Origin: Folioceros fuciformis
Lineage: Eukaryota
DNA: 31,849 bases
Direction: 5' to 3'
Assembly (NCBI GenBank): GCA_049999805.1
Contig: JBNGIO010006294.1
Span: 377,115 to 408,963 of the forward strand
In this document: piece by piece, positions 1 to 31,849 of the stretch
Layout of the letters: each line of letters begins with the position of its first letter
Position numbering within the stretch: position 1 is the stretch's first letter
Notes under the pieces: model-generated
Database searches by the model: none
Told to the model about the DNA's origin: nothing
Seen by the model: only the letters and a program-made list of their open reading frames with translations
Translations under genes and position numbers: made by a program

Positions 1-378
1 TCGTGTAATTTAGACGGCGTGGGGTTGGGCCAGGGGGGCCCGGTGGCGGCACATGGCGTAGGTACCTGCTCATGGCCCGGCCCGAGGCCTGGCCTCGCAC
101 CCACCACCGGGCGGCGGGCAGCGGGCAGAGAGAGACCAGCCCGCACAGGAATTAACTAATTAAATAAAATTAAAGGCTCCACTGGAAGGTACAGGCACCG
201 GACGGGTGACCGTCGGTGACATCATTTTACCCTGGTAGAAGAAAAGAGCAGCAGAGCACAAGGTCTCCAGGAGGAAAATTTCAAAAAGGGTTTCGAAAAA
301 GAAAGAAAGGGCGAGGCGGGCAGGCAAAGGAGTCCTCTTCAGTCCGGTCCAGGCGCATATGAAAGCGGGCCCCGGAGC

Positions 379-402
379 GCGGGTGCGGGTGCGGGTGCGG
401 GT
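379..402 (+). repeat. (GCGGGT)x4 hexamer repeat; fits the G-quadruplex pattern
   Basis: gcgggt repeated four times, giving four GGG tracts separated by 3-nt TGC loops. Confidence 0.85.
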
Positions 403-896
403 GCGCGCTAAGTGGCGGAATCCCGTTTTGGCGTAACTGCCTAACCCCGGTTGGGCCGCGGCCGTTCAACCACACCAATGGCACAATAACCGTGGGTTAA
501 GCCGCATCGGGCCCGGGTCTCGAAGAGCCCCCGAGGCTCCAATGTGGGAAAAGTGGGCTGCCGCTGCTGCTCCCGCTGCCTCTGCCTCTGGCCTCTGTCC
601 TCTGGCCTCTGCCGCTGCCGAGCATCTCCATCTCCTCCTCGTCTGGTGCGGTGAGGAGAGGCGCAGGAAGTGTGGGCACGAATGTCTTGTGCTCGCGCCG
701 GGCTTGCGGGCCAGCTTCACGGGCAAGACGGCTCCCCACCTGCTTCCACCGTCGCTTTCCCAACCCACGCCCATGCGCACCCGCATACGCACACGCACAC
801 GCAAACCGGGATATTCATTCCTATTTTCCTGGGTTAAAAAAACTCTTTGCCATTATATTCCTCTCCTCCGGTAAGGCATGGCCCGGCCTGACCGAA

Positions 897-923
897 CTGA
901 CCTGACCTGACCTGACCTGACCT
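897..923. repeat. (CTGAC)x5 pentanucleotide repeat
   Basis: ctgacctgacctgacctgacctgacct read directly. Confidence 0.85.
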
Positions 924-1325
924 AGCCTTGAACGACATTTCCTTTCCCCGATCGCTGGTCAAGTGGCTATGACACGGCAACCGAGTAAGGCGGGACGATG
1001 GACACGGGACACGGCACACGCAGCTGCTCCCAACTATGCCTTCTGTACAGTCTCACTCTTGCTGCAGTCTACATAGCTCCACATACGAGGCTTCCCACGG
1101 ACTTGGCTGACTATGGTACAGGGGCCTTTGGGCCCAGAAAGTGGCCTGGACAGCACTGGACTACTCGACTGGGCCGGGCCGGGCCCGGCTGGATCGGATC
1201 GGATGGCCTCGGCTAGGCTGCAGTGCAGGGCACGCAGGGCAGACCAGGGATTCCTGTGTTCAACCTCCGGACTTGAACTCCCTTCTCCCTCTGGCCTACT
1301 ACACTCCAACCCCCACGTTGCCTCC

Positions 1326-3262
1326 TTACTGCTTGCCCTTGTACTGAATCATCTCTTCCTTGTACCTTTCCTGACCTGCAAGGGCTTTCTCCGCCCACAC
1401 TTTCTTGCCATCGTCGCCCAATTCCTGCGCAACACATTCCAGCCCTTGTGAGGAACGACAGGGATACATTCAAACCGCCCATTCTCCAGCCAATGCAAGT
1501 GCGCCGGACTTGCCTGCCAAAGCTTCGACACGATTGTGGTGATCTCTCCCAGCTTAGCTCCAGGATTCGCGGTCCTCACTTCCAGCTGCTTATCCTTCCT
1601 GCACCATATCACTTTGTTAACAGTCACCGTTCGTCACATAAAATAAAAGCACAGGTAGATGCGGGTTAGTTAGCAGCTTACGTGAAAAGGTTGTACGCAG
1701 AGGGTGCCCGCTTCGGCTTGTTAGGATCCTTCACCTGCACTTTGACTTTGGCCTTCATTGACACTCCGTCTTTTGCACCCTGTGCCACAACATTGTCCTG
1801 GTGAGGGGACTCAAACTAATGATTTCCCACAACAATATCAAGCCTAAAATAAGACAGAAGGTACCTTCTTCCTCAGAGAAGGAGAAGACTCGGATTCATC
1901 TCCTTCCTCGTCATCACTACCAGGTACATCAGCCTGATCACACGAACCTTCGGGTCAGTCTAAAATTCGAGGGTAACATGCAAGAGCACATCAAACAAAA
2001 TCACTTACGTCGCCTCTCTTCAGCTTGTAGGCTTCAAGCTCACTAGCATAACGAAGTTTGTCTTCAGCAGCGATCTGAAACAGCATAAATGAAAAGAGTG
2101 AACTGGGATCGTAACTTGGATTCCAGTGCTCATTTATGCTGCGAATTTTTGAAAATACGCATGATACCATGATATAAGGACTCTTGGCTTCATCACTGAG
2201 ATTCTTCCACTCGTCTCCAAGAGCCTTTCCGGTCTGTAGGTGCAGCGACGTTAGGAAGCAAAGGCTTCCACCTTAACTTACACACAGCACACATAAATGC
2301 AACACACTTACTTCAGTGAACGAAAGATTCCGTTCAGCACGGAGAATTGGACGTCTCTCCGCAGAGTAAACAAAGAAAGCAGTCAGGGCTTTCTTCGGTG
2401 CTTCGGGGTCTTTCGTTTTCCTGCTACAAAGACAAGAAGAAATAACACACTGAGGCTTGGAACAAAACACTACACACCATGAGCCAAACAATGGTAATCG
2501 AAACGGGAACACGATGGTACCTTTTTGACTTGCTTTCCTCGACTTCAGGCTGCAGTATTGAAAACAGACAATCTCAGCCATGGTTTCACGACATACAACA
2601 GACACCAACATCAGTTGTTTAAGAAGGAAAACAGGGACCAAGATCCTCACCGGACTTGCGCGAGCTTGCGCCTTCTGAAGCTTCTTCAACTTAACCTCCC
2701 TTTTCTCTTGTGCTTCACTTTTCAGCTGGAGAGCAGCAGCCTGCTGATCTAGCTTCGCCTGGATAGCCTGGAGGCGAGCTTCCTGTTCGTGCAGCTCAGC
2801 CGCCTTCTTGTCCAGGTCCATGCGCTCCATGGTCTGCGTCACGGCGGCCACTTCCTTGTCCAAGCAGCCTTGCAGAGGCACCTCCTTCTTTTTCGATGCT
2901 CTCTTGGTGGCCTTGACAGCTTCAGGCGGAGGAGAATCAGCAGCGGGCGCCTCAGGGGCGGGCTCCTCGGCATGTGGAGCAACTTCAGCCACTGTGGCCT
3001 GCGGCGCCTCCACGGAAAGGGCCTTGGGCACCTTACCAGTTCTAGTACCCTTCTTCGCCGCCACGGGGACATCATTCACCAAGTTCTCCTTCTCCGCCTC
3101 CGGCATCGTGGCCGCCTCCACCGGCTTCGTGCCCCTACCCTTCTTGGTGTAGACAGCAGTCTTCTGTTCAGTCACATCGGCTGCCGGTACCTCCGAAGGA
3201 ACACGCATTTCCATCGATACAGTTGCGGGCAGGGCCGCTCCACGGACCCTACGAGGACCCAT
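1326..3262 (-). CDS. HMG-box protein, 416 aa, with a long basic/coiled-coil N-terminus and two HMG boxes (resembles plant 3xHMG-box family). Exons 3262-2651, 2549-2521, 2420-2312, 2233-2168, 2074-2009, 1933-1865, 1797-1682, 1598-1514, 1424-1326
   Basis: Hand-spliced model stays in frame (1251 nt). Box 1: KDPEAPKKALTAFFVYSAERR...TGKALGDEWKNLSDEAKSPY...EDKLRYASELEAYK. Box 2: KDPNKPKRAPSAYNLF...GEITTIVSKLWQELGDDGKKVW...ERYKEEMIQYK. Seven GT-AG introns and one GC-AG intron. Confidence 0.9.
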
Positions 3263-3416
3263 TCCGACAGCTACGATACGCTGAGAGGAGAAGCGAAAAC
3301 CCTATCGACGCAGCAGCAGAGGCTCGGCACCGAGGATGCGTAGTCTGGAGCTGGACAGCAGGCGAGGGGGATAATGGCCGAGGCGGGAGTGCGAGGTAGG
3401 CTTTTGAGAGGACGAA

Positions 3417-3488
3417 CTCAACGGTTCCTTTTCAAACTCTACTTGAATTTTTCAAAAGTGAGAGCGCAATTCGTCTCGCAACGGTTGC
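3417..3488. promoter_or_regulatory. MSA-like (AACGG core) elements and CHR-like TTTGAA motifs upstream of the HMG-box gene
   Basis: CAACGGTT with AACGG at 3420 and 3480 (60 bp apart) and TTCAAA (TTTGAA on minus) twice between them; a third AACGGTT at 3692. MSA elements are the known 3R-MYB G2/M motif in plants. Confidence 0.6.
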
Positions 3489-6249
3489 ACGAACCGTGCA
3501 GGAATGGGACAATCCACTGCTCGACCAACCACGTCCACTTTACCCCATGGGCTCATGGGCCATGTAACGTACACATGTATGTACATCCTGTATGTAGGCA
3601 GACCTGCTTTAGGGGTCGGATCGTAGAAAATATGTTTCTCACTCCCATGGCCAAGAACTTCTTATTCTGATTTCGGGGTCCCCGGCACAAAACGGTTTTG
3701 ATAGTGTGCGTGATAACCGTAGAGAACATATCCATAGCCAAAGAAAATATGCGCGGCTAAGCGATGTTTTGATGAATATTGGGGAAGCTGGAAGTAGCTA
3801 TCTTGTACAAGAGTGAGAGTCTCGTGCTTCTCAAACTAAGTCCAGACATAACAAGTCCATTACTTCATTTTTTGTGCATACCCCCAAGGTAGCAAATCTA
3901 TCCTATTCCTCAAGGGCTCTATCATATACTCAACATTGTTTTCAATTACCTTTGTCCATGTTTGCCAAGTCTATACCTTAAGACCAAAGATGAGCCCAAC
4001 ATCTCTCCTTGACTACTTTTGTACAAACATGCTCGTTAAGTAAATTAAGCCAACATAGTTCTACCCTTAGTAAGAACAAGTCACGTTAAGATGTTATGGA
4101 TCAATAGCTTAAAAGGTCTGGACCATGACGTGGCTAAGAGGAAAATGAGAAGAAAAACAAGGAAATAAGGTGCAAGCCAGCCAATAGTTTAAAAGGGCCA
4201 AACCCAAACATAATACCATAAAATATATGACCACTACGATATCAATATGAAAAACTTCACTCTATAGTTATGCCCACAAACATGAAGACAACACACTAAT
4301 TACATTATATTGCAGATGAAATGCATTTAAAATTTTATTTAAAATAGATGGGAGATCCATCCACCTCTCACGCGAAGGGTAGAGGCATGGAGAGAGCCAA
4401 AAGAAAAAGGAGCACTAGGGGTGTAAGCATCCTTTGGTGCTTACTATAGTGTAAAATGGATGAAACACGTTTATTTTGTTCTCTCTACATTTAAGAAATT
4501 ATAATTAATTGTTTGTGACTCGAATAAGATTGAGTATTTTATATGTAGTACGTAGTTCATGGTCCTCTTAAATTATATCAATAAGAAAATGAGTTAAATA
4601 TAGTAAGTTAAATGAAGTAATGTGGAGGTTATATGTCCACCTGAGCATGGCCTCTTTATTAAGTAACATGACGAAACAATAGTTTGTTACGAGAAAGGTG
4701 TGTGTGCTGCGCGCGAGTAAAGTTTGTTGGGTGGAGTTTGGAGACTACCCGAGCATTGGGGACATAGCTGCTCGGCACGACGTGTAGCTCTGGCAAGCAT
4801 TTGTGGATCCATAGCTAGCTAGGAAAAATTTGTAGGGTGTGCCGAATCGATCATGAGCTTAGCACATTTGAAGAGTCAAACTCTACCACGTTTGAAGAGT
4901 TGAACCTATCTGCGAGCTATGTTGCTCAGTGATGTTGTTGATCAACCTTGCCGCTGTTGCAAGTGCCCTCATTCAATGGCAAGTAGCTATGGTGAGCAGG
5001 ACATGTCATTCACATGACCTACACATTGGAGCATTTTAAACGCACCGCCCCGGCCAAGAATATTGTTGTGATCAAGTGGTTTTATGTGTAAGAAACGTGA
5101 GAGCATGGCGTTAGCTTAGGTGAGAGGATCTGCTATGTTTTAAATTTGCCCTTGCTCCTCGTCTTCTATGTGGAGTAGTAGGACGTTGGTGCATTTAAGG
5201 TGGCCAATCGACGTGAAGTTGCTGGCAGTGTCCAAACGATAGGTGACAGGCCCCAACTACTTGCTAATTCTCGAGCATGACTGAGTTTGTGGCATGGCTT
5301 GTGTAAGTTGCAAGAGGGCGACAATTGTAGATGTGCTTCAAGTCTGTGTATGTCCTTTGTTTACTCAAATGTAGATGTATTTTAGGTCTCGATGTATCGG
5401 ATATTTAGTGTTGGATCAACTGGCTTTCCAGCTTCTACACCTATTTGTCAAAGAGGTGTTCCCTCTTTGTTTTTTTCCAAGGTGCCTAGGCCACGGCCAC
5501 CATCTATGGCAGCGATGACACCTGCAATTTTCTGGCCCGCTCCTACCACTGCATAGCCCATACTGCTACTACAATAGTTCAAGGCAATTTCTGTAAGCAA
5601 ATAAGTGTTGGTGTTTCAAGCAGGCACCTTTCCATCTGTTTGTGTCTCGACATGGCTGTTGGTTCCTCGAAGAGGCTATCCTTGCAGTGTTTCAGGCCTT
5701 GCACGTTTCTCATCGTCCACACTTTTCAAGACATATGATGGCACTACTCCTGCATCAAACCATAGTGGTTTCTCTGCTGCTACCAATTTGCTCGCTTGTA
5801 CATTGCCACAATGTCTCACAATAAGTGCCCGCTAAGCAACAATAGTATTGTGGACGCGCAGGACCTCGACACCCCGAGGACCCTTGCTGAGTGGCCACAC
5901 CTATTGTCGTTTGTAGGATTCCCTGGTCCATCAAGCGATTTGCTGCTCCTAGTGGCAAAAACTAACAGCGCCACTTGTGAGATCTCAAGAATGAAGGGCA
6001 AGAGTAACAATTTCCTTAGGGTGAAGGACTAACGCCTTCGAAAATTAGCACAAGAGTAGCTTCGCAGCCAAGTCCGGAAATGCCACCCTAGGCTTCTTCA
6101 ATCACCAGAAATCCACACTAAGATGAGCATCATCAGCCCATCTTACACTCCTAGCCTTCCATCTATTTTCAATTAGGGGCCTAGGCGCCGATAGCGAGAT
6201 TTAAGCAATCCAAAAAGCAAATCTAACAAGTATCCCATCTAATAAGGAG

Positions 6250-9217
6250 GCTATCAACTATTCTTAGTTTTCAGCAATAACTCAACCTCCCTAGCCTAGC
6301 CTATCTCCTCCCCTAGCCATTGTGCAATCAGCCCCTGGCCACTCATTGTTGCTCTCCACCTAATCTCCGCACTGTTGCTTCTTGGAATCCTACAAGGGTG
6401 AAGCATTAATGTCTTTAACAAAAGGGCGCTTCACTCCCTTGGATACCACTGTAAAAGGGTGGGCTGAGGCTGAATCACTTGTAGAGGAAGATTCTCTACT
6501 CCTTGAAACTCCAAGTCAGTCGAAAGCACTAGCTGGCTGTCTTTCTTCAGGTCCTAATCTTTTCCTCCCAAACGAGTAGGGTCCCCTACGGCGCATGTAG
6601 GCTTACTCTCTGTCTGCATATTTCTGTCCTCTATTGCCTCTTGCACCTCTTCTCGTTTTCTTCCCTCCTCCAAAGTAGGCTCTTCTTCCTCCAGTTGTCC
6701 TCCTCCACCATTGGTAGGTTTACTCTCTTCTGCCTCTGTCGGTGGTTCGACAACAAGTTCCTTCTATGGCGGTAGGTTTGCTAGAATAGTCAACGTTTCA
6801 GCGCCTTCTCTCGCCCATTCCTCTTCCTCTAGTTCAGGTACCTCCTCCCACTCACATTCTTTTTTATCCATGTCACTGTCTTCCTTCCATTATGTCATAA
6901 GAGGTATGGATTTCTTCAACTCAGCTTAATCATCGTCATGAGGCTCAATCACCTTCCTCTTGGCAATCTTTAGCGGCTCTTGGTTGGTCTTCAAAATCTT
7001 GCTGTGTAGGTGCACCCTTTCCTCCTCCAAAGTCAGCTCAAGTTCTTCCAAATCCAGAGGGTCACTGAGCGCATGCTGGTGGTAGGCATCTCTCTCCAAC
7101 GTCAGTCTTCCTACTTTCAACTCTTGGGCAACATTCCCTTCCTTGTAGGCGACAAAGTTAGGCTAGCAAACCAAATTGAATGGCGTAGTCCACTCGGAAC
7201 CTACGCTTCCTGACAACCAACATCTTGTGAATCTAGGAGGCATGTTGAAGTTCCAAGTTCTTCTGCTACTCCACCTCCTCAAATCTCAGCTGATCCTTCT
7301 TCCTCTCATGCTGTAGGCGAGACTATTCTTCAATTAGTCGTTGAATTTCTACGTCCTTGCTCTTTACTTCATCCTTGTGCCCTTCTAGCAGAGCCTCTAG
7401 ATTTCGTAGATGTGACACCCTCTCTCGCAGTGTAGCCTCATCTTGTTGTCTCTTCTCTTCCAAACCCACAACTTACGAACGTGCCCCCAGTAATGCAGAT
7501 TGAGTGGTGTCCAGTGAGTGCTTCAACTCGACAATTTGGAGCCCGCAACTAAATCAATAGGTCTCCCTATTGTTGGTTAACCTGCCTGAAATCTTCTCGT
7601 TCCACCTCCCAATCACTGAGGAATGCGCGCAGATAGTTGCCTTCCTCCTTCCCTTTTGTCTTCAGACCTTCTAATGTTCTTCTTGTTGCCTGCCAATCAA
7701 TCTTATTGGTTTTCACACGGTACTCCAGCATCTCACACAAGGGATCTCTCTTCTCTTGCTCCTTGTCTTCCTTCTCTTGTGGCGGACACTCTTCAGGGGT
7801 TGGGTTCTCTTGGGTAGGTGGCTCCATCTCCACTGGACTCAATTTGGAGGGGCTACTTCTTCTTTGTTGGAGTGACATGAGGAATCTTGAGATTTGCTCC
7901 CTTCCTGACACTGGGGACTTTCCCCTCCTTCTACTCAAGAGAGGCACTACTCCTATGTCTTCTTCCCTGCCCGCGTCGTAGGTTGAGTCTGGTACTTGCA
8001 TGGTAGGTTGGCTTCCCTGTCCCTCCTGACCTGTAGGTTCCACATCTCTCAGGGTAATGACCGCAAAGGGTCTCTCTACATCTGCATATTCGTCATGTAT
8101 CAACAACCCTTCAGTAGACCAGAGATGCACCAAATAAGGGATCAAATAACAAGGTCGAGCTCCTCCTTCATCTACAGTATTGGGTCGTAGCAACTTCTCC
8201 CTGTGGTAGGTGTAGGCTTCAGACATGATCAGTCCTCAATCTGGCTTCTCCCCTTGAGTCACTCTCCACAGAAAATACAGGAATCCATTGCTGAAATAAG
8301 AAATGCACTGGTAATCGACTCAATTGGATCGCAGAGCTACTTCCTTCTCCTCCCCTCCTCCGATTTCTGTCATTCTGCCTAACACGAGTTGTCTTGGTCG
8401 TCCTGGCCATCTTATATAGGCAACTGCTGTTTCTAAAAACACCAAGAGCCAAGGACTCCTACACACACCGAGAAAAGCTCAACACTCCTTGGCCTTCGAC
8501 TTGTGCTTCTGCCTCTATAAGGCGTGCACTCCTGCAACAGAAAACACTTCGTCCTCCTGTCAATCTTGTCTCTTCCTTCTGGTCCTTTGCGAGAGCCGGG
8601 GTAGGCGATTCGTCGTCAAGAGCTAAAGAGCGGGCGTAAAAAACAAGTTGGTTTGGTGATGGCGGCCGCCGCGGAAGGTACTCCCCGCTGTTTCACTCTT
8701 GGTATGCTGCTCACACGTGTAAAGTCCCAAGATTTGAGAAAATCTGCTCTGATTTCCCTAAGTACAGGACGTCCCATGTTATCTGACCTACCCGCCGCGT
8801 AGGCTTGTTATCCATAGGTGCTTAACGAACACCAGCTGACGGCTAACCCCTATTACCCTATTTAGGCTTAGGATATTTTTTTCCTTCTGACAAACTCACA
8901 AAAATCCACTCTAAATGGTTGTAGATGTTGCAACCTACCAAGAGTTAGACCGACTGTCTTAACAATTTCACTCTCTCTCTCTAAGAGAAACATTGAAATG
9001 ATCGTGGAAAATCTGGTCAGACAGCAACTTCTCAGACCTACAAAACGTGTAGGTATGTTTGACGCGTAAGTTGACCACCAAAGACCAAGGAACGTCACAC
9101 GAGACTCAAACAGACACAAACAAGAAGAGAAGACACAAATCAAAACAAACATTGGGCAAATCACTCAACACGGTAGGATAGGAGCCTGTCCCATATCCCA
9201 AAATTTCATGTTCCACA
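6250..9217 (-). mobile_element. Decayed retroelement-like segment: accessory coiled-coil ORF remnant (ATG 8410) plus a possible LTR terminus at 9217 (Ty3/gypsy Tat/Athila-like; tentative)
   Basis: Broken minus-strand ORF starting MARTTKTTR, with acidic/Pro-rich then heptad-rich segments (EEKRQQDEATLRERVSHLRNLEALLE) and many TAG stops. The minus strand from 9217 reads TGTGGAACATGAAATTTTGGG, like Tat-type LTR ends. No gag/pol motifs seen; left boundary approximate. Confidence 0.35.
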
Positions 9218-9775
9218 AGTATGTATGTGCATGCATTCTTGTCATCTATACTCGTAGGCCGCTAGGGCAAACCTCGATAAATGAGGACCTCGTTGAGTTA
9301 ATGTTGGGCTAATGTAAATGTTGGATTATGAAGTGTTCCTATAACTCGACATGCAAATTTCTAAGACATTTCATAAGGTTGGTGGTGCGTGCGTGAGCTT
9401 TCAAGAATGGCCCAATCCCACGAAAGCTAAGGGCGGGCATGGGCTCAGCAGAAATGATAGCAAAGGGAAAGGGAAAGGCAAGTTCAAGCAAGGTCCTACC
9501 CAATAGCAACAATTGTTGCAGCAACACTCTCCACAGTTTCTAAAGATAATAGTGAAGGGGTTGTAGGAGGGCCAAGTCTCGAGGCTATTGATGTTGTTGG
9601 GGATGGATAGTGTGTAGTTCGTTTTGGCTGTCTTGCAAAATCCGTGTCCATAGAACATGTCCACAAGTGAAGATCGATCAATATTAAGCAGTAGGTTGGT
9701 TGTGAACTTGGGCAGTCGGCATCGATCGAGCATTGAAACCCAATGCAGTTCGAAGGCTGTTGAACAAGCAAGACA

Positions 9776-12417
9776 ATGGTGATGGGAATTGACCTGATTG
9801 GGAAGTACAAGCGGGGGGCCCACTTACGGGTCCTCCCTTGGAATGTGAGAGGTTTGGGCGGTTGGTCTAAATCCACCTCTAAGTGTCGTAGGTTGCAGCA
9901 TCTCCTGCGAGAGGACATCACCTGGGATGTGGTTTGTCTGCAGGAACACAAACTTTCGGCAAATCACATACAACGAATCAAAAAGCTGTTTCTGCCAGGG
10001 CACTTAATGTGGGTCCGGGAGAGAGCAGCAGAGGAAGGAGCTAGTACTAACCCTAGAGAGTATGAGTTGGCCACGAGGGGAGGCATCTCTATCATGGTCC
10101 ATCCAGAGCAAGCCCAAAACGTTCTGGAGACAGAAGATTTGGGAAGGTTTGTGTGGGTGGTGTTGCAGACTCCCCAAGGCCCCCTGGGCATCTATAATGT
10201 TTATGCCCCCAATGTGGGGTCGGAGAGGAGTCTCTTATGGAGTCGTCTAGTGAACATCTGAGTGATCGGATACTATGGATTATGGCGGGCAACTTCAACT
10301 TTGTTGAAAGACGAGAGGACATCCAAGGGGACAGTGAGGTGGACATTGAGAGGGTGCACTTATCCTGGCAAGAGCTAAGAGACACTAACTTTAATGTGCA
10401 GGATCTGTGGCTGGCTCTTCTGGCGCAAGGTCTTCAAGACTCTCTCAAGTTCAGCTGGTCCAATCAGCAGCCGGCGTCTTGTGGGGCTCGAAGGCTGGAT
10501 AGGTTCTACGTTCCCACTATGTGCCTACCATATGTGCAGGAGTATAGTATTTTGGCTGGTACAGTGCTATCAGATCATCACTTGATCAGCTTGCTTTTAC
10601 AGCTCTCTCCCGGAGACCTCCGACACAAAAGGGACAAGAGAGGGTTTCGGATGAATACGTCTCTCCTAGCGGAAGAAGGGTGTATGAGCGCATTAAGAGC
10701 ATATGGCAAAGTATAGAACAAGGAGATAAGCCGGTAGTGCAAAGGCTTATGAGCGCGAATACTGAGGCCACTACCTTTCTGAGGAGGCTGGGCTCACAGC
10801 GCAAGAAAGAAAAAGCCCGGTTAGAGGACTTCCTTCGAGATGAATTGGGTTTCGTCCAAAGAGAAGGAGAAGTACGGGCGCTGACTGGGGAAGAGGAAGG
10901 TAGGCTCCGGGAAATTCAGTGCAATCTTGCAAAGCTAGAAGAGGATAGAGCGAGGGGCTGGTACAAGAGGGCTAAAGTGAAGTGGGTGCAAGAAGGAGAC
11001 TGCCCCTCTAAGTTCTTCTTCGACAAAGTGGCAGCGAATTGGCATAAGTCAAGAATCCCCGCGCTCCCCGATGCGCAGGGCATCATGCAAGACTCCCTTA
11101 GTGGCTTGAAAAAACAGTTCACTTGCTTTTATGTTGGAATTTTTGCAAGTCTCGGAAAGCTGGCAGGATGAGAGGACCTTTAGCACTCGACCTACGGTCA
11201 ATTTTCTGCTAAAGTGACAAAGGCTCAACGTACGACTCTTGACAAACCTTTCACAGCCGCGGCGGTGGTGCAAGCGCTCAAGGAGATGCCGAGGAACAAA
11301 TCTCTAGGGCAAGATGGAATCCCTCCTGAGTTTCTAGCTTGGGGATGGGAATTTATGGGGCCGCTCTTCATGGAGGCAGTCAACATGATATGTGAGGAAG
11401 GAAGTATGAGCCCATGGTTTAACCTAGGCCTCATTTCCCTTCTACCTAAACAGGATGCTAGTCTTTCCATTGCTAATTGGCGACCCATTACCCTCCTTAC
11501 GACCACTTCCAAAGTGATTGCCGAAGTCTTAGCAAACAAGCTCAAGCCCTTTTTGGATGACTGGTTGGAGGTGGAGCAACGGGGCTTCATCCAGAACAGG
11601 TGTATTCTAGATAACCTACTGCTTTTGCGTGAGGCTAAGTTTAATGCCCTATCTCAATGCAAGCCGGCAGTGTTTATCTCCTTAGATTTTTACAAGGCTT
11701 CTGATTCGGTTGAATGGCACTTTCTATAGAGATGTGTGAGAAGCTTTGGTCAGGTAACAACTTCTGCAGATGGATTGCAATTCTCTGTGAGGACGCAGGT
11801 GCAATGGTCTCTGTGAATGGCTCCTTTACTGACAGGTTTGATATCAAGCGATCGGTACGTCAAGGATGCCCTCTGGCCCCGTTCCCATTCATCATTGTCA
11901 CTGACTTTCTTTTGCGGGCAGTCAAGCAAGACCCAAGGATTGAAGGCATTCAGAATCCTAACGGCTCGCAGTTGCGTATCTTGGCTTTCGTTGATGATAC
12001 CCTGTTATTCTCATCTGCAGATACGACGACCTCAACAGCCTTGCTCTCCCACGTACAGACCATTGGTCAGCTATCACGGTGCAATGTGAATTGGAGCAAG
12101 ACTAGGATGATGTGTGTTAACATGCAGGGGGAGCCACCCGACAATATCAGACACATTATAAGGGTCCAGCCCGGCTCGTCACACAAGTACCTAGGCCTAC
12201 CATTTCAAGAAGAGGATGAGAATGCTGAGATTGGTAAATATGTCTGCCTTAGGTTCATCAGGAAAGCAATCAATTTACACCTTTGGATCTTAGTCTTGCA
12301 GGCAAAATTGTGGACATCAACCATGTTTTAACCGCTTCCCTATGGTACTACCTGTTCTTATGGGCCCCTAGCAAGGTAGACCTGAGGAGGTTGCAGTAGA
12401 TTATATCCAACTTCTAA
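9776..12417 (+). mobile_element. Degenerate L1-clade non-LTR retrotransposon (LINE) ORF2: AP endonuclease + reverse transcriptase, 3' truncated
   Basis: EN motifs WNVRGLG, VCLQEHK, NVYAPN, AGNFN, RLDRFY, LSDHH; linker WVQEGDCPSKFFF; RT motifs KSLGQDGIPPEF, NWRPITLL, QRGFI, SLDFYKASDSVEW, RQGCPLAP, FVDD, KYLGLPF. Several frameshifts and stops. Ends abruptly at IISNF. An ORF1 remnant may lie at ~9400-9770. Confidence 0.93.
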
Positions 12418-12762
12418 CAGGGTCTGTGCCTAACGGTCGTATTCCGCCAAATCTGGCTTCGGGTCATTTTTGGCGTCATTTTTCGTGGCACATATCCAGA
12501 AATCATGCTATTTGGTGTGGATTACCCCCAAATCTATGGAAAAACGGTCACGAAAAACTTTTTAATCGTCATGTTTACCCAGAAACTAGCCGAAATTGCA
12601 GGTTACCAACAGTAAAACTTTTTGATCTTATCCAGTTCCACGGTTGGTCTGACACTACCGCCTGCATGTAGACAGAATGCTATTTTTTGAAATTGGAATT
12701 ACTTGAAACTGTAAAATGTTAAAGCTTTTTCAATAACATTCATTTAACCTTGGACGGTAGGA

Positions 12763-12817
12763 GTGCGCCGGTCTATCAGCGTACTCCTTGCTTAAGTCCA
12801 CCGGTAGACCAGCGCAC
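12763..12817. repeat. Two degenerate copies of the 22-bp palindrome near the transposon left end
   Basis: GTGCGCCGGT-CT-ATCAGCGTAC (12763) and GTCCACCGGT-AG-ACCAGCGCAC (12796). Confidence 0.8.
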
Positions 12818-13067
12818 TCCTTCCGGTGAAGCGATGAGTAGTAGGTGAACACCTAGATCGGGTCTGGGGAAAGTGCATCAGAACTATTCAAAATGAGTTA
12901 GGGTTAGGCCAGCGCACAGTTAGGGCGAGGTAGCCTTTCTCTATGCGCACCCCCACAAGGGTGCTTATGAATAGCCAACCACAACTCTTTGCCAACAGTG
13001 TTCATGTGTATAAAGTATGGAATACATGAAAGTACTTAACCGGTATAGCCTACGTTTCATCAAGTAG

Positions 13068-16000
13068 TCATGCGAGGTCGTCATCAAGTTCATGTACATG
13101 GTTTTCTTGATCTTGCCTAAGCACGTACAAGTTCTTTCTGATAAGGTTTCGAGTGCGAGCGTGTAGCTGTTTTTGACGAGTCAACTCAAATCCATACACT
13201 GAAATAAAAGTGTTCGCGACATATATTGTGTCAATATGCTTCCAAAGTCTTCTGCTTGGCCGTCGCTTACGTCGTCGTGTAGAACCCATGACCAGGTCTT
13301 CATTCGGCAATATCATCTCCTCTTGATAATGGCCTTCAAATGCATCTGAACATTTCGTGACCCACCAATGGACTGTGATATTTTGAGTGTCATTTTCCTT
13401 CTGCGTGTCCAGCACTTTCGTGATCCAAAAAGGCCTGTTGTCTACGTCTGTCTCGCATGGGACAGCAATCATGTGCCCTACTTCAATCTCTGATACATCT
13501 CTACTGAAGCTGTCAACATCGTTCCCAACGTGTGTGTCTTTTCTATACGGTCCCACATACATATCTCTTCTAGGAACTTCTTGTATCCGTGGGTTTTCCA
13601 ACACCAAAGCATCTGGCACGAGTAACGGGGTATTTACCAACTCTGCCTCGTCGCGATTATACCATCGCCATGGCCAATCATGGTCTTGCTCTACACCCGA
13701 ATTATTAATTTGAACGATGGCCTCTTACTCGGCCCAAAATGAATCCCACCAGATGTCTTTGCCCACACCTAAGTGCTGACGTAATTTGAACTCCAATCTT
13801 GATCGAATTTGGCACAGATTATATCCTGGGACATTGTCTGTAATACTCTTTTGTTTCCTACTCCTCACCTGCAGATGCATCAGTGGAGTGGCTTTCATAT
13901 TCCTCTCCGGAACTGCTTTCAGGAGTTCTATCCCTTCATCAGGCGACCAGTATCGATTAGTGGAATACTGTTTCCCTCTCATAACTGTAACAGGTCCACG
14001 ATCTCCGCGACTCTCTTTTGTGATCTTGAACTGGTGTTGAAACGATATATTATGCAGCTGATGAACCGTTGCAACACTCTGATATCCTGCTTTCCCATAA
14101 GGTATAGGCCAAACAAACTTTCTGAAGTCTGGAACCTCCTTCACCTCTTCAACATCTGGCACGGGGGTATAAGCGCCCTGCATAAGTGCAATCAATTTTG
14201 GTAAAGTCAAAGCTTCTTTCCGACCGAGTGCTGTTGAAAACCTGGAAAACATCTGATCAACCTGGTCATGCGTATGCCCTACTAGCAGGAATTTGACTTT
14301 TATCTTCAAGAAAACCCGCTTTTCCACTAACATATTCAAATAAGAAAACAGCAACGCGTTTTTGTTCTCGCGTGCCGTGTTGTCTAGCTGCAAATAAAGT
14401 ACTCCAGGTAGCAAGCCTTCATACTCGTGAATCACGCGCTGAATAATTGATATTGTTAAGTTCGCATCGTTTCGAATGTTGCCGAACTCGATGAAGAGCT
14501 TTGGTGTCAAAGTCTTGTTGTATACCATACACCCTACTACATAGACATCAATGAGGCCAACATCCGCTAAATCTTTGGGCACTCGTACGAAATGGGGCAG
14601 GTGAGTCTTCTGTTGATCCATTCCATCTACTGATATTCCAATGTACTTTTCGGTGTCGTCATAACATTTGACCCGATGTTTTATACTCTTCTCGTGCTCT
14701 GCCTTCAGTCTTTTTGGATGAAGCTTCAAGTCAGATTCAAAGACCTCTACAAAAAACATCAAATAGTTTACATTAGAATATGGAAAAAGTGTGCGACCTA
14801 GTGGGTGTGCACCGATAGACCGGCGCACATCCGCCACAAAGCAGTCAATCCCTTCATTTCTTGCGTGGGAGAGGAAGGTGTGCGCCGGTAGACCGACGCA
14901 CACCCGCCACAAAGCAGTCAGTCCCTTCATTTCTTGAGTGGGAGAGGAAGGTGTGCGCCGGTAGACTAGCGCACACCCAGCAATGCGCAGTCACCATGAC
15001 AACTGAAGGGTTCGAAACAAGGGCAGTGCGCCGGTCTACCGGCGCACTCACAACATCATTGGGAAGAAAAAGTGCGCCGGTCAACCGGCGCACTTCACAT
15101 GATGGAATGCAGTGCGCCGGTCGACTGGCGCACGTCATATGCCTACATGAAACGTAACTGAAGAAACACGCTCACATACCTTGTTCTTCTTATCAGACTC
15201 GGCTCTGATGTTTCTTTTCAGGTAATCGCAGGTTGTACATAGCGAAAACCTGTTTGTCTTTGGAATTCGCACCTTGTAGAAATGTGAAGCCCACAATTGA
15301 CAGAAATAACAATAAGACACACTGTACTGTTTCGCTTGTTGCATTTGCTGCTTGTACTCCCTAAAAATTTCCCCTTTTGTGTACGAGTCGGGAAGATGGT
15401 ACACTTCAATGTTTGGCATGCGTTCTACAAGGAGGCAGAACAATTGATCCATCCAAACATAAGCAGCCATAGCGTGATCCCAGGTGCACTTTTCTGCGTG
15501 GACAGAGCCCACCCACATAATGTTTTTCAAAGCTCTTTCTTTTGCTGCCTTGTACCTGTTCGCACCGATGCAGAAAACTCGTCTGAACACGACCCGACAA
15601 CAGCGTATCTTTACAGATCCAATGAGAAAGGGTCCATCCGAAGTGCGCTTGACATCAAACCGGGTCTGCAAATACATTTCTTTCTCTATCCTGCACAGGT
15701 TTAGAAATGGATCTCTCAAATCCCAAAAGCTTGGTTTGCCTAAGGATCTGAGACACTGCTTTGCACAACATAGTCTCCGGTAATCTGAAGAAATGCGGAT
15801 TTCAGAACACTTTTCCTCAGGTATAGTCGAGATTTGTTTCTTCCGACTGCATCGATGATCTCCAAGAACTTTAATCAAGGACTCGGATGATGGTTTTAGA
15901 TTGTATGTTTTTCGCGGCGATGTGCCCGTCGTCTTGACCGCGTCTACGGCCAAGACATCCCCTGCTTCGGCTTCGGGCTGGAAGCGCTCTCTGGTCGATT

Positions 16001-16139
16001 CTTCTAGTACCCCGTGTCCACTCGCAATTCCTTCTGCATTCGAATCATCAAAGTCCCCGTGCAAGATTGTGCGATATGCATTTCGCTTCAGAGGTGTTGT
16101 TTTCATGGTCGCTGGCATGAAAGGATACTGGCTTCTCAA
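13068..16139 (-). pseudogene. DDD transposase (DUF7869/Sola-like), two exons (~16139 or further upstream to 15180; ~14747-13068), one premature stop at 13725-13727
   Basis: VRIPKTNRFSLCTTC...H zinc-binding-like motif, then ISVDGMDQQKTHLP, LYLQLDNTARENKN and FLLVGHTHDQVDQMFS (three candidate catalytic Asp). Strong donor AAG|GTATGT at 15179; acceptor near 14747 has uncertain phase. ORF 13068-13640 is in frame beyond the TAA. True start uncertain (in-frame sequence continues towards ~16440). Confidence 0.85.
14805..15133. repeat. Six copies of the 22-bp palindrome inside the transposase intron, including a 73-bp tandem unit
   Basis: Copies start at 14807, 14880, 14953, 15026 (73-bp period), 15072 and 15112. 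Confidence 0.92.
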
Positions 16140-16739
16140 AGGGCTTGCCGGCGTATGGATGCCGTCGAGAAGACTCAGACATACAGGAGACTGTCGGAAG
16201 TCGATGTCGATTCCTTCAGAATCATCGGGAACAAAGCAGCAAGATGGGAACAGCGAAGATCAGACTATCAACTTCAACAAACGAAAGCCCGTCTTTGACC
16301 GAAGTCGTGGCCTACCTTGAGAAATGAACTCCGATGCTTTCGTAGGCACCATGTCGCATGAGAAAGAAGCCTGCCAATCCATGCCAATGTCGCATTGATT
16401 AACCGGAAAGGAGCTTCCTTGCAGGATGCATTCTACCGTCACTCACCGATTCATTGAATACAGGTTACGCTGACATAATTAAGCCGCCTTTTTGATATGA
16501 ACGTTTGATCACTAAAACAAGTAGCTGTTGTTTATCGGGAACGGCACCTTTAATCGTTGTTCTAACATAAATGCAGAAGACGTTGCTCAAACACGCTTCC
16601 TATTTCAGGCAACACAAATTCAACTTCACAGTTGACTTTAAATCTTTTCGTTCAAAGCTTTAGTCGTTGCTGAGTGCTTCTGCATCAACTCTGGTCATTT
16701 GAAGTTTTCTCGTTCGCTTCCTCTCCTGCGCAGGCGAAA

Positions 16740-17496
16740 ATGGCAGCAGGCCGGCGAAGCAACAAGCATCTGAATGCAGCTATTGATCTTGAAGTATTGG
16801 AGGCACCATCACGGCCAAGGATACCAAGACAGGGGGCGAAAGCTTTAGCTCACGCTGCATCTGACCCCATCATCGAGAGAGAGAACCAGCGGCGACCATC
16901 GATCACAGTAGGAGATGTTACACCATAACCAACAGCTCGCGCATTGAGGAAAGACAATTCAGGAGGGAGCATCCGTGCCTCGAACAGCAAAGCTAGCGAG
17001 GTTAATGTTAACCAGGTGCCTATAAATGTGACTCATGGTGGCAGCACTAGTGGTAGTTAGAACCACAATATTCCAAATGCGTACAACTTCATTGAGCGCT
17101 TGAAGCTAAAGAAACTTGAAGACACGCTTGCTAAAAGGTTCAACACAGACAAAGAGTGGTTTTTAGTGATGGAAGAGGAGCCAGCAGACTACAGTTTGCC
17201 GTGGGTGCCGCCCCATGGCTCTGTGGATTAATGGTTTCCAAGGCCTGCCGGACGATGAGGCAGGGAGGCCTGGGTGGATTCTCTGTGCATCCATTGACGG
17301 CGTCGAACACAAAACACACGTCAATTTCATTTGCACGCGGCACCCACCAAGCCATATCATCGATGAGTACGATAGCCACAACCTGATTGTGGTGAATTTT
17401 GTGAAAGCTGTGCCACGGCGATGTGAACCGATGTGGCTAAAAACGGCTTTGAAAGATTGTCTGAGTGTGCAAGATGTTAGTATATGCCTAGCTTAG
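16740..17496 (+). pseudogene. Disrupted ORF of unknown function inside the transposon (separate gene or 5' exon of the ParB-MTase gene)
   Basis: From ATG 16740 the frame reads through TAA (16926) and TAG (17058) into YNFIERLKLKKLEDTLAKRFNTDKEWFLVM. It then shifts frame to LWINGFQGLPDDEAGRPGWILCASIDG. Possible donor GTTAGT at 17476. Confidence 0.45.
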
Positions 17497-17500
17497 CCCT

Positions 17501-17509
17501 AAACCCTAA
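17501..17509 (+). promoter_or_regulatory. Telo-box (AAACCCTAA) upstream of the acidic exon of the ParB-MTase gene
   Basis: gccctaaaccctaa read directly; telo-boxes are common near plant transcription starts. Confidence 0.35.
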
Positions 17510-17562
17510 TTACTGGCTTGTTCTGGGTGTAACAGGGAGGTGAATAGTTCTGCCAAACTATC

Positions 17563-20481
17563 TTGCGATTCTATGCCGATTGCGTCTTCGAGAACCGCGC
17601 GCTTGCATTCAGGATCGCCGGGGAGCGCCAGCAAATTGCGACAATCGCAGATTTTACTGCCAGCGCAGGAAGGGTGACAAGGAAGCAAGTGGAGATGCCG
17701 GGCTTGCAGCCAGAACTATCTGAAGAGGAGTTGCGGGAGGTTGAGGAGCTGAGCTCAGACGAGGAGAAGGAGATGGGAGGTTACTCCTCGACAGAAGACA
17801 GCCTCAACGAGGCCATGGAAGGTGGAAGAGGCTTACGGTCTGACCGGGAAGAAGAGGAGGAATCGCCTGTGGAGGTCACGCCCCCCAGAACGAAGCAGAA
17901 GATGGTGCTCCGGCCTACCGGCACCCCAGTCATGAAGAAGAAGAAGACGGCCATGACCTCTCTTGCGAGGTCTTGAAAAAGAGCCACAAGTGGGTATCTT
18001 GCTAATCGGTCTGCAATGTGGTCGGGTCTGGTTTCCTTACTGTCTGGTTTCTTGTCGTGAATATCTGTTGCAACAATTGCTGTGGTGTCATTGCAGCTTC
18101 ACCACAGAAGAGGAAGAGCAGGTCGACAGGGTCTGCCAACGAGGCCTCTATGAGGCGGAAGCAGAGGCGGCAGGCTCAAGGGCCTACTTTCGAGGACGAG
18201 CCGCCCCGAACAGTTGTTCGATCTTCATGTGGATATCCTCCACCCTACAAGCTATATCACAGCAGATGCCCAGATTCATGAGGTTGACGAAGCTTGGATG
18301 AAGTGCCTGGTCAGGCAAATGCAGACAGGGTCTGTGAAGGAAGGTATTTTATCTCTCCTATGCATGATTGATCCGAAACAAGCTTGCAAGAAGGAGGATG
18401 TTTTGCTCGAGAAGATAACAACACAGGGGTACCAGATGGGAGTGCTTGGGGGCAACCATTGCTTTGCAGCTATGCAGAAGCTGCATCAGATGTACCTAGG
18501 AGAAGACAAGTGCGAGTGGATGGAAGGGCATGTTTATGCAGGCCTCACAAATGAGGAAATGCGAGTCCTTGCTGTTGATCACAATGTGTTTGCCGACAAA
18601 CGAAAGAGGATGGGCTTCATCAAACAAGTAAGATATATCCATGATGAGTTGGATATTTTCTACAGGAGCCACGACCTGGACAAGAAGCCACCAGTGAAGT
18701 GGAAATTCAATATGTACAGGTTGTTGGGGATGACTGATGAGGCAGGTGACCCAAGGGATATTGACTGGGTCCAGAAGATGGTGGATAGACAGACATTGCC
18801 ATATCGGGTGGCAAGGTGCAGCGGAGTCCTGTGGGAGGACGTGGACATGATCTTTAAGATGTGGGAGAGGAGCGAGCTTCCGGAATAGGTAGTAGGAGGG
18901 AGCACAGGCACGAAGAAGCGGGCGAAAGCGAAGAGGAAGCCAGGGAAGCTGGCATAGCTTCCAGTAGCACTCCGATTGCTGACGAGTCCACCAAGAAGGT
19001 AATGACAATGCAGGGCAGGCCTTGGAGGGCCTTTCAAGGGGTTCCAGCAAGAGCAAAAGGAGAAGAAATGTTGATCGCAGTGACGCAGAAGGTCATACAG
19101 GGGAAGCTCCAGCTAAAGGATATGGACGCAGAGGTGGGCAAGAGGAAGAAGATCCATATGATATAGCACGCATTTCGCATAGCGTTGAAGTGCGCGACCT
19201 TCGAAGAAGCCGAACAGATCTACCCCAAGCACACCGAAGACGCGAATCTTCTTCGATTCCAGACGGCTTTCGCGAAAGTGGTAAGTTTCCTTTTATTTCC
19301 TTCTTCAATCTCGACTAACCTTGGACACTCACCAGATTGGCTTGGTCAGTGGCTGGAGTGCACCGGTCTACCGGTGCACTACAGCCCTTATGAAGGACTA
19401 GGGCCAGACTGTGGCCGGAGTGCGCCGGTCTACCGGCGCACTCCAAGCATCCTGGCTGCTTAGGCGCAGCATGTGGCTGGAGTGCGCCGGTAGACCGGCG
19501 CACTCCAGCCCGCGCTTGGCCTGTGCCGTTCATATGGGCTAGAGTGCGCCGGTCGACTGGCGCACTCCTGCCATTGACCAAGCCAATGGTGCAGTCTAAC
19601 CATTTTGAAGAATGAATGCTACATAGTTTGCTGACGAATGTATTTATTGGCAGAAACCTACAGATATAAACGACTTGGAATCGTTGCCCAAGTCGTTCCA
19701 GGATTACGTGTACTCAGCACGGAACTGAAAGCGGTTAGAAGAGGAGAAGCAGAAGCTAGCGGACGCCGACATGGATGCTGGGTTGTCAGAGTTCAGAGTG
19801 TCCAACAGCAACCAAAAAACCAAGTATCAAGTGATGTAGTGAAGCGTTCTCGAGATGAGTGGTTTTTTGGTAAAGAGACCTTATACCCTATTGTTCGCTG
19901 ATTTGTCTCGTAGGCTTCAACGACATGATTACGACACGCAGTTGACTAACGAGGAACTTGAAGATATGATCAAGGGGTTTTCGGAATGCACGACTAGCAA
20001 TGTTTATCGAGGGGTGCTTATGCATGGAGTTGACCTGATCTCACAAGCGAGAGAGGCACTTAGGCCGTGGTGCAAGAAAGGCACCATACAGACACTGGTT
20101 TGGGAAAAGACGAATATTCCGCCGAATGCAAGGGCAGTGGAGACTGTGGAGTACTTGACAGTTGGCAGTGCAGACCACTTGGAAGCTTAGACCACCAAAG
20201 CAGCCTTATTCGCGAATCAGGGTTTTCTACTGCCAAGAGTGATAAGGCATGGTGCTGTTGTGAAAAAGCACCTTTTTCACTTGGCAGATTCGATGGTCGT
20301 CTCCCCATACCAGAAGCCGTTGGGGCTTATGGGGATGCTAGTGAACATGTTTTCGATTGAAGGGGACTGGGTCGTGGATGCCTGTGCAGGATCCGGATCA
20401 TTCCTTCAGGCTGCTATTCAGAGAGGGAGGCATGTAGTCGCGATGGACGTCGATATACGTTGCACGACTAGACGTAGCTAA
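17563..20481 (+). pseudogene. Spliced gene: acidic/NLS region + ParB/Sulfiredoxin-like domain + helical linker + beta-class N4-cytosine/N6-adenine DNA methyltransferase (N6_N4_Mtase-like). Introns 17990-18096 and 19281-19653
   Basis: ParB-like: QIHEVDEAWMKCLVRQMQTG and YQMGVLGGNHCFAAMQKL. MTase in beta order: YTLLFADLSR (motif IV position, 19900), TLVWEKTN...VEYLTVG, SPYQKPLGLMGMLVNMFSIEGDWVVDACAGSGSFLQAAIQRGRHVVAMDVD (motif I at 20377-20400). Both introns preserve frame. In-frame stops at 17974, 18886, 19164, 19726, 19837, 19840 and 20188, plus frameshifts near 18210 and 18900-18960. Start codon uncertain. Confidence 0.82.
19336..19587. repeat. Four-copy palindrome array with exact 62-bp period, enclosed by an 18-bp inverted repeat, inside intron 2 of the ParB-MTase gene
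   Basis: 22-bp cores at 19358, 19420, 19482 and 19544, each extending to ~36 bp (GGCTGGA...TCCAGCC) with 26-bp spacers. Flanks attggcttggtcagtggc / gccattgaccaagccaat. Confidence 0.92.
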
Positions 20482-20870
20482 CCAGGCTCAGAGGGGAGCG
20501 ATTCCGAGGAAGACTACAACAACCGTGGGATTGATGTGGCCACGATACATGTGAGCGGGTGCCTTGTAGGGGTACCATACCTGCTTGCCCACAACATCCT
20601 ACCGGTATGGAGAATGGAGAAACCTTTAAGAGGATGACCTCATTGCAAGCTCAAAAGAGCAAGTACATGTAATAATCCATTATAAAACTTGCTGCACACA
20701 TGTTACAAAATGTGTCACAAACCACCCTATTATGCAATAATAATACCGCATTCGAATTAAAGCATATTACTAACCTCATGTGCAATGAAGAAGATTGTCT
20801 TAGTAGAAGCTTATCATGAGCTGCACCTTAAGCAAGATAACCTTAATACAAGGCACTGAAATGAGGTGTT

Positions 20871-21012
20871 TACTGAAGTTAATAACACTTATGGCCTTCT
20901 TGATGTGATTGTGAAAAAAATGTAAGATGAAAATGGAAAGTACTAAAGTTAATAACACTTATGGTTTTCTTGATGTGATTGTGAAAAAAATGTAAGATGA
21001 AAATGGAAAGTA
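20871..21012. repeat. 70-bp tandem duplication (2 copies)
   Basis: tact(g/a)aagttaataacacttatgg...gatgaaaatggaaag at 20871 and 20941. Confidence 0.9.
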
Positions 21013-21080
21013 TTAGAAACGATATCAAAAGGCGAAAGAGAGTAAAATAGCAATGGGGAGTATAATACCATTTGGCTACA

Positions 21081-21211
21081 CTTTCATGTATTATGATTGA
21101 TCTTGGAGACAAGAACCTAAAATTCCAAGGGATTCTAGGTGTCTTACCTTTATGCATTATCATTGATCTTGGAGAGAAGAACCCAAAATTCCAAGGATTC
21201 TAAGCATCTTA
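21081..21211. repeat. ~66-bp diverged tandem duplication (2 copies)
   Basis: attgatcttggaga(c/g)aagaacc(t/c)aaaattccaagg occurs twice. Confidence 0.8.
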
Positions 21212-21727
21212 TATGTTGGTAAGTCAAAGGCTTTGCAAGATACAGATAACTCACTTTCAAATGTTACAAAGAGTGGAACTTAGTTGACTTTGAGCTAGCT
21301 TTAGATTTGGTGATTTACTTCGTGCATCTTATTATGTAATTTCTAATTTTGATGATTTCGCTCAAGAACAATGTGTGGAATCCCAAGTAAGCCAAACATG
21401 TATACAATACATGTGATACTAGAGAAGGCAAAAAAGTCAAGCATAGAAGTTCCTCTACTTTGAGAGTTAGAAAGAAAATTGCAACAGACCTTTTCTTTTT
21501 AAACTATTGATCGAAGATTGAAGTTGCTATGTTGACAAACGAAGCCTTACTTGAAATTTAATGTTGTTCGTTCGATTTTCATCCTTATTTGTGATTGAAT
21601 CAATAAGAAATACAACATTTGCTAATTGCTCCTTTGAAATCATACTAGTATACTATGCCATAGGCAAAGCTCCTACCCATACATATCCGCAATAATATGA
21701 GGCGGCAACCCCATAACATGACAACAA

Positions 21728-21830
21728 GTTCCATAATTGTTGAGCAAAACATGTAGGGGCGTAGCGTATCAACCAAAAGAGGTTCCATAATTGAAGCACA
21801 AAACATGTAGGGGTGTAGGATATCAATCCA
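21728..21830. repeat. ~54-bp diverged tandem duplication (2 copies)
   Basis: gttccataattg...aaaacatgtagggg(c/t)gtag occurs twice. Confidence 0.75.
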
Positions 21831-22095
21831 AACTAGAAGTTAGGATATAACATCTTATAAGTGAATTGCAATTGAACATCCCACACCTTAGCACCAATCT
21901 TGCATATGTATATCTCTCCATAATGTGATTTTCCAAGGAAACTTTCTCCATTACATCCTCCGCTTCCTAGATAATAATTGCTCCAAAATTTCATATATTG
22001 CAAATAAAAAAATTATAATGGAAGTAATTTAATATTTTTCATTATCAAATCCAAGAGGTGCATGATAATTAGAAGACCATAACAACATAGGTGAT

Positions 22096-22123
<28 letters not shown>
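22096..22123. repeat. (TA)14 microsatellite
   Basis: Read directly. Confidence 0.95.
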
Positions 22124-22127
<4 letters not shown>

Positions 22128-23370
22128 TTAAAAGTTCTACCATAAAATCCCAAGAAAACACAAATGGAGAAGAAGACCCAAACACCAAAATAGGGTCGAA
22201 CCACAAGACAAGACATGGTCAACGACATATGTATATGGTTGCTAAACTAATAATTAATTTATCAAGCTATATGTTAAGCTGTGGACCCGGCCCGCTCCTC
22301 CGAGGCTACAGTTTCCTCATAGCGCCGTTCGGAACGACCGGCGCCGTGAGCCACAGTTTCCTTAACTTAGGAAAGTCCAAAACGAAGTAGTCTCGGGGTC
22401 GTTCGCGTTGTGAACGGTTCTTCAGGCTTCACTACTATGGTTGTAGGCTCTCCCCAAGTGTTGACGAGAAGGCGAGGCGCTTCGTTTAGGGTTCGGGGTT
22501 TAGACTCCCAGGCGGGGCCCGTCGGTTCTTGTTGTGTCAAGGGCTTCCGAAAGAGAAGCTAGGTCGGACGCTGTTCTCCGCCTCTTGCCTGCTTGTGGTC
22601 ATTTTCTGTCGCCCGAGATGGCGCAGGAGTTCGATGATGATGAGGAGTAGCTTTGTTGCAGCTCAGGATTGTCGCTGGAGTGTAGGGTTCTCGTGTTTGG
22701 TTGGCGGCTGTCTGCCCCTTGCTTGGTGATGTCTGTACCGAACAAACTACTGATGTCCCTGCGGACCGATGTGGAAACCTGTTGCTGACCATAAGCTTCT
22801 ATGTGGAGTATGTTTTGCCTGTTAGTTGATGGGGTTTCTGGCCGGTGATGAATTGTCATCTTACCTACATTGCCTGAACAGCTATGTCGAGAACACCATG
22901 GATTACTGAGGCCTTGTGAAAACTGTAGCGTGAAGTAGGTGACGTCTGTGGTGGAGACCGGAGGCAATGACGATTGTTGTCTTACCAATTTTGTGAGAAC
23001 GTGTGTACTTACCTGTGATCTGTACCAACCAATAGATCCTCCTGAGCCTCCTGTCGTGAAGTACTTATCGAGTCCGTCTGCTTAGGCTGATTCTGGAGTG
23101 TATTTTCTTCGGTGCTGTTCAAGCCTATGGACTATGCTCAATGCTGTGGACTATGCCGAAATTGTAACTGAGTAGCAGTGATGCTCATTTATCACTGCAA
23201 TATTTAATCTTATGATCGTCTTTTGTGCAATCATGTAATCCGTGTGTCTACGGCAATCGACTTTCGTGTTTCATTCTCCTCTGTCCTCTCGGCGGGGGAC
23301 CTCTAAGGCTTGGACGCTGCAATTGTGCAGGGAAGCAGTATACCGTCGGTTATCAAGCACCCATTCTACG

Positions 23371-24405
23371 ATGTCGCACACCCGAGTTTGCCTGGTCGCT
23401 GGATATCCCTTGCTTATCTTCCTCTTGCTCTCGACACGGGTCGTTTCAGTGTACCATCTGGTGTCCAAGGCAAAACCAAGTGCGGTGGACGGAAAGGTGC
23501 TGTATCCCACGGTTGAAGTGCTGAATGGAGCGGCTACAGTGTGGCAAATTCCACTACAATGCAAGGCAGTGCTGTTCATAGCGCATCCAAGCGGCGCGGA
23601 CCCTTTCAGGTTCTGGGATCCCCACCCCAGGTGCCCCCAGTGCACCGGCTACCCGGAGCATCGGGCTCTGGTTCAGGCTGCCTTGTCGTGGGGATATGCG
23701 GTTATTGCAATCGGCAGTTTGGAGCATGAATGGCAGTACCGGGACCTGGACAGCTCGCGGGATTTCCAGAATGTGGAGTTTATCTTGGGCAGCTGGGCTG
23801 TTGAGCGTGGGCTGGAGATGCTCCCTGTTACCGCACTGGGGATTTCCCTAGGCGGGATCTTCGTGGCTGCCGCTGCCGATCGCATCGGGTTCGACGCGGT
23901 GGGGCTGATGATCTCGTCCGGTTTGGAGGGAGGGTTCCGGGACGTTGCGCCCTTCCCGCCCGTTATCTTTCTGCACATGCCTAAGGACTGGAGGATCCAG
24001 CCTGCGGTGGTAGCAGCAGTGGGAGAGCTGGAGGCCCAAGGCATTCCGGCCGCGGCAGTGGAGTGCTTGGAGTTTGCTGTCCACGCAGGTCTCTTCGCTG
24101 AACGCATTCATGAAATTGATTGGGAGCACTCTGCGAAGATTCGGGTTGCATTGCAGGATGTGGGAGTTCTGGACGGTGCGGGGTATGTGGTGGATAGCTA
24201 CGCAGAGAGAGACTGGAGGAGCGCTGTGAAGGAGGTGGTGAAAGAGATTTCATCGGACCTGGAGCTTACTGTGGAGCGCATTGCACAGGAACTGAATCTT
24301 GCCTATGCGTTTCATGCCACAACTAGCTTGAAGTCGCGCGAGTTGTTTGAGTGGTTGGATTCGAAAGGGCGGATGCTTTCCCAGCGGGAAGAGAAACTGA
24401 GGTAG
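23371..24405 (+). CDS. Conserved plant protein with predicted alpha/beta-hydrolase fold and N-terminal hydrophobic anchor/signal, 344 aa, single coding exon
   Basis: Intact ORF; WQIP..KAVLFIAH..FWD..CPQC.GYPE family-type motif, GISLG nucleophile elbow, FLHMPKD, C-terminal AYAFHATTS. Probable 5'UTR intron acceptor at 23330; telo-box near 22484. Confidence 0.8.
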   Translation: MSHTRVCLVAGYPLLIFLLLSTRVVSVYHLVSKAKPSAVDGKVLYPTVEVLNGAATVWQIPLQCKAVLFIAHPSGADPFRFWDPHPRCPQCTGYPEHRALVQAALSWGYAVIAIGSLEHEWQYRDLDSSRDFQNVEFILGSWAVERGLEMLPVTALGISLGGIFVAAAADRIGFDAVGLMISSGLEGGFRDVAPFPPVIFLHMPKDWRIQPAVVAAVGELEAQGIPAAAVECLEFAVHAGLFAERIHEIDWEHSAKIRVALQDVGVLDGAGYVVDSYAERDWRSAVKEVVKEISSDLELTVERIAQELNLAYAFHATTSLKSRELFEWLDSKGRMLSQREEKLR

Positions 24406-24472
24406 ATTGGTTGGTGCTGTGACTACAACAGCGGATGCACAGGCTCAGGGACAAGATCGAACCTGTGCTCAG

Positions 24473-25566
24473 TTACACAACTTTTTTCACCTCCTGCAGC
24501 TTCTTCTTGTCATGCAACCCGAACATCTCTTCGAATAAGTACTCCCGCAGCCATGACGGAGAGTAGTAGAGGACGTAGAACAGTGTCGAAAGGTGTCCAA
24601 ACACGACGGTCCTGGGACTGTTCGTTTTCTGGACAGCTTCAAGGATTTTCCGAGCCAAATCCGTACTCGGTGTTGATTTCGATGACTGAGAGCCAACAGC
24701 CCGCTTTTCAATGACAGTATCATATGGTTGGTACAACTTCAAACCAGGCAGATTTTGTTTCGATCTGAGTGCTTGCTTTCCAATGTTGGAAATGATGGCC
24801 CCCGGTGCAACGAGGATGACCTGTATGTCGAACGGTTTCAGCTCCAACCTGTGCGATCTGGAACTGATCAGAGGTTCTGGAAATGCATTTACGCTCAGGT
24901 TTTCATCATCAACGCCTCAGAGTACCTCAAAGTCTCGGTGAAAGAGTGCACTGCTGCTTTGGTTGACGCATAAACACCTGCCCAAGGGGCAGGACAGAAG
25001 GCAGAGATGCTCCCAATGTTCACAATCTTCCCTTTCCGTCTGGCTGCCATGTGCGGCACCACTGCTCGGATGAGGGAGAGTGGACCTGCAATGTAGCGGA
25101 TCAGGAAAACCGAACGATCTCGCGATACACATGCAAGGTATACATGTTCCAGCGCAACAGATTGTCTCCGCATTTCACTCCAAGCAACAGGCACTAGTTT
25201 CTTAACACAATCTGGGGAAGAGGTATGTAGTCACCTACCATACACATTGGTCTTGTAGCACCTCTCTAGCATGTCGTGGGGAACCTCAGCAAGAGGCCCG
25301 ATACACTGTGTCCCAGCATTGTTAATGAGCACATCTATGTGCCCAAACTTGGCCACCACGGTGTCCACCGTTTCTTCAATCACAGACTGCTCTGCAGTCA
25401 CGTCAAGCTGGAGCAACTCCACGTCTGGATACTGCTCCAACGACTTCATCCACTCCACGGAGAGGTCAGTTGCCACAACTGTGAATCCTGCACTTGCAAA
25501 CACGAGGCACAGGGCATTGCCGATGCCACCGTCTGAGCAACCTGTGATCAGCACAACCTGCTTCAT
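24473..25566 (-). CDS. Classical short-chain dehydrogenase/reductase (AYR1-like), copy A, 287 aa; exons 25566-25239, 25085-24926, 24848-24473
   Basis: TGCSDGGIG, DVLINNAG, IVNIGSIS, YASTK catalytic motif, LELKPFDIQVILVAPGAI; canonical GT-AG introns, in frame (864 nt). Confidence 0.92.
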
Positions 25567-26589
25567 CACGTCGACTGTGCTGAAGCAGGCCAAAGCCACA
25601 TTCGGGTTGCAATTAGGTGCGGTCAATTAGGTGTTTATGTACACGAAGGCAGGGCCTACCCGCATCTACAAAGTAGATCCTCATCTCGCCGGTTCGGCGA
25701 TATCCCCTGCGTTGCCAAGTGTAGTCATGGCGCTTGACGAGTGTTAGTCACCTCCGTCCATCACGAGGTTCAGCTGGGTCATATGTGTGCAAAAGCACCA
25801 GCCACAAGGCATGTCGAGCTGTAGGCAACGACGGCAGCACTGGACTATGCGCCTGACCTGGGGAAAAAGAGGTCAAGTTGCAAACAAAACGAACGTTGGG
25901 TACCGATCCAGTCCGTCAATATCCCTGAGACTGGAGATGCAGCGAGGTGTCATTTTATATTCCCTCCAATTCCATCAAGACCACCACACTGTGGGTTGGC
26001 CCTGAACTGGCAGGGAGGCGCTGTCAGACCCTTTGATGTGGAGTAGGTGCAGGAGTGATGGGGCTTTCTCAAGCAGCTGGCCAGCTACAGTGAAACCCTC
26101 TTCATTGACTACCTAGCCATGTAAGATGGAGAAGGTCTACTTACGGCTCATGACGTCGGTGAACAAAGGCACAGCTTTGGCACACTCGCCAGAAGTTGTG
26201 GCTAAGAGGAGCAACACCGTGCTCACCATTGTCGCGAAGAGCAGCTTTCTGTCTCCGTTCTCGTACTCCAGGACGTGATCGTGAGTTTCACCATCTCTTA
26301 CGTTTCACCTACCCCTGTTTCCATCTGCAGCTACGCATCACAAACGCTAAAAGATACACAACGAGACGTTGAGCATTTTGAAATGTGTTTCACCTGGTGG
26401 GATATTACCTCCCCCGAAAGTGGATCATTGTCCCCTGAGATGATGAGAACCCTTATGGCGTTTGAGACAACGGTGGGAAGAAGCGTAAACGAGCGGCAAC
26501 TTCTGCCCTCATTTTCGGTGGCTGCCAGGAAGAAGTGAGCTTCCATATCCTCCCTTCAGGAAAGGCTCAAATCCGGGTGGACGTCTGGA

Positions 26590-26910
26590 AGCTGAGGCAT
26601 CTTCCTGGCTGCAAATGCTGACCGGATTGCGCTGAATCGTGGGGGAGGGCTTATAAATTCGCGCTGTTGCGCGCAGGATGCAGGGACAGGACATTCCGGC
26701 AGCTGCAGTTACATGCCTGGAGTCGCACTCCGGTCAGATCTACGAGGATTCATTGGATGGTTGGGGAGTAGTCCGCAAGGCTAGGCTTTGGGCTGCATTC
26801 CATGATGTGGACCAGATGGCAGGGACTGGAGTAGCGTTTCGGAGGGAGCTGATGAAAGCGACTTCACCTCAACTTGAGCTTTCATTACACAGGAACTGAA
26901 ATGCTTTCCC
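26590..26910 (+). pseudogene. Decayed partial copy of the alpha/beta-hydrolase gene at 23371-24405
   Basis: GIFLAANADRIAL vs GIFVAAAADRIGF; QGQDIPAAAVTCLE vs EAQGIPAAAVECLE; ARLWAAFHDVDQMAGTG vs AKIRVALQDVGVLDGAG; RELMKATSPQLELSL vs KEVVKEISSDLELTV. Internal deletions present. Confidence 0.75.
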
Positions 26911-26978
26911 AGCTGGAAGGGGAACTGAGGGCTCACCGCGCCGTTCAGGGTACGGGGCACGACCGAAGGTGTGCCCAA

Positions 26979-28132
26979 TTACACAGCTTTCTTCACCTCC
27001 TCTAGCACCTTCTTGTCATGCAACCCGAACATTCTCGCGAATAAGTAGTCCCGGAGCCATGAAGGAGCGTAGTAGAGGACGTAGAAGAGGGTGGAAAGAT
27101 GGCCAAACACCAGGTTGCGGGGACTGCTCTGTTTCAGGACTGCTTCAAGGGTCTTGCGAGCCAATTCCGCGCTTGGTGTTGATTTCGCTGATTGAGAGAC
27201 CATAGCGCGGTTGTGAATATGTGTGTCATACGGTTGGAACAGCTTCAATCCTGTTAGACTTTCTTTTGACCTGACTGCCTGCCTTCCCATGTTGGAAGTA
27301 ATGGCCCCTGGTGCAACGAGGATGACCTGTATTCCGAATGGTTGCAGCTCCAACCTGTGATACGGGAACACTTGGGTTCAAGAACCGCGTGTATGGACAG
27401 GACATGTTTCCACATGGACAACCTGCAGGTAGAATTACCTCAGAGTTTCGGTTAGAGAATGCATTGCTGCTTTGGAGGACGCGTAAACACCTGCCCAGGG
27501 GGCAGGACAGAAGGCACTGATGCTACCAACGTTCACAATCTTTCCTCCTTTCCGCCTGGCAGCCATATGAGGAACCACTGCTCGAATGAGGGATAGTGGA
27601 CCTGCAAGGAGGCGGATCAGACAGTCACCACCACCACCAGGACAAGCACTCCCTTCGGGCAACGATTGGAGTTGCAGGCAGAGAAAAGAAAGTAGGCATA
27701 TCCCAGAGCTACAGCATGTCCAATCATCTGCCGTAAACACTTCTTGCTGCTCAGCTAGAAATCAAACAACGCCGAGGGAAGGGAAGATGCAAGTAGTCAA
27801 TCACCAAACACGTTGGTCTTGTAGCACCTCTCTAGCATGTCGTGCGGGACCTCAGCCAGAGGTCCGATACACTGTGTCCCAGCATTGTTTATGAGGACGT
27901 CGATGTGCCCAAACTTGTCCACCACAGATTCTACCGTCTCCTCGATTACAGCCTGCTCTGCAGTCACGTCCAGCTGAAGCAACTCCACGTCCTGTATCTG
28001 CTCCAACGACTTCATCGATTCCAGGGAGCGTGCGGTTGCCACAACCTTGAAGCCTGCATATGCAAACTCTACAGCCAGGGCATGGCCGATGCCACCGTCT
28101 GAACATCCCGTGATCACCACAACCTCCTTCAT
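26979..28132 (-). CDS. Classical short-chain dehydrogenase/reductase (AYR1-like), copy B, 288 aa; exons 28132-27805, 27601-27439, 27354-26979
   Basis: TGCSDGGIG, ATARS, DVLINNAG, YASSK; same exon structure as copy A, in frame (867 nt). Confidence 0.92.
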
Positions 28133-29083
28133 CACCTCGATTGCGTGGAAACAGGGCGGTCCACAATCGGGTTCAGTGATGTGTACGATTCTCTCGCATA
28201 TAATAGATATACGAACACGGACATGATGAAAGTTAGTGAAAAAGGTAGGGTAAATTCTCTTGTACTTGCTATTCAAAGACCCAGGATTAAACCTTACCCA
28301 ACAGGGCCGATATTTGAGTTTTACAATTACACTTCTTTCCTCCGATGTAAGAGCTGTTAGGCAACGCTCACACAGGTTTGGCTCCCCCTTGTCTCCGGGG
28401 TACCGATTTCCGGTCGTGTTGCAACAGAATGGTGCTGGGCCTGGTCGCGCAAGCCGTGCTTCAGGCTGTAACGGAGCTTGTCTTGTGGGAGTCGGCAGGG
28501 ATGGCATTTTCCAGCAGGTTGATGTAGTGGATGACCGGCGGGGGGAGTTGATGGAAGGGAGCACTAGGCAGGAAGAAGCAGGTGATGCAGGCAGAGCGAG
28601 GGCGCGTGAAAGTGCGGGTGAGTGCACTGCTTGTGGTGTGGGGATGTGTGCCCCTTTGCTCTTGTGCTGTGCAGCCCTAAACGGTAGAGTGTGCAATGAG
28701 AGCTGGCGGTGAGATATTGTCATTCTGCCGGGAAACTGTCGTCGACGGGGGTAATTGGGGTTGGAGCCAGGCCTTTGGAATTTCAACTCGTGCTCGTCGT
28801 CGCCGTCCTCGTCAGCTTCTTATGCTGCCGGCCCCTGTCTTGTATTGTGACAAGCTTCATGTGGTTGTGGGAAAGCAAGCGCAGAAAATTCGCACCCAGC
28901 TCGCGCGACAGGAGAGCTGGGCGGCAGGAGCACGAGCTCCAGGGCAAGAATTCGAGCTCCCCGTTCCTGTCCTCGTCGCTCTCTGCCACACGCATTGTGA
29001 TCAGGAAGGTTTCCTTATGATTCAAGAAATCTGCAACGGACTCAAGTCTGCCGCCTTTGTAAAAGGTTTTGTGGGCGAGAGGG

Positions 29084-31638
29084 ATGGGCACCGAGTATGA
29101 TATGAACCAAAATGCTTTTGCGGTATCCCATGAGGATCAAGGAGCTGAGTCTCCGCCGGTGTGGGAGCCGCAGGAGTATAAGGGCTGGGCACAGGAGAGC
29201 ACAACAGAAAATCTTGGGACTTACGTGCCTGATCCCTATGCTCCACCATCCGAGACGGTGCATTCCGATAATGAAAGTAATCAAGAGCCGAGTACTGCTG
29301 GCCAGGATCAGCAATGGGCTAGTTACTACCCTGCTCCTACGTCACAACAGCAGGTACTTTGTCCATCTTTCTTTTCTGCCATGATTAGGTCTTCATAGCG
29401 TCGTCGGTTGCAGCTTGAAACCTTTGCGTTTTATTCCGGCGACTCTTCACCATCCACAATGTCTAGAACCGTGGCTTCTTTTAATAGTTTCTATTAGCTT
29501 GAGACATGAAAAACGTTTAATAGCTGCTTTCAGTTGTTTTTGATAGGTTGGAACACGAAAAACGTTCATAGCAGTAGTAGGTGTATGTAAATCGAAGCTG
29601 TCACGTTGACCCCTTGGGCCCTGTGCTGCCAGATGACTCTCATTTCTTGTGTGGCAGGAAGCGGGAATTAACCAGGGTCAAGGGAGCTTTGCACCTCCAC
29701 CACTTCCAATTGCGCCCCCCCCTCAGCCACCTCCACCTCCAGATATTGCATCTGCTACCTCATGGAGCTCCTTAGGGCAGACTACAGGTGGAAGTGAGCT
29801 GAAGATGGATCCCTCTGGGTATGCTACAGTTAGCTATTATTCGCAGGGACAGCAACCTGTTCAAGATGGAAGCTATGCTCCACAAGATAGTCAAACAAAT
29901 TTACCCGGCCCCACTGTGTCTGGGTCTAGCACACCATCAGCGAATGGTTCTCACACTTACGGACAGACATACTCTGGGTATGGAAGCACTGCTGACCCCT
30001 ATGCCTATGGCGGTTCTGGATACCAAAACTATAACTATGGTTATCTACAGCAAGGTAACGATTCTTACTCTCAGAGCACAGGGGCCTATCAAAATTCAGG
30101 TGCTCCTTATCAGGCTGCTGTTAACTCCTTTCAAAACACAAGCTCATATGCAGACACAGCATCTTATCAGAACACAAGCACTTATTACAATAATGCTGGT
30201 GTTTATCAGAACACGGGAGCATACACAGCCTACGGTACAGTACCAAACACATGGAGTGATAGCAGCTTTGGAAACTATGGTGGTTACACAGGCTATACAG
30301 GTTATTCAGGACAAGACGCAACAGCAAATGCAACTGTCTCTCAACATCAATCTCAGTACCCACAGGACTACCAGGCCCAGTGGGCTGAGTACTATGCAAG
30401 TTTGCAGAGCCAAAATACGGAGCCTAGTGGGCCTCCTGGCACTGATTTGGCATTGCCCAGCAGTGCAGTTACAAGCCCTGCGGCGCCCACATATGCAAGT
30501 ATTGTGGCTCATGGGGCTTCTGCCAACTTTTCTGTGCCGACAAGCCAGCCTCCACCTCCAGGCACCCAGCCTTCTTGGCCACAACAATACAGTGAAGCGC
30601 TTCCTGCTCAGGTGTGTCTGCTTTTCAAGTTGCGTAATGTGTGTCAATATGATTTCCTGTGAGATCCAGAATTTTGTCAACGAGTAAGAGTAGGTCTGGG
30701 ATTGTGCCCTGCTGTCTTTTGCTTTTTACTTGGTGTTTTCATTTCAACGTGGATTTCTGTATTGTCGTGCATGTACTCACTAATGCTTTGATGTTGAATG
30801 CTCTTTTGAACAGGTCAGCTCACTGCAACCTGTGCAAAAGCCAGTGCTAAACAGCTGGGAAGCCCCCTCCGTGCTAACAGCTGATGAACAGGGTTCGGCT
30901 CCCCAGATTCAGGCCCAACTGCAGCCAGCTCCAGTCATCCAGCAGCAGCAGGCTCAGACTGTGGTCCAATATCCGATCTCACACCCTCAACATTCTGTAC
31001 AGTATCCGCAGCAGCAGCAACAGTCTCACCAACAGCAGCAGCAACCTACGCATTACCAGCAGTCTGTGCAGGTAGTGACATCCCAATATCAGCAAGCACA
31101 GCTGCACCAGCAGGCACGTTACATCCAGCCCCAGCCACAGAATCAGTCCCACCTGACAGGACAGCAGCAGGAACGTCAGCAGGCTTCTCCAGGTTTCCAT
31201 TCACAGGCTCAAGATATGACAAGTTCAGAATCTGGTCTTTGGAGACCTGGGAAAATTCAAGTTCCCAGTGACTCCAGGATAACACAGACTGTTGGAGCTC
31301 TGAGTGGCACAAATAAGGGTCCCTCAGCAGATGTCTCCAAACCGGCATATATCAGCGTCGGGAAATCAAGGATGTCATCAGATGATGTTGCGGATGCCAC
31401 TCTCCAGGTATTGATAAGTCAAAACCTGGCGAGTGTTTGAAGTCCGTGGAATTGTCACCTTTTTGCCAGAAGTGTGTGTGTGTTACTTTTTAAATGCGCT
31501 TTCTGATCTGATGTACGTCCATGTGGAAACTGGCAGCCTGGGATGTTCCCCCCTTCTCTCCGTGCCTACGTGGAAAGAGCGCTGTCTCGGTGCAGAGATG
31601 ATGCACAAAAGGCAGCCTGTCAGGAGATTATGAAAGAG
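29084..31638 (+). CDS. SAC3A: SAC3 family protein A / LENG8-like, 5' part only; exons 29084 (or 29102)-29353, 29658-30611, 30814-31407, 31537-31638, continuing beyond the window
   Basis: Tyr/Gln/Ser-rich N-terminus with QWAEYY, PPPPGTQ, KIQVP..RI, KPAYISV, then LQPGMFPPSLRAYVERALSRCRDDAQKAACQEIMKE, characteristic of plant SAC3A. Phase-0 GT-AG introns. Confidence 0.85.
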
Positions 31639-31849
31639 GTAAGCTGTTTGATTTCCCTGTCCTCCGTGTTCAGTCAAAGGAGTACTGCTCTTCACTTTGT
31701 CTAGCTTTCCTACGTGGTTCGTCTTCTTGCTTGGTGTTCTTACAAGAGTCATGTCTCTCAGTAGCTGCTGCTTGATAGATTTGTTGCTTCCCTGCGCTTG
31801 AATATGCTTGCATTGGGAACACGTATATGTATGTATATATGCATTGCTG

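What the first reader, a model, noticed from the sequence alone, without database searches (positions are those of the whole stretch)
12763..19565. Twelve copies of a 22-bp palindrome confined to the transposon's non-coding DNA
Seen: GTGCGCCGGT-NN-ACCGGCGCAC at 12763, 12796, 14807, 14880, 14953, 15026, 15072, 15112, 19358, 19420, 19482 and 19544. That is two near the left end, six in the transposase intron and four in the ParB-MTase intron, with none noticed elsewhere. The core is conserved while flanks differ between clusters, which argues for selection on the motif rather than simple tandem slippage. Inference: binding sites for a dimeric element-encoded protein (parS-like loading sites for the ParB-like fusion, or transposase enhancer sites), or hairpins in intron RNA.
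Basis: partly seen in the sequence, partly recalled or inferred. Interest (0 to 1): 0.85.

Follow-up and report, generated by a model that had tools for sequence, protein, structure and literature searches.

The report
Palindrome arrays in a ParB-methylase transposon
A multi-copy plant-lineage DNA transposon carries three arrays of a conserved 28-bp palindrome in its introns and 3' non-coding DNA, most likely docking sites for one of its own proteins, an arrangement so far only noted in passing for algal transposons.

Summary
All 12 sites are at the stated coordinates: 4 are exact and 8 have 1-3 mismatches, against 0 expected by chance. The true unit is a 28-bp palindrome, GGAGTGCGCCGGT-NN-ACCGGCGCACTCC.

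The three clusters lie 251 bp past the transposase stop, inside the transposase intron, and inside the intron of a ParB-fold/DNA-methylase gene.

The arrays grew by tandem and inverted duplication. Their spacers have since drifted to 35-65% identity, while the palindromes stay 79-100% identical. That pattern argues for sequence-specific constraint.

The "ParB-like" label is confirmed by fold for the N-terminal domain only (Z 11.6). No ParB-type DNA-binding domain was shown.

This copy is a decayed pseudogene of a high-copy family. Its left end is not defined, so "near the left end" is unsupported.

A separate abundant MITE is not supported by contig depth, but that evidence is weak.

Published work on red and brown algal transposons already notes ParB-like accessory genes, and inverted-repeat arrays beside them, as a hypothesis. 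This is therefore a new member of a known but untested kind.

Best reading (about 0.4): cis sites for an element-encoded dimeric protein, with the ParB-methylase the favoured candidate.

The parts
12760..12820 (.). Cluster 1: two decayed 28-bp palindromes (starts 12763 and 12796, 3 mismatches each, inverted pair CT|AG). It lies 251 bp beyond the transposase stop.
   Evidence: Another genomic copy reads a better-preserved version with a 10-nt longer spacer (table 5c).
14804..15136 (.). Cluster 2: six palindromes (14807, 14880, 14953, 15026, 15072, 15112) with spacings 73, 73, 73, 46 and 40. It lies inside the transposase intron.
   Evidence: (73-bp period, 2.4 copies).
19336..19587 (.). Cluster 3: four palindromes (19358, 19420, 19482, 19544) spaced 62, 62 and 62. 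The whole cluster forms a foldback with 110-nt arms, 82% complementary. It lies inside the ParB-methylase intron.
   Evidence: (I1).
13068..16259 (-). Transposase gene. It has a DUF7869 (PF25273) RNase-H-like DDE core and one intron at 15179..14745. This copy has an in-frame TAA at 13725-13727.
   Evidence: (E 2e-49). Other copies read G at 13727 (CAA) in 10 contigs of run X1 and 14 of X2, which is all the depth there (table 3).
14745..15179 (-). Transposase intron (GTATGT...AG) that holds cluster 2.
   Evidence: One search gives the frame continuity; homologue P0039 aligns from query residue 287 to 814 across junction residue 360. RNA fold -197.6 kcal/mol, z -9.2.
16740..20550 (+). ParB-fold/DNA-methylase accessory gene, divergent from the transposase. 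It holds the ParB-like ORF 18154-18888, the intron 19281-19653, and methylase motif I at about 20300-20460. Several in-frame stops (19167, 19726, 19837, 20188, 20479) mark it as a decayed copy.
   Evidence: Other copies read C at 19837 (CAG) (table 3).
19281..19653 (+). Phase-0 GT..AG intron that holds cluster 3.
   Evidence: sequence. (HSPs end at 19277-19295 and resume at 19924). One search folded 19283-19653: -229 kcal/mol, z -16.3.
20469..20593 (+). Right terminal segment of the family, with no palindrome. Depth is about 5 times that of the interior, and flanks diverge beyond 20593.
   Evidence: tables 2 and 7. Methylase homology runs to 20550.
9764..12671 (+). LINE-like retrotransposon fragment that abuts cluster 1. 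It is a neighbour, not part of the element.
   Evidence: (RVT_1, E 5e-11 and 2e-13).

Best explanation
The palindromes are family-specific cis-acting DNA sites. They are arrayed in the transcribed non-coding parts of a two-gene DNA transposon: both introns and the region 3' of the transposase. Each 28-bp two-fold symmetric site is most likely recognised sequence-specifically by a dimer of an element-encoded protein.

The favoured candidate is the ParB-fold/methylase accessory protein, which would thereby find and mark or modify its own element. This would work like VANC proteins on VANDAL transposons, or like ParB-family proteins on repeated palindromic centromere sites.

Shown:
- The sites, their confinement to non-coding DNA and their symmetry.
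- Their better conservation relative to the spacers.
- The ParB N-terminal fold and the methylase motif.
- The multi-copy family.

Inferred:
- That a protein binds the sites, and which protein.
- What binding achieves.

My odds: a protein-binding array of any binder, 0.4; the ParB-methylase specifically, about 0.2-0.25.
For: 1. Occurrence. 12 sites against 0 expected, all within the element's non-coding DNA.

2. Differential conservation inside arrays whose units are homologous in register. In cluster 3 the spacers are 19/34 (p 0.0002), 22/34 reverse-complemented (p below 0.0002) and 12/34 identical. The palindromes are 22-28/28 identical. In cluster 2 the third 45-nt spacer is 16/45 identical (p 0.08) while its palindromes remain 19-25/28 identical. 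CpG-rich sequence would be expected to decay faster, not slower.

3. Strict sequence conservation. 11 columns are invariant in 12 of 12 sites, with little compensatory change. This fits base-specific recognition rather than structure alone.

4. Spacing. Spacings of 62 and 73 bp are kept without indels. They are near 6 and 7 helical turns; the 10.4-10.5 bp per turn figure is recalled.

5. The gene next door. It has a ParB N-terminal fold (Foldseek top hits are Noc/ParB/KorB/sulfiredoxin; VIA Z 11.6, rmsd 2.2, 95 aligned; wide search Z 10.1). It is followed by a small helical domain with weak winged-helix-like matches (Z 3-4.8) and a methylase.

6. Other genomic copies cover the clusters and read closer to the ideal motif. 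For example, 14968 A>G in 4 X1 contigs and 6 X2 contigs (table 3). Cluster 1 also appears in a better-preserved variant (table 5c).

7. Published precedent, as hypothesis. [quoted passage not shown] A ParB-like/methyltransferase gene opposite the transposase in Ectocarpus Sola1-1 (PMC12477816, passage). VANC motifs as tandem repeats in VANDAL introns and non-coding regions (PMC5735166, passages).
Against: - No binding data of any kind exist.
- Pfam does not call a ParB domain, even at E up to 5.
- No ParB-type HTH was shown.
- The conserved box reads LGGxHS rather than the arginine-rich ParB box. That comparison rests on a recalled ParB motif (alignment).
- In this copy the methylase motif IV position reads ADLSRR, where two relatives have DAPYG. 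The enzyme may be inactive here or in the whole family.
- The covariation and symmetry test is not significant.
- Only one decayed copy could be read base by base. The family consensus and the genome-wide distribution of the motif were not available.
- Conservation could partly reflect conversion between palindromes.
Confidence: 0.4

Rival explanations
1. The arrays are non-functional foldback or minisatellite DNA. In this reading a nested MITE-like foldback (cluster 3) and tandem repeats accumulated in introns and 3' DNA, where insertions are tolerated. The palindromes look conserved only through youth, hairpin self-correction or conversion.
For: - Cluster 3 is a 110-nt-arm foldback (I1).
- The same 11-mer, TAACCTTGGAC, precedes clusters 1 and 3.
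- TAACC flanks both sides of the foldback.
- The arrays clearly grew by tandem and inverted duplication.
- Contig joints hint at unit-number variation between copies (table 5). Their sides are 21-37 nt, so this is weak.
Against: - Palindromes are far better kept than in-register spacers, despite being CpG-rich in a copy whose decay is transition-driven.
- The identical 28-mer sits in three places with otherwise unrelated flanks.
- There is no depth spike over the palindrome bins. They read 231-363, coding bins read 82-943, and the right terminal segment reads 1965 (table 2). The tool warns that depth is not copy number.
- The target-site duplication is ambiguous.
Confidence: 0.27
2. The function is at the RNA level. 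All three clusters lie in the primary transcripts. The palindromes pair into long intronic double-stranded hairpins that feed small-RNA production, or that control splicing or intron retention of the element's genes.
For: - Predicted intron folds are extreme: -229 kcal/mol with z -16.3, and -197.6 kcal/mol with z -9.2.
- Single units fold as 12-bp stems with 4-nt loops, -16.3 kcal/mol as DNA.
- The clusters sit in two introns and a likely 3' UTR.
Against: - The sequence, not just the pairing, is conserved: 11 invariant columns of 22.
- Only two pairs show double changes, and one of those is a single duplication event.
- A structure-only constraint would allow drift.
- No RNA data exist to test it.
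Confidence: 0.15
3. The palindromes are transposase-binding sites, either subterminal repeats or internal enhancers needed in cis for transposition.
For: - Many DNA transposons carry repeated transposase-binding motifs (general knowledge, recalled).
- The transposase N-terminal 360 residues contain Cys-rich stretches.
- Cluster 1 may lie towards one end of the element.
Against: - There is no palindrome in the last 1 kb before the right terminus at 20593.
- The terminal 125 bp has about 5 times the depth of the interior while the palindrome bins do not (table 2). The apparently abundant shortened derivatives therefore seem to lack the palindromes. This is a weak, depth-based inference.
- Ten of the 12 sites are deep inside the element, in introns.
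- No DNA-binding domain was recognised in the N-terminus by Pfam.
Confidence: 0.1

Closest known systems
Red-algal Plavaka elements with PAG3 (ParB-like N-terminal domain + 2OG oxygenase) and adjacent tandem arrays of inverted repeats (Petroll et al., bioRxiv 10.1101/2025.02.11.637652; passages read)
   Same: - A DNA transposon encodes an accessory protein with a ParB-like N-terminal domain fused to a nucleic-acid-modifying domain.
- Arrays of inverted repeats lie beside or within that gene.
- The authors propose self-binding and self-modification.
- Their best structural match (7BNR) is also among my top hits.
   Different: - The effector domain here is a methylase, not an oxygenase.
- The transposase is a DUF7869 type, not Plavaka.
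- The host is in the streptophyte lineage, judged from relatives.
- The arrays sit inside introns of both genes as well as 3' of the transposase.
- I could not see their repeat sequences, because the supplements were not read.
Ectocarpus Sola1-1_Ec32 accessory gene (ParB-like DNA-binding domain + DNA methyltransferase, opposite strand to the transposase; PMC12477816, passage read)
   Same: The same two-domain accessory protein, and the same divergent layout of two genes on opposite strands.
   Different: - No palindrome arrays are mentioned in the passage I read.
- That element is 21.5 kb, against at least 7.8 kb here.
- Whether the DUF7869 transposase belongs to Sola1 could not be tested, because no Sola1 reference sequence was at hand.
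VANC anti-silencing proteins and their motifs in Arabidopsis VANDAL21/6 (PMC5735166; passages read)
   Same: [quoted passage not shown]
- They are bound by an element-encoded accessory protein.
- The arrays are dynamic between copies.
   Different: - VANC is unrelated to ParB or methylases.
- Its motifs are 8-9 bp, asymmetric and arrayed in one orientation.
- The sites here are 28-bp palindromes.
- The outcome there, loss of methylation, is demonstrated. Here nothing is demonstrated.
Bacterial and plasmid ParB-family centromere sites (parS; F-plasmid sopC with repeated units each holding a palindrome). Recalled from general knowledge, apart from the summary sentence.
   Same: - Arrays of palindromic sites at fixed spacing next to a gene for a ParB-fold protein.
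- The N-terminal domain fold matches ParB, Noc and KorB.
   Different: - This is a eukaryotic nuclear transposon with no ParA partner in the element.
- No ParB-type HTH or CTP-binding arginine box was shown.
- The protein is fused to a methylase, as in phage ParB-methylase genes (PMC4738411, passages).
Foldback and MITE-type elements
   Same: Cluster 3 has long inverted arms built from subrepeats.
   Different: - There is no clear target-site duplication.
- There is no sign of an independent high-copy family in contig depth.
- Clusters 1 and 2 are not foldbacks beyond the palindromes themselves.

Membership tests
Transposon-encoded ParB-like accessory gene with cognate inverted-repeat arrays (algal Plavaka/Sola1 type) | Accessory protein with a ParB-like N-terminal domain | tested here: met
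   AF2 model with pLDDT 86. VIA Z 11.6, rmsd 2.2 A, 95 residues aligned to ParB 7bnk_B/7bnr_A. Wide search Z 10.1 to PadC and 9.4 to KorB. Pfam itself gives no hit.
Transposon-encoded ParB-like accessory gene with cognate inverted-repeat arrays (algal Plavaka/Sola1 type) | Fusion to a DNA-modifying domain | tested here: met
   PF01555 N6_N4_Mtase, E 4.2e-9, in ORF 20191-20481. Relatives carry the ParB-like region and the methylase in one protein in 3 of 19 scanned. tblastn of Chara P0080 covers both parts in order.
Transposon-encoded ParB-like accessory gene with cognate inverted-repeat arrays (algal Plavaka/Sola1 type) | Encoded in a DNA transposon beside a DDE transposase | tested here: met
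   DUF7869 core with an RNase-H-like fold on the opposite strand. The family is multi-copy in the organism's sequencing runs. Both proteins have relatives in Riccia and Adiantum, and the ParB-like one also in Chara.
Transposon-encoded ParB-like accessory gene with cognate inverted-repeat arrays (algal Plavaka/Sola1 type) | Tandem arrays of inverted repeats next to the ParB-like gene | tested here: met
   Four palindromes lie in the gene's own intron, six in the transposase intron and two 3' of the transposase.
Transposon-encoded ParB-like accessory gene with cognate inverted-repeat arrays (algal Plavaka/Sola1 type) | The protein binds the arrays | not testable with these tools
   No protein-DNA prediction or assay was available. 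This is also untested in the published cases, going by the passages read.
Canonical ParB/parS partition system | Central HTH DNA-binding domain of ParB type | tested here: inconclusive
   Residues 154-244 give only weak matches, Z up to 4.8, several of them to winged-helix DNA-binding domains. Foldseek alignments to ParB/Noc span 230-253 columns, but with rmsd of 11-16 A.
Canonical ParB/parS partition system | Arginine-rich CTP-binding box in the N-terminal domain | tested here: inconclusive
   The conserved box in 18 aligned relatives reads VLGGxHS..A. The canonical ParB motif it is compared with is recalled, not from a call.
Canonical ParB/parS partition system | ParA-type ATPase partner | tested here: not met
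   No further ORF of 80 aa or more with a family hit lies between 12746 and 20593, other than the transposase and the ParB-methylase gene.
MITE / foldback element | Terminal inverted repeats | tested here: met
   Met for cluster 3 only: arms 19336-19445 and 19478-19587, 82% complementary.
MITE / foldback element | Target-site duplication and independent dispersed copies | tested here: inconclusive
   TAACC occurs on both sides, but the left copy is part of an 11-mer shared with cluster 1. No depth excess was seen over the cluster, and contig depth is not a copy number.
Sola1 superfamily | Sola1-type transposase and 4-bp AWWT target duplication | not testable with these tools
   No Sola1 reference protein was at hand and the left end is missing. 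The hallmark is taken from PMC3845634 (passage). The flank after 20593 is ACAT, which does not fit AWWT, but one end alone decides nothing.
Marchantia DN4MT1-type N4-cytosine methylases | TSPPY catalytic motif | tested here: not met
   Relatives P0091 and P0088 read DAPYG at motif IV. This copy reads ADLSRR. The TSPPY motif is taken from bioRxiv 10.1101/2021.02.12.428880 (passage).

The most novel reading that the evidence does not exclude
This would be a eukaryotic, transposon-borne ParB-type self-recognition module. Dimers of the ParB-fold/methylase protein would load at the intronic 28-bp palindromes, in the manner of parS or sopC sites, and spread or bridge between the three arrays. From there they would lay down N6-adenine or N4-cytosine methylation over the element's own chromatin. 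That mark would shield the element from the host's 5mC/siRNA silencing, or tag excised copies. If so, the arrays and the protein should co-vary between families found in liverworts, ferns, charophytes and some marine invertebrates.
Probability: 0.15. Interest if true: 0.85.

Novelty: new member of a known kind. Interest (0 to 1): 0.5.

Why it matters
Only one class of transposon, VANDAL with its VANC proteins, is experimentally known to bind and epigenetically alter its own sequence. ParB-like accessory genes have recently been noticed in red and brown algal transposons, with the untested suggestion that they bind nearby inverted-repeat arrays.

This locus adds three things to that picture:
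- The same pairing exists in the streptophyte lineage. Relatives occur in a liverwort, a fern and Chara, and patchily in animals.
- It gives a sharply defined candidate site: a 28-bp palindrome, 12 copies in three arrays.
- It gives internal evidence of constraint, because the palindromes are kept while the in-register spacers have drifted.

That makes the hypothesis directly testable by EMSA or DAP-seq with a single oligonucleotide, and by long-read methylation calling.

If the binder is instead the transposase or a host factor, or if the arrays act as RNA hairpins, the finding is still a clean example of cis elements lodged in transposon introns. It would then be of ordinary interest.

Tried and rejected
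- **Own genome.** None is held, so no genome-wide census was possible.
- **Earlier scan notes.** Nothing found by place, sequence or words.
- **Viral contigs.** 0 matches to the 26-mer pattern. No transposase relative was found among 8 pattern matches.
- **Metagenome contigs.** 19 loci matched. Each has one isolated palindrome, plus an overlapping shifted near-match in 2 loci. Eleven have 69-77% GC, flanks are unrelated, and none forms an array. I judged these unrelated hairpins.
- **Sequencing runs.** No RNA holder was listed, so expression, splicing and small RNAs are untested. Run X4 (RNA is only a guess) laid only on the LINE part.
- **Terminal inverted repeat.** The reverse complement of the right end is absent from the window, and short-word BLAST of both ends found nothing. 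The loose-end consensus to the left of 20469 is also not in the window.
- **ParB-like ORF searches.** The word-index search among longer proteins found none. A PDB sequence-profile search found nothing meaningful. Pfam at E up to 5 found nothing.
- **Protein atlas.** No usable hit for the transposase core.
- **Pair counting.** The first run was mis-registered by 2 columns. The repeat was correct but not significant.
- **Spacer homology.** A harsh local alignment found only two related pairs. The in-register identity test superseded it.
- **CRISPR-like reading.** Equal spacer lengths with unlike spacers suggested this. I rejected it because the spacers are homologous in register, the repeats are perfect palindromes in both orientations, and the setting is a spliceosomal intron.
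- **Kinship with Marchantia 4mC methylases.** Rejected on the catalytic motif.
- **Literature.** Searches for 'DUF7869' (0 papers) and 'DNA transposon' plus 'N6_N4_Mtase' (1 irrelevant paper) found no description of this family. I found no paper describing these palindromes, but I ran only the searches.
- **Supplements.** None were read for any paper. Those of the Bostrychia and Ectocarpus papers may show their repeat sequences.
Full report
**1. The observation**

The pattern GTGCGCCGGT-NN-ACCGGCGCAC matches at exactly the twelve stated starts. Four sites are exact. Eight have 1-3 mismatches. None of 100 dinucleotide-preserving shuffles gave a single match. Of the 21 half-site matches at up to 1 mismatch, 20 lie inside these twelve sites.

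The symmetric unit is longer than reported. In most copies it is 28 bp (GGAGTGCGCCGGT-NN-ACCGGCGCACTCC), and it reaches 36 bp at 19482. The central dinucleotide is CT or AG in 9 of 12 sites, which is the same asymmetric centre in two orientations. Each cluster switches orientation about its middle.

Of the 15 departures from the ideal motif, 14 are transitions and 10 are at CpG.

**2. The setting**

The window is eukaryotic and no genome is held for it.

*Transposase.* It lies on the minus strand at 16259..13068. Its core is Pfam DUF7869 (E 2e-49). The AlphaFold model (pLDDT 84) gives RNase-H-like integrase and transposase matches. One GT..AG intron (15179..14745) interrupts it. A Riccia homologue aligns straight across the junction.

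*Second gene.* It runs divergently on the plus strand from about 16740 to about 20550.
- ORF 18154-18888 has no Pfam hit. With 17 relatives it folds (pLDDT 86) into a ParB/sulfiredoxin N-terminal domain.
- All leading Foldseek hits are Noc, ParB, KorB or sulfiredoxin.
- VIA gives Z 11.6, rmsd 2.2 A, 95 residues to M. xanthus ParB. The search that does not lean on Foldseek gives Z 10.1 and 9.4 to PadC and KorB.
- Helices 154-244 give only weak matches (Z up to 4.8). Several are to winged-helix DNA-binding domains, so a DNA-binding module is possible but not shown.
- Downstream is the motif-I part of an N6_N4 methylase (PF01555, E 4e-9).
- tblastn with Chara, Riccia, Adiantum and Saccoglossus relatives shows the ParB-like and methylase parts in order. 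HSPs end at 19277-19295 and resume at 19924. This fits a phase-0 GT..AG intron at 19281-19653 (sequence).

Cluster 1 lies 251 bp beyond the transposase stop.

**3. This copy and its family**

This copy is dead. It has in-frame stops at 13725, 19167, 19726, 19837, 20188 and 20479.

Laid against contigs of three DNA runs of the same organism label, the stretch 12000-20593 collects about 1900-2200 contig pieces per run at 80% likeness or more. Summed word depth there is 82-1965, against 9-15 in the unique flank beyond 20876 (tables 1-2). The element therefore belongs to a multi-copy family, although the tool warns that depth is not a copy number.

At two of the stops the other copies read sense codons. 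Position 13727 is A>G in 10 X1 contigs and 14 X2 contigs, which is all the depth there. Position 19837 is T>C (table 3).

Flanks diverge after 20593 (table 7), and methylase homology runs to 20550. So 20593 is the right terminus.

No matching inverted repeat exists anywhere in the window. Cluster 1 directly abuts a LINE fragment (RVT_1). The left end is therefore undefined and 'near the left end' is unsupported.

**4. Is the motif independent of the element?**

The decisive census was not possible.

Indirect evidence comes from depth. The three bins holding the clusters have X1 depth 363, 231 and 275. The bins flanking clusters 2 and 3 read 236-595. The terminal 125 bp (20469-20593) spikes to 1965 (table 2). 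A separate abundant MITE carrying the palindrome would be expected to produce such a spike, and none is seen.

Other copies do cover the clusters and read closer to the ideal motif. Examples are 14968 A>G, and a cluster-1 variant whose second palindrome is preserved and whose spacer is 10 nt longer (tables 3 and 5c).

Public metagenome contigs hold the 22-mer at 19 places. Each is an isolated hairpin, 11 of them in contigs of 69-77% GC, and none sits in an array. Viral contigs hold none.

**5. How the arrays arose, and what is conserved**

Cluster 2 starts with a 73-bp tandem repeat. Cluster 3 is a foldback with 110-nt arms.

In-register comparison shows the equal-length spacers are homologous but drifted:
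- Cluster 3: 19/34 identical (p 0.0002), 22/34 reverse-complemented (p below 0.0002), and 12/34.
- Cluster 2: 43/45 for the recent duplicate, but 16/45 (p 0.08) for the third unit.
- Palindromes of the same units: 19-28 of 28 identical.

Between clusters nothing but the palindrome aligns, apart from an 11-mer shared upstream of clusters 1 and 3.

The arrays are thus old duplications in which the CpG-rich palindrome has been held while the rest decayed, and without indels (spacings 62,62,62 and 73,73,73). Eleven of 22 core columns are invariant in all 12 sites. Compensatory change is scarce, and the pairing statistics do not beat shuffles (50 of 500).

This pattern fits base-specific recognition by a two-fold symmetric binder better than a structure-only constraint.

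As RNA, the introns would nevertheless fold into very long hairpins (z -16.3 and -9.2). Single units form 12-bp stems. An RNA role is therefore not excluded.

**6. Mechanism**

I favour cis sites for a dimeric element-encoded protein (0.4). The ParB-fold/methylase protein is the leading candidate (about 0.2-0.25). It would act as a self-recognition device that marks or protects the element.

The absence of palindromes from the right terminal kilobase, together with the lack of a depth excess matching the abundant terminal segment, argues weakly against sites needed in cis by the transposase.

Points against the ParB reading:
- No HTH has been shown.
- The nucleotide-binding box is non-canonical (LGGxHS; the comparison motif is recalled).
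- Motif IV of the methylase reads ADLSRR in this copy, where two relatives have DAPYG.

**7. What is known**

[quoted passage not shown] It is encoded opposite the transposase, and the authors suggest such proteins bind and modify their own transposon (PMC12477816, passage).
[quoted passage not shown] It draws the same inference and notes VANDAL as the only proven case of self-binding and self-modification (passages).
- VANC motifs occur as dynamic tandem repeats in VANDAL introns and non-coding regions (PMC5735166, passages).
- ParB-linked methylases of phage origin in eukaryotes are discussed in PMC4738411 (passages).

Relatives of the ParB-like region here are few: 33 at E up to 1e-3 among 1.84 billion representatives. 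The named ones are from Chara braunii, Riccia sorocarpa, Adiantum nelumboides, Saccoglossus and Lineus. Transposase relatives are named from Riccia, Adiantum, Branchiostoma and Tribonema. This patchy spread fits a mobile family.

I found no paper on DUF7869 or on these palindromes in the searches I ran.

**8. Verdict**

- The finding is a new, well-defined member of a recently noticed but experimentally untested kind.
- Interest is moderate (0.5). It would be high if binding and self-modification were shown.

Noticed in passing
window 13725-13727, 19837-19839: Two of this copy's in-frame stops are C>T changes of Gln codons. Other genomic copies read CAA and CAG at these places (table 3). Intact, possibly active copies may therefore exist elsewhere in the genome.
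   Followed up: partly
window 20469-20593: The last 125 bp before the family's right terminus has about 5 times the summed contig depth of the interior. To its left, 11-12 contigs in each of runs X1 and X2 carry a consistent but different sequence. This looks like shortened, non-autonomous derivatives that share the terminus.
   Followed up: partly
window 19870-19915: At the methylase motif IV position this copy reads ADLSRR, where relatives P0091 and P0088 read DAPYG. The catalytic motif is either lost in this copy or lineage, or my alignment by eye is off.
   Followed up: partly
window 9764-12671: A LINE-like retrotransposon fragment (endonuclease-like and RVT_1 ORFs in several frames) abuts cluster 1. 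It is itself a repeated family, with depth about 350 in run X1.
   Followed up: partly
window 24373-25514 vs 26901-28080: A roughly 2.5-kb tandem duplication at 79-90% identity (repeat families D2, D3, D5, D7, D20). One copy overlaps a short-chain dehydrogenase ORF (adh_short, 27797-28819, minus strand).
   Followed up: no
window 17497-17509, and another copy's cluster-1 spacer (table 5c): Plant-type telomere-like repeats CCCTAAACCCTAA occur inside the element. A related CCCTAAACCC string sits in the longer cluster-1 spacer of another copy.
   Followed up: no
run X3 laid on window 12000-21500: Run X3 shows a large excess of C>T and G>A changes (377 and 382, against about 220 in X1 and X2), with many X3-only conversions. 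It behaves like a bisulfite or enzymatically converted library. Raw reads from it could give the 5mC state of the arrays.
   Followed up: no
window 13068-13724 (minus strand): The transposase C-terminal 218 residues are conserved in homologues (consensus FWxAKV...W) but have no Pfam hit. This may be a chromatin-reader-like module.
   Followed up: no
window 20871-21012, 21080-21196, 21723-21830: Three short tandem duplications (70, 66 and 54 bp) lie in the AT-rich unique flank just right of the element.
   Followed up: no
proteins P0087, P0100, P0107: Relatives of the ParB-like region occur in a nemertean (Lineus) and a hemichordate (Saccoglossus) as well as in streptophytes. This points to a patchy distribution, possibly by horizontal spread.
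   Followed up: partly

Follow-up and report, generated by a model that had tools for sequence, protein, structure and literature searches.

The question raised by this locus is what a strictly periodic array of long palindromes is doing inside an intron of Folioceros fuciformis. The window, meaning the whole stretch of DNA analysed (31,849 nt; contig JBNGIO010006294.1, positions 377,115–408,963, forward strand), had been described in an initial annotation as holding four 36-bp palindromes at a 62-bp period, and this was confirmed when coordinates and spacing were re-measured (Table 1). The period is exactly 62 bp, the spacers are 26 bp each, and the units are self-complementary at 32/36, 28/36, 34/36 and 30/36 positions, in order. 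The unit centres (CT, CT, AG, CG), the closing 18-bp inverted repeat with one mismatch and the match of spacer 1 to the reverse complement of spacer 3 (15/26; binomial p 4e-4 at 25%) were all reproduced, and the portion of the closing repeat outside the units pairs at 14/15 positions. The intronic location was likewise borne out by splice borders and reading frame, and 16 copies of the host element, that of the window included, share the intron position.

Table 1. Coordinates of the array, its host element and associated features (window positions unless a contig is given)
Feature	Position	Strand	Description
Sola1-type TIR DNA transposon, family A copy	12416..20469		right ~750 bp absent
Complete sibling element	G000:C2463:9164-18111		8,948 bp
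Left terminal inverted repeat	12416..12444	+	~29 bp, begins AACA
Slot 1, left subterminal	12763..12817		two decayed 22-bp cores, 33 bp apart
Transposase gene	13068..16259	-	two exons, DUF7869; DGMDQ / QLDN / GHTHDQVD motifs
Transposase intron	~14745-15179	-	donor site located; acceptor inferred from frame
Slot 2, transposase intron	14807..15133		six 22-bp cores; spacing 73, 73, 73, 46, 40
Slot 3, accessory coding sequence	17905..17926		one degenerate core, between motif A and motif B in form
Accessory gene, ParB-like domain (GGNH motif) and helical middle	18217..19280	+	stop at 18886 in window copy
Accessory-gene intron	19281..19653	+	373 bp, GT..AG, phase 0; frame kept when flanks joined
Slot 4, main finding	19336..19587		four palindromic 36-bp units, three spacers of 26 bp, 15-bp inverted repeat flanking units
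Array units	19351-19386, 19413-19448, 19475-19510, 19537-19572
Slot 4 22-bp cores	19358-19379, 19420-19441, 19482-19503, 19544-19565
Accessory gene, beta-class N6/N4 DNA methyltransferase fold	19654..20469	+
Unrelated high-copy repeat	20470..20594		occupies place of element's right end
Slot 5, right subterminal			in siblings; missing from window copy

From its sequence (DUF7869, three Asp motifs, 4-bp target site duplications (TSD), terminal inverted repeats (TIR) and size), the host is assigned as a Sola1-type element of ~8.9 kb. The transposase carries DUF7869, which we take to be the Sola transposase domain, matched Pfam PF25273 (E 3.6e-49) and has the three conserved Asp motifs of a DDD enzyme. 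Both TIRs were present in 8/19 stretches, of which seven had a perfect 4-bp TSD and one a TSD with a single mismatch; a 4-bp TSD is a criterion for Sola transposons in the accessible part of PMC10741241. The ~29-bp TIR and the 8,948-bp complete copy agree with the TIR and size (2–9 kb) of Sola elements. The window element and this complete sibling, C2463, are 93% identical over most of their length, with a shared break at 20469, and siblings carry slot 5 and the right TIR where the window has the unrelated repeat. The window copy is dead: the transposase has an in-frame stop at 13725–13727, beyond which a 218-aa frame presumably encodes its C-terminal part, and the methyltransferase part has four in-frame stops and a truncated C-terminus. 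Several distant Sola copies, too fragmentary to count, have neither accessory gene nor motif, and metagenome scans returned no related loci. In one RNA run the single match was a 146-bp contig, at the left end.

The family A units contain a 22-bp core, GTGCGCCGGT-NN-ACCGGCGCAC (a 10-2-10 palindrome), which recurs in the element at five set positions, or slots, with 1.4–2.8 kb from one to the next. Genome-wide, 229 matches were found at ≤1 mismatch vs 0 for a reversed control, core conservation being partly built in by this mismatch filter. With the motifs masked, 24/26 sampled match loci and 2/2 further loci still aligned to the element, and almost no copies lie outside it. GTMKAC, considered as a restriction-type target of methylation, fits 213/247 family A core centres; the idea was set aside, since the centres of families B and C differ. 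The slots are shared by subfamilies that are ~68% alike and differ in spacers and periods (33, 41–47, 62, 73, 80 bp); among copies periods range over 28–134 bp and arrays hold 2–7 units. Nine further core occurrences in the window had been overlooked in the initial annotation. Spacings of 42, 62 and 73 bp are near 4, 6 and 7 helical turns and those of 33 and 45 bp are not; helical phasing gave R 0.31 over 31 distinct, non-independent spacings.

The accessory gene, which probably starts near 16740, is predicted to join a ParB-like domain to a beta-class methyltransferase fold. ESM atlas features on the protein included DUF3723 (0.96) and ParB_N (0.92), and BLASTP matched relatives of ParB-like plus methyltransferase architecture at E 9e-12 and 3e-16. 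The model of a proxy relative (P0071; 30% identity over 126 aa) resembled PadC (Z 7.7), ParB-N (7.2), KorB (6.9) and sulfiredoxin (6.0), and, for the methyltransferase, CcrM (Z 24.1, rmsd 2.5, 216 aligned) and rotifer N4CMT (PDB 8s9n; Z 19.8). The N-terminal domain is assigned as ParB-like with moderate strength, from a proxy at Z under 8 and the atlas features; Pfam and PHROGs searches gave no ParB match for the protein, and modelling the ParB-like exon of the window copy itself gave a poor model (pLDDT 50) with no structure match. For the methyltransferase, PF01555 was above its cut-off in 2/9 sibling frames scanned (29.1 and 31.4 bits vs 26.7) and a PDB sequence search returned weak methylase matches only (E 0.03–0.05); a word-indexed protein search found no longer accessory homologues. 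Active amino-methyltransferases have a motif IV of the form (D/N/S)PP(Y/F/W), in which the aromatic residue is catalytic. The accessory protein retains the SAM-binding motif I. Its motif IV is devoid of that residue: the three clades share the form D[LMV]PRG, most siblings having DLPRG and the window copy DLSRR. In Chara, Ginkgo and other relatives the motif reads DFPY, DIPY or DIPH. In the ParB CTPase clamp, which is loaded on palindromic DNA in a CTP-dependent way, G-x-x-R is the CTP-binding motif; the accessory protein has GGNH[C/T/S], with the arginine absent. The family is also present in Chara and Ginkgo and may therefore be widespread in streptophytes.

Families A, B and C are paralogous, with 30–42% protein identity; in each the same slots are occupied by a different 10-2-10 palindrome, and the symmetry is kept. 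The family B motif is GGGCGCCGGC-NN-GCCGGCGCCC, which has two changes, each present in both arms, and the family C motif is TGGCGCGC[A/C]C-NN-G[T/G]GCGCGCCA; genome counts were 7 and 5, respectively, vs 0 for controls. The motif was found in the orthologous intron in 16/16 (A), 6/10 (B) and 3/7 (C) copies and in the +1.2–1.4 kb slot in 12/16, 6/10 and 5/7, against a slot-map background of 0 motifs in 21,549 bases, motifs B and C having been derived from the very loci that then entered these counts. A motif is missing from many copies of families B and C, old and decayed; none was found in the slot map for L089 and C5343, nor in B3-type introns. The methyltransferase tree gave three clades at support of 100/99–100, in which rows carried their own motif in 20/20 (A), 6/8 (B) and 4/7 (C) cases. 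Such different long palindromes at the same five slots in three families are evolutionary evidence for sequence-specific recognition, and the arrangement is VANC-like: family-specific motifs, in non-coding regions and forming tandem repeats, that co-vary with the protein.

Taken together, the palindromes are probably family-specific binding sites for the element's own ParB-like accessory helper, a self-recognition of the VANC or parS type. An accessory dimer, each chain with a ParB-like N-domain, a helical middle and a beta-class amino-methyltransferase fold, would bind the two half-sites, as modelled on ParB with parS or VANC with VANDAL motifs. Loaded there, it would mark or shield its own family against host silencing by cytosine methylation. 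Methylation by the accessory protein is putative, given its motif IV. Intronic sites may have been multiplied by slippage or unequal exchange, the amplification falling in introns because introns tolerate it; since each unit is palindromic, exchanges could also invert a spacer between units, and the 'palindrome of palindromes' of one sub-lineage would be a by-product of this. Among the functions offered in the initial annotation, a symmetric protein-loading platform is the one that gains support. A fuller eukaryotic ParB/parS-like system, in which the dimer loads on its own palindrome, spreads over ~9 kb and writes or mimics 4mC/6mA that blocks silencing, protein and site co-evolving family by family, is put forward tentatively and is held to be doubtful. 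If ParB/parS-like self-recognition is true, one genome holds three natural protein–site pairs; the three families supply a 3 x 3 protein-by-site comparison with built-in controls, and an epigenetic writer or shield with 22-bp specificity, tunable by family, would be a useful tool.

The main rival as binder is the transposase, for which the palindromes would be internal enhancers pairing the ends or sites for activating transcription of its own family, as is done by Spm TnpA and the AtMu1 transposase. Motif type follows the transposase tree just as well (A 18/19, B 4/8, C 3/5 rows), and co-divergence does not name the binder because of this and because kin share labels anyway. Slots 1 and 5 are subterminal, the family A TIR has TGCGCC and CGGT in common with half-site A, and deletion derivatives of the element retain motif clusters, four of them (C4715, L123, L124, L125; three maybe one event) having a junction that runs from the slot 2 array into the slot 4 array. 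Transposases are also reported as sequence-specific activators in the accessible part of bioRxiv 10.64898/2026.08.24.746577. Binding by the transposase is nevertheless judged unlikely: most sites lie kilobases away from the ends, comparison of the three TIRs shows that those of B and C do not resemble their own internal palindromes, and in the red algal Plavaka element, as far as the portion of its report cited below describes it, inverted-repeat arrays adjoin a ParB-like gene although the transposase is unrelated. Dispensing with a trans factor altogether, GC-rich palindromes might copy themselves as neutral or selfish micro-repeats by hairpin-driven slippage, conversion and inversion. Unit number and spacers do change fast, spacer inversions and duplications are evident, and 315/428 changes in the half-sites are of the C>T or G>A type, the ordinary decay of inserted copies. 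This account is improbable in that single sites with unrelated flanks keep the same slots in three families with such divergent proteins, each family altered both arms at all its slots, and the motif is almost absent outside the element.

An intronic structured RNA or hairpin small-RNA source, which might modulate how the element is spliced or silenced, is suggested by both large arrays being intronic and by the stability of the window copy. The initial annotation had proposed a long hairpin or a four-arm cloverleaf; the predicted minimum free energy (MFE) fold is one long hairpin of -204.4 kcal/mol (z -19, 200 shuffles), and the short-range four-arm form is weaker, at -153.3 only. With everything except the units shuffled, MFE was -167.5 +/- 4.8 (100 shuffles). 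Spacer symmetry is near-perfect in C4365 (14/15) and C4249 (15/15). The whole-array hairpin is not conserved, however: of 15 testable copies just five have the closing inverted repeat, one of them a 99.3% twin of the window copy, and spacer symmetry decays without compensation, because window spacer 1 fits the reverse complement of its siblings' spacer 3 (20/26) better than that of its own. Symmetric double changes in the units are at chance level (20 observed vs 16.3 expected), and hairpin-driven symmetric correction of the units was rejected on these counts. Rfam matches reached 50.3 and 34.9 bits, far below the gathering score of 100 bits, neither a conserved stem with compensatory changes nor an Rfam family as expected of a microRNA or hairpin precursor was found, the same core occurs at subterminal slots outside genes, and families B and C have mostly one or two units. 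The RNA idea, which fails on most of the covariation and symmetry checks proposed with it, is very improbable. The array is CRISPR-like in look only, in its regular 36+26 period and palindromic repeats. Its spacers and periods do differ among subfamilies, as had been proposed for checking, yet the spacers are direct or inverted duplicates of each other passed on by descent, matching sibling-copy spacers in direct or inverted orientation at 16–24 of 26 positions, rather than unique acquisitions. The variable periods, the spliceosomal intron of a eukaryotic transposon gene and the flanking exons for ParB-like and methyltransferase folds also count against it, and a CRISPR array with acquired spacers, refuted by the spacer homology among copies, has a vanishingly small probability.

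The preferred reading, binding by the accessory protein, can be set beside several known systems. Bacterial ParB/parS likewise combines a ParB/Srx-fold domain with multiple palindromic sites; parS is ~16 bp, in contrast to the 22-bp site in Folioceros, where there is also no ParA, no G-x-x-R arginine, a methyltransferase fusion and a nuclear transposon as host. VANC motifs are 8–9 bp and not palindromic, the VANDAL transposase is MuDR, and we know of no ParB or methyltransferase fold in VANC. In the accessible text of PMC5735166, VANC21 binds motifs located in introns, between genes and in terminal non-coding DNA, where they form tandem repeats; by that account VANDAL/VANC of Arabidopsis and the Folioceros element share an accessory protein and non-coding tandem motifs that differ between families, with binding and demethylation shown for VANC and inferred for Folioceros. 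MpDN4MT1 and rotifer N4CMT act in the eukaryotic nucleus with the same beta-class fold. They are domesticated single genes with the SPPY-type motif, which the available part of bioRxiv 10.1101/2021.02.12.428880 gives for 4mC enzymes, whereas the Folioceros protein is D[LMV]PRG-type, mobile, multi-copy and ParB-fused.

In the literature searched, outside Iyer et al. 2011, Bao et al. 2009 and Repbase Reports, neither family-specific palindromes in Sola/ParB-methyltransferase elements nor such elements in land plants were found, and the accessible parts of PMC4738411 and PMC12730594 do not describe the five-slot arrangement. The closest relative, on description, is Sola1-1_Ec32 of Ectocarpus (PMC12477816, in part), a Sola1 element with an accessory ParB-like plus N4/N6 methyltransferase gene, whose authors suggest that the accessory protein binds and modifies its own element. 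Both elements have a 4-bp TSD, AAC..GTT termini (AACA..TGTT in Folioceros, resembling AACCG..CGGTT) and an accessory gene opposite the transposase strand; Sola1-1_Ec32 is 21.5 kb with a 282-bp TIR, compared with ~8.9 kb and ~29 bp, and is one family, compared with three that co-diverge. No palindromic target for it is given in the main text of that paper or in the Sola row of its supplement. Plavaka PAG3 of the red alga Bostrychia (bioRxiv 10.1101/2025.02.11.637652, in part) is also transposon-encoded, with a ParB-like N-domain and tandem inverted-repeat arrays beside the gene, proposed as binding sites; it differs in its EnSpm/Plavaka transposase, in a ParB domain fused to a 2OG-oxygenase rather than a methyltransferase fold, and in arrays adjacent to the gene instead of at five slots including both introns, and the part consulted describes no family-specific motif changes. 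These two 2025 papers, as far as accessible, proposed without test that algal ParB-like accessory proteins bind or modify their own elements, naming VANDAL/VANC as the sole proven case. With a Sola1 element bearing such a helper and ParB-adjacent arrays both already published in 2025, the new part here is the set of co-diverging, family-specific sites.

The palindromic array of the window is part of a family of repeats with 83 matches in the same 87-Mb eukaryotic genome, and is carried by a truncated transposon copy, beyond the break of which siblings extend for ~750 bp. A complete copy measures 8,948 bp and has terminal inverted repeats (TIRs) of ~29 bp; both TIRs were found in 8 of 19 stretches examined, with perfect 4-bp target duplications in seven of these eight and one mismatch in the other. 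The minus-strand gene encodes a protein of DUF7869 type (E 3.6e-49), in which three Asp motifs are conserved and which we take to be the Sola transposase. Among the matches listed (34-55% identity), its nearest named relatives belong to the liverwort Riccia sorocarpa, and it is from these relatives that we take the host as a green plant. The predicted DDD transposase, the TIRs and the 4-bp target site duplication (TSD) fit Sola, for which an excerpt of PMC10741241 gives these three hallmarks. The high-copy repeat beyond the break was located at no fewer than 40 other places (90-95% identity over ~125 bp). A further copy, G000:C3067 (L022-L023), is 99.3% identical to window 17787-20469, has stops in common with it and keeps the right end.

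Features of the window and of its element copy
Feature	Window position	Remarks
Element copy	12416 to 20469	breaks off at 20469; by sibling alignment
Accessory-gene intron	19281-19653	GT..AG, phase 0
Palindromic units, 36 bp each	start 19351, 19413, 19475, 19537	period 62 bp
22-bp cores of motif A		near left end 2; transposase intron 6; accessory exon 1; array intron 4
Exon-embedded site	17905-17926	
High-copy repeat other than the element	20470-20594	in place of the element's last ~750 bp
AT-rich stretch	20871-21830	tandem duplications of 70, 66 and 54 bp
Broken LINE-like endonuclease and reverse-transcriptase frames	9764-12331	by eye; Sola-type element on their 3' side
Two short-chain-dehydrogenase-like gene copies and HMG-box-like gene	24473-28172 and 2273-3301, minus strand	by eye

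Nine frames from sibling copies were scanned for the last exon of the plus-strand accessory gene, and two of them scored above cut-off for N6_N4_Mtase. A profile search returned 170 relatives of the accessory protein, among them those of Chara braunii and Ginkgo biloba, which also possess the N-terminal region. This region appears ParB-like by atlas features (DUF3723 0.96, ParB_N 0.92) and by modest matches of a structure model of the intact relative P0071, used as proxy (pLDDT 79.8), in which residues ~100-236 match PadC, ParB-N, KorB and sulfiredoxin (Z 7.7-6.0, proxy only). The same model also resembles methyltransferases of the beta class, with CcrM at Z 24.1 (rmsd 2.5, 216 aligned). Catalysis by the predicted methyltransferase is uncertain, because motif IV reads D[LMV]PRG in all clades of this genome and not DFPY/DIPY as in several relatives. 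Members of this ParB-like plus methyltransferase family among annotated streptophyte proteins include P0065 (Ginkgo Gb_37443), P0080, P0083 and P0103 (Chara braunii), and several of these, with an aromatic motif IV, are perhaps active enzymes. The accessory copy of the window is dead: a stop lies at 18886, the last exon contains four further ones, and the C-terminus is missing.

The four repeats of ~36 bp at an exact 62-bp period that the initial annotation had described as CRISPR-like were recovered, as were their central dinucleotides (CT, CT, AG, CG), the closing inverted repeat of 18 bp with one mismatch, the 15/26 match of spacer 1 to reverse-complemented spacer 3, and the location inside an intron. 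Of the two folds suggested, one long hairpin was obtained for the 252 nt (-204.4 kcal/mol, z -19; unit-preserving shuffles were less stable, -167.5 +/- 4.8), and the short-range four-arm cloverleaf was much less stable (-153.3). Array-wide symmetry was compared across 16 introns including that of the window (2-7 units each), 15 of them testable for the closing repeat and one having an N gap. The repeat reached at least 11/15 in only 5/15 copies, one of them 99.3% identical to that of the window, and 4-7/15 in the others, so this symmetry is not general among siblings. Spacer symmetry is near-perfect in siblings C4365 and C4249, and an inverted duplication therefore occurred in their sub-lineage; window spacer 1 matches the siblings' inverted spacer 3 at 20/26, but its own at 15/26, a decay without the compensation sought as covariation. 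Symmetric double changes inside units were at chance level (20 observed vs 16.3 expected), and Rfam matches fell far under the gathering score. The sparse closing repeat, the uncompensated decay and the Rfam result argue against the array being a hairpin RNA, which is very improbable, and the array-level symmetry is, as judged from these alignments, a by-product. Spacers and flanks do vary among subfamilies, as had been asked of the copies, yet the spacers are inherited duplicates, and a CRISPR array is for this reason excluded for practical purposes.

The element copy of the window contains 13 instances of the 22-bp core of family A, motif A (GTGCGCCGGT-NN-ACCGGCGCAC), and siblings have one near the right end. 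Genome-wide, 229 matches were found at <=1 mismatch, and the reversed control gave 0; when motifs were masked before alignment, 24/26 motif-match loci and 2/2 further loci sampled aligned to the element. Subfamilies are only ~68% alike, keeping the core while flanks, spacers and period (33, 41-47, 62-64, 73, 80-81 bp) differ. Half-site changes numbered 428 in 247 motifs; C>T and G>A account for 315/428 and fall mostly at CG/CCG, as we would expect from decay of methylated dead copies. The exon-embedded site and its orthologues are hybrids of motifs A and B in 9/16 family A copies, possibly relics of an ancestral site. In copies C4715, L123, L124 and L125, internal deletions fuse the array in the transposase intron with that in the accessory intron, and palindrome clusters therefore serve as deletion breakpoints; a single event may account for three of these four copies.

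Distant accessory genes (30-42% identity) are present in the same genome, and a de novo palindrome scan of 18 stretches with such genes gave motif B (GGGCGCCGGC-NN-GCCGGCGCCC), two changes from A, both mirrored on each arm, and motif C (TGGCGCGC[A/C]C-NN-G[T/G]GCGCGCCA); genome counts were 7 for B and 5 for C (C by A-form only) against 0 in controls. In the methyltransferase tree, built on 35 rows with no fewer than 150 aligned residues each, three clades were resolved (support 100/99-100), with motif A in 20/20 rows of clade A (two also with one B-scored copy), motif B in 6/8 of clade B (one also with C, probably nested) and motif C in 4/7 of clade C. The orthologous intron, placed relative to the last exon, held its own family's motif in 16/16 (A), 6/10 (B) and 3/7 (C), and the slot 1.2-1.4 kb downstream of the last exon in 12/16, 6/10 and 5/7, over a background of 0 in 21,549 bases; L090 and L095 were assigned to B in these counts by DNA likeness and motifs, not by the tree. 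Because B and C were defined from the same loci, the independent part of their slot evidence is position and symmetry. At L078, L095 and C6281 (L076-L077), two families' motifs or genes lie side by side, which suggests that elements of B and of C insert within or beside one another.

Co-evolution with a dimeric binding protein predicts the pattern seen, one site altered in concert and symmetrically at several slots whose flanks are unrelated. That protein is rather probably the accessory protein, a dimer of which would bind its own family's 22-bp palindrome and, from sites 1.4-2.8 kb apart, would cover members of this family and protect or mark them epigenetically. Co-divergence does not tell which protein, accessory or transposase, binds, and the same three motif-linked clades appear in the tree of the transposase (32 rows; A 18/19, B 4/8, C 3/5), a point in favour of transposase sites; we nevertheless consider these unlikely. 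In L128, L129, L132 and L134-L136, stretches of a family A subfamily (~68% identity), the TIR interior is altered and the internal palindrome unchanged; TIR and palindrome can therefore diverge separately, which slightly favours a palindrome binder distinct from the domain that binds the TIRs. That the palindromes are neutral and self-copying is improbable.

In an excerpt of PMC12477816, the Ectocarpus element Sola1-1_Ec32 carries a ParB-like plus N4/N6 methyltransferase gene opposite the transposase, the product of which, by the authors' proposal, would bind to the element that encodes it and modify it; the supplement, as excerpted, gives termini AACCG-CGGTT and a 4-bp TSD. Tandem inverted-repeat arrays adjoin a ParB-like accessory gene in Bostrychia Plavaka, where self-binding is proposed too (bioRxiv 10.1101/2025.02.11.637652, in excerpt), and such a system is thus already known as a hypothesis. 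A literature search with figures, bioRxiv supplements and Repbase Reports outside its scope found no report of such elements in a land-plant-like genome, of intronic placement at fixed slots, or of family-specific palindromes co-diverging with element proteins. The main interest of the finding is that three families with their own palindromes make the self-binding hypothesis directly testable. Self-binding by the accessory protein, here predicted, would parallel that of VANC21, which, according to portions of PMC5735166, binds motifs located in introns, between genes and in terminal regions; these motifs pile up as tandem repeats and vary from one VANDAL family to another.
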